Source: Chiloscyllium plagiosum
Taxonomy: Eukaryota
DNA: 64,000 nt
Direction of reading: 5' to 3'
Assembly (NCBI RefSeq): GCF_004010195.1
Contig: NC_057718.1
Coordinates: 75,736,275-75,800,274 of the forward strand
Shown: piece by piece, positions 1-64,000 of the stretch
How positions within the stretch are numbered: position 1 is the first letter of the stretch
How the letters are laid out: the number at the start of each line of letters is the position of its first letter
Made by a program: the position numbers and the translations under genes
The notes under the pieces: generated by a model
Told to the model about the DNA's origin: nothing
Seen by the model: the letters and a program-made list of their open reading frames with translations, nothing else
The model's database searches: none

Positions 1-48
1 CCCTCCTCTAGCTTATCTCTCCACGCTTCAGGCTCTCTGCCTTTATTC

Positions 49-76
49 CTGATGAAGGGCTTTTGCCCGAAACATC
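49..76 (+). ncRNA. Minimal hammerhead ribozyme core
   Basis: CTGATGA-A-GGGC-TTTT-GCCC-GAAAC-ATC. Confidence 0.7.
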
Positions 77-680
77 GATTTTGCCTGTCCTCGGATGCTG
101 CCTGAATTGCTATGCTCTTCCAGCACCACTGATCTCAAATTCACCTGGACCATCTTCAACACCTCGTTCCCCTTGGACCACTCAGTCTTCATCTCTGGTG
201 ACCAACTTAATGCTGACATCGACTTCAAACCCACCATCTCCCACAGCTACCTTGACTACACCTCCTCCCACCCCTGCTCCTGTAAAAACACTGTCCCTTA
301 CTCCGAATTCCTCCACGACCGCCGTTTCCACTTCCAGGATGAGCAATTCTGCTCCAGGATACCCCAGATGTCCTCCTACTTCCAGGACCATAATTTCCCC
401 TCCTCGTGATCAACAATGTCCTCAGTCACATCTCCTCTATTTCCTGCACCTCTGCCCTCGACCCAACCCCCAAACCCCAACAAGGGTAGAATCCCCTTGT
501 CCCTCACATTCTACCCCATTAATCTCCATATCCAGCGTATCATCCTCCACTATTTTCGCCACCTACATTCAGACCCCAGCACCAAAAATATATTTCTCTC
601 CCCACCCCTATCTGCATTTCATACAGACTGTTCCCTCCATCACTTCCTTGTTAGGTCCACAGTCCACACCAACCCCCTCT

Positions 681-987
681 CAGCACCAGGGACCTGGGTT
701 TGATTCACATCTCGGTCGACTGTCTGTTTGGAGTTTGCATATTCTCTCCCCTGTCTGTGTCGGTGTGCTCTAGTTTCCTCCCACGGTCCAAAGATGCACA
801 GGTTAGGTGAATTGACCATACTAAATTGCCCATAGTGTTCAGGGGTGTGTAGGTTACGTGCATTAGTCAGGGATAAATTTAGGGTAATAGGGTGGGGGAA
901 TGAGTTGGGTGGGTAACTCTTCAGAGGGTCGGTGTGGACCTGTTGGGCTGAAGGGCCTGTTTCCACACAGTAGGGATTCTGTGATTC
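681..987 (+). mobile_element. HE1-like tRNA-derived SINE (5' truncated)
   Basis: Shared SINE body gtttgca-ttctc...ccaaagatgc-caggttaggtgaattg...gggcctgtttccacac. Confidence 0.85.
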
Positions 988-2199
988 AAAAATTTAAACA
1001 TCTGGCACATTCCCCTGCCGCTGTGTGAAATGCAAAATCTGCACCCACCCCTTTCCCCTCACCTCCCTTCAAGGCCCCAAAGGATCCTTCCACATCCGCA
1101 GCGATTTCTTTGCATATCCTCGAACCTCAGTTACTGCATCTAATGATCCCAATGTGACCTCCTCTATATTGGAGAGACCAGGTGCAAGATTGCGGATTTG
1201 TTCAGAGCACATCTCTGGTCTGTATCCCACTTTCCGGTGTCCATCCATTTCAACTCCCCCTCCCACTCTCCCCATGACATATCCAGTCTGCTCCCCCCAC
1301 CCCCACCCCAAAGCCTAAACATGGCCATCTGCAAACTGAAGGAAGAACACCCCATCTTCTGCCTCGGGGAGCCTTCAACCACGTGGCCTCAACATTGAAT
1401 TCAGCAGTTTCCAAATCTCCTCTCCACCCCCCACCTCTCCCCCACCCCACCCCATCTCTGATCCAACCCTCCGACTCGGCTCTGCCCTCTTGACCTGACC
1501 TACCTGTCCATCTTCCATCTTACCTATCCACTCTACACTTCCCACCAACCTATCATAATCACATCCCACCTATCGCCATCTCACCTACCTTGCCCGTAGC
1601 CCCATCTCCCATTTATTTCTCAGGCCCCTTTCCCTCTCCCCAGTCTTGATGAAGGGTTATGCCAGAAACATCAACTCTCTTGATCCTCAGGTGCTGCCTA
1701 ACCTGCTGTGCTTCTTCCAGCGCCACACTTTATCGACTCTTACCTCATCAAATCCGAGCACCATAACCTTCTGTGAAGGTCTCCTTTGTGTATTTCCTCT
1801 AAAATACATATATCCAATTCACCACCAGCACTCAGTGTGGTAGCAAGTTCCAAATTCTTATCACTTTCCTGAGACATCTCTTTACTTGAAAAACCTTTCA
1901 TTCGCTTGCATTAAAAACATACAGAACACAGAAAGCATGCAAATAATATACAGCTGTTGAATCAAATATGTTATTTCTGTGCCGTAACTATTGTATAACA
2001 ATGTAATATCATATACTGAAAGCTTTAGGTCTATTTCATGAAATGGCAACAAACTACCTCAGAATCATGCATGGGGTGCGGTACCCAAGTTGCAAAATCC
2101 TGTAAATAAGCGCAGGGGGTATCAATACAGAGTGTGCTTTGTAGTTTCCCCAATTATCCAAATACAGCTTTATGATTCAGATATTTATTTCCTTTCCAG

Positions 2200-2258
2200 A
2201 TGCGGAATCTTTTTGAAATCCAGCCAGGATTCAAAGAAATTCAAGTATTAGGATCTAG
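2200..2258 (+). CDS. impg1: IMPG1-like exon (SEA1 domain, MRNLFEIQPGFKEIQVLGSR)
   Basis: Acceptor tttcctttccag, donor AG|gtaggt, 59 nt, phase 0 to 2. Peptide resembles IMPG1 [20 protein letters not shown]. Confidence 0.88.
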
Positions 2259-5200
2259 GTAGGTAAACAAAGAAATTAATCATTGTGCTTAATACAGCTA
2301 TACACGTTGTGTTTCAAATTATAGATATCTCAAAATCTTTGCTCATAAATGCTGAGCCAAGAAAGGCAGTGTTCTGGACTATTCTAATTAGTAGTTGGTG
2401 TGAGATGAGTGGAGGTAATCTTAATGAAAGATCTAGTAAACATGGCTAGACACATTTATCTATATTTGATATTACTGTTGTTCAAATCTGGAGACAAATG
2501 ATTCCAATTTCATCTCATTTCACCAGACTTTGCAGGTTATCAATAATTACAGATTTCCTCCTACCTTGATGAGTCTTCACTCTTTTCCAACCTGGAGATA
2601 TTGAAGAACTTGGAATTTTCCCTTGGAAATTCAATTGAACTGATTTAGCTGTTGGTTTTGAAACAGATTCACCATCTTACACTCCTCATTCACACTGTGT
2701 TGAAATCAAAAATGATTAGTCTCCTAATAACTCAATCTTTGAAAAGCCTTTAATAATGTACTTTGCAGCCTTGAGTAGGAGTTCTGATGGTTGTGGTGCT
2801 TGCCTGGTGGCAGGGCTCAGGATGTTTTTAAATGACTGGAGAAGAATTTGGAGAGTGAGAGAGAAGATGCAGTTGTTGTGGTTCAAGTTGAAATTAATGA
2901 CCTAGATCAAATGAGAAATGAAGTTCTGCTGAAGTGGTTTGAGGATGAAGGATCCAAATTAATAAGGAGAAAGGTTAGAATCTCTGGATGGCTACTTGAG
3001 CCAAACACAAGTTCACATAGTTGAAACACATAGTTGAAGACAGAGGCTTCAAATTGATAAACTGGCCTCTGTATTGGATAAAGAGGATTCTTCTGTTGTA
3101 ACTGCTCCATTTAAACTGGATTGGGATAAGCCTCCTAACAGATCAAATAACTCAAGCTATAGATTATTCTTGGAAGACTTGACTCTGTTGTACATGTCAG
3201 CAATGACCTGCTTAAAAGCCTGAGCCACTTGAAACATTGTTGCGTCAACATATCAAGGAAGGTGCGCCTTTCTCTGTAAGCCTGTATTGTGGGTTTCGTC
3301 TCCTTTGAGCTGGGACTCTGCATCCATCTCCACTTGTGTGTTGCATGTGGCTACGGAGAATATAGCTGCTGATGTTAAAAACAAAACACGATGAACATTT
3401 GAGATCTAACATAAAAACAGTAAGTGCTGGAGAAACTCAGCAGGTCTGCCAATGTCCAGACATTGGAACAAAGTGATTTTGATATAGTTGTTATGCTTGC
3501 TGCAGTGGCTACTTCTGTTGCTGTTGCTGCTCCTCTTATGTCATCAGAGATCACATAAACTGCTCCCATTCTGTAGTGAAAGCTGACAGCAGAAAATTCA
3601 ATATCGACAAAGTCAAAACCAGCAAAATTTCTAAAATGTTAGAAATCACCTGCAAAGCAGTAAATTCATCACCTCAAAAGAAATGTTGTGATTATATATG
3701 TTTCATCAGGACATGGCAGCAGCAATACTGTTCCGTTCTTGAAATGCTTTCATGTCTGTCAGTTCCATTCACCATAAACCAAAAACAACCAGCCCAAAAG
3801 CATCCATTCACCACTACTATCAGTTTTTGTAAATTATCCATTTCCACAGCCATGTTGCTTTTTATTCCATGTGCATTTTATCAAATGTTTTTAGAAGGCT
3901 ATGTACGTCACATCAACAGCATTATCTTCATCAAACTTTTCTGTTACCTCTTAAAAGTCTTTAGCAAGTTCAACAAATCCAAGCTAGCTTTCCTTAGTTG
4001 ACCTGCACTTCCCAGGTGACTATTTATTTTGTCCTGAATTATTGTTTCAAGAATCTTCCCCAACAACAAAAATTAAACTGACAGTTTTGTAGTTGCTGAG
4101 CTCATCTTTAGATCTTTCTCAAACAATGGTGTAACACTTGAAATTCTGCAGCCCTCTGGCGCCATTCCTGATTCCAAGATAGATTGGAAAATTATGATCA
4201 GTGCTGTGGTAATTTCTGCTACCACTTCTTTCAGTATTCTTGGATGCATCTGATCAAGTTCATGGGCATTATTAACTTTATGTACAAACTAAGCATTTAA
4301 TACCTCTTCCTTAAACACTTTAATTGAATTACCTCATCTTTCACAATGACCTGAAGTGCATCTTTTTTTTAAATTCAGGACATTTTCCAGTTTCATAAAA
4401 CCAACCTGGGAGAGAGTGTCCATGAAGTTAGAATTCTTGTTCCTTGGGTATTGAGCTGGGCGGCACCAGATTGAGTGCAGTAGTTGGCCAGTGCTAGGCA
4501 TAAGGACAGGAGGGGAGAGGGGTTTCAGTAATCTGACACTGCATTGGTATTTCCTATAAGTGAATAAACCATAAACCAGACTTCACCCCTCACTCCCCCT
4601 AACACCCACTCTCCCTATAAACATTCCCCATGCCACTTCATGCATCCATCCACACTGGATGGTTCTTCATATGCGCATGAGTGGATTGTTTCTGATAAAA
4701 TAACATTTTTATTGATTTTAAACCTCCACCTACATCCAAACCTGCTGCACCTTTGCAATTAAAGTTTTTCCCACAATATATAGATATTGAGTCAGTACAC
4801 AAGACATGTGAAGTTAAATACTTCAGTAGTTCAGAAGAATAGAAAAAACAGTGGCTGAATTTTACCAAAATTGGCATTCAGTTTCAGAGATTAAGTAATT
4901 ATTTCTCACTGTGAGCTCTCAGGCATTATCTCACACAATTCTCTGTGGCTTTCCTCATTATGTATACACCATACCAACTATGGCACCCTGCTTGCATTAT
5001 CATGTGCTCCATAATAGCAGACACACTTTTCACAGAGCATGTTTGCAGAGGCTATCTTGTGTTTCCCAGTCATCTTTATAAGATATTGAGCTTTTCAAAC
5101 AAAGCAACAACATGAGAATTCTCAAGTACATACAAATTATGGCAGATCCCTGGGAATATGGTGCAGTCTGAGATATTATACCAATGATCATAGATGACTT

Positions 5201-6379
5201 ATATGATGATGGACTAGAACCCTTTTCTGTTGATGAAGTCAGCTGCATTAGGATATGGTGCTCTCAATGCAACCTGCAACATTCTATAGCACTGAGGTCA
5301 CCAGCCATTTGGCAAAGCTTACTTCTCGGCTGCCTTGTCACAGAGAAACAAGTTGCAGCTATGTGATCTAGCACAAATTTAATCAGTAACAGTTATAATA
5401 CATTTGTGGATTGAGGATTGTGAGATTCACATAGATCCCAGTTGCATAAAATTTTAACAAAGCCCTGACCCTTACAGCCACCAGGGTAGGATGGTCAACC
5501 ACCCATTCAGGTCTACTGGAACAGCTGACATAGCTCTATGACAGTGTCCCAGGATATCTTCTGACTACAGCAACTTTATGCCTCACTCCCTTCCCCTTAC
5601 TGAATATTCTACATAAGCGATAGACCAAGCCTCTGACTGTTCCCGTTCAACTCCAGATTGATTTTCCATGATTTCTCCAGCCTTATTACATTGGAGCTGA
5701 TGGACTGACTGGAGCCCACTTGCTGACCTGCAGTGATATGGAACCCCTGAGCACACCATGCAGTGGATTGACAGTGTCCAAGCACCAAGCCTGACATCAG
5801 TCTCTGGCCTTGACTGACTGTGGCAGTACCTGTCAACTGATTACCATCCAAGTCCATGGTGACTTCACCAAGGACTAATCCCTTAGACTTGGAGACATGT
5901 CCATTTGATTAAAGTGCATTCACTGTGTTTGCAATGGCACATGCTGTAGATGTGACATTGAAAAATGATGCTGTACAGCAACATGTCCACCACCTTGCTG
6001 GAGCCACCTGTTACCTACTTTGACTTTTGTGTCAGGAATTGTCATTATATAGTTTCTAGCTGCCAATGCTTGGGAGAATAGGAAATTGTAAATGAATGAG
6101 GCAAGATTCAGTGCTTATGACATGCACATACATGCAAATAAGTTGGTCACTGTTTATGAGCAAGATTCTTGTCTCACTATTTAACACTTGATTGAAAAAA
6201 AATTGAATATATAATGTTGAGAATCTGACTTTTCCAGTATCACCATATTTTCTCAACCGTTTTGACTTTCCCTATATCATTCAGCAGCTGGGAAAATTTG
6301 ACTCAGATGTTCTTTAAACAGTGAGAAACTATTAAATTCAGAGAGACAGTTCTGATGTTAGCACCAAAGGAAAGATATA

Positions 6380-7010
6380 CTTACCTGAGAGGAACACAAA
6401 GATGATTGTCAGAGAGGATCATGCATTGAGGAGAGATTAAGAAGACCAGGCTTATAGTGTCTGAAATTTAGAAGAATGAGGGTGATCTAATTGAAATACA
6501 TAAAATTCTGAAAGGCCTGGGTGGGTTAAATGCTAAGAGGCTATTTTCCTAGATGTAGAATGTAGAAGCAGTGACGACAATATCAAGATAAAGAGTCAAC
6601 TATTTAGGTCAGATATAAGTAATAATTTCTTAATAGGTGAAAGTGAGTACTGCAGATGCTGGAGATTAGAGTCAAGAGTGTGGTATTGGAAAAGCACAGC
6701 AGGTCAAGCAGCAACCAAGGAACAGGAAAATCGATGCTTTGGGCAAAAGCCCTTCATCAAGAATGCCTGATGAAGGGCTTTTGCCCAAAATGTCGATTTT
6801 CCTGCTCCTCGGATGCTGCCTGACTTGCAATAATTTCTTAATAGAGAGGATTCAGAATCTTTGGACTTCTCTACCCTAAAGGCCTGTCGACATTCAGTCA
6901 TTAAAATCAACAAGGTAAAATTTATATTCAACACTGATAAATGGGGTCTTAAATCCAAAGAAAATAAAGGATATAGAAATTGGACAGGAAAATGCAGCTG
7001 AGGTCTACAC
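6380..7010 (+). mobile_element. Degenerate CR1 LINE 3' fragment (host of mini-element)
   Basis: tttagaagaatgagggtgatctaattgaaa...taaaattctg (RRMRGDLIE motif). Confidence 0.7.
6637..6828 (-). mobile_element. Penelope-derived fold-back mini-element with two divergent hammerhead cores
   Basis: 16-bp TSD AATAATTTCTTAATAG at 6621-6636 and 6829-6844; gggcaaaagcccttcatca...ctgatgaagggcttttgccc. Confidence 0.85.
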
Positions 7011-7045
7011 ACAAGCACATTATCATCATAGAATTGTAGTCATAG

Positions 7046-7330
7046 TTAGATTCCCTACAGTGTGGAAACAGGCCCTTCAGCCCAACAAGTCCACACCGAC
7101 CCTCCAAAGAGTAACCCACCCACAGCCTTTTTATCTCTGACTAATACACCTAACACTATGGGCAATTTAGCATGGCCAATTCACCTAACCTGCACATCTT
7201 TGGACTGTGGGAGGAAACCCATGCAGAATCTGGGGGAATGTGCAAACTCCACACAGACTGTCGCCCAAGGCTGGAATCAAACCTGGAACTGTGAGGCAGC
7301 AGTGCTAATCACTGAGCCACCATGCCACCC
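7046..7330 (-). mobile_element. HE1-like SINE
   Basis: Reverse complement gives gggtggcatggtggctcagtgattagcactgctgcctcacag (A box) and the SINE body. Confidence 0.88.
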
Positions 7331-7349
7331 AACAGTTGTAGTGTTATAG

Positions 7350-7840
7350 CATAGAGTCATACAGTGTGGAGACAGACCCTTCCGTCCACTTAGTCCATGC
7401 TGACCATGTTGCCAAATTGAACTGGTCCCATTTGCCTGCACTTGGCCAATACCCTCCAAAACTTTTCTATTCATGTACATATCTAAATGTCTTTTAAGTG
7501 TTACAATTGTACTTGCATCCATCACTTCCTCTGCTAGTTCATTTTACACATAGTTCATTCCACTGTGTAAAAAACATTACTCCTCATGGCCTTTATAAAA
7601 CTTTCTCCTCTCACTTTAAAAATATGTCCCATAGTTTTGAACTCCACCACCCTGGGGAAAGGACATCTGCTATTCACCTAAAGTCCTCATGATTTTATAA
7701 ATCTCTATGCACCCTCAATCTCCTACACTCCAGTGAGAAAAGTCCCAAGCTATTTTTATAATCCAAACCCTCCATTTCCAGCAATATCCTGGTAAATCTT
7801 TTCTGAACCCTCTCCAATTTAATAATATCCTTCCTATGTT
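7350..7840 (-). mobile_element. CR1 LINE 3' end
   Basis: DASTIVTLKRHLDMYMNRK, the CR1 ORF2 C-terminus, followed by 3' UTR. Confidence 0.8.
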
Positions 7841-8639
7841 TTGAAAGACAGGCAGGGTTGAAGGGCTTAATTTTTCATTGACTTTTTCTTTATAACTTTT
7901 CTCCTACAATACACTCCAAGAATTTAAAATTACTGCTTCCTGATTGTCACTTTTACCATTTTTATGTTTGGCAGTGTTCTGGAATCTGATCATTCACTGC
8001 AGATTCTCATGTTTTATTTACCTGTTGCTCTTTTATGTCTAAAAATCATATGACTTTGTTTGCTGTGCTCACTGTGCTATGTTGTACACAACAATTTTGG
8101 CTTGGATCAAAAGTACATTTTTATCAAAATACTGCATCACTCTATGCATTTAAGGAGAGTTACCTCTCATGCTCAGTTCTGTAATCTCATATAATGAATG
8201 GTGCGTGTAGTTCCACAACAACAAGGAGAAATTGGTTCTGATGTGATTGAGGAACGGGTAAGATGAGAGCCACAAAATGGGCAGTCTGCATCACCGAGAG
8301 GAGCAGGAAAGGTGAAGACCTTATGACAGGCAATCAGCATCATCTAGAGGTGATGATAAAGTGAAGATTCCAAGGTGGTCAGCATAACAGAGGAGTAGGT
8401 TAAAAAAAGGGATCCTGTGGCAGGAAGACAATAACACAGCTGGATCAGTTGGAACCGACTGGAATTGATTCTTGTTCCAAGAAAGAGAAAGGAGGTAGCT
8501 CTTTGATGAGTTCTCTCCTAAGTGTTTGTAGTCATTTTATTCTTAAATGCTAAAGTTAATAAAATATACATAGTACATCATATGCAAGTGGGTGATATAA
8601 CTAAATAATTCAAATCATTCATGATGACAGTTCAAGTGA

Positions 8640-10085
8640 TGTGTCCTAGATGCAGCATGTAGAAACTATTGGAAACCATTATGATTCAGGGAGCAAATTC
8701 TGGAGTAAGTGTTTGAAGTTTGAGTAATTTTGGCTCAGATGAGCTGGAGACTGAAATAAACACACTGCAACATCCAGTGAGTGAGAAAATTACCTGGATT
8801 CTTTGTGGCAGGAGGCAGCCACACCCCTTATGATAGAGCTTTCTGATCTGGTCAGGGTCAGGTGGGCATGATTCTCAGTAAGTTATGTAGGGAAGGGACA
8901 GAGGACAGGAATGTAGGCGTGTCATTTTCTACAACTGTTCAATCGGTCTGGGAGTCTCTTAGCCTGTTTAATTGAATGCAGGGGCTACTGGAGGATAAGC
9001 AAACTGACCATGCACCAAGTACAATAAGATGTTCTCTTGGGATGAGCACCAAGTAATGTAGTGGTAGTAGGTGATAGTATAGTGAGGAGGATTAACACCA
9101 TTGTCTAAAAGAAAGAGCAAGATCCAGGTAGCTGTGATTCTTGCCCAATGACATGGATCAGGACATTTGCTTAGGGCTGGAAAAGAACTTGCAATGGAGG
9201 GGGAGAATTCAATGGTCATGGTCTGTGTAGGTGCCGATGATTACATAGGTAAGATTATGTGAGAGGTTCTGCATAAACGGTATGAAGAGGTGAACCCTAA
9301 ATTAAAATTTGATTATTAACTGAGCTGTGTGCAAATTCACATTGGATACATAGAATTAAAGAGATGAATACAGGATTCAAAGAAATGGGTTCCAGTCCAG
9401 TGGACACCTGTACTGAGGAAAGTTTGTACCTGAATCATGCTGGGAACTGTGTTCTTGTGAATTGCATGACTGGGGAACTAATAAATAATAACCATAAAAG
9501 GAAATAGTAAATGAATACAATCTGATAGCCATTATAGAGAATGGCTGCAGGATGACGAGGATTGTGTCCTGAACACTGAGTGACTGTATAACATTCAACG
9601 AAATCAGAAGCTAGGTGAAGGTGGAGGGGTACCACTGTTAATCAAGAAAGGCATTTACACAATATTTAGAGATGACCTTCCTTCAGGAGATAAAGTTGTA
9701 GAATTGGTTTGAGTGAAGATGGGGAATATTAGGGGAATGAAGTAACTAGTGGGAGTAGTCTATAGACCCCCCCAAGCTGTAAGCATGACGTGGGAGAAAG
9801 CATACAAGAAATGTTAATTGCTTGTGATAAACAGATGGCAGTAATCTTGGGTGACTTCAATCTGGAATAAACTGGAATAATCCGTTAAAGGGAAGTGAAA
9901 GGGAGAGAGGAACCTAGCAAAATTACAAACATAAAGGAAATGGGACAAAACCAACATGATGAAACTGTTGGCTGAGAATTCTTAAGGTATAGATTGAATT
10001 CATCTTAGGATCCAATAAGGTGTTCTTAATGAGGTGGTAGATGAGTTGGTATTAATTTTACAAAATTTTCAAATTCTAGGAATGT
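8640..10085 (+). mobile_element. Degenerate CR1 LINE: ORF1 SGNH-esterase and APE endonuclease fragments
   Basis: gtagtaggtgatagtatagtgagg (VVGDSIVR), gtgggagtagtctatagaccccc (VGVVYRP), atcttgggtgacttcaat (ILGDFN). Confidence 0.75.
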
Positions 10086-10125
10086 TTCCATGCTAAATTG
10101 CCCATCGTGTTCAGGGATGTGTAGG

Positions 10126-10446
10126 TTAGATTAGATTAGATTACTTACAGTGTGGAAACAGGCCCTTCGGCCCAACATGTCCACACCGACCCGCCGAAGC
10201 GCAACCCACCCATACCCCTACATTTACCCCTTCTTACCTAACACTACAGGCAATTTAGCATGGCCAATTCACCTGACCTGCACATCTTTTGGACTGTGGG
10301 AGGAAACCGGAGCACCCGGAGGAAACCCACGCAGACACGGGGAGAATGTGCAAACTCCACACAGTCCGTCGCCTGAGGCGGGAATTGAACCCAGGCCTCT
10401 GGCGCTGTGAGGCAGCAGTGCTAACCACTGTGCCACCGTGCCGCCC
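10126..10446 (-). mobile_element. Young full-length HE1-like SINE nested in an older + strand SINE
   Basis: Reverse complement gggcggcacggtggcacagtggttagcactgc...gggttcaattcc (A and B boxes); CpGs intact; (ATCTA)n tail. Confidence 0.92.
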
Positions 10447-10579
10447 ACAAATATTTACCCCTGACTAATGCACCGTTAGGTGCATTAGTCAGGGGTAAAT
10501 ATTGGATAAAAGGGTAGGGGTCTGGGTGGGTTACTCTTCAGAGGGTCAGTGTAGACTTGTTGGGTCGATGGGCCTGTAA

Positions 10580-12650
10580 TTCCGCTTACTATCCAACTCA
10601 CTACCCTGTTTCTGCATTCTCTCCATACCCTTTGATCCCTTTAACACCAAAAACTGAATCTAAATCCTTCTTGAAAATGTTCAATGTTTTGGCCTCAATT
10701 GCTTTCCGTAGCAGAAATTCCATACTCACCACTCTTTGAGTGAAGAGACTTTTCCTCACCTTAGTTCTAAATGGCCTACCCTATGTCTGTAAACTGTAAC
10801 CCCTAGTCCTGGACTCCTCAATCATTGGGAGCATCCTTCCTGCATTTATCCTGTCTAGTCTTGTTAGAATTTTATAGGTTTCTATCAGATTCCCCTCATT
10901 CTTCTGAACTCCAGTAAGTATAATCATAAGCGATCCAATGTATCTCTTCATACATAAATGCTCCCATCCCAAGAATCAGCCTGGTAAACCTTTGTTTCAT
11001 TCCCTCTATAGCCGGAACATCCTTCCTCAGACAGGAGACAAAAACTGCATGCAGTACTTCAAGTGTGGTCTCACCAAGGCCCTGTAAAAATTGCAGCAAG
11101 ACACCTCTGCTCCTGTACTCAAATCTTTTTACAATTAAGGCTAATATACTGTTTGCATTCTTCACAGCCTGCTGCACCTGCATGTTTACTTTCAGTAACT
11201 AGTGTACAAGGACACCCAGGTCTTGTTACACATCTCCCTTTCCCAACCTATTGCCATTATGATAATAACCTATCTTCCTGTGTTTGCTTCCAAGGTGAAT
11301 AGCCTCACATTTATCATTGGTATACATTTGCCCACTCACTCAATATTTCTGCTTCCTCCCCACAGTTCACCTTCTCACCCAGTTTTGAGTCATCTGCAAA
11401 TTTAAGTGGAATTACATTTAGTTCCCTCATCTAAATAATTAAAATACATTATGAATAGCTGGTGTCCAACCACCAATCCCTGTAGTAACCCACTAATCAC
11501 TGCCTACCATTCATAAATAAACAGGACTTTTTCTATTCTTTGTTTCCTGTCTGCCAGCCAGTCCCCTAGCTATGTCAGTGCACTAGCCCCAATCCCACAT
11601 ACATTAATTTTACGTGCTAATCAATGGGACCTGATCGAAAGCTTTCTCAAAGTGCAATTCAGCCACATTCACCAGTTTCCCCGATCATCTCTGCTTGTTA
11701 CATTCTTGAAACATTCTGTCGATTAGCCGAGTATGATTTCTCTTTCATAAATCTATGCTAAATCCGCTCAACTCTGTCACTATTTTCTAAGTGCTCTGCT
11801 ATTAATTTTTTTACAATGGACTCAAGAATTTTCCTAACTACTGATGTCAGGTCTATAATTTGCTGTTTTGTTCCTCCACCTTATTTTTTAATAATGGGGT
11901 TACACTATCTAGCTTCCAATCTGTGGAATTGTTCGAGTCTATCAAATTGCAAAAGATGACCACCAATGCACTTGTTATTTCTTTAAAATATCCCTTAAAA
12001 GTACTCTGGGATGTAGATTATTTGGCCCTGGGAATTTATTGGATTTATCCAATTTATTTCCTCAACACCATTTCCCTGTTAATACTGATTTCCTTCAGTT
12101 TCTCCCTCTCACTAGGCCCTGTGTTCCCCAATATGTTTGAGAAGTTAGTTGTGTCTCCTTTGTGAAGACAGAACTAAAATATGTAATTAATTGGTCTACC
12201 ATCTTTTTTTTCTGCTATAACTTGCATTGCTTCTGACCTACATTTGTCCAAACATTTTCTCTTCACATACCTATGGAAGTTTTTATAATAGGTTTGCATG
12301 TTCCCTGCAAGCTTACTCTCATACTTCCCCATTTTATTTTTGTGCCAGACAGGAATGAACAACTTTTGCAGTTCCTCCATCCTATCTTTCAGTGTTTCCC
12401 ATTGTCTATCTACCATCATCCTGATAAATAACATGCCCTAATTTATCCTCATACCATCGCAGTTTCCTTTATTTAGATTCAGGACCCTGGTCTCAGACTC
12501 AGTACATCACTCTCCATCTTAATGAAGAATTCTATTACATTAGGTCACTCTTGCCCAAGAGACCTCACATAGACAAACTGTTATTCATTCCTTCTCTTGT
12601 TACACAATGCCCAATCTAGGATGACGTGTTCTCTAGTTCAATGGTTTCCA
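10580..12650 (-). mobile_element. CR1 LINE ORF2 remnant
   Basis: QVQQAVKNANSILALIVKRFEYRSR; NLIETYKILTRLDRINAGRM. Confidence 0.85.
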
Positions 12651-13169
12651 ACTGATATGACATGGCAATGAGAACTGTCCTAGAACTGCCCTGACATTTT
12701 ATACAGAGGTAAGAAAATTCTGTGTTTCATCTGAAATAACTTAAACCAATGAATGAATTCAATGGACGTCCAGCCACTTTAAATAGGCATTCACAATGAC
12801 TATTGAACCCATTTAAAGGACCTGCATAGCTGATGAGTAACTGAGTCCAGGATTTACCCAGCTATTCCCTTGAATATGGGGGAGCTGCTGGCAGTGATGT
12901 TTGTCCTTGCTGGTACTCTGAGCACCGCCTCACCAACACAGCTATGTCTGCATCTAGTCCTAGCCACCAGTTGCACTCCTTGCTAACATCTTCATTTTGG
13001 AAATCCTTGGATGACTCTGCTGGAGTTTAGACAATATCTGGTGGTGACCTTTGCTCAGGACATTCACTCTTGCTTTCCATTATAATATGCCATCCTTTCC
13101 TGTGATCTGGTCACTCTAAGTCCAAACTCATTTCCATTCCACTTGTTTCAGCCCATTGGTTTTCCCCCA

Positions 13170-13580
13170 TTACCACCAGTCAATATTAGCCTGAACATGC
13201 TGGCACTTAAACTAATCCCTTGTGCCTGCCCATGGTCCATAATCCCTCCATTCTTTGCATATTCATGTGCTTATCCAAAAGTCCCTTAAACACACCTATC
13301 TGCCTCCACCACAAGACCTGGCAGGGCATTCCAGATTCCTACCACTCTGGGTAAAGAAAACTTGCCTTTCAAATCTTCTTTGAACTCCCCCTGCCCACCT
13401 TAAATGCATGGCCCTCATATTAGACATTTCAACTCTGGGGAAAAGATTCAGACCCTCAACCTTATCTATGCATCACATAATTTTATAGCCTTGTATCAAG
13501 TCTCCCCTCAGCCTCTGCTACTCCAGAGAAAACAACCTGAATTTTTCTAGCCTCTCCTTATATCTCATACACCCTATTGC
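13170..13580 (-). mobile_element. CR1 LINE 3' fragment
   Basis: Similar to the CR1 3' end at 39770-40225. Confidence 0.7.
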
Positions 13581-13657
13581 TGGCACTGCCTTGTCCTCTT
13601 CAAGTAGACCCAGTAGGGGTTTGTGGTCCATTATTATTACAGATTTATGTCCATAAT

Positions 13658-13932
13658 GGGTGTCATGGTGGCTCAGTGGTTAGCACCGTTGCCTCACAGC
13701 ACCAGAGACCCAGGTTTGATTCCATACTCCAATGATTGTCTGCATGGAGTTTGCACTCACTCCCCATATTTGCACAGGTTTCCTCCCACAATCCAAAGAT
13801 GTTCAGGTTCGCCATGAGAAGTGCAGGGTTGCAGGTAGAGGGAGTGGGTCTGGGCAGATGCTCTTTGGAGGATCAGTGTGGACTTGATGGGCTGAATGGC
13901 CTGCTTCCGCACTGCAGGGATTCTACGATTCT
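13658..13932 (+). mobile_element. HE1-like SINE
   Basis: ggtggctcagtggttagcacc...caggtttgattcc. Confidence 0.85.
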
Positions 13933-14354
13933 GTGTAAAGGCAGTGGTGGAACTTTCTGACTCCAAAAATGACTGCCAAACCTTCATTCTCTATCTGGGT
14001 GTGTTTGTGCTCCGCATCAGTCTAAGTCCTGGATTGAGTGTTCCTCTCCACCTACGAGCTAATACTATGATGCTGTATGAGGAGAAATCACATGTCGATA
14101 GCAGGTCTCGCTTGGGATCATAGTGTGCCAACACCTTAAAGAATGGTAGCTATTTCTTCACTTCCCTAAAGGCTACAGTCTTTCCAAGGCTGACCCATTT
14201 TAGGAGCTGATGCATTGCACCTTTGTGCCAGCTGCTGCAGGTTTTAGCGCATCCCTCACACATAATCCTGGACCTTAGAATGTGCCGGTCTTCAACACTT
14301 GGATGAGGTCAACTCTTTAAACTGGAAGACAGACAAGTTGCAGATAGATAAAAA

Positions 14355-14700
14355 AAAGCAGTTGATGTTTGTCTCGCCGTACGTCCCAGGGAATAAACTG
14401 TAGAGCAGACAGTCCTGCATCATGGAGCTGCTTGGGACAAACCTCAAAAGAAAAAAAAATTGCTGCATCTCTCCCCAGACCTTCTTTGCAAAGGAACATT
14501 CCAGAAGGAGATATGTGACAGTCTCTTCTTCTCTGTAGCCGCTTCCAGGGAGAGAGTCCGGGCGTAAATGTAGGATCTCATAGGTGGTACCCTTTCAACC
14601 AAGCGACGTCTTAGTGTTTGTTGGAAAGTCCTGGTGATGATGTATTCCAATTGAATATTGCAGACTGACACCTTCGGTGTTCCAGGAGCATGTGCAGCCT
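14355..14700 (-). mobile_element. Tx1/L1-clade LINE ORF2 C-terminal (zinc-knuckle region) remnant
   Basis: Minus-strand translation EETVTYLLLECSFAKKVWGEMQ...RFVPSSSMMQDCLLYSLFPGTYGETNINC. Confidence 0.75.
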
Positions 14701-14789
14701 TCAGCACTCAATATTGAGATCAATAACTTTACAATATGAGCATATTCTTTCATTTCCATTTCCCACTGCCACATTCCAGGCCCTATCTG

Positions 14790-15646
14790 AACATAGAACA
14801 TAGAAAAGTTCAGCACAGAACAGGCCCTTTGGCCCACGGTATTGTGCCAAGATTTAATCCTAATGTAAAATATAGTAACTTAACCTACGCACTCTTCATC
14901 TCACTGCTATCCATGTGCATGTCCAGCAGTCACTTAAATGTCCCCAAATACTCTGCTTCCACCACCACCGCTGGCAACGCATTTCATGCATTCACTACTC
15001 TCTGCGTAAAGAACCTATCTCTGACATCTCCTTTATACTTTCCTCCTAATATCTTCAAACTATGACTTCTCATACCAGTCCATCCTGCCTGGGGAAAAGT
15101 CTCTGGCTATTGACTCTATCTATTCCTCTCATTATTTTGTACACCTCGGTCAGGTCTCCTCTCTTCCTTCTTCTCTCCAGAGAGAAAAGTCCGAGCTTAT
15201 TCAACCTCTCTTCATAAGGCAAGCCCTCCAGTCCAGGCAGCATCCTGGTAAACCTTCTTTGCACCCTTTGCACACCCAGATCCCTCTGTTCCTCCACATT
15301 GCCAAGAATCCTGTCTTTAATCCTATATTCAGCATTCAAGTTCGACCTTCCAAAATGCATCAGTTCGCATTTATCCAGGTTGAACTCCATCTGCCATTTC
15401 TCAGCCCAGGTCTGCATCCTGTCTATGTCACGCTGCAGCCTGCAGTAGCCCTCAATACTATCGACGATACTTCCAACCTTTGTGCCATCTGTAAATTTGC
15501 TAACCCACCCCACAACCTCCTCATCCAAGTCATTTATAAAAACTACAAAGAGCAGAGGCCCAAGAACAGAGCCCTGGGGGACCCCACTCAACACTGACCT
15601 CCAGGCAGAATACTTTCCATCTACAACCATTCTCTGCCTTCTGTCA
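14790..15646 (-). mobile_element. CR1 LINE RT and 3' end, internally deleted
   Basis: SGVPQGSVLGPLLFVVFINDLD...WAEKWQMEFN; (TTCTATG)n tail. Confidence 0.92.
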
Positions 15647-16359
15647 GCTGGGCTGCTTTCTGTACAGACAACTCCATTCACCTAGTTTTTGTCTTTCTGC
15701 TTTGCATATTATCAACCACCTCTGTGTGCCTAACTGTCTTTCTCTCTCTCTTTTTGGGCTCTATTTTCCCTAAACATTTACTCCCTTTGCCCCCATCTCC
15801 CTTGCCAACCATGATATTAACATAAATTCCCAACATTTCCTGGGTACTATCAGTTCTGAAGAAGTATCACTGGACCCGAAATGTTAAATCAGAGACGCTT
15901 ACAAACCTGCTGAGTTTCTCCAACAATTTTTGTTTCAGATCTTCAGCATCCACTGTTCTTAGTTTTGTTATATATTTGGATCAATTTATGTTGCTGCTTT
16001 ATGAGAGGGTAATACTTTGAGGGCTGCAAGTATGTACTGAACTTTGGACAGTACAATAATTGGGCTGGTTATCCATGCACACCTCTCCACTAACGCACCC
16101 AGTTCAACATTAATTATTTTGCACCAATGGCTGAAGTTCAAATTATTTTCAATTTGAGAATATTATTTCGATTTCATAAAGGAAGCATTCTCCAAATTAG
16201 AAAAATCACATGAGGTGATACAATGATTCTTCAGTCTTTATACTATTCTACACATTTCGTATTAACCTGATCTAAATAATCAGAATGGTAATGAGGCAGT
16301 GTTACAACCATTGATTGCACAATGTTCAGCACTATTCCTGACATCTCAGATATCGAAAC

Positions 16360-17720
16360 AGTCCATATACATATACAAAAAGACCTGAATAATATCTAGG
16401 CTTAGGGTAGCATTTGTTCCACATAAATGCAGCTAATGGACATCTTCATTAAGAGACCATCTAACTGCTGCCCCTTGACAGTCAATGGCATTACCATCAC
16501 TGAATCCCCCACTATCAACATCCAGGGGTTACCATTGACCAGACACTCAACTACACTTCCCAGATAAATGCAGTGGCTACACAAGCAGGTCAAAGGCTTG
16601 GAATACTATAATGAATAGCTCACTTCCTGATTCCCCAAAGCTTGACAAGACACAAGTCAGGAGTGTGATGGAATACTCCTCACTTGCTTGGAAGAGTGCT
16701 GATTCAACAACACTCAAGAAGCTTGCTATCTATAGACAGCACGATGGCTCAGTGGTTAGCATTGCTGCCTCACAGTACCAGGATCCCAAGTTCGATTCCA
16801 GCCTTGGGCGACTGTCTGGTTTTTGCATATTCTCCCCATGTCTGTGTGGTTTCCTCAGGGTGCTCCAGTTTCCTCCCACAGTCCTCGGCGCAACATCAAG
16901 GGCCCAAGGGCCTGTACTGCGCTGTATTCTTCTATGTTCTAGTCCAAAGATGTGCAGGTCAGGTGATTTGGCCATGCTAAATTGCCCATAGTGTTAGGTG
17001 AAATGGGTCTGGGTGGGTTACTCTTCGGAGGGTCGGTGTGGACTGATTGGGCTGAAGGGCCTGTTTCCACACTGTAGGGAATCTAATCTGATCATCCAGA
17101 ACAAAGCAGCCCACATCAACAGCGCCAGATACCCAGGTTCAATTCCCACTTCAGGCAACTGACTGTGTGAAGTTTGTACACTCTCCCCGTGTTTGCGTGG
17201 ATTTCCTCTCACAGTCCAAAAATGTGCAGGTTAGGTGAATTGGCCATGCTAAATTGCCCGTGGTGTTAGGTGAGGCAGGTCGGTGTGGACTTGTTGGGCC
17301 GAAAGGCCTGTTTCCACACTGTAAGTAATCTAATCTAAGAAAAGATCCACTCCTTCCACAAAAAATACTCAGTAGCAGCAGTGTGTACAAGATGCATTGC
17401 AGAAATTCACCAAAGATCCTTAGACAGCCCCTTCCAAACCCACGACCACTTTCATCTAGGACAAGGCAGCAGATACATGGGAACAACAACACCTACGAGT
17501 TCCCTTCCAAGCCACTCACCATCCTGAATTCAAAATAGATTGCTGTTACTTCACTGTCACTGATTTAAAATACTGGAATTCCCTCCCTAACAGCATTGTT
17601 GGTCTATGTTCAGCACGTGGACTGCAGTGGTTCAAGAAACCAGCTCGCCATTGCCATCTCAAGGGGAACTAGAGACAGGCAATGAATGGTGGCCATGCAG
17701 CAGTGCCCACAACCCACAAC
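16360..17720 (+). mobile_element. Old CR1/L2-group LINE 3' remnant carrying nested SINEs
   Basis: KTQVRSVMEYSSLAWKSADSTTLKKL. Same family at about 27810-28450, 33620-34570, 35410-36100 and on the minus strand at 54790-55725. Confidence 0.7.
16735..17338 (+). mobile_element. Two HE1-like SINEs (16735-17090 and 17120-17338)
   Basis: tggctcagtggttagc A box, gttcgattcc / gttcaattcc B boxes, (ATCTA)n tails. Confidence 0.87.
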
Positions 17721-18220
17721 AGAATAATAAAAAGGGCAATGATTGGGAATGCCGACAGTTTCTCTTTTGTTAATGCAATGTTGAAGTCCTTGCAAACGGA
17801 AATCAGTTAGAAATCACTGAATTGACATAAGCTTACATTTTTCAAATGGTTTCGTGGCTGTTAAAAAAAATCCTTTAAAATGTTACGCCTTTCGATTGAT
17901 CTGTAACTCGGCTTTTAAACAGCACCCTAAATCACACTTACTGCTGTGTGCAAATAATCACATTGACGTTACAAGAAACTAACTACTTGTGACAATCATG
18001 GTAAAAATTCCACAAATTTGAACATTAATTTTTTTAAAAGATTGTTTACAATATTTCAGTGTTTATCTAAATCCCAAGTAGATATCCCAGCCGCTTATTC
18101 AACTTCACATAAAATTATAAAAAGGGAAAGATGAAACTAATTTGTTGCCTTCTGATTTGCTTTGTGTATGACTTCTTCAACGTGACTGGTTGCTTAGCTT
18201 GTTTGATGACCGGCTGCTAG

Positions 18221-18259
18221 AGATCCCCTGAAATCAGAACTAAGTCAAAATCAGAAAAG
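18221..18259 (+). CDS. impg1: Candidate 39-nt microexon of IMPG1-like gene (RDPLKSELSQNQKS)
   Basis: ctgctag|AGATCC...AAAAG|gtgaat; phase 2 to 2, open and frame-preserving. Lies where IMPG1/2 have a tiny exon in the SEA1 loop; UGC-rich upstream region. Confidence 0.6.
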
Positions 18260-18850
18260 GTGAATTCCATACCACAAGAGCTCATTAATCTTTATGGACA
18301 CTTACTTTGAGCTCAGCGATGAGAACCCTCATTTCACTGCTGATTGCAAAATTTATGCCCGAAACGTCGATTCTCCTGCTCCTCGGATACTGCCTGGCCT
18401 GCTGTGTTTTTCCAGCAGCACATTTTTCAACTCTGGTACTCCAGCATCTGCAGTCCTCACTTTCTCCCGGTATTCAAGTAGTGCCTGGTTACATGAACAT
18501 CTTCTTTCATAGCAATATTCTTTTTGCTTTCTTCATGAAAACTAAGCTTGCTTTTCATAGGGGAGGGAGTAGTAACATAAGACCAATGCATCATTCCTGA
18601 TTTAACATTTGTCATAAGCAATGGTGATTCACCTTTCAATTTACAAAGCACCAAGCACAATCAAATTTTGATATAATAAAGACTCAGTGCATACAAGAGA
18701 GAACATGTATTGGGAGACCATCTTTAACACTTCATCATGTCCTAAAGTAATTTACAGCGAATTAAGAAAGAAAGGAAGAATCTAACAAATAATAAAAGCA
18801 GTGGTGGGCATGTGGTTAATGTAATTCAATACCTGACTGTAAAAATTACA

Positions 18851-19117
18851 TTAAAAATCACACAACACCAGGTTATAGTTCTGGTTTATTTGGAAGTAAG
18901 TCATGTCAAAAACCAGCCCAGTTCTACATGTTGGCACAATCCTAGCTTCCAAATTTTACAACCACGTTAGGGCTCTTGAAGTGTAAAGTAACTACCATCT
19001 GATGAAGGAGCAGTGCTCTGAAGGCTAGTGCTTCCAAATAAACCTGTGGACAATAACCTGGTGTTGTGTGATTTTTAACTTTGTACACCCTGGTCCAACA
19101 CCGGCACCTCCAAATCA
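18851..19117 (+). mobile_element. Penelope-derived fold-back mini-element, second family, with hammerhead core at 18999
   Basis: Inverted arms ttaaaaatcacacaacaccaggttat / ataacctggtgttgtgtgatttttaa; CTGATGAAGGAGCAGTGCTCTGAAGGCTA. Confidence 0.78.
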
Positions 19118-19192
19118 TAAATTAAACTAAACTTTTTTTCTGCACTAAGGCATTGATCAAATGCATCTGATCACAAATTACTTTTCTTTCAG

Positions 19193-19449
19193 TGAGGATG
19201 GTCACATGATTCACTTTGCCGCCATCTTTGATAAGAGGGCAGCCACACTGAGTGACATTCGGAATGATGTGCTAAACATCGGCTCCAATAAAGTCGAGAA
19301 TGGAGACTTGCTGTTTGAGCCACAAGAGGAGCTCCTAGAAAAACCATTGGCCACTATAACAGTAACCAGATTTCAGGACATGGTTGCCATGGCACTACTC
19401 AATGATACGTCTTTTTCAATGGATCCAAGTTCAATTCGATTTACTCAAG
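19193..19449 (+). CDS. impg1: IMPG1-like exon (SEA1 C-terminal part: EDGHMIHFAAIFDKR...SNKVENG...MDPSSIRFTQ)
   Basis: Acceptor cttttctttcag, donor G|gtaatc, phase 2 to 1, inside ORF 19161-19478. Matches IMPG motifs AIF, SNK(V/I)E and the terminal I-x-FT. Confidence 0.9.
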
Positions 19450-20779
19450 GTAATCTGTTGTTTAATTTAAGCAGGTAACCATGCTTGGCTGCCTTCATCT
19501 CATATTACTCTGATGGTAATTAACCTGTTTGATCAATTTGCTAAAGCCTTATGTTGTTATTGACAAGGAATAGATTTTGCTGAGACGCATAGGTAAATAG
19601 ATGATAATTTCAAAAACGAAATGATGGTGGCCTAGAGTAAATACACTGGTGAGTTGGCCTTCATTAAGACTTGACCTCCCTAGATTGGAGCAGTGATGTG
19701 AGTTAAATGCCTCAATATTGCCTCTATCATTGTCATTCCTTGCTGGATCAAAATGCAACAGCAACCTTTGAGGTGCATGTGCAGGAAAGAAATAACAACT
19801 AAAACTTTGCTGTGGGAGATAATTTAGCAATGGTTTAATGGCTACCTCAAGTAAAATAATGTTGTACGCATTAGCTGAATGTGTAAAAGAAGATTTTGAA
19901 AGAAAATAATAAGGAACCCATTTTGGACTATACGACTAAAAAGACAATTTTTAAAAAAGTCTCTAATGCTGATCTTATTTGATCAAGACATCTTAAACAA
20001 AGTAATTCTTTTCAAAACAGTATTACCATGGTGATATAATTAGTATCCAATGAAATAATTTGTTCATCTGTTGCCTGCTCATTTAGTAAAGAGTTATCTC
20101 ATATTTGGTATATTTAATTTTCTTTTATTCAATCTCTATTATATGTATGAAGTAACGTACACAATACACAAACAAACAAAGGAATGAATTTTAATCTGTG
20201 AAGACAATTGGTTAAAATTAGGTGAGAGATTTTTTTTTAAATTAAACTCAACCTTAACCACCTCCATCCATTGACTTTTGGATTTAATAGAGGCAGGACA
20301 ACAGGGGTCAGTCAACCCACTCCCAAGATGTGGGTAAACCAATTAAATATTGAATATTATAATGAAGCCTCAGATTATCAGATTTAACTCTGAGTAGTCA
20401 GGTTTCTCAGGTCTTGGGAAATGTGTCCGTGAAGGGAGGCATGGATATCTTTGGTAATTGCCTTTACAGCACAATTTGCGAGTCAAAAGGCCACAATAAT
20501 GTTTCCCAAGAATTAAATTCTCCTCCTACCATCTCTTCTATGGCCAGGAATTGAAAATACCCTGGGGAGCCAGGATCAGACTCCATGTCTAGGAATGGGG
20601 ACTGTACCTCACCTACCAGCTCAGTCCCATGAGCAGTTTCAACTCCCTACCTAGGTCTGCAACCTGCTGTAGAATGTTCCTCACCAAGTTCACCAATCAT
20701 GCTGACTTCCAAATCCGGGAATGTGGGAAAAAATCACTTTAATGGATTAAAATTGCATAGGAAGTCAGAAACACAGATT

Positions 20780-21460
20780 TCCACAGATTACAGTGAAAAG
20801 CTTTGTTTTGCCAGCAGTACAGGCAGATCATAGCAAACAAGGACATACAGATCAGATAGAACAAGGCATACAAAGTTACACTTCACAGGAAGTGTGCAAA
20901 GCAAGATCAACATCAGCAAATGCAACATTATTTGAAGTTAGAGAGATCCATTCATCACTCTAATAATAGCAGGAAAGAAGCTGTTATTGAACCCGTTAGC
21001 GCGCGTGTTCAAGCTTCTGTATCTTCTGCCTGACAGAAGAGGTTGTAAGAGAACATTACTGGGGTGCGAGGGATCTTTGATGTTGACAGCCTTTCTGCAG
21101 CAATGAGCCATGAAAATGGAGTCCATGAATGGGAGGTTGGCTTGTGTGATGGTCTGGGCTGTGTATACAACCTTATGTAGTTACTTACTATCCTGGGCAG
21201 AGCAGTTGCCGTTATGCTCTCAGGCAGTATGTTTTCTATGGTGCATCTGTAAAGGTTGGTGAGGGTCCTTGTGGACATACCGAATTTCCTAAACTACCTG
21301 AAGAAGAGGAATCATTTTGCCTCCTTCACCATCGCATCTCCATGGAAAGTCCAGGACAGGTTGTCAGTTATTGTCACTTCGAGGAACTTTGCGCTCTCCA
21401 TCATCTCCACCTCAATTCCTTTGATGTCGATGGGGATGTGTCCTCCTCCTTCTCCTTTCA
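20780..21460 (-). mobile_element. Rex1/Babar-type LINE 3' fragment
   Basis: RTLTNLYRCTIENIL; LLSGRRYRSLNTRANGFNNSFFPAIIRVMN. Confidence 0.82.
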
Positions 21461-23070
21461 TAGTCAGAGTCAATTCCTCAAGTCAGTCGTCTTGTGACGA
21501 AATCCCTGTTGCTGGCCTTCAATTTTCTCTTTCCCAGTTTGAATATCAAAGAATCATCAGTTCCCCACAATGCAGAAAGAAGCCATTTGCCTCATCAAGT
21601 CTGCACCAACCCTCCAAAGAGCATCCTACCTAAGTTGCCCAGTTCAGTAGAAACAATTTGTATTGAAGTAACAGTGAACTTGCCTTTATTGCAACATTTC
21701 CAAATTACCCATTCCCAAATTCTGTGCTGAGGTTTACTGCCCCAACACGCAACATTTTGCACCTGAACTTCATTTGTGACTGCATTGTCTATTTAAGGTT
21801 TGTAACTTCCTCATTGGAACTGTCTGCTGCTGCCTCCCCCTCTCTAGTTAATGTCATTTACATTGAACATTTGGATCTATTTCTAACACATGATATTTTG
21901 TGAAGCAGTTGTCTGTTGTCCATAAAAGCAAGTGGACTTACAGTAAATAAAGACTTTGAGCTGAATCTTTTTTTTAAGCTTAGACCAGGTTTTGTTAGAG
22001 GTTTTTGGAGCATTTTTTCCATGGTTCCCAGCAGGTTTTCTCACCCTATCTTAGTAAACACACCTTATTAATTACATGTCATGCCTCTTTAGTGACTCTC
22101 AAATCCGATTACTGCACCAGCTTACTCAGTATTGTTTCCAGAACAACTCACTGTTTAGTGAATATCTGCTAACACATCAACATCGCTCGCACGTGCATCA
22201 TGTTTGAAAGACCTACTGTGAACCCAGACAAGCACAGGTATTCTCAAGCTGTTGTGCTCAATAAAGCACATGTGGACAAGATGTCAGAAATGGGAAAGAT
22301 AGCACCACATTTCTCCTACAGGGATCTGCAGGTCCTATTTGATGCAGTGGTGCCAGAAGAGGTTTCCTCTTCCCCGAGGACCACTTGAAGGGGGGTGCAT
22401 CATCACTTATCTGCCCCCATGGGCAGGTTGATGTCTGCTATGGAGATTGAGGCCCAACACCCTCAGGGACTGCTAGAGAGATGTACACACCTGCACCCTA
22501 TCTGACCAGCCCTGGTTTCCAGGGCCAAAGGTATGGTGACAGGGTCTTCTACATTCACAAGGTGCATGGTGGTGTAATAAGACACCTAGCCAGAAGGTAG
22601 AACCATAGTCAGGTCCCTTAGTAGTTTCCACTCTGGACACTGAAGAATTGGCCAGGCCCTCCACCTCCTGCCAGCTCCCTCTGACCCTTTGAAGTCCAAA
22701 CTGGCAAGAAGACCCTTGACATGTCTGGCCTGACTAAACTCAAGTGCTTCCAAGTCCAACAGGCCCCAACAGAGCAGGCTCCTTTCACCCAAACTGCGTA
22801 CAGGTTGGAACACACTGAGGCATAGTGGGAATGACAGGAAAAAAACTTTGAAGACACTTTGGTGGAATGGGTGAAGAGGTTTTTTAGGTAAATAATAGTT
22901 TTTTCATAAAAGTTCACAATGTTATTTTTTTTGCATGAGTTTGAGATCTCTCTGTACAAATGCAAAACACATTTCACACCATCTAGCAGCTGGCATGACT
23001 GGATACGATGGATGGAGGTCTGTACTGAACACCTCTTGCACAATCTGCAATCAGGGGAGCAATGTATGCA

Positions 23071-24175
23071 CATAGAATCATAGAGGTTTACAGCACGGAA
23101 ACAGACCCTTCAGGCCAACTCCTCCATGCCGACAGATATCCTAAATTAAGCTAGTCCCATTTGCCAGCACTTAGCCCATATCTCTATAAACCCTTCTTCA
23201 CTCTTACCATCCAGATACCTTTTAAATGGTGCAATTGTACCAGCCTCCACCACTTCCTCTGGCAACTCATTCCATACACGCATCACCCTCTGTGTGGAAA
23301 AGTTGCCCCTTAGGTCCATTTTATATCTTTCCCCTATCACCTTAAACCTATGCCCTCTAATTCTGGACTCTCCCTAACCCAGGGAAAAGACCTTGTCTAT
23401 TTACCCCTCATGATTTTATAAGCCTCTGTAAGGTCACCCCTCAATCTTCAACATTCCATGGAAAACCCCTTCAGTCAAAAGTTAAAAATCACACAACAAA
23501 AGGTTATAGTCCAACAGGTTTATTTGGAAGCACTAGCTTTCGGAGCGCTGCTTCTTCATCAGGAGCTGATGAAGGAGTAGTGCTCCAAAAGCTTGTCCTG
23601 TTGGACTATAACCTGGTGTTGTGTGATTTTTAACTTTCTTCACCCACACTACAACACCGGCATCTCTAAATCATGATCCCTGGTCTATTTAGCCTCTTCC
23701 CTATAGCTCAAACCCTCCAATCCTGGCAACATCCTTGTAAAAGTTTTTCTGAATCCTTTCAAGTTTCACAACATCTTTCCTGCAGGAGGGAGACCAGAAT
23801 TGCATGCAATATTCCAAACGTGACTTAACCAGTGTCCTGTACAGCTGCAACATGACCTCCCAACTCCTGTACTCAATAGTCTGACCTTCTTCACTCTCCT
23901 ATCTACCTGCAATTCCACTTTCAAGAAACTATGAACCTGCCCTCCAAGGTCTCCTTGTTCAGCAGCACTCCCCAGGACCTTACCATTAAGTGTATAAGTC
24001 CTGTCTTGATTTGCCTTTCCAAAATGCAGCACCTCACATTTATCTAAATTAAATTCCATCTGCGACTCCTCAGCCGATTGGCCTATCTGAACAAGATCCC
24101 ATTTGAGATAACCTTCTTTGCTGCCCACTACACCTCCAATTTTGATGTCATCTGCAAACTTACTAATTATACCTC
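23071..24175 (-). mobile_element. CR1 LINE RT and 3' end
   Basis: IISKFADDIKIGGVV...MEFNLDKCEVLHFG; VWNELPEEVVEAGTI. Confidence 0.92.
23478..23674 (+). mobile_element. Fold-back mini-element (second family) with back-to-back hammerhead cores, nested in CR1
   Basis: tagctttcggagcgctgcttcttcatcag-gag-ctgatgaaggagtagtgctccaaaagct, with inverted arms. Confidence 0.85.
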
Positions 24176-25040
24176 CATATGGCATTGGCCTCTGGAGAAA
24201 ACTTTGTCCATCCTTGTTCAAAATCCCTAATGTTTGACTCCTTTTATAAACAAAGGTGTAGATGTCAAAGAGTTGTCCAGCCGTGATTGTGAAAGGGCGA
24301 TGTAAAATATAGAGAGTCAGTGCTGCGGGATGCCCAAGGAGTAGGCAATCTGTTTGTCCATGTGTTCTACCTTTCATGAGTCTCTGACCAATGTTGTTGC
24401 CTTTTGAATGGTGGGTACAACTACTGAAGGAAACAAATATTAACTTTCTTAAGGCTTAAAGTCTTTTTTATAGCAAGGAACAGAGAAAGGCACTGAGCTG
24501 GTGAATATCTGACAGCTCCAAGCTGTTCAGTTAGATGACAACCTATTAATAGGAGTTGAAAGGCAGAAGACCTTTGTTATCGATAAATGGTCACTAGTGT
24601 GCAGACCAATCGGCTACTTGTTGCTGGCTGAATCACTACTCATACACATGCTTGGCTGCAGCTTGTTTGCAAACTACAAATCAATTACTGCTTGATCAAG
24701 CAGCTGTGAAAACCATGGGTGTCAGGTTGCTTGCTTTTGAAACCTGGAATAATCTTTCAGCAATCCTAGGTTTTTAAAATTATTCTTTTCCCATTTCAAT
24801 CCATAATCACAAATTCAGAAAAATAAAAATAGTGATCTTTACATCATTTAAACTATTCCACATTGTAGTAAGATCCATATTCTTACCACTTTCTTATTAA
24901 GGAGGCTACACAGAGATTTTAAGTTTAAAAAATTTCTCTATTTAATCTAAGGAATTTCTGAAACCACTATTTCTAAATTATATCATTTAAGTTTTATGAC
25001 ATGAAATTTTTAATTCTTTCTCACTATATTCTTCCTGCAG

Positions 25041-25096
25041 CCTCTGATGATCTCGACCAATTGGCTCCCAACTTGGATCCGACTCCCACCGAACTG
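25041..25096 (+). CDS. impg1: IMPG1-like short exon (ASDDLDQLAPNLDPTPTEL)
   Basis: ttcttcctgcag acceptor, CTG|gtatgc donor. Phase 1 to 0 bridges the flanking exons exactly. Confidence 0.8.
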
Positions 25097-26030
25097 GTAT
25101 GCTTTGCATCCTATGAATTTCTTCAACAGAATTTTAAACAATGTTATACATCAGTCCCTGAGTGTCATGTTTACAGAGTGATCCTTCATTCTGTCAGGTT
25201 CTTTATGTTTAGCTGCCTATGTGTAGATTGATAAGGGTCGATGCATAATGTAGATTTTGGGACATTTTTCTCCTAGCAGCCACCAGCCAATTCTCGTCCT
25301 CTTCAGGTTAAAACAATGAACATTAGCCAAAGGCAGGGTGGAACATAGAGAGAAAAGTCAGTACATACAGAATTCACCAGAGGAATTCCCGTCAGATTTG
25401 CCTCTCTGCAATCCACCCATGTGATGCCAAGGAGATATGGACAACTTGTTAGTTTAGACTCAGTATGAGCTTAGAGAATTAACTGAGGCAGATCATTGAG
25501 AAAGCAATAGTCAATTCAAGTCTTTATAAATGGATAAGTGAATAGCTTTTAAAATGCAGCAAACAGCTTGGATATATACTAACAATAGTTGGGGTGGGAT
25601 GGATCTATTAAATAGGAGACTTTGATACTACAAGAGAAAGTAAAACGTATGTGCAAGTGCAATTTTTAACAAGGAGTGCTCTGGTGTCAAACATGACAAT
25701 GGTGAATTCTTTAAATACTGGTCTCTCCATTAAAGTTACCAATGACTTTCCTACCATTCCACTGGTATGGAACAAAGCATCACCGGTGTTTTACATTAAC
25801 AAAGACAGCCCAGCAGGAAGGAGAAGAAGGGTACATGGAAGGGGTTAGGGAACCAAAACCAGTGTCGGGGAAGGTTTTGAACTGGGGAAGCTGTAAGGAA
25901 AATGGCAATGCTGAAACATTGAAGGGACAACAAGTTCCAGAATTAAATTGGAATTAAAGAAGCAAGTAGCACTAATATTTTCTGCGGAACAATGATGTAT
26001 TTTTCAAAAGTATGTTTTCTCTTTTTTTAG

Positions 26031-27219
26031 GAGAGTCATTTAAGTCCAGCGATCACTGGAGATTTTGTGGAGGACAAGTTGATGGAGAAGATTCCAGCCA
26101 TCCCTTCAGAAGGAAAACTTGATGAAACCATTAATGAAGTCATAACTGATACCATAGTACAGGTTACACGGATAGATCCCACCCAAACTGGAGCCACTAG
26201 TGTCCCAGATGATCTGCCAAGTCAACTACTTGTGACAGAAACATTACTTAATGTCCCACTGGAAACATTCTTAGATAAAGAGACCACATCTGTGCCACCG
26301 ACTAGTTCTAATGGAGGTGTGACTGAAAGTGGACACCAGATCAGTAGTCTGACATTTACAACCACGGTTGTAATGACTGGTGATCTCTTAGTTACAGAAG
26401 AGATTAGCATATCCACCTCTGTTTCATCTGATATGCAACAGATGACTATGGATGAAAACATAACTGGTGTCATAGTTTCTGCTACAGATCAGCCCGAATA
26501 CATGGTAGAGACCAAACCAACAATTACTGAAGGAACCATCAGTGACATGGCTACCTCAACTGTACAGGTTGAACACATGCAGGAAACTGAACTACATTGG
26601 GAAATGGAAGAGGATGTTGCTACTGATAAGGTTATTGGTAGGGCTACATCTCCTCCAACTGTGCAATCTGAGCACAAAGAAGAAATAAAGGAGGATGTTA
26701 CGCTGGATGAAAATTTAATTAGTACCACAGATTCTGCTGTACAGCCTGAACATTCCCATTCAGCTGCACAGGTTATCACCGAGGAGACAGAAGGCTTTGC
26801 TGCTCGGAACATCACAGAATCTCCTACTGCACAGCCAGTCAATCAGAATCTGTCCTTGGATGCACAGATTCAGCAACTAGCAGAACAACACCACAGCAAT
26901 ACATTGCCTCCTTACATAAAGGAAGCCCTTCCACACCAGGATGAAGAAAATGTGGAGTCAAACATTATTGAACAAGCACAGCAGTCCAGCGAAATCATTC
27001 ACACTACAATCTATCCATTTATTTTCAATCAGGAGACAATATCTAATACTATGGCAGGAACTTCAATAGAAGATGACCAGGGCATCAGTATAACAATCCC
27101 TCCATCCCAGGAAACTACGAGTGACAATGGAATTGGATCAAAATTTGATGCAGGAGCAATTGATATCAGCATAATGCCAGGCTGGACATCATCACAAATT
27201 GGTATAAGTAAGGCAGAAG
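26031..27219 (+). CDS. impg1: Large mucin-like (T/S/E-rich) exon of IMPG1-like gene
   Basis: ctctttttttag acceptor, G|gtgagt donor, 1189 nt open (ORF 26067-27293), phase 0 to 1. T/S/E/P-rich as expected between the SEA domains. Confidence 0.88.
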
Positions 27220-30200
27220 GTGAGTCTTTTATTTTGAGATATTGCATTTTCCACAAGGGAAACTGTTACACCAAAGATCCAGATAAAAGGTGAGCAACTG
27301 ATTTCGACCATGAGAACCAGACCATACCAGCACAAGAATATACTAATACAACACTGTACTGGACTGTGCAATGCTAATACAGCACTATATGAGAAAATCA
27401 CAAGCCAATACAAATCATACCACTGTCACACCATTTTGGAATAGGGCCAGACTCATATAGGAAAATCCCAGCACAGGATTAAACCAAGCGAGGAGCATAC
27501 AAGCAGAGCACTAAACCACAGAAATCTAAATTAGCAGAAGACTATCAAATTAGTCCACAAACGTATCAGGAAGGTGCTACACCTGCAACAAATTAAATCA
27601 GCACAGGACCATACCCATATGGCACAAGACCAGTATTGAACGATTCCGTTACCTGGATATTTCAGTACTGTTCCTTGTGTAAAAGATCATGCTAGTCTAG
27701 GGCCATATCATACAAGACCACACTAGTACAGGACTGACCAACACAACACCTCACTGGTGCCGGTTCCTTCCAGTACTGGATGGTACCACACAGGACCTCA
27801 TCAAAACATAACCGCATAAGTAAAAAACTTTGCTTTATTGACCATTGGATGTGAACCTGGTACCTATCCCTAATTCCCTTGAGAAGGTGTGTGATGGCAT
27901 ATTGTCCACTTACCTGGATGAGTGACGCTCTATCAACACCCAAAAAGCTTGACTCCAAACTAACATTCCCGAAAAGCAGCGCATGAGTGCATAGCTGCTC
28001 CAAAGGTGGAACACATGCTGATCGTGGGATTGAGTCCTGGTTTTATGAAGTCACTGTCTCAGAAGCCTATGCAGCTAGTAAGAAAATTGGAAGGAATGCT
28101 GCACCCAGCAGAACAAACCAGCCTACTTGATTAACATCTCATTCACAACCTTAAACATTTCTCCATTTACAGTAGTGAGTAGCATCTGCAAGGTTTACTG
28201 CAGAAACCCACCAAGCCTTCTTCAACAGCAGCTTGTAAACCCACAACCTATACCAGCTCAAAGGACAATGACAGCAGATACATGGAAACACCACCATTTG
28301 TAAGTTGTCTTTTAAGCCACACGTCATTCTAATTTGAAAAGATATCATTGTTCCTTCACTGGGACCTGTCAATATCCGAAAATGCACTCCCTAAGAGTAT
28401 TGTGAGTTTACATATACCAGATGGATTGCAATGTTTCAAGAGGGTGCTACACTTCACCTCACAAAAGAGCAGCGTTCCAAAAGCTTTTGGTTTCAAATAA
28501 ACCTGTTGGACCATAACCTTTGTCATGTGACTTCTGACCTTGTCCACCCCAATCCAACACCAGCATCTCCACATCATATTCCATAAGGAATTGAATTAAA
28601 GGTTCAAGAAGCACACCCATGTCTTGCTCCCTCATACATCTGATGGTCATATGATATTTATTTATAACACAGTTGTACAATTGTGTTGAAATTTCTGAAA
28701 TTAGTCAATTTGGAATTGATGTCCCAATTCTTATAGCAGGCATTGCATTAGGGTGTCTGATGTAATGGAGCTTGAACTGCGTAGCATGAAGCATCATAAG
28801 ACAGCTCCTTGAGAATCTTGCAAGTGCATAAAGAAATATCTTTTGATGATAACACACTAATCACACACTGATGGAGAAGAAGACTTTGTGCTTAATGAGT
28901 ACCCTTGTTTGATCTGGAGATACGCAGACCATCATGTATGTGCAGTCAATGATGGTCAGGTTGCATAGGAAACCAGCGAGAAATGCAAAGTTAAGCACCC
29001 ACTCGATCTGACCAGTGTTGTTATAGGCAAAGTTCATATAATTTCTGGATTTGGTAAACAATCTATTAGCCAGTTGTCTCATGCATTAACAGGTGGCTGA
29101 GTGAGAGACCCACAATATGTCTCTGACCAGGTTGATAGCAATTCCATAGCCATTAACACTTGACCAATAGGTTCAGCAGGAAGCCTGTAGCCTTTCGGGA
29201 GTCTGCCAATACTTGTTACCATTAGATGTGAGAACCTAAGCCAACAGGTAAAGGCCTGTGCTTGTTGACCTTGTTTTATGGGCAGTGCTTCTTGCAGGGT
29301 ATACCTCACTGTCCCTTCCCTCTCTATTGTCAAGTTGCAGATCTCTAACAGCAGCTTGTTACTGATCCTGCAGGCAATAATTTTCTGAGGTCTAATCAAA
29401 GGTAGCCAGTGTATTGCTGTCATTCCCAATATTTGTCACCACTCGCCACAACAATGTTAGCTTTCTGAGAGGTCTAGAGAACCAACACTCTGCCATGCAA
29501 ATAGTGCCTTCAGAAAGTTAGATTTTTCAGCTGCACATTTTCTTGTTAACCTCCTACTGTTGCTGCTACTGATCATCATGTTATTTGCCTGTTCAGGTAC
29601 ATAGTTATTTGAAAATTGCATTACAGGTAGACAGGGTGGTTAAGACGGTGTTTAGCACACTTGGAGACATGTGGAATCAGAATTAGCTTTATTGTCACAT
29701 GTACTCACATGAGTACAGTGAAAAATGTACAAGTCACCACTCATTGTACCATCTTGGATACTAAGGTACCTAAGCACAGATAATTAAATTAGAAAAATTA
29801 GAAAAACAAAGAAATAAAAAGCTCCGCATTAGGTACAAAAATACAAAAACTCAGGAATAAATTAGAAAAAAAATTAAAAGTTCAAAATTCAATTCAAGCT
29901 TGGAGAACACAATGGGTATCTCTGAAAGTTTGAGAATTCAAGACTTCAGAAGAGCCCATTGTTTTATGCAGCAATGAATAATTCCGATTCACATAATAGC
30001 GTTTCAGGTTTGACCTGTACAAGACAAACTTAGCAGCAATTTCAAGAAGAATTCTGAGAAATGTCATTGGAGATAGGTTTCTCAACAGAGAGACCTAAGA
30101 AGGCAAACAAGCTGAAGAACTGCAGAATTACACTAAAGTATCAAAAGCTATAACCTGCAGTGCTATAAAATAAAATTAGAAAGGCCTACACTCTCTGCCA

Positions 30201-31006
30201 GAACTTGTTCAGCTCAGTCCACAGTGACCAAAACAGCTACACAAGCCATCACTGCAGCTAAATTTTAACCTCAGATTTTCAATCTTGGAATGAGAAAACA
30301 TCAAACAATGACAACAGAATGAATTTGATTTTATCTTTATAAGTAGCTTTTTTCTGTACCTACGTTTTGTCTCTAGTTTGAGGTGCTAAAGTAATTTCTT
30401 TTACTTTAATAACCTACAACTGTGGTATTATGATATTTAAATCCCTTTTGAGGTAAAGACTTAGACTTTGCTGCCTTTTTAAAATTGAAACACTTAAAAA
30501 AAACTGAAACTGAAGTGGTGTCTTAAGGCTTAACAAATTTGCAGTGCAGTTAATGATATGGAGTGGTGACGGTGAAGGAGAGAGGATTGGTTGTGTTGCT
30601 CAGTGGAATTAACCAGCTGTTAAGCCAGGTATTACATCTGACAATCTCCAGGCAAGTATCTAACTAAGTGCTGCATTTCTAGCCCATATGTCTGCCCTGA
30701 GTTCAGTACCAGAGACTTACACAAAAGGTTTCAGTCCATCAGAAAATGAATGTTTCTGAGCCGTTTCCACCTATGTACAAAAACATGACTTCTGAAGCAT
30801 CCTGAGGTGCATCTCCTGACATATCTTCCACCTTGACAATCCAGAAGATGTAGGCCAATATTTGTGATGTATTTGTATTATACCTATAAATGTGCAAAGC
30901 CTAATGTTTTCTTTAAGCTCCAAGATTTTGGACATGTCTGAAAAAGCAAAATATAGGAACAGTGCATGATTAAAATTATCTAATCTGAATATTCCTTTCA
31001 TTTCAG

Positions 31007-31653
31007 AATCTCGACGTCAATTTTTGACAGACCATCCATCTCCTCTTGACAGCTTAGGAGAAACAGCTGAAGAAAATGTTGCCACACCATTATTAACAAG
31101 TGACATCTCACAAGCCCAGATGTCAGCAACAGACAGTTTGACAGATCAAGAGCCCACTCCACTCAAATTTACAACACCAAAAACAACAACCACTCAACGT
31201 AGAAACTCATTAACAGGCTCTCCAGTTTCATCCCTGCCAGTAGCTGTTATGCTGCCAACCTCTGAACAGCTTCACTCTACAGGCAGGAGTCAGTTGGACG
31301 GTGAGACCAATATCTCTCCCAATGTGCTGCTCACAACTGCTGCTCCTCAGAATTCCAGTAATGAAACTACAGGTTTTGAAACAGGAGAAGAAGATATTAG
31401 AGATGAATTTATTATTGGGGATACAGAGACTGTAGGCAGCACAGACATACTGGATGGAGGTAAGCATAGTACTTCCTCCATCACATCTCCGCCTCCTCTG
31501 AAATATTTAACATCAAGCTCCTTGACGTCTGCTCCCTCTAAAGAACTGGTGGTGTTCTTCAGTTTACGAGTCACTAACATGTTGTTTTCTGAAGACCTTT
31601 TCAATAAGAGTTCCCCGGAATACAGGACACTGGAACAACAATTCCTTCAACTG
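31007..31653 (+). CDS. impg1: IMPG1-like exon: end of mucin region plus start of SEA2 ([38 protein letters not shown])
   Basis: tttcatttcag acceptor, CTG|gtaagt donor, phase 1 to 0. Hallmark IMPG SEA2 sequence. Confidence 0.96.
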
Positions 31654-33408
31654 GTAAGTGAATGGCTTTACAGTGTTTGGAATAATTTAGTCCTCCAGTA
31701 TTTGGTTCTCTATTCTCAGGAGGCAGGTGGACATATGTGTAAGAATCCTTTTAAGAATTATGAATTTGCAATAATACATAGACTAACAAGTTACCATTTG
31801 TGCAGCACTCCCAAAGTTTCATTCCATTTGGAGAATATATAACAAGTTGAAACATCACCATTTTGCACCATTGTCAAAAGTTAGATTTAGTTTCCCCACA
31901 TGTGTATCTAAAGTCAATTGCTTTTGATACTTCCACATTGACCCAATGTAAAATGGTTGTATCTACATACTGGTCTGGGAATATATATGGGCAATGGCAA
32001 CAATAGAAGCAGAGCAATGTCTACAGAGAATTTCACTTAGAAAAGTTCAATATGGTAGCCTAATCTCCCATACTCTGAAGTTCACTTGGATAACTTCCAA
32101 CCACTTTCCTCCTTTAGTGCCCTTTAAAACCAAATTCTTAATTTATTTTTTTAAAGAACTACAACTACTGCATGTGAATCCCTTTAGGCATTTCACTATT
32201 ATATACAATGTACAATGTTTACGCATATTTACACACCACAATATTCATGTAGTTTTACACTTGCAATTTCATTCAGTCAATTTCCGAAGTACAGTGCCCT
32301 CATCATACACACCTTCATCTAGTCATCTTCCATGAAATATCAGCACAGACTTTAATGATGGAAACAAATACAATATGCAATCGAGAGTATCAAGGTTAAT
32401 CGATAGTCCATCAGACCTCAGTATGCCTGGATAATATCCCAAGTCTATTGTTCTGTACATACTTCTACACAACTTGCAAACTGATTTAATAATTTGCATT
32501 ATAAACAGAAATGAAACTGGCAACTATGTAAGGAAGGTTGTTAGGTTTTCAAACATTAAGCATCAGTGATATGTTTCAGGATGAAAGATACCTGGCCAGC
32601 AAAATTTATTGTACAAAATGTGAAAAGTAAATTGACTAAATCTAGTCCATTGTGAGAAAGTTTTGAACCAATAAAGTCATTGTAAAAATGTTAACAAGGC
32701 TAATCAAGTGTATTGAAATGCAATTGAATATAAATTAATCAGATGAATTTAAGCTCCACAATCTGATTACTAATAAAGCCAAATGTGATATGCAAGTTGT
32801 AGTTAAAATAATAGCTAGATAACTGAATATTAAGATATCAGAATTATCTGGAGAAGCACAATGAGATGAACATATATGCAATGGAGAAAACAAAATGGGG
32901 AGGAGACATACACCTGGTATTAAAATAAAGTCAGGATGATCATAAATGTAACTAGGTCCAGGCTGTTCTAACACTCTCTGATGCAGCAACTATCTGTAGT
33001 CCAGCACCCATCAAACTTCCCTTTCTCCCTGTTATAATGTCTAGTGGCCTGCTCTGACCTTTATTCATACTACTTTTTAGTTAGACTTTATTCAGTTTCA
33101 GTACTGTCTTTTTATATCCAAAATCATTCATCTATTTGTTATGTGATTGATTAAAGTCAAGCTGAATTATTTTCTTTTGAAGTGTTTGTGCATTGAATAT
33201 ACATGATCTCCCATATGCCAGCAAATTCTGTGATCTGGCAAAAGCCTAATCCCGAGACTCCCAGATTAAGAAGGAACAAGATGTATTTTAATTTAAATTA
33301 TGATTTGCTACAGAAAGAAAACAAAATTACCAATGCTTGACATTGTTTTCATCAATGTGTTGCTGGAAAAGTGCAGCAGGTCAGGCAGCATCCAGGGAAC
33401 AGGAAATC

Positions 33409-33436
33409 GACGTTTCGGGCATAAGCCCTTCTTCAG
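33409..33436 (-). ncRNA. Minimal hammerhead ribozyme core
   Basis: Reverse complement is CTGAAGAAGGGCTTATGCCCGAAACGTC. Confidence 0.78.
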
Positions 33437-33491
33437 GAATGAGGAAGGTTTGTCCAGCAGGCTAAGATAAAAGGTAGGGAGGAGGGCTTTC

Positions 33492-33519
33492 CTGAAGAAG
33501 GGCTTATGCCCGAAACGTC
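33492..33519 (+). ncRNA. Minimal hammerhead ribozyme core
   Basis: CTGAAGA-A-GGGC-TTAT-GCCC-GAAAC-GTC. Confidence 0.78.
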
Positions 33520-34579
33520 GATTCTCCTATTCCCTGGATGCTGCCTGACCTGCTGCGCTTTTCCAGCAACACATTTTCAGCTCTAATCTCCAGCATCTGC
33601 AGACCTCACTTTCTCCTCATTGTTTTCATCAATCCATGGGCCATAGATGCCTCTGCCCTTAAAAGTATTGGTAGCAGAGACTGCAGCATTGTCCTTATGA
33701 GTCAAAGACTCTTCTCATTCTGAGGACTCCTTCCACTGTGTAGTGTGGCATTACAACAATACTAAATGGAACAAATGCAGAACAAATTGGGCATCTTGAA
33801 AATAAGCATCCTTGAGGCATTATGGGCCATCAGCAACTGTAGAATTTCACCACAATTTGTATGTTCTTGGCCAGAATAGTCCTCACTTTAACATTACTAC
33901 CAAACAAGGGAACATGCAGCACGAGGCATAACTAAAAGTAAGGTGCCACCTAGTGAAGATACAACACAGGGTTGTTTGCATGCTAGCTATTGGTACACCC
34001 AAGCAATTCCACAACTAATGGAACATATGGAAGCACTTCAATCCTTCCAACTAGAGACGGAGGCTCCAAAACATGTCCATCTTTGACAATGGAAGTGTCT
34101 TTAGCATAGCTGTGCTGGGAAAGGCTCACAACCGTGTTCAGTCAGCAGATGATCTATCATTAAGAAGACATCAGGATCACAATGTAAGTCTTTAACAAAT
34201 TTGATTCAGTCCATGTTATATCAAAAAATGACTGAACATTTTGGATATAGCAAAAGCTATGAGCCCTAACAACATCACAACTGTGGTGCACCAGAATTAT
34301 CTATAGCCATAACCAGATAGATCCAGTACAGAGACAGCTGTGACATCTATTTGACAGGGTGGGAAATTGATGCAGTATTTCTTGTCCACAGGAAACAGAA
34401 CATATTCAGTTACCATAATGTGATATCAGCCTACTTTTAGTCATTAGCAGAATGACAAGATGTGCTGTCAACAGTGCTGTCAAGTGGCACTTACTCAGCA
34501 ATAAATTACTCACTGATGCTCAGTTCAGGTTCTACTGGAACACTTGACTTCAGACTTCATTTCAGCCTTGATTCAATAA

Positions 34580-35345
34580 AGTAGAAGTTGTTGAAAAAGT
34601 TCAGCAGGTCTGGCAGCATCTGTGAAGAGAAATCAGAGTTAACATTTTGGTTCCAGTGATCCCTTCCTCAGAATTAATGGCAGCTAGGAAAATGGTGGTT
34701 TATATGCAGAAGGTAGGGTGGGGGGAGGGGTAAGGAATAAACAATAGGTGGGTATGGGGCCCAAAAGAGAGAGAAGAACAGTTGGACAGGCAAAAGAGTG
34801 AATAACAATCTGACTAAGAGAGTGAATAGCTGTTACTGGAGACTGTTAGTGGCTAACAATAGGCAGTATAATGGTAGACTCCATGATATCAAGGCCTGGT
34901 GTGTGGGGTTGGGGGCTAGGACATGGGACAGCTCATGCCCTAAAATTATTGAACTTGAATTAAGTCCAGAAGGCTGCAGGGTCCTCAAGCGGAAAATGAG
35001 GTATTGTTCTTCCAGCTTGTGCAGAGCCTTGCTGAAACACTGCAGCAAGCCTGAGAGATATGTCGGCCAAGGAACAGGGTGATGTATTAAAGTGGCAGGC
35101 AACTGGAAGCTCAGGGTCTTTTCTGCGAACAGAATGTAGATATTCTACTAAGCGGTCACCCAATCCATGCTTCAATTCCCCAATGTGGAGGAGACCACAT
35201 AGAGCAGGGAATGTAGTGGACTAGATTGTGTGAAGTGCACGTCAAGTGCTGCTTCACCTGGAAGGTATGTTTGGGGCTTTGGATACTGAGGAGGAAGGAG
35301 GATAATGGGCAGGTGTTACACCTTTGGCGATTGCAGGGGAGGGGC
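34580..35345 (-). mobile_element. Penelope-like GIY-YIG and 3' end remnant
   Basis: GLGDRLVEYLHSVRRKDPELPVACHFN; KLEEQYLIFRLRTLQPSGLN; decayed hammerhead near 34640-34672. Confidence 0.85.
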
Positions 35346-36100
35346 ATAAAATAGTATTTGACCGAACTTGTTGTCTGGAGTCCTTTATAAGATTAAAGTC
35401 AATGGAAAAAAAGAAAGATAGTTGTATGTTGGAGGCCAATTCAAAGATATATTGTAGGAATTCCTCAGGGTAGCATCCTAGACCTATCCATCTTCAGTTG
35501 CTTCATCCCAGAAAGAAAAGCCAGTAAAACACATTGGTCTGACAACATAGAGCTCCAGTATGTTTATTTCCAAATATTATTGTTCTTTTACTGGTTTTAC
35601 ACACAAATCATCCTTTGTGTAGCGAATTTGCCACTCATGTCTTTTTTAAATCTGTTTCCTCTCACCTTAAAAATATGCCCCCCTAGATCGAAACCCCCCA
35701 TCCTAGAGAAAAGACACCTACCATTAACCCTATCTATGATCCAGGATAACGCATACCACTTGATCAGCATCCCACCCAACAAGTTAAACATTTACTTGTT
35801 TGAATACCACCACATTATGGCTCTACTAACCAGCCAATCGTCAGAACTCCTTCTATCAGCACTTTTCAAATGAGTGACCTCTACAAATCTTTGGATGTCA
35901 AGGACAGCAGCCACATAAGAACCTCACTATCTGCAATTTTCCCTCCAAATCAAAATCAGGCTAACTTGGAACTTTATCATCATTTCTTCACTGCTGCTGA
36001 GTCAAAAAGCTGGAACAATCTCCCTAACAGCATTGTGGGTGCACCTGTACGAAATAGATTGCAGCAGTTCATAAACACAGTTCACCACAGACTTCTCTAG

Positions 36101-36385
36101 GGGCAGCACGTTGGCACAGTGATTAGAACTGCTACCTCACAGCACCAGGGCCGCGGTTGACTGTCTGTGTGGAGTTTGCACATTCTCCCCTTGTCTGCGT
36201 GGGTGTGGTCTGGATTCCTCCCACACTCCAAAGATATGCAGGTTAGATGAATTGGCCATGCTAAATTGCCCATAGTGTTAGGTGCATTAGTCAGAGGGAA
36301 ATGGGTCTGGGTGGGTACTGTTCCGACGGTTGGTGTGGGCTTGTTGGGCTAAATGGCCTGTTTTCATACTGTAGGGAAACTAATC
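36101..36385 (+). mobile_element. HE1-like SINE
   Basis: gggcagcacgttggcacagtgattag followed by the SINE body. Confidence 0.85.
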
Positions 36386-38199
36386 ATAACTAGTGAAGGG
36401 TAGTAAATAACATCCCAAAATGAGTAAATTAAGAAAAGCTTTTAAATTGAGTTATTTAAAACAGTAATGTGATTCAGTAGAAGATAAATCAAGCAAATAT
36501 TCCCTGTAGTGCAGAAATTTCAGAATTAAGGGGTATAATCTGAAAACCAGAACTTGGCCATTCAGGGGTGAAATCAGGAAGCACTTCTTTACACAAAGAT
36601 CAATCAAAAGCAAGAGCCCTCACACCAATAAGACTAAATGTTTAATCAATTTTAAAAACTTAGAATATTGAGATGGATAGATTTTGTTGGTGAAAGGCAT
36701 CAAAGAATTTGAAGAAATGGGTAAGTGAGTTTGAAAACTGCAATGTTCTGATTGACAGAACAGACTCAAGGGCTGAATGACCTTTGCCTGTTCTTACTGA
36801 AGATTGTATACTGAGGAAGGAACACACAACTTATATTTATGATTATTCACGTTCCTCAGTAGATTTAATAGATTGGGAGATTAGGTGTCAGCACCTTGGA
36901 AGGAACTGCCACAAGTGTGCAAATTGTTTGGTATGCAAATCCAGCTGCAAGCACATTTATCACAAGGATTTTTCTTATTTAATCAAGTCTATTACTATGC
37001 AGACTAATTATTTGTGCCTATCCAAAATTTCAAGCAATTGTATGTAACATATTTCCACTTAGACAACGGCAATACAGTTATCCTATAAATTGTAAGATGA
37101 CTTGATCTATAAGAGGATATTAACTTCACATTGACAGATATCCTACGTTTGAGTCTTGAGACTGTCAGCTGTATTTGATATATTTGGCTTCTAACTAATA
37201 ATGCATACCCACTGGGGAAGATTGGTATTGTGCATTCAAATCTCTCACAACAAATGTGGAATAGTGGAGGACAATTTAGACAGAAACCAGTCAAGAATGG
37301 AAAGTAAGTGTGGGATCACTTAAAATAAAGGCAGCAACTGTAGTCTTATGACCTTACTACCATAATCTGATATTGACCTGTCTTTTGAACAGGCAAACAG
37401 TTTGGTCTGGGACACATACACACACACACAGACACACGCACAGTCTTTTGGGATAGCAATATTAGTAAAAGGTTTAAGCAGGAAAGCAAGGACAGTTTCT
37501 TCATTAAGTTACACATGACAGTGTTTGACATGACAGGTGAATCTGCCAATTTCAAAAAAGACTGAGGCAAGTAAAGATTTACAAGTTTTAGTTTAGATTT
37601 CCATACAGACCAAAAGTTCTTCCTGATTACATAATGAGGCTCCCTTTGTGCACAACTGTCCCTCTTTTCCCAAAGATAAGCATTCCCTCCATTACTTTGC
37701 TGATTGTCAGAGGTTCCTGCTGGTCCTTAGCTGGAGAATCGTGCTCTCCAAATTCTTGCTTTCCTCACTAATCAAATAAACTGAGTTGAAATTTCAGGTC
37801 CCACTGGACAGGTTCTGATTTTGGAGGTAGAACACAGACTACAAGCACTATGAGGGATACACCAGTGAATGGATTTGGTCAAATGCAGTGAGCCCTAAGG
37901 AATAAGCTGTGCCCATGTAAGTGAGTGGTGTAGAGTGAGACTTTACCATTGGCATAGTACGGGTTGTGAGGAGAGTGGGCAAATGTAATGGACAATCCAA
38001 GTGATCCTCACCTCACTGCATGGGCATAGAAGTAGGTTGTCACTGACAACAAGAAATCATGTTTCAGATTTTGGGTCTAGTCATGTTGAGGAGCAACACT
38101 TCTGCAGGAAGGGCTGACCTCTTTCAACAGGAGGGCCCAGGAGAGAAACACACAGGATAGAATATAATGATATCATCAGTATAGTCTGTCCTGGAAAAT

Positions 38200-39180
38200 G
38201 TGGTGCTATACCTGGTGATAATTGAGAACTAGTGATGGAGGAGACGGCAATTCTCCAGGGAAATGCTCTCTGAGATTTCTGATCTCATCACCAAAGACCT
38301 CACATCTCACAACACAGCACAACCCTGCCAGTAGCATCAAAACATTGCAGTCTTGAACATTTTTGCTTCTGATTTTCTACAAGATCAGCTCTAGACTTTG
38401 GTTGCATCTTACAAATGCATGCAAACCACTGTATCTCATTGGTCATTGACATCCTACTTGCCAGAATTGGACCACGCATTCATTTCCAGATACTCAGTGC
38501 CTTGCTGGCTCTAAAAGCAGGGGGTTCCACTTCCAACGTTGCACTTGCGGGGAATACAGAGAATCATTTCTTTAATCTATGCAACTATTAATATCTCCAC
38601 AGGAAGGCCTTCCATTCCCTCAATGTCCAATAAGTCCATGATCACAACAAGAGCTTCCAACATGTATGCACTCATTTTCTGGCAGCTAACATTATTGTCT
38701 TATCAGTCTATGCTGGTACAGCTCTTCACTTCAAGCCGCAACTTCTGCTAGTGGTTCTGAGGGGATAAGGGAAACTCCTTGAAGAGATGCCTACTCATTC
38801 CATTACAAGAGGCAAAGTTACATGAATAGAGGTAATGCAATCAAAGCCATTTACTCACTTGGAGCAGTACTGAACTGGCCATCTGTTTTCTGAAGGTATG
38901 GTTCATATGCTTGGCTGGTTAGGTGGCACACTGCAACTTTCTCCTGTAAGATTCTCACCCATTGTGATGCTCTGCTGCACTCTCCATAACATGATCCTGC
39001 AGAATGTTGCAGCGTGCATAAAAGGTACAACCCTGCAAGGACACAACTCATTGGAGAAAGAGGAGCAGGACATGGAGGAGGAGGAGGCAGTGATAGATAA
39101 CTACGCAGGGTGGTGGCCAGGCCTGCCCTGAGGCTTGAAACCCTGATCAGGATGCCGTCAACATCAGAAATCATCTGATT
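38200..39180 (+). mobile_element. PIF/Harbinger (HARBI1-like) transposase remnant
   Basis: Broken motifs AVLNIFASDFLQ, GDKGNSLKRCLLIP (consensus LGDKGYPL..WLMTP), MLCCTLHN plus acidic tail. Confidence 0.7.
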
Positions 39181-39769
39181 CAAGCCACTGAGCTCCTGTA
39201 ACCCAGGATGAGCAGCATTGACTGCAACTCTCTCTGAGCCAAAAAGGATGGTGCCAACACTACCATTGCAAATACAAACTGGCACACATAAAGTGTCACC
39301 ACAAACCAAGGGTGCACAACCGCCCAGATGTTTCACTGTCACCTTTGATGTACACCTCCTCTCCTTCACCACTTTATGCATTTGTTCTTATTCCACCATT
39401 AAGAAAGGGAGTTTCACCTGTATTCCAATCCATTTGCGAAAGTGCTCTGATTCTCAAGCCCACTGTTCCTGGGTTTGCCACAGCATTTAATTATTTAATC
39501 AAGGCACGAAAATCGCTAATTAATCTGTCTGTTGGAATCAAGTTAACAGGAAATAGTGAGCAGCTTGCTGTACTTAACACAAACTATTCTTTATTATAAA
39601 TAGGTAAATTCTAATCATGACTAAATAGCTAGGAACTATCAAGATACTAGTTAAAACTTTAACCTCCTATTTAAAAGCCACTGCATGCTCATAGATATAG
39701 ATAGACACAAATGAGTAAAAACATTGATTTATTGGGTGGAGGGTATTCAAAAGCACAGTCCACAGAGCT

Positions 39770-40225
39770 AGAACATAGAACATAGAACAGTGCAATAACT
39801 GGCCATTCGGCCATGGTGTTGTGCCGGACATAACACCAAATTAAACTAATCATTTCTGCCTGCACTTAGCCAAAATTCCTCCATTCCTTGTATATTCTTG
39901 CGCATACCTAAAAGCAGCTTAAATGCCCCTAACATATCTGCCTCCACCACCACCACACTAGCAGCATATTCCAGACATCTGCCACTCTCTGTGTAAAAAG
40001 ACTTGCCCCTCACATCTCCTTTGAACTTGCCCCGTCTCACCATAAATGTATGCTCCCTAATATTAGACACTTCAACTCTGGGAAAAAGATTCTGATCATC
40101 AACCCTATCTATGCATCTCATAATTTTATAAACTTCTATCAAGCCTCTCCTCAACCTCTGCCATTCCAAAGAAAACAACTTTAATTTTTCTAGCCTCTCC
40201 TTAAAGCTCATACTCTCTAATCCAA
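39770..40225 (-). mobile_element. CR1 LINE 3' end
   Basis: ERLEKLKLFSLEWQRLRRGLIEVYKIMR; (TTCTATG)n tail. Confidence 0.88.
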
Positions 40226-41795
40226 TTCATTGAGTTCACTGAGATGTTCTTTTGACTCACCAGCACGTCTATTTTCCCTTTCTCTAGGTTCTTTCGTGAC
40301 TTTCAGGGGGCACAAGCAATTGATACATGAGCTACAAAGTTTCTTAGTTTACTGGTTAATAGCAACAGCTTACAGCAACTGGTAGGAGAAAACAACTGGT
40401 TTCTCCAGGCTGTACCTACTTTTACTGTACAGAGGGAGAGAGAGAGAAACTACCTGCCGTTCCAGCAGTCTGAAGGCTTCTCAGTAAATCAGTCAGACTC
40501 ATGAGCTGTTTATTGAAATCCCCCATACAGTGTACTTTTTGTGCCCTTTCTACCCTTAGTGCTGCACAGATTTATCAATCGAGGGTAGGTGGTATATAGT
40601 AGTCAGCAGGAAGTTTCTTTATCTGTGTCTGACCCGGTGCTATGAGACTTCACAATGTTCGGAATCAATGTTGAAGACTCTTAAGGCAGTTGCCTTCCCT
40701 TTGTATACCAATGTGCTACCACCTCTGGTGGGACTGTCATTCCAGCCAGAGAAAGTGAGGACTGCAGATACTGGAGATCAGAGTCGAAAAGTGTGGCACT
40801 TGAAAAGCACAGCAGGTCAGGCAGCGTTCGAGGAACAGGAGTATCGCCCCTTCACCAAGGGCTTATGCCAATCAACATGTCCAGAGATGTTACTACACAC
40901 CTCTGCTACAGGTCAGGCTTGAACCAGACCCTCCTGGTCATAGGAAGACTTGCTATTGCTGCACCACAGGAGCCCATAAGTGATAGAGGTCACAGGTTTG
41001 AAAGACCACCAACCTACACCCAAGTCAATTAAGGAGTGCCCATGTGAAATGTGAGCCCACTGGCTGATCTCTACCAACCAGTCCTCACCCAACCATTTCT
41101 GGAAATGATTCTGACATCTTCTATCCCAAGAGGTGAGTCCGATCCAATTGTCTGTTAGGAGTCCATGATGTTTATTGAAATAATGTTGGATATCCATTGC
41201 CCAATTTATGGATTGCCTTTACCATGAAGATGCCATTTAATCTCCCAATTACAGAATTATATCTGACCAAAATAAATGAGGAAAACAAAAAATAGAAAAA
41301 GAAAGCTACACTCATAGAGTGCATCCTACATCCTCAGGTCATGCTGAACCCTGTATGGTAGGATTTATTTTTTTCTGAAAATGTTGCTATTGTTGTAATG
41401 TAGGATTAGATTGTTCATGAGCAGGTTGACACAATGAACAAGTAACTGTTTTTTTCAGTTCTATTCATTATGGGATAAATGTTAACCAGAACACCCCTTC
41501 ACCATCATATCCAGTTTTTGAATGTTATGAAATATTTTACACCCAGCTAAGTGGACTGCTGAGGCTTCAGTTTAAACCTTCATAGCAGTTTCCACATTGC
41601 AAGTCTGCTAAAGAACTGTATTGGATATTTCAACATAAAGCATGTATTGAAGTCTGTCAAGAATGATGTGAACCCATGACCATCTAGCAATCTGCTACCA
41701 CTAATGGATAAAATAGTAAATATCCTGGAAAATACCAGTTAAGTGGAATTGGGATAGACTTATTTGAAGGTAATGATTTTTCTTTGTCTTTGTAG

Positions 41796-42015
41796 TTGTT
41801 ACCATACTTGCAGACCAATCTGACTGGATTTAGACAACTGGAGATTTTGAATTTTCGGAATGGCAGTATTGTTGTAAACAGCAAGATGAAGTTTGCCAAG
41901 TCTGTGCCATACAACGTCACCCAAGCAGTCTACTGTGTCTTGGAAGACTTCTGTAATGCAGCAGCCCAAAGGAATAACCTGGAAATCGACAGATATTCTC
42001 TGGATGTGGAACCAG
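41796..42015 (+). CDS. impg1: IMPG1-like exon: SEA2 core ([45 protein letters not shown]...LDVEP)
   Basis: tttgtctttgtag acceptor, G|gtaaat donor, phase 0 to 1. [13 protein letters not shown] is IMPG1-type. Confidence 0.97.
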
Positions 42016-43675
42016 GTAAATGTGTAACCATCGATTCAGATTTTCTGCTGGGAGGCTAAATTTTGAAAGGGCTCAAAAAACTGGAGGCAAACAGAATGTA
42101 TGTTACGTTTTCAGTGTATAGGTTAATGATTAATGATCTTTAAAATCCCAAGCCTACAGTTCATGGAAGCAGTGAAATCAAAGTGCTTACTACTAACCTC
42201 AAAGCCCCATAAAATCTCTGCCACATGGATTTCACCTTTTTTTGATGTTACATTAATTGAGGCGGAAAATCAAGGAAATCCCCACACACACAGCAACATT
42301 GATGTCATCAAGCAAGTGAAGCAGCCAATCATGGTGAAGACTTCTTAATCCGTGTCTAGGAAATAAATTGCACTGATTATTTTTCATTTTTTTCTAAATA
42401 TTACATAAAGCAAAATAAAGATTGAAACAGACACACGGGAACAAGATAAAAATTGAAATATCAAATTAAAATAATCTTATCACAAGCCTATGCAGTTTTT
42501 GTCGCAATGTAGAAATTTGTTAGCCACAAATACAGATTAACTTTTTTCAGAACTATTATTGCATTAGTATACCACTTAAACCCTCATTACACCTCATTTA
42601 AAAGAAGCATAAATTTTGAGGGCATTTTTTAACGGAAGTATTACTATTAACAGAGGCACATTACGTCTGTAGTACAATATGGGGACACCATATCTTTTGA
42701 AGAAACAGGAAATTCCTGGCACCAACTTCTGGATAATTGGATTTAATTTTATATATATATGCAGATGGCAGATATTTCTGTCAATTTCACAGTTGCAATT
42801 AAACAAGCACTAATATTTTCAACATCAGTATAATCACCATGAATATAACAATAAACTCTGGGCCCATATGCAGATGTCCATGAACTAAATGGACTGAGGT
42901 ACTGCTAGTTGTTACTATTTAACATATAAGTGTGTCAACTGGTATAACAAGAGGTATCATTGAAAGAATCATGTACCAAAATTTGTCAAATTTAGTTTAA
43001 GCGATGCAGTGTATTTGAGAAGGTCCCTATCCATAGCACAGCAGTATATCTGATAAAGCAATTGTCAAACTCAAATTACAAGTTGCAAAATACCAACATT
43101 TTAATCTCCCACTAGTGTAGTCATCACAATAAAGTCCGTATTTAAATATGTAAGGATACTAGGCCAACATCCGCACAAGGGTCATCACATTGCAAGATGT
43201 TCTGAAGTGTATGGGAATCAATGATTATTCTTCAGGAGACTGCTGTTAACGAGGCTGGAGAAAAACACGGAGACATAAATAAAGAGCTGTTCCTTTTTCT
43301 TCTTTTGGAATAATTTTATTTGAGTTATTAAAATATTGGAGAAGACAACTAAGTTTGTTTGGCTTACAGTTAAAATTTGTCAAAAAAGATTCTATTTGTT
43401 TCTCAGTTGCCATGGAAATGCAAGGAACAGTGAAGATGGGAATGTCTGGTGACCTGGAGATAATTTGGGGGATGGGTGGTGGGGTGCAATAGGATTGGGT
43501 TGTGGCTCTTAAAGGTGCTTCATAATTTCAAGGAAGCATTTAGGAATACATCCACTTAGCGTTGGTGACCTTTATCTGTGAAGTTGTCATCAGTAATGTC
43601 CCTGATTATAGTTTGAAAATATGTGTTTATTTAAAATGTTTCCAATAGTTGGATTAATCTGGAATCTCATTTCAG

Positions 43676-43886
43676 CTGATCAAGCCGATGCATGTAAGTT
43701 CCAAGCATGTAATGAATTTTCTGAGTGTCGTGTCAACAAACAGACCGAAGAAGCTGAGTGTGTGTGCTACCCTGGTTATATCAGTGTGGATGGACTGCCC
43801 TGCCAGAGCATCTGCAACCTCAGACCAAACTATTGCCTCAACAATGGCAGATGTGAAATAGATCCAGAGAAGGGAGCTGTGTGCAG
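43676..43886 (+). CDS. impg1: IMPG exon with EGF-like repeats ([18 protein letters not shown]...[29 protein letters not shown])
   Basis: ctcatttcag acceptor, AG|gtttgt donor, phase 1 to 2. Cysteine spacing of one complete EGF plus most of a second. Confidence 0.95.
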
Positions 43887-45729
43887 GTTTGTGACATTGG
43901 GGAAAGGCTTGATGAGAAAAGTATATAAATAAAACAAATGTTGTCCAGTTCTTAACATCATGAATGTTACGAATTGTTTTGCACTTTGTTGTTCATTCAA
44001 GCAAAAGATTTACACCAGAATAAAGCGTTTTGATATATCATTGTCACATAAGATTGTTCTCAGAATATGACAACTCTAGTGCTTTTATCGCTATAACATC
44101 CAGACCCTCCCTCAACATGACTAAGATTGAACTCACATTTATCCAACACTTCTTTCTATGAAATTACTGATCCCATCCGAATGACTTTTTCACTGACTTT
44201 GAAGGATTACAAAGAGTCACATATGTATTCTTTTGCTGCTAATTGCTTTTTCATGCCTAATAGTTTCCTCCCTAGCAGCAACTCTCATTAGTGAATTCCA
44301 ACTTCATCTAGGTCCTGAATATCCAACTTGTCTAGTTACCTGAAGCAAACTGAAAATGAAGACAAGAATAGATTGTTTAATCTGAAGACAAAAATATATT
44401 GTTCAATCAAATAAAAAGTTACTTCCAAAATCTGAGCATTGTGATCATCTCTCTTCAATTTGTCCTTCTTCTGTACTGTCAATCTGAAACATAAAAATGA
44501 TCCAAATTGTCTGGTCTCCTGATTGTCAGAGTCGGGATATATGACCAAGGTGGATGTCAAGGTCCAATGGAAGTCCCATTGTGCTGACCTCAGTGGAAAT
44601 TGTGGAGAAAGTCTGATGCTCCCCAGGATCCTCTGAAAATGTTCAAGCAATTCTGACAGACTTAGCTGAATAGTTAACTCTGAAATGTTAAACAGAAAAC
44701 ACATATTCTGTCTCCTGGATAACTACACAACTGACTTCCCAATCACTCACATTGACCCACTGACTACCAATGTACCCCTGACTACCCTCCTAATCCAACA
44801 TGACTAAACTCCCCAACTATCTGACTATCATTTCAACTTACCTCAATCACTCCCCCAACCCACCCACCCACTGAAATATCTACCAACCTCATTCACCTTG
44901 CCACCTCACCCATATGCCACTCTGACTGTCATTCTGTCCACCTATTACACCACTCACCTGCCATCTCAACCGCTTAATATTTCACTCAGCCTAGTCACCT
45001 GCCCACTTACCTCAACACCTGTCCTCCCATCATATTAATTCATTCACTCATTCACCCATTCATACACTCATTAACTTACCTATTAACCAACGTTCAGCCA
45101 TTCACCCATTCACTAACATTCACCACTAGACACTTAAACCTAATGTCTAGAAGCTTATGCCACAGGAAGGGGGTAGGTACTGTCTCCACTCTGCCACCCT
45201 TCCCCAAAAGTCCCAACTCTGTGGTGCAATGTGCTGTGCTTGGAATACATGGCAAAAAATGCAGAGCAATGTTAAGGCAGTTAAAAGCTTAGGCAAAGTG
45301 GCAGTCCATTGATGATTACCACTCCACAAAACACCATGGCCATTATCCTGCATACTTCTCCTTACTGAATCAAAATCAGGGTCTTCTGCATTGTCCCCTC
45401 CTCAAATTCATTCTTTCTCAAAACGAATATAATGATCAACTTCTTATCTGACAATCTGTAGCTTCTTAACCTCAGGCTAGCTGTCATCTATCCATTATTT
45501 CTTCCCTGTTCATTTTCTCTACTTAAGTGGCGTCTGCATTCTCAGCTCTGGCCATTTACCTTTTTTATCAATTTAAAATAATATCAACATTTTTAAAAAA
45601 TCCACAATAAAAATAGATGATGAAAATCATCAGTCATAACGTGCACAGAAACAATTAAGGATCAAGTTAAAAGTGCTTCATGGCTGATTGTTCATTTAAA
45701 ATTAACCATGACCCTATGAAAGGTACTGA

Positions 45730-47200
45730 AATGTAACTGCATTATTTAGGAAAGGTGGAAGGAAGAAATCAAGAAATTAAAGACATGCTAGTCTAACATC
45801 AGCTGTTAGGGGAATTATTGGAATCTACAGTTAAGGAAAGAGACTGAGCACTTTAAAAAAAAGCTTTGAGCTGATAATGAAGTGCAGACATGGACATATA
45901 CAGATGTAGTCATGTCTAACAGACTTAAGTGATGCTTTTTTGTGGAAGAAACTAAAGTAGTAAGCAGAGACTGGCAATCATTTTAGTTTATATCAGCTTC
46001 TCAAAGGCATTTGAGAGGGTTCACATAAAAGATTGTAGTTAAAATTAAAGATCATGGAATTTAAGATAGATTATTGATCTACCTTGGAGTCTGTAAGTGG
46101 CATCAGGAGACTGGGAAGTCCAGGAATAATGGATACATGCTCAAATTACAAGGAGAGACAAGTGGTGGCCCGCAAGGATCTATGCTGACGTCTTAACTTT
46201 TCATTAGTCATCCATAATTTATTAATAGACTTAAATAATGTAACATGGAACCATCCACCTGGATTTGTCAATGAGACAAAAATTGGTACACAGTAACTTG
46301 GGTTGGCTAAATCATAAAATAACAAGACATTTTCGCTTAAGTGAGTGGATAAACTTCAGCAGATGCATTTCAACATGGATGTTAGTCTATTAATTTTTGT
46401 CTAAATGTAGATTGATTCAAGTGTTAATGAACTGGTGAAATGTTAGAAACAATAGGGCTCCATTTGAGGGAGGGACGGTGGCTCAGTGGCTGGCACTGTT
46501 GCCTCACAGCAACAGAGACCCAGGTTCGATTCCCACCTCGGGCAACTGTCTGTGTGCAGTTTGCACATTCGTCCCATGTCTGCATGGGTTTTCTCCGGGT
46601 GCTCCAGTTTCCTCCCACAATCCAAAGATGTGCAGGTTAGATGAATTGGCCATGTTAAATTGCCCATAGTGTGGGGGGACGTGTAGGTTAGGTGCAGTAG
46701 ACTGGAGTAAATGTAGCGAAGTGGGGGAATGGGTCTGAGTAGATTAGGCAGCGGAGGGTCAGTGTGAACTTGTTGGGCTGAAGGGCCTGTTTCCACACTG
46801 TCGGGATTCTATGATTCAAAGAGATCCAAGAATCAATGTACGCAGATCAATAGAATGTAGCAGTCAATGGAAACATAATCCAAAAGGCTGAAGACTGGTC
46901 CAGAAATGTTCACTCTACTTTCTATCCAGAGGTGCTGCCAGTCCTACTGAATTTCTCCAGCAATTTCTGTGTTGTATAAAAATATAGATCTTAGTTAGGT
47001 GCCCATAAGTGTGTAAGGCATAAGAGCAGAATTAGGCCATTTAGCTGCTTCACCATTCTATCATGCCTTGATAAATCTCTCAACCCCATTCTCCTATCTC
47101 CTCCCTGTAACCCTGTGAATGGAGTTAAATATACAAATTAGCCCTGATCGCATAAAATGATGGAACAGGCTTAAGGAGATGAATTACCTACTCTTGTTAC
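45730..47200 (+). mobile_element. Highly decayed CR1 RT remnant with nested HE1-like SINE (46468-46817)
   Basis: agtggtggcccgcaaggatctatgctg (SG.PQGS); SINE A/B boxes tggctcagtgg / gttcgattcc. Confidence 0.75.
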
Positions 47201-48266
47201 TACCTTCCCACTAAAGCTGCCCATGTGGCCTTAATTTTCATTAAAATAACTGCATTTGAGCTAGTGTTGATCACTGTTCTTTTGTATTGGTTCAAAGGCT
47301 CGCAAATAATTTTTTGTCTGTTTTAGTCCACTCATTCTTGCTCAAAGCAGCATGTGTTTATTTTATTTTGCTGATGACTTGTTTCACCATAAATCTTATT
47401 CAAGTTGCACACTCTACATCACAACCTCCAGCAGTCTTGTTCAGTTCTAGTTTTTTATTCCACCAATGAGATAGTGAAAATCTTGGTTCTTTTAAATTTC
47501 GCATCAAACTAGTATTCACAACTCTTATTATTGATTTTCCTTCATCATTGTCTCTCTTTATCCATCAATATTTTTGGCTTTTTTGTCTTCTCTGATGTTA
47601 ATTTCAAGTCAACATTTTATTCATTCCTCTTGACTTCCTTATAGCAAGTCAAATGCATTCATCCTCCACCATTATGACAGGACACAAGGGTAAGTTAGCC
47701 AAAATAACCCCCATTTTAATCCTGCATACAACTTATCCTCCATTTGCTGCAATTGAGACACATGGCATGAATTATTGTACTTAATTATTTTTCCCAGCAC
47801 TTCAAATTGTGCAACACTTCAGTTGTCTTAGTTTTTCTTTCCTTCTCTAACATGCCAAAACTTTAAATTTGTCAACTCAATTCTGTCTTCCAATTTAACC
47901 ACTTCAATACTTTACCTTGTCTGACTTGACGTTACTCTGCACAATGGGTCATAGTTCTTATCTGTGATTTCCCAACTTAAAACAGTTCACTTAAATTAAT
48001 GAACTTAACACTTGAGAGACACATTAACTTACTTCACATTACAATTTCAAACTAGATGCCTATATAAACATTGATGATGAACAGAAGCTGATGGAACAAA
48101 ATCAAATCCTGTTGGTGTTAGCCATAATTCTTCATAACAATAGGAGTTTGAAATGGTTTCTAATGTTAACACCCACTCTTATTTTCCAAAAGCAAGTTTT
48201 ATCTTAGAAGACACTTCTGAACACAACAATATTTTGTCCAGATAATTCTTACGTTCTAAATTCCAG

Positions 48267-48449
48267 ATGCCACATAGATTCCGAATGGTCTTATCGAGGG
48301 GAAAACTGCATTGAGCTCGAGTCTGAGCCGTTAATTACCATGGTTACTATTGTGTCCATTTTTGGTTTGCTGCTCCTTGTTTCATCGATTACTCTCATCT
48401 TGCCAAAGATATTCCACAAATCGATGAAAAACAGGAATGGTCAATTACT
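48267..48449 (+). CDS. impg1: End of EGF2 plus transmembrane exon (CHIDSEWSYRGENCIELESEPLITMVTIVSIFGLLLLVSSITLILPKIFHKSMKNRNGQL)
   Basis: ttccag acceptor, CT|gtaagc donor, phase 2 to 2, open; not in the ORF track. Aligns by eye to IMPG2 [21 protein letters not shown] plus TM; hydrophobic run followed by basic residues. Confidence 0.9.
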
Positions 48450-48580
48450 GTAAGCTTTTAAATTTTTTTTTCCATTTTTCTTTCCTTTAAAAGCAATTTT
48501 TTTCTTTCGTGCATTTTGAATTTTTTTCTAATATTTTTCTGACAATGTTTGAGGAATTCGCAATTTGTTCTGTAACTTAG

Positions 48581-48752
48581 ACACATCAATGGCACTGAGG
48601 GCAAGGCAAATGTTAATCAAGCTTTCGAACATGATGAACCATTGATAGTTGACCATCAGCCACCAACTGATTCTTCCAGCATGCCTAGCTGTTCCCGCAC
48701 CACCACTGCTGCTGCAACACCCACTCAGGAAAATCTGAACTTTAGCAAAGAG
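48581..48752 (+). CDS. impg1: Cytoplasmic-tail exon (HINGTEGKANVNQAFEHDEP...TQENLNFSKE)
   Basis: tgtaacttag acceptor after a 131-nt T-rich intron, GAG|gtaatg donor, phase 2 to 0, open. NQAFE and NFSKE echo IMPG2 NPVYE and ELSRE. Confidence 0.78.
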
Positions 48753-50977
48753 GTAATGTCAAACCTTTTTTAAGGTACTGCATTTTCTTTTTTTGAATTC
48801 TCCAGAATGCCTTTTTTTTAATGGATTTTTTTTCCATTTTTATTCAAGTGAAATTTTTTGAATTAGTTTTCTTTTCTCAAAATGGATGACAATGGACAGA
48901 AGTGCATGATTAGAACATTTATAAGCCATGCCAAGTTACAATTTAGTGACATACCTATGAAGCAACAAGAGTAGCTGAACATTCACTTTGGACAAAGTTG
49001 TTCAAACTATCATCAGACTACGAAAGGTACACAGTTAATTTGATTATGATGTATACATTAAAACACAACAGTGTGCAATCCAATAAAACACAAATACCTT
49101 GTGGATTTCCAACATTGTGCTCACGAACTTGGTCAGAAAACAACAAATGCTGAAAATTACAGCATCCATGGAGAGAGAGTAAGCTAACGTTTTGAGTTAG
49201 AGTTGGGGGAAAACATTTATGCTATAGTTTGAGGAGGTGGGGGTAGTGGATGTAGGGTGCTGACGGTGAAAAGATGTTAGTAGTTTACATTAAGCGATTG
49301 GAATGTGAGAATGACGAAACAATGGTGTGTTTCTTGCTAGACTTGAAAGAACAGTAAGTGGAATGGGGGGAGGGGAAGACAAGCTAAAAGAAAGGGAAGG
49401 AATGGGAGTTGGTTCACAATTTAAAGGTGCTGAACTCAATACTAAGTCCAGAAGGCTGTAAAGATCCTCGTCTGAAGATGAGATGTTGTTCTTTCAGTTT
49501 GTGATGGGATTCATTTGAATACTGCAGCATGCCAAGGATAGACAAGTGGGCATGCGAGCCGGATGCTGTGTTAAAGTGATCAGCACACAGACCGGAGGTG
49601 TTCCACAAAGTGGTCACACAGAGCGCAGTGAACACAATGCACAAAATTGGAGGAGGTACAAGTGAAATGCTGCTTCACCTGAAAAGGCTGTTTAGGGCCT
49701 AGGATGGTGAGCAGGGAGGAAGTGAAGGGACGGATGTTGCATCTTTTGCCGTTACATGGGAAGGTGCAGTGGAGAGGGATCGTGTTGGTGGTTGTGGAAT
49801 GGACTAGGATGTCCCAGAGGGAACAATCCCTACGAAATACAGACAGGGGGAGTGAGGGAAGGATTTGTTTGGTGCTGGCATTCTGCTGGAGTTGTCTGAA
49901 ATGGTGGAGAATGATCCTTTGAGAGCCCTGTCAACCACAGTGAGTGGGAAACCATGGTTAAGGAAGAAGCAAGCCTGTACAATCCCCATCCACCACCACT
50001 CTCCTCTGCTTGGCTGAACTTGTTCTATCACTGAACAATTTCTCCTTTAATTCATCTCACTTCTGCCAAGTCAAAGGAGTAGCTATGGGCAGCCACATGG
50101 GTCCCAGTTGTGCCTGCCTCTTTACGGGGTATGTGGAACAATCCTTGTTCCAGTCTTACACTGGCCCCTCCCACAGCTTTTTTCTCGATACATGAACAAC
50201 TGCTTCGGTGCCACTTCATGCTCCTGCCAGGACCTTAAAAATTTCATTCATTTTTCCTCCAATTTCCACCACTCACATTGTCAATTTCTGACACTTCCTG
50301 TCCTTTTTTGACCTCTCTATCTCCATTTCAGAGACTAAACTGTCCATTCCATCCACTACAAAGCCATTGACTTGATAAGTACCTTCACTACGACTCGTCA
50401 GACCCCATGTCCTGCAAGAATTCCATCCCATTCTCCCAGTTCCTTGGCCTATGTAGTACCTATTCAGATGATTCTACCTTTCAAAACGGCACTGCTGATA
50501 TGGCTTGCTTCTTCCATAAACGTGGTTTCCCACCCACTGTGATTGACAGGGTCCTCATGCGTATCTGACCTATCACCCATGCTTCCATCCTTGCCCCTTC
50601 CCGTCACTCACGACAGTGTGGTTGGCTTCCCCTTGTTGTCACTTTTCACCAGCCTCCACATTCAAAGGATCATTCTCCACCATTTCAGACAACTCCAGCA
50701 GGACGTCACCACCAAACACATCCTCCCCTCACTCCCCCGTCTGCATTTCGCAGGGATTGTTCCCTCCAGACATTCAAATCCATTCCACAACCACCAACAC
50801 CACTCCCTCTCCACAGCACCTTCCCATGTAACTACAGAAGGTGCAATATCTGTCCCTTCACTTCTTCCCTGCTCACCATCCAAGCAGGATCCTGACCTTC
50901 CCACATCCGGTCACTTTAACAGCGTCCAGTCCTCAGCATGCTGCAATGTTCCAATAAATCACAGTGCAAACTGGAAG

Positions 50978-51940
50978 TGTTGATGTCCATTTTTTTTTCC
51001 ACAAATCCAGACGACACGTTTTCTGTTCAACAATGGTAGCTTTATTATCGGACAGCCGGCACTAACGTCACTAAAGTAGCTGAGTGCCTACTTGTAGCGG
51101 CTCTTCTTCACGAATTTCTGCATTACATCCAGAGACAGTATATTTTATAGGAAGTTGAACAAAGACTTATCAGTCACATGGATAATTGACATCACATAAC
51201 TTAAAGTAGACAATTAAGATTTTAGAAAACCTGATGATTGCTGATAATGTGTTGCTGGAAAAGCGCAGCAGGTCAGGCAGCATCCAGGGAACAGGAGAAT
51301 CGACGTTTCGGGCATAAGCCCTTCTTCAGGAATGAGGAAAGTTTAAACATCGATTCTCCTGTTCCCTGGATGCTGCCTGACCTGCTGCGCTTTTCCAGCA
51401 ACACATTTTCAGCTCTGATCTCCAGCATCTGCAGTCCTCACTTTCTCCTCAAAACCTGATGATTGTCAATGTCCTGAAATAATGTGTGAATGGACTATAG
51501 AAATCGATTATTATATCTTCCGTGATTATGTGTTAATGGAAAGGAATTAAGGCAGAAAGGTTTTGCCTGCTATAAATGGGGAACTCACATACCTACGCTG
51601 ATATGGAGGTGGGGTAACTGGGGGGATTCACATACCTATGTTAAAATGGAGGGGAAGTGAGAGAATGGGAGACGGAGGCAGCTAACTGGATTGGGGCCAG
51701 CGTTATTAGTCCTGTCTGGAAAGGACAAAGGTCTTGTCTAGGCTTACTTGCATGGAATGGGGGAATCCGCATGTGTGGATTGAAAGAGTTCAGGCTTTCA
51801 GTTGCTGTTGCAGCAAGTTTTTTTGGTAGTGGGATTTTTAAGCTTAATGTCCCCAATGTGCCCTGAAAGAGAAGCAAAGGATGGAACTGACATTCCCCCC
51901 ACCCTCCTCAACCTCCCCCCGTGACATTTTAACTTCATCA
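50978..51940 (-). mobile_element. Putative solo LTR inserted in the Penelope element
   Basis: TGTTGA...TCATCA termini, 4-bp TSD GAAG (50974-77 and 51941-44). Minus-strand TATAAAA (51143-49) and AATAAA (51041-46). Host sequence resumes across it. Confidence 0.72.
51241..51450 (+). mobile_element. Fold-back mini-element with intact minus-strand hammerhead (51302-51329)
   Basis: 15-bp TSD AAAACCTGATGATTG at 51226-40 and 51451-65; arms near-identical to the 33357 element. Confidence 0.88.
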
Positions 51941-53594
51941 GAAGACCAACATCTCATCTTCATTCTAGGCTCTGTACAGCCTTCTGGACTTAATATTGAC
52001 TTCAGCTCCTTTAAATTGTGAACCGACTGCCATTTCTTTTAACTTGTTATCATGTCCTCCCCTCCCCCCACCCATTCCACTTAATGTCCTTTCAAATCTG
52101 GCAGGAGACACATCATTGTCAGCCATTCTCACAATCTGATCACTTAATCTGGACTAGCGATATCTTTTCTCCATCAGTCCCCTACACCCTTTACCCACAC
52201 ACTACCCCTCCTCAAACTATTGCATCAATACTGTCCCCTCCACACTTCATTTCAGCTCTGATGAAGAGCCATCTGGACTCAAAACATTAGCTTGCTCTCT
52301 CTCTATGGATGCTGTGATCTCCAGCATTTGTTGTTTTCAGTATTTTTTCCAGCATCTGCAGGAATTTGATCCTTACACCCAGTTCAGAAACAATATTTCC
52401 ATCTTTTATGAAAGCTGCTAACTGTTTTTATTATCTCAACAAATGTCTCTCTTGATCTCCCCATCCTACTCCTCTCCCACAAATGTAACAACCTCAATTC
52501 AGATACTCAACTTGAGGGGGCTAGACTATTAAAACTCATGAAAATTTAATCCAACAGTAACCCATATTTTACAATAAGAAAATTTGTAGAATATGCCAGC
52601 TTTTATGTTTTCAAATGCATAAGATGCAACTGTTTTGTTTTACAAACCAAGTATAAAACTGTGGTCTGATTCCTCGAACTCACAATGGCAGCTGTGCCAT
52701 TATCATGCCATTGATTAGTCCAGAGACGTGAGATGACGATCCGCAGATTTTGGGGTAACCTAAAAATGTTTAGATCTAATGTGTTGCATTTTAGAATGTG
52801 GATGCTTACCACAGTATCAGATTCCCTTATCCATTATGTTAATATGAGCAGTAATAACTGAAATAATGCCTCATTCATATATATATAATGTGATCCAGAA
52901 GGCAAAGTGTGAGTAAAGATTTAATAATTACCTTTTAATATGATATTGCCCATCCCTCAACCCTACTCACACCTAATTGGTACATTTTGGCAAGACGAGA
53001 GATAACCTTGGAGAAGTCTTAGATGATCCAGGTGATATTCAACTCTTCAAGTAGATTTAATTCCAATTCAGGATGCTGTGTGGTTTGGGGAGGATGGTGT
53101 TGCCACGTATCTTTCACTTTCTGGATGACAGAAGTCATAATTTTGGAAGGTGCTACCAAAGGAACCTTGGTGAATTGCTGTTAAGTGTCTTATAGGTTGC
53201 ACACAATGCTGCCGCTGCATCAGTGGTGAAGGGAGTGAATGTTGAAGGTGGGTGATGGGGTGCTAGTCAAGTGGGCTTATCACTGGACTAGTAATCCAGA
53301 GTCCAGGTCCTGGGACATAGGTGCAAATTCCAGAGCAGCAAGTGGATTTTGAATTCAATGATTAAACCTGCTAATACCATTGACAATGGTCATGATGATG
53401 ATCATCAATTGACATAATACCTATCTGGATTAGCTCTATATTTTAGGGATGTAAATCTGCTTTCCTTACCCATAAAGACTACATTTGACACCAGAGCTGC
53501 AGCAGTGTAGTTGATTCTTAGAAACCTGCTAAAATGGCCTTGCAAGCCACTCAGTTCAAAGGCTTCTGGCATGAGCAACAGTATTGCCCACATT

Positions 53595-54610
53595 TATAGA
53601 GATGTACAGTATGGAAACAGACCCTTCAGTCCAACCCGTCCATGCCGACCAGTTATCCCAACCCAATCTAGTCCCCCCTGCCAGCACCCGGCCCATATCC
53701 CTCCAAACCCTTCCTATTCATATACCCATCCAAATGCCTCTTAAATATTTCAATTGTACCAGCCTCCACTACTTCCTCTGGCAGCTCATTCCATACATGT
53801 ACATGCTGTGTGAAAAAGTTGCCCCATAGGTCTCTTTTATATCTTTCCCCTCTCACCCTAAATCTATGCCCTCTAGTTCTGGACTCCCCGACACCAGGGA
53901 AAAGACTTTGCCTATTTACCCTATCCATGCCCCTCATAATTTTGTAAACCTCTATAAGGTCACCCCTCAGCCTCCGACGCTCCAGGGAAAACAGCCCCAG
54001 CATATTCAGCCTCTCCCTATAGCTCAAATCCTCCAACCCTGGCAAATCCTTGTAAATCTTTTCTGAATTCTTTCAAGTTTCACAACTTCTTTCCGATAGG
54101 AAGGAGACCAGAATTGCATGCAATATTCCAACAGTGGCCTAACCAATGTCTTGTACAGCTGCAACATGACCTCCCAACTTCTGTACTCAAAATCCTGATC
54201 AATAAAGGAAAGCATACCAAATGCCGCCTTCACTATCCTATCTACCTGCAACTCCACTTTCAAGGAGCTATGGACCTGCACTCCAAGGTCTCTTTGTTCA
54301 GCAACACTCCATGGGACCTTATCATTAAGTGTATGCTTCCTGCTAAGATTTGCTTTCCCAAAATGCAGCACCTCGCACTTATCTGAATTAAACTCCACCT
54401 GCCACTTCTCAGCCCATTGGCCCAACTGGTCAAAATCCTGTTGTAATCTGAGGGAGCCCTCTTCGCTGTCCACTACACCTCCAATTTTGGTGTCATCTGC
54501 AAACTTACTAACTATACCTCTTATGCTCGCATCCAAATCCTTTATGTAAATGACAAAAAATAGAGGACCCAGCACCGATCCTTGTGGCACTCCACTGGTC
54601 ACAGGCCTCC
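53595..54610 (-). mobile_element. Relatively young CR1 LINE (RT to 3' end)
   Basis: TSGVPQGSVLGPLFFVIYIKDLD...SKFADDTKIGG; RRLRGDLIEVYKIMRG. Confidence 0.95.
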
Positions 54611-55739
54611 GCTACCAGAATTAGTACCTGAGCCCTCACCATTTACTCTGACATAGTTATGGCTGTTTATCATTTAAACTTCTTAAAAAATATATAAATC
54701 TTTACCATTCCATGGAGAAGGAAAAGCAAACCATTCAGAAATCAAACGAATTAATGTTATCAGAATTTGATGATTATTTTATTAATATTCATTCCAGTAA
54801 TGTGGGTGTTGCTGATGAGACTAGCATTTGTTATCCATCCTAAATGCCCTTAAGAAGGTCATGGTGAGCTGCTTTCTTGAACTGTTGGATGTTCAGTGGG
54901 TAGGAGTGGAACTTTCAGGTGGTTGTGATCTCATGTTTCTGTTCCTTTATCCTTCAAGATGGTAGTGCTAGTGGATTTGGAAGATACAGTCTAAGGAGCC
55001 TTGGTGAATTTTTGTAGTACATCTTGATTCTAATACATACTGCTACCACTGTGCATGGATGGTGAAGGGAATGAATGTTTGTGGATTCAATGCCAATCAA
55101 ATTGGATGTTTTGTCCTGGATGGTGTTGAGCTTCTTGAGTGTTGTTGGAGCTGCAGTCATCCAGGTTTCTTTATGCCTTGTAGATAGTGAACAGGATTTG
55201 ATGATAGAGGAGGTGAGTTGCTAACAAAAGCATTCCTAACCTCTGACCTGTTCTTGCAGTAACTAAAGTAATATGGCCAGTCCAGCTCCCTTTCTGGTCA
55301 ATGGTAACATATAGGGATGTGATAATGGAGTGCTCAGCAATGATAATGCCACTGAAAGTCAAGGAGCAATTGGTAGATTCTGTTTATAGAACAGTCATTG
55401 TCTGCTACGTGTGTGGCACACATGCCTCTTGCCATCCAAGCCTAGCTGTTGACCAGATCTTCCTGCATTTTGACATGGACTTCTTCAAAATCTGATGAAT
55501 TGCAAATGGTGCTAAAGACTGTGCAGTCATCAGTGAACAACCCCAATGCTGACCTTATGATGGAGGTAAGGTCATTGATAAAGCCCCTGAAGATGGTTGG
55601 GTCTGAAATAATACCCTGAAGCTGAATGACTGACCTCCGACAAACACAATCATCTTTCTTTATGCTAGGTATGACTCCAACTCATGACACATTTTACCCC
55701 TAATTGCCATTGCCTCCAGCTTTGTTCGTAAGACATCAA

Positions 55740-56615
55740 TAATAGATTAGAGCCTACTCCACTATTTAATACGATCATGGCTGATATGATACTCTTCAGA
55801 TCAAATTTCCTGTTCTTTCCCCATAACCCTTGATTCCCCTACTGATCAACAATGAATCTAACTCAGCCTTGAATATACACAAGGATTCTGCCCCCACCGC
55901 TCTCTGTGGCAAGGAGTTCCAAAGACTCTCAAGCTTCAGAAAACTTTTTTTCTCATCTTAATCTTAAATTGGTGCCCCTTAATTTTGAGGCTATGTCCTC
56001 AGTTTTCTCATGAGTGGAACATCCTCTAACATTTATTGTGTAAAGCCCCTTACTGACCTATAGGCTTCCATGAGATCACTACTTATTCTTCCAAATTCCA
56101 ATGGGTAGAGTCCCAATCTGTTTAACCTTAGCTCATAAGACAATCTATCCATATTGGGAACATTCTTTTTGAACCTTCTCTGAACTGCCTCCAGTGAAAT
56201 TATATCCTTTCTTAAATAAGGGGACCAAAATTGCTCATAGTACTCCAAGTGTTGTCTCACCAGCACCTTTGACTTCCCTACTCTTCTAAAAAGGACCAAC
56301 ATTCCATTAGCCTTCTTAATTAGATGCTGTGCCTGTGTACTAGCTTTCTGTGTTTTGTGTACAAACACCCCAAGTCCCTTCGTGTTGCAGTTTTTCTCCA
56401 TTTGAATAATACTGTTGTTTTGATCTCCCTTCCAAAATGAACAATTTCACATTTTCTCACATTATACACCTTTTGCCAACATTTTACCCACATACTCAAC
56501 CTATCGCTATCTCTCTGTAAGTTGTTTATATCCTTCTTGCAAACCTGCCTTTTCAACTATTTTTGTGTCATCTACAAACACTTGGTTACCATACATTCAC
56601 TTTCTCCCTCTAAGT
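55740..56615 (-). mobile_element. CR1 LINE remnant
   Basis: LVRQHLEYYEQFWSPYLRKDIISLEAVQRRF. Confidence 0.85.
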
Positions 56616-56945
56616 CAAACTGCTAGGGTTTTTTAATGCCACGCTTGCTGCCTAATCTATTAGTTGCTGCTTTGTTTGGCATGCAAAAGAAATTGAAATG
56701 AAGTCAATGCACTATTTACAGAGTGAACATTTTAATCTAACACAAATTGGATAATTGTGTATTTCAGTTCTTCATCAAATTCTAGTTTATAAATAAAATA
56801 TTTTGCAATGATAAAATGAATCACATTAATAAAGCATTGGTATTCCCTGTTCCTACAACATGTTAGATACTAACCTCAAATTCTGCATTCAACATGATTG
56901 AATTATTGATGCAATAGAATTTTGTTCTGTGTTTTATTTGCATAG

Positions 56946-57029
56946 GTCACTGGAGTTCCTTTCAAAGCCTGGTCTGACAAGTTAGCATTGAAAAGCACGC
57001 AATCTGAAAATTTTCCACAACCCAGAGAG
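56946..57029 (+). CDS. impg1: Candidate downstream cytoplasmic exon (VTGVPFKAWSDKLALKSTQSENFPQPRE)
   Basis: gttttatttgcatag acceptor, GAG|gtgagc donor, 84 nt open in phase 0, in non-repeat sequence. Protein similarity to IMPG2 is weak. Confidence 0.5.
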
Positions 57030-58084
57030 GTGAGCTTTGAAAAGAAAACATGTTTTTAGATAAGTCTATTTCAATTTATAAACTGTTACCTTTGAATTTC
57101 CACCTCAGGGTGAAAAGGGTTTAAAAGTAGGCATCCAAATGAGAGTAAAGATGTGATAATAGATTGTACTAGGTAAATGTTAGGCCATATTGGAAGTATT
57201 GTTATTAGTTTTGGGTAATCAATAAAAGAAAAGATGTTAAAACCATACATTTGTAAATGGCGTAGATTCACCAGGATGATACCAGGGATGGGACTTTACA
57301 AGCATAAAAAAAATTTAAGCTACAAGAACAATAGCCATCAGAGTAGTAAGGGTTTAATAGACATTTAATTTAAATCTTTTGCATTAGAACTGGCCTTGAT
57401 AGGTTGGTTAGGATAAGACTTAAGGTGAAGTATTATATAAAGTTGAACAGGTTGGTTAGAATAAGACTTAAGATGAAATATTGGATAAGGACTGAAAATG
57501 ATTTTGACGTACACTCGAACTCACTCTGATTCATTCTGATGCAAGCAGGCTGTGAACTTTATACTGTCTTCTTATTTACTTTCAGCATTTTCAAGACTTC
57601 ATGATATTAGTAGTACTAAACATGCAGTTGGGGTCTGCATTCCTGAGTGGTGTTTTAAATATCTCAAGTTCAAGTAAATATGTACCAATTGAAGTAAGAC
57701 TGTACCTTTTAAATGGCTAGAGCAGATGAACTGGAAAAAACACAGCAATGATGCAGAGAATTACACAATCACAGAATTGTAATAGCACAGAAAGAACCAT
57801 TCAGCCAATCATGCCAGCACCATCTCTTCTAACAATCATCATTACCGAGTGCCAATCTCCCACTTCTTCCCGGTACCCTTGTACACTTGCTCTTTCAAAG
57901 TAATTATTCAATGCCCTCTTGAATTCCACACTTGAACCTACCTCCATCAAACTTCTAGATAGTGCATTCCATATCCTGTCTACTCCCTGAGTGAAAAAGA
58001 TTTTTACATTACACTTGCTTCTTTTGCAACATCACTTTCAATCTGGCAGTTGTTCATTTCATGAGCACAGTATGGAAGATAGTG

Positions 58085-58295
58085 AGCTCCAAGGAGCTCC
58101 ATGCAGCACTTGAGCCCTTGGTGCAGGAGGTTAACAGAAAGAGAGAGGTTTTCTATCCACAGATTCCAAGAGATACCCACGCAATTTTGGGGAGGTGATA
58201 GGAACAGGCAACTGTGTAGATCAGTGCCAGAAATGTAAGCTGAGCATTTAAATGCAATGCTAAAAGACATTTGGTGACCTCATGAGTGGCCAAGG
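58085..58295 (+). mobile_element. Harbinger-associated Myb/SANT-like ORF remnant
   Basis: AALEPLVQEVNRKREVFYP...QC*KTFGDLM, with stops and a frameshift. Similar remnant MSEMGKIAPHFSYRDLQVLFDAV at 22281-22350. Confidence 0.55.
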
Positions 58296-60836
58296 TCAAT
58301 AAATGCAACTTAAAATGTCACATTCTACTAACTGCCCCTTTAGCCTCACACATAGTTCAATATTCCAAACCCATCCTCCACCTACCATCAACCTCTATCA
58401 ATCACTCTTCATGCCTAAAGTTAATTTGCTTTACCTCATCCACACACATATAGCATTGTTCCAAGCCTCAACATAGTTCATACCCTGCCAGCTATTCAAT
58501 CACATCATCTAACCATCGTCTAAATACAATGCAGGATAAATGGCACACAACTGACTAAAACCACACCCAGCCAGTCTGCAAAAAAACACAGTTGCTTGTC
58601 CTCACCCTGATGGTGGAGGAGTTAATAGCCATGGTTTGGAGTGACTGTGACCAAGGCTGTGGGCAACAGTGGGTCATAAGAATTAAAGATGATAATGAGA
58701 TAATATGACCATAAGAAATAGGGTCTGGAGAATGGTGCTTGGTCTGTCAAACCTGCTCCACCATTCAATAAGATCATGGTTGATCTGACATTCCTCACAT
58801 CCACTTGCCTGCATTTTCCTCATATCTCTCGATTGCTCTATTAATCAAGAATCTATTTGTCTCACCCTGAAATGTACACAAGGACTGAGTCACAACAGCT
58901 CTCTGTGACAAGGTATTCTAAAGATTCAGAACCCTCAGAGAATAAATTCTTCCTCCATTCAGTTTTAAATCAGCATCCCTTTGTTCTGAGATGCTGCCCT
59001 GTGGCCTTAGACTCTCTAGATGGGATGTCTTATCTAATCCAAAAAAATCCACAAAGAACTGCAGATGCTGGAAATCAGAACCAAAACAGAAATTGCTGAA
59101 AAAAATTCAGCAGGTCTGCCAGCGTCTGTGGAGAGAAGGCAAGGTTAACATTTCAGTCCCACTGAGCCTTCTTCATAATGCTGTGATATTGCCAGACCAG
59201 CTGAGTTTTTTTCAATAATTCCTGTTTTAGTTTATTCTACCTAATCCTTATTTACATATCCCAATTTCCACTTTTGCACAACTTCTTCCAATTATCAAGC
59301 TGCACATATTGCAAACATGCCTCTCTTGTTTTCGCCTCACCCTCTGCTGACCTCAATTCAACACTGTGCTTTTCACCTTTCAGATACCCTAAAATACTAG
59401 ATGCTTAGACAAGTACTGCTGCATGAGCATGAAATGGAAGAATAGAGATTGGTGGCAATGGACCTTAATACTCGTGGCCAACTGCTCAGATACATTGTTT
59501 ATTCTTTAGAATATAAGAACTAGCAGCTGAAGGAACATATTTGCCCCTTCTAGCCTGGTCTTCCACTTAACAAGTTCATGACTGATATTTAACCTTAACT
59601 CCACATCCCCACTGTCACCAAATTTCCTTCTTTCCCTTAATACTAAAACAAATCAACCTCTATCTTGAATAAACTCAATGATTGAGCATCTAACAGAATA
59701 GGGAACAACAAGATTTACAATTCTATGAGTAAAGCGTTTCATCTCAAATTATCAAGCCCGTGACCGTGCACTCTACATTTCCCAGAGGTAACATTTTCTT
59801 AGCTGCCCCTTGAGAAATTTATGTTTCAGTTAGATCCCCTCTCAATTTTCTAAACTCCAAGGAATGTAAACATAATATACTAGTCTTTCTTCATAGAACA
59901 ATCCCATTAAGAATTAAATAAAATAGCCTGCAGCCCTTACCCATTGCATGCTTTCACATGACCCATACATTCCCCATGACCTTTCTATGTCACCCCCTGC
60001 CCCATAGTCCTTTGTAACCCCATGTAAACATAAAGTCATGCCCACTACCCTTTCCCCTTACACCGTCCATGCCAATTACAAAGCCCACACCATAGCCAAT
60101 CCTCAGAAGTTATACTGGGATGTGTTTAAGTAAGTTCTAAGTGACCATTGAAGAATTCACTCTTTAGAAAACACTTGTTGATTTAAAAAAAACTACCTTC
60201 AACTATTTTATCCCTTATAAAAACAAATGTTTGCATTCATAGACCTGCTTAAAAGGCTTTACATAAACACTTGGAGCTGTCAGTCAGTTATGCAACACAA
60301 ATCCTTTTTAATAATCTTCAGGCATATGTCAGTATGAAACAACAAGTACTAATTTTATTTTACACAACAGACAGTTTATTCAAAAATTTGAATTCCAGGA
60401 CATTTAAATGCCTTGACAGCTTAATAATTCCAATGAGTTTAACAATTCCCTTAAAAGCTTTACATTTCTAGTGAGCTTGACAAATCCAATGAGTTGATCC
60501 ACTTTTAATACACATTTATGACTACTTTCAACAATCCCAAAGGGAACCTTGCCTTCCCAAGAACATACTATGTCACTTTACAAGGTGTCCATCAATTTAT
60601 ACAAAAACAAATACTGTTATGACCTTGTTCAGAAGGGTGAACCAATTATTTTCATTGTCCCACAAATAAGTATTAAATTTGAAAATGTGGGTGTAATTAA
60701 CAAGTGATATCAATAATATGACAGAAGTTTTACAGCCTAAAAAGGTGTTATTCAGCCCACTGTGCCTACACCAGCTCTTTTCAAATGAGCATTATTATCT
60801 AATGTCAATGCATTTTCTCCATACAGTTAATATTAT

Positions 60837-61660
60837 TTTTATCCAATAATTGCCCAATGCCCTTTTGAATGCCTCAATTGAACCAGCCTCCACCACACTG
60901 CCTGGCAATGTGTACATATCCTAACTAGTTCCAAAGTGAAAAGATTTTTTCTCATAGATCATTGTTTCTTTTGTAAATCACTTTAAATCTATGTCTTCTC
61001 ATTCTTGTTTCTTTTAAAAGCAGTAACAGTTTCTTCCTCTCTCCTCTATCCAGCCTACTTATGATTTTGAAAACCTTGATCAGAGTTCCTTTTAACCTTC
61101 TTCTCTCTCAGGGAAACAATTCCAGTTTCTTCAACCTATCCTTGTAATTGAAGTTTATCATGTCTGGAATGATTCTTATAAATTGCTTGTGTGCTCTGTC
61201 TAATGCATTGACATCTTTCCTGTAATATGACACCTAGAAATGTACACAGTACAGTTGAGATCTAACAACTGCCTTGTAGCTGTATATAGTTCCAATATCA
61301 GACACAACTTAGCCAGGCTCCTCAAGTCAATTGATATTTTTTTTAAAATTATTCAAGTGAAGGTGCAAATATTCCTAATGTTTCCCTGAGAGAGAAGAAG
61401 GTTAAAAGGAACTCTGATCAAGGTTTTCAAAATCATAAGTAGGCTGGATAGAGGAGATAGGAAGAAACTGTTACTGCTTTTAAAAGAAACAAGAATGAGA
61501 AGACATAGATTTAAAGTGATTTGCAAAAGAAACAACGATCTATGAGAAAAAATCTTTTCACTTTGGAACTAGTTAGGATATGTATACATTGCCAGGCAGT
61601 GTGGTGGAGGCTGGTTCAATTGAGGCATTCAAAAGGGCATTGGGCAATTATTGGATAAAA
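60837..61660. repeat. 282-bp near-perfect inverted repeat of a CR1 3' fragment (arms 60837-61118 and 61379-61660)
   Basis: Arms are reverse complements with about 4 mismatches by eye; 260-bp spacer. Confidence 0.95.
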
Positions 61661-62366
61661 TGTGCACATATTGCATACCCACACAAAAAATAGCAAAGTG
61701 TTATCTTAGAAGTATTTTGGCCAGGCAACAAATCAGTTCAGAGACTTATTCATAGATTGTCTCAAATGTTGTTAGGTAGCCAAACCACTTTCCACACAAG
61801 ATTTTAGCATTGGGTTTCTTTTTGGATCAGGTATGGATCAATAAGTTCTTTTTTTCTGGAGACAGTAGTATAGATTTAGACTTCTCCTTTGAGAACCCTC
61901 CTCGAGAGTTGTTAATGTCTTCCAATGGCTGTTCAATCCATAAAGTATGTTGAGAGGATTTGCCAGAGAAAGAGAGAGAGGGAGGGCAAAGGCTTGATGA
62001 ACCCATGGCAATCCTCCAAATGTCTGTGTTCAAAACCAATACTTTTTCCCCCACAAGCTGAGTCATGTGATCTTCTCTAAGCATGTTGCAGACTCAGTCT
62101 CCATCCAAGTAGTTTGCTCTTAACAAAATATAAAATTGTTGCTGTTGCAGTTCATGTCTTTTGCTTTGCAAAGTTTTCTTTTCAAGATAACTTCACAATA
62201 TATATCTAACCAATGACGTTATAAATGAATATTTTAGGCAGTAGATTTCATAATAGTACCATATCTCAATAAATAACTTTAGCAGCTTTAGACCTTCACC
62301 CAAAAACTGTAAACCCAAAAATCATGTTTTGTACTTCCCACTAGTGAAAACTGGAAGGCAGTAACA

Positions 62367-62653
62367 GGGCAGCGCGGTGGCTCAGTGGTTAGCACTGCTG
62401 CCTCACAGGGACCCAGGTTCAAGTCCCACCTCGAACACCTGTCTGTGTGGAGTTTGCACATTCTTCTGTATCTGTGTGGGTTTCCTCCCACAATCCAAAG
62501 ATGTGCAGGTCAGGTGAATTGGCAATGCTAAATTGCCCATAGTGTTAGGTGCTTTAGTCAGGGGTAAATATAGGGTTGGGGAATGGGTAACTCTTCGGAG
62601 GGTCGGTGTGACTGAAGGGCCTGTTCCCATACTGTAGGGGATCTAATCTAATC
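62367..62653 (+). mobile_element. HE1-like SINE
   Basis: gggcagcgcggtggctcagtggttagc...ggttcaagtcc; (ATCTA)n tail. Confidence 0.9.
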
Positions 62654-63877
62654 ATTTTAACATGTACAGCTGCCTTCTCGAATCATGGATATGCAGAATA
62701 CAACTCAACCCATTCCACCCTTCTCCTCCCACTCTTTCCCGCCTTCTGATTGTAAATGGTGGCTGCCAGGACCTCTGGATCAGGGCTCCAACACCATTTC
62801 AGCCACACTCTCTGTGAAACAAAATTATAAAACTCCAGGTCAGCAAGTTTGTTATACACCTTGGCCTTTCCATCATTTCCCAGTTCTTATTTCTCCACCT
62901 ATATTGGGCGCATGTTTACTTTCACTAATGTCTTATTTATATATGAATAGAAATATTAACAATGTCATTTTACATCTATTACTCACTTACTTTCATATTC
63001 TGTTTCCTGATTCTGCTTTACTGAATTCTAAATTCTCCTAATATTCAGGCATACTGCACGTTTTTACAACATTACAAGCCTTTTGATGTGATATATATTT
63101 AATTCCTCTTGTGGGCCTGCTTGGTACATTATTTGTGCCTTAAAAGATTGCATACTTGTTGTAAATTATGCATTAAACCTTTCAATACCATTTCTTTCCC
63201 ACCATCATAGATTTTAATGTAGTCTCAAGAACTACTGGAATCAACTGGCCTATTAAACATAAAAAGGGAGCAGGAATAGCTCATTGCATCTTGAGTTTGG
63301 TCTATCATTCAGTAAAATCATGATTGATTTGACTATGGCCTGAACTTCACTTTCTTGCCCACTTCTCATAACATTTGACTCCCTTGTCAAACCCTGGCTT
63401 CAGTCTTAACTAAATAACATTCAAACTCAAAATAAGATGCTATGTCATATTATGGTCACTCTTTCCTAGAAGCTTCTTTACTAAACAGTTATTAATTAAC
63501 TCTTTTTCCATTGTACAACTTGGTATATACCATGCATCATCCTCCCCACTATTACTTTGAATTTAGTTTGCCCAGCTTATTTGAAAGTTGAAATCCTCTA
63601 TTATCACTATAATGTTTTTGTTGTACTCTTCAAATTCAAATTCTACACTTTAACTACTATCAAACTTCCTTTAAGCAACACCTACTAATGCCTTCTGCAT
63701 CTAGATTTAATAGTTTTGTCCTTTATATTTGGGGGGGGGGGGGGTCATGTCTACATTAAGCCCATAGAATCTTAGATTTGAATACTTCCTGATGATTGTC
63801 ACTGACTTTCCCTCATGTATCTGTATCCGGCCCACTTTTGCCACATCAACTGTCAGCTTTGCACAGCTTGCCACAGT

Positions 63878-63971
63878 GGTGCTGGAAAAGCACATCAGGT
63901 CAGGTAGCATCCGAGGAGCAGGAAAATAGATGTTTTGGGCAAGAGCCCTTCATCAGGAAGGGCTCCTGCTC
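63878..63971 (-). mobile_element. Truncated Penelope pLTR piece with decayed hammerhead
   Basis: Reverse complement CTGATGAAGGGCTCTTGCCCAAAACATC. Confidence 0.75.
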
Positions 63972-64000
63972 TTCATTTTCTAAGACTAATCTTCATTTTC

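Follow-up and report, generated by a model that had tools for sequence, protein, structure and literature searches.

Is a hairpin that carries a hammerhead ribozyme core on each strand, lodged in an intron of a shark gene, a small mobile element in its own right or a product of the insertion of a larger one, and can its ribozyme act on the host transcript? These questions are raised by an insert of 261 bp in the 64,000 nucleotides of Chiloscyllium plagiosum DNA that we analysed (hereafter, the window). The first-pass annotation had read it as a young fold-back mini-retroelement, a recently mobile unit either retrozyme-like or an ultra-truncated Penelope, that places a sense-strand core in the IMPG pre-mRNA. 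The exon ending at position 31653 best matches IMPG1-like proteins (Chiloscyllium plagiosum 96%, Hemiscyllium 89%, Stegostoma 81%), whose exons map in order on the + strand. Protein exon mapping and Pfam, which found one family, SEA, among nine fragments of the window, delimit a host intron of 10,142 bp (31654-41795, + strand) that splits the second SEA domain and holds the insert 1.7 kb from its donor. Because IMPG1, a retinal-matrix gene, lies on the + strand, the + strand hammerhead core is sense to its pre-mRNA, as had been claimed. We give a probability of about 0.82 to the following reading: a single, species-limited insertion of two 5′-truncated terminal-repeat pieces of an abundant Penelope-like element (PLE) family, set head to head within a 16-bp target-site duplication (TSD), likely by the family's RT/GIY-YIG protein, with the hammerhead as a passenger that is predicted to be silent.

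The insert (33357-33617) lies between the two copies of an exact 16-nt direct repeat (33341-33356 and 33618-33633, spacing 277), for which the chance of an exact 16-mer across 40x40 placements is, as a rough figure, ~7e-7. Its two arms are inverted repeats that pair over 51 nt at 96% on the outer side (33354-33404/33525-33575) and over 35 nt at 100% on the inner side (33405-33439/33489-33523); over the full overlap 84 of 87 columns agree and 3 differ. The insert folds with z = -16.5, and none of 200 shuffles was equally stable. The left arm is an inverted, 5′-truncated PLE end without a tail (33354-33486, - strand), which overlaps the left copy of the repeat by the last 3 nt of the latter and keeps its core with the native upstream strand. 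Its upstream 47 nt (33440-33486) are unique to this arm. A reading of the central 49-nt “loop” as a spacer was rejected, given that 33440-33486 is element sequence prolonging the inverted arm: agreement with a sister copy at 51246-51344 (96 of 99 columns overall) takes in the first 12 nt of this stretch, and other copies, which leave a loose end at 33486, extend past this point with shared sequence at an agreement of 0.76-0.81 in three sequencing runs. The right arm is a forward PLE end (33489-33617, + strand) that runs from 3 nt before the hammerhead C3 through an unpaired tail of 42 nt (33576-33617), found in this arm only. Loose ends of other copies pile up at 33572-33577 and at 33617, that is, at two 3′ ends about 40-45 nt apart. 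The junction between the arms falls at 33487-33489 and is ambiguous by 1-3 nt. Since each arm has sequence that is missing from the other, 47 nt upstream in one and a 42-nt tail in the other, and likewise in the sister copy B described below, neither arm is a plain copy of its partner. From this anatomy we concluded that the insert is two 5′-truncated PLE ends placed head to head and not a fixed mini-element.

Four of the 24 sequencing runs listed were compared with the window, three of DNA type and one of RNA (X21). In organism B, a related species (run X11), a contig of 1,950 nt aligns with 32700-33340 and then with 33618-34300 with no letters in between, its flanks differing at 46 of 1,324 aligned window letters (3.5%). 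This empty site has one copy of the repeat, so the 16-bp repeat is a true TSD, and together with the sister copies it rules out a chance repeat or an assembly artefact. If the first C of the repeat is counted as the last base of the element, as in copy B, the TSD would be 15 nt with inverted ends; the same four letters would then end both predicted primer ends, which is not so in copies B and C. PLE TSDs in the window are 67-88% AT. Insertion after the lineage of organism B had branched off is the most likely history, the other possibility being an old polymorphism. In two other samples of the source species, organism A (runs X5 and X6), unbroken contigs run from 33597 and 33596, respectively, across the right repeat into the unique flank. 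They fit a filled allele, with 21-22 letters on the element side, below the 31-letter rule; of the joint rows, 15 of 692 were listed. The left-flank contig of X5 (32928-33355) ends its alignment at 33355 with 20 letters unaligned beyond, for which either a small variant of the junction or clipping within the repeat may account; the depth of X6 is low there. Compared with sister B, the closest copy in the window, the insert differs at 3 of 99 columns in the inverted arms and at 4 of 105 in the forward arms, that is, at three positions in either arm, with a further change that only the sister carries. The insertion is therefore young in the sense of being species-limited, with no sign of continued segregation. 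The earlier description of the element as recently mobile is only partly borne out, given the differences from its closest sister and the filled right junction, seen over a short overlap, in two other samples. The 261-bp insert with its 16-bp direct repeat, in turn, was correctly described.

A profile built from 18 window segments yielded 23 matches in the 64 kb, 22 of them at E<0.001, and 69,422, 67,820 and 60,455 contigs carried the family at an identity of at least 88% in the three DNA-type runs. The family is thus very abundant in both species, contig counts not being copy numbers. Two sister insertions were found by sequence comparison. Sister B (51226-51465) belongs to the same subfamily (96-99%) and has the same layout within a 15-bp TSD, with a different junction, at which there is an 8-nt palindrome, and a forward arm without most of the core. 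Sister C (6621-6844) is older (83%) and shows the same layout in the opposite orientation within a 16-bp TSD. Sister B lies inside the span of an old head-to-head PLE unit of another subfamily (49136-52360) with long RT/EN remnants on both strands. Two further inverted structures were noted in the window: a 282-bp inverted repeat (60837-61118 and 61379-61660, 98.6%) of LINE-like RT 3′ sequence, in which no TSD was found and which resembles a recent inverted duplication, and a 54-bp near-perfect palindrome (10450-10503) inserted beside a SINE-like repeat.

Remnants of coding sequence adjoin sister ends. A decayed partial tandem of a related PLE (1-1746, + strand; protein matches and terminal-repeat alignment) contains, in order, a hammerhead end (49-76), an RT-thumb remnant (113-697), a CX4CxxC linker with a GIY-YIG remnant (998-1368) and a second hammerhead end (1646-1746). 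Compared with the forward arm of the insert, its two hammerhead ends show identities of 83% and 77%, and its remnants match full-length RT and GIY-YIG proteins; of four long proteins among these, Pfam recognised RVT_1 in three and GIY-YIG in all four, several of the Pfam matches lying below the curated cut-off. The tie of the insert's own subfamily to an RT/GIY-YIG protein would accordingly pass through sisters of 77-83% identity. Three sister remnants (998-1108, 35341-35204 and 49930-49586) have the CX4CxxC linker, and no tie of these to the insert's own subfamily was found. According to PMC8557442 (this and the other papers cited are represented by excerpts), a CX2-5CxxC linker between RT and EN is a mark of Neptune/Nematis and is absent from Penelope/Poseidon, so the linker of the sister remnants appears to point to Neptune/Nematis. 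The frames of the insert gave no matches by blastp to the PLE-like proteins retrieved, pattern scans of viral, metagenome and genome contig collections returned no loci, and a protein search with the RT-thumb remnant 56-409 retained none of 30 candidates, that with 50569-50895 in Atlas giving no usable match. The end of a skate protein whose annotation reads “receptor-transporting protein 3-like” consists of a PLE-type linker plus GIY-YIG; this protein may be a host-PLE fusion or a gene-model artefact.

The core of the hammerhead, CUGAAGA-A-GGGC-UUAU-GCCC-GAAAC-GUC, spans 28 nt and is identical on both strands. Motif match and alignment place the sense copy at 33492-33519 (+ strand), with helix II at 33500-33511 and the predicted cut after 33519 (C17), and the antisense copy at 33409-33436 (- strand), with C3 at 33436 and C17 at 33409. 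Because both cores lie inside the 35-bp perfect inverted repeat, their identity is one observation and not two. The features of a minimal type I hammerhead are present, namely the conserved core, the extra nucleotide after A9, G10.1-C11.1 and the palindromic 15.2-16.2, and CpGs are intact within the cores, the left arm differing at one CpG outside the core. In the sense core, helix I has only 2 pairs, because the junction replaced its upstream strand and with it took away the fourth pair; in the antisense core, three of the four pairs form, the third position being a U-U mismatch that is native to the subfamily. Neither core reaches the ~4-5 bp expected of helix I in minimal type I hammerheads, and sister subfamilies have covarying 4-bp helices. 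On all these points the first-pass annotation was accurate: the identical cores with their CpGs, the cut position, the weak helix I and, as the sisters and the motif features support, the derivation from an ultra-truncated Penelope-type element with a minimal type I hammerhead.

Covariation was examined in 12 arms, one per unit, from five subfamilies by our own grouping (out of 15 arms, three were excluded because their insertion was already represented by its other arm, and the decayed arm at 46888 was dropped). Anchors were set by the core motif, with one anchor corrected by eye, and core-nucleotide conservation across window copies was not counted as evidence, given that anchoring required those bases. 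Watson-Crick pairing occupied 33 of 48 cells in helix I, against at most 15 when the strands were slid by 1-3 columns, and 36 of 48 in helix II, against at most 20. This level was reached by 0 and by 1 of 5000 shuffles, respectively, in a test that ignores relatedness, so that related copies inflate its significance. Both helices show several pair types per column. Helices I and II covary across the sister subfamilies. The 15.2-16.2 pair, blurred by CpG decay, showed no excess over shuffles (2028 of 5000 reached the observed value, before the anchor correction). The covariation likely reflects selection in past active lineages, not at the IMPG1 locus. An Rfam scan, which the first-pass annotation had proposed, found no hammerhead among 12 hits at E<=10, as we would expect of a motif without helix III. 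Its best hits, to generic microRNA-hairpin models (MIR6136, 51.5 bits against a gathering threshold of 99), were rejected as hairpin matches. The MIR6136 consensus shares letters with the helix II/GAAAC side (window 33406-33521) beyond being a hairpin, and that family might derive from a fold-back hammerhead element. Overall, the hammerhead is real as a motif.

Whether the motif can fold as a ribozyme in this setting was addressed with folding energies, which are equilibrium predictions that leave proteins out. The ribozyme-compatible fold is predicted to cost 40.8 kcal/mol on the + strand and 44.8 kcal/mol on the - strand in context, and 33.5 and 32.0 kcal/mol, respectively, in the nascent prefix; for the forward arm alone the cost is 1.0 kcal/mol. 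The high cost reflects the order of transcription: whichever strand is read, the antisense copy comes ahead of the core. In context, helix II of the sense core has a predicted probability of ~1e-14. The model thus predicts that the sense core is sequestered by the inverted copy and that cleavage of IMPG1 pre-mRNA is not to be expected, since the antisense arm is made first and would form pairs at 84 of 87 positions of its overlap with the arm that holds the sense core. Silence is also predicted because helix I has only 2 pairs and no dimer partner lies nearby, the 64-kb window containing no intact sense-strand partner core near the insert. In RNA run X21, 2,585 of 12.96 million records are family reads, on both strands. 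This run, of polyA single-cell chemistry and covered to ~2 in 100, gave neither reads in the unique flanks nor an accumulation of molecule ends, and we take it to speak neither for nor against expression or cleavage at the locus.

How, then, would two truncated ends come to lie head to head? Given PLE identity, we favour double priming somewhat over the other route considered. Staggered nicks 15-16 nt apart in AT-rich DNA would release two 3′ ends. One of these would prime reverse transcription at the tail end of the element RNA; the second would do so 42 nt further upstream, at an internal site with a 3-nt microhomology to the TSD. Early termination of both cDNAs would be followed by the joining of their truncated ends. 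The hairpin would likely have been assembled during insertion and not copied from a 261-bp master, and the hammerhead motif was likely selected in ancestral active elements.

The principal rival to double priming is self-priming, in which a single template or cDNA folds back on itself and the tail is cut from one arm as the endonuclease resolves the intermediate. In its favour, palindromes found at inverted junctions led to this proposal for rotifer PLEs (PMC3846280), the tail has been ascribed to EN resolution (PMC8557442), an 8-nt palindrome lies at the junction of sister B, and sister C is compatible with either route. Against it, the arm lacking the tail extends further upstream than its partner in both the insert and sister B, which a single snap-back cannot produce without trimming, and two RT start sites that define the tail have been shown in vitro for another PLE (PMC11167929). 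Self-priming with trimming fits the data too, and we consider it the less probable of the two.

The stop points of arms elsewhere in the family bear on how these joints arise. Other copies yielded 692 rows of joints; all 14 of the skip-type joints among the 15 listed differ from each other. In 10 of these 14 one arm stops at 33436-33440, where helix I has its front edge, no more than 4 nt upstream of C3, and none of the 14 lies at the predicted cut. Copies with this exact junction align without a joint and fall outside the joint count, so that a small subfamily with a fixed junction may exist. Window arms at 6760, 6767, 18999, 23562, 23566, 33492, 59176 and 63956 likewise start just upstream of C3 and not at the cut. 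In three sister subfamilies (1646, 15856, 52258) an AG follows a pyrimidine-rich run 2 nt before C3, and the insert's subfamily lacks this AG; it recalls the Penelope of D. virilis, in which an intron ends at helix I (PMC4209133). Among the joints listed (15 of 692 and 12 of 604), a few are head to tail: one leads from 33617 to 33519 (X6, depth 472) and another from 33579 plus 3 nt to 33520 (X5 and X6), the latter perhaps a microhomology with the tail. Both restart within 1 nt of the predicted hammerhead cut. A third backward joint among those listed, from 33440 to 33409, fits a 4-nt microhomology. A bolder version of double priming combines these observations: both nicked strands would prime separately, from start sites 42 nt apart, on RNAs whose 5′ ends lie at the front edge of helix I, and the minority tandem joints at the predicted cut would be the first sign in genomic sequence that RNA cleaved by the ribozyme is used as a template in vivo. 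We regard this combination as doubtful.

It is very improbable that the insert is a non-autonomous fold-back mini-element or retrozyme, with a 261-bp unit that is transcribed, undergoes processing by its own hammerheads and then integrates anew. This reading, the bolder one of the first-pass annotation, draws on a discrete, TSD-bounded unit with intact cores, on the family reads on both strands of X21 and on the derivation of animal retrozymes from PLE terminal repeats (bioRxiv 10.64898/2026.07.22.740005). It is opposed by a layout that is head to head and not a head-to-tail tandem, by the lack of a second copy with the same junction in the window, by junctions that vary elsewhere, in sisters of 96-99% identity as in the 692 joint rows, and by the predicted sequestration of both cores (+41 and +45 kcal/mol). 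A fixed, MITE-like fold-back element was rejected, its centres differing among near-identical sisters and in 14 of 14 listed skip-type joints, a count into which copies with the same junction do not enter. Least credible of all is a sense core co-opted to act on IMPG1 pre-mRNA, alone, in trans or with the help of a protein: such a core is sense to the gene, matches the minimal consensus and has a filled right junction in two other samples, and an anole PLE hammerhead is protein-assisted (PMC11167929), but here the antisense arm precedes the core in the transcript, leaving helix II its predicted probability of ~1e-14, helix I has only 2 pairs with no intact sense-strand partner core nearby, and organism B does without the insertion.

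Taken singly, the locus is of small weight, being one of very many truncated PLE ends, intronic and with a ribozyme predicted to be silent. It is nevertheless a clean, dated specimen, with an empty site and arms of distinct sequence, for the way in which PLEs build head-to-head insertions and for the role of the hammerhead. What interest is left lies at the level of the family, in the stop points of the arms and in the small number of tandem joints with a restart at the predicted cut, matters that the whole family answers better than one copy.

Complex insertions of EN-positive PLEs have been described as a pLTR with an adjacent inverted, 5′-truncated copy, a tail of 30-40 bp and a TSD (PMC8557442, PMC3846280). 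In comparison with these descriptions, the insert shares the hammerhead pLTR, the head-to-head inverted truncated copy, the tail on one arm, a TSD confirmed by an empty site and an AT-rich target; it differs in consisting of two terminal pieces only, with no ORF, and in a tail of 42 nt. Its TSD of 15-16 bp compares with 8-10 bp in the rotifer PLE examples given. Metazoan minimal hammerheads (min-HHRs) occur as motif pairs 100-700 bp apart on opposite strands, solo motifs being ascribed to truncated PLEs, and in vitro minimal PLE hammerheads were inactive as monomers and of low activity as dimers (PMC4209133). The insert resembles the motifs of that paper in its core, the extra nucleotide after A9, G10.1-C11.1, the palindromic 15.2-16.2 and a short helix I, and departs from them in a helix II of 4 bp, against 7-8 in Schistosoma, in the U-U in helix I and in cores 56 nt apart. 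Sharks are not among the min-HHR hosts named in the excerpts of PMC4209133.

For the protein of the anole PLE, cleavage and extension of both strands have been shown, with reverse transcription starting at two tail-defining sites (PMC11167929). Like Poseidon PAc of Anolis carolinensis in that account, our family has two 3′ ends a tail apart, an ATG in the helix II region and an AT-rich target; both predicted primer ends of the insert would moreover end in AAT if the TSD is 15 nt, a single case. Unlike PAc, sister ORF remnants have the CX4CxxC linker, which PMC8557442, as excerpted, describes as absent from Penelope/Poseidon. A non-LTR retrozyme is a head-to-tail tandem with a hammerhead in each unit (bioRxiv 10.64898/2026.07.22.740005). 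With animal retrozymes as described there the insert shares its non-coding nature, a type I hammerhead and an origin from PLE terminal repeats, whereas in place of a tandem it has one head-to-head pair with cores facing opposite ways, and it is not a retrozyme. The literature searched, through its listings, yielded no paper on head-to-head PLE stubs in sharks, so they may be undescribed in this lineage. The layout itself is already in print in the excerpted accounts (PMC8557442, PMC3846280, PMC4209133, PMC11167929), so that the insert is an ordinary case within an established class of PLE insertions.
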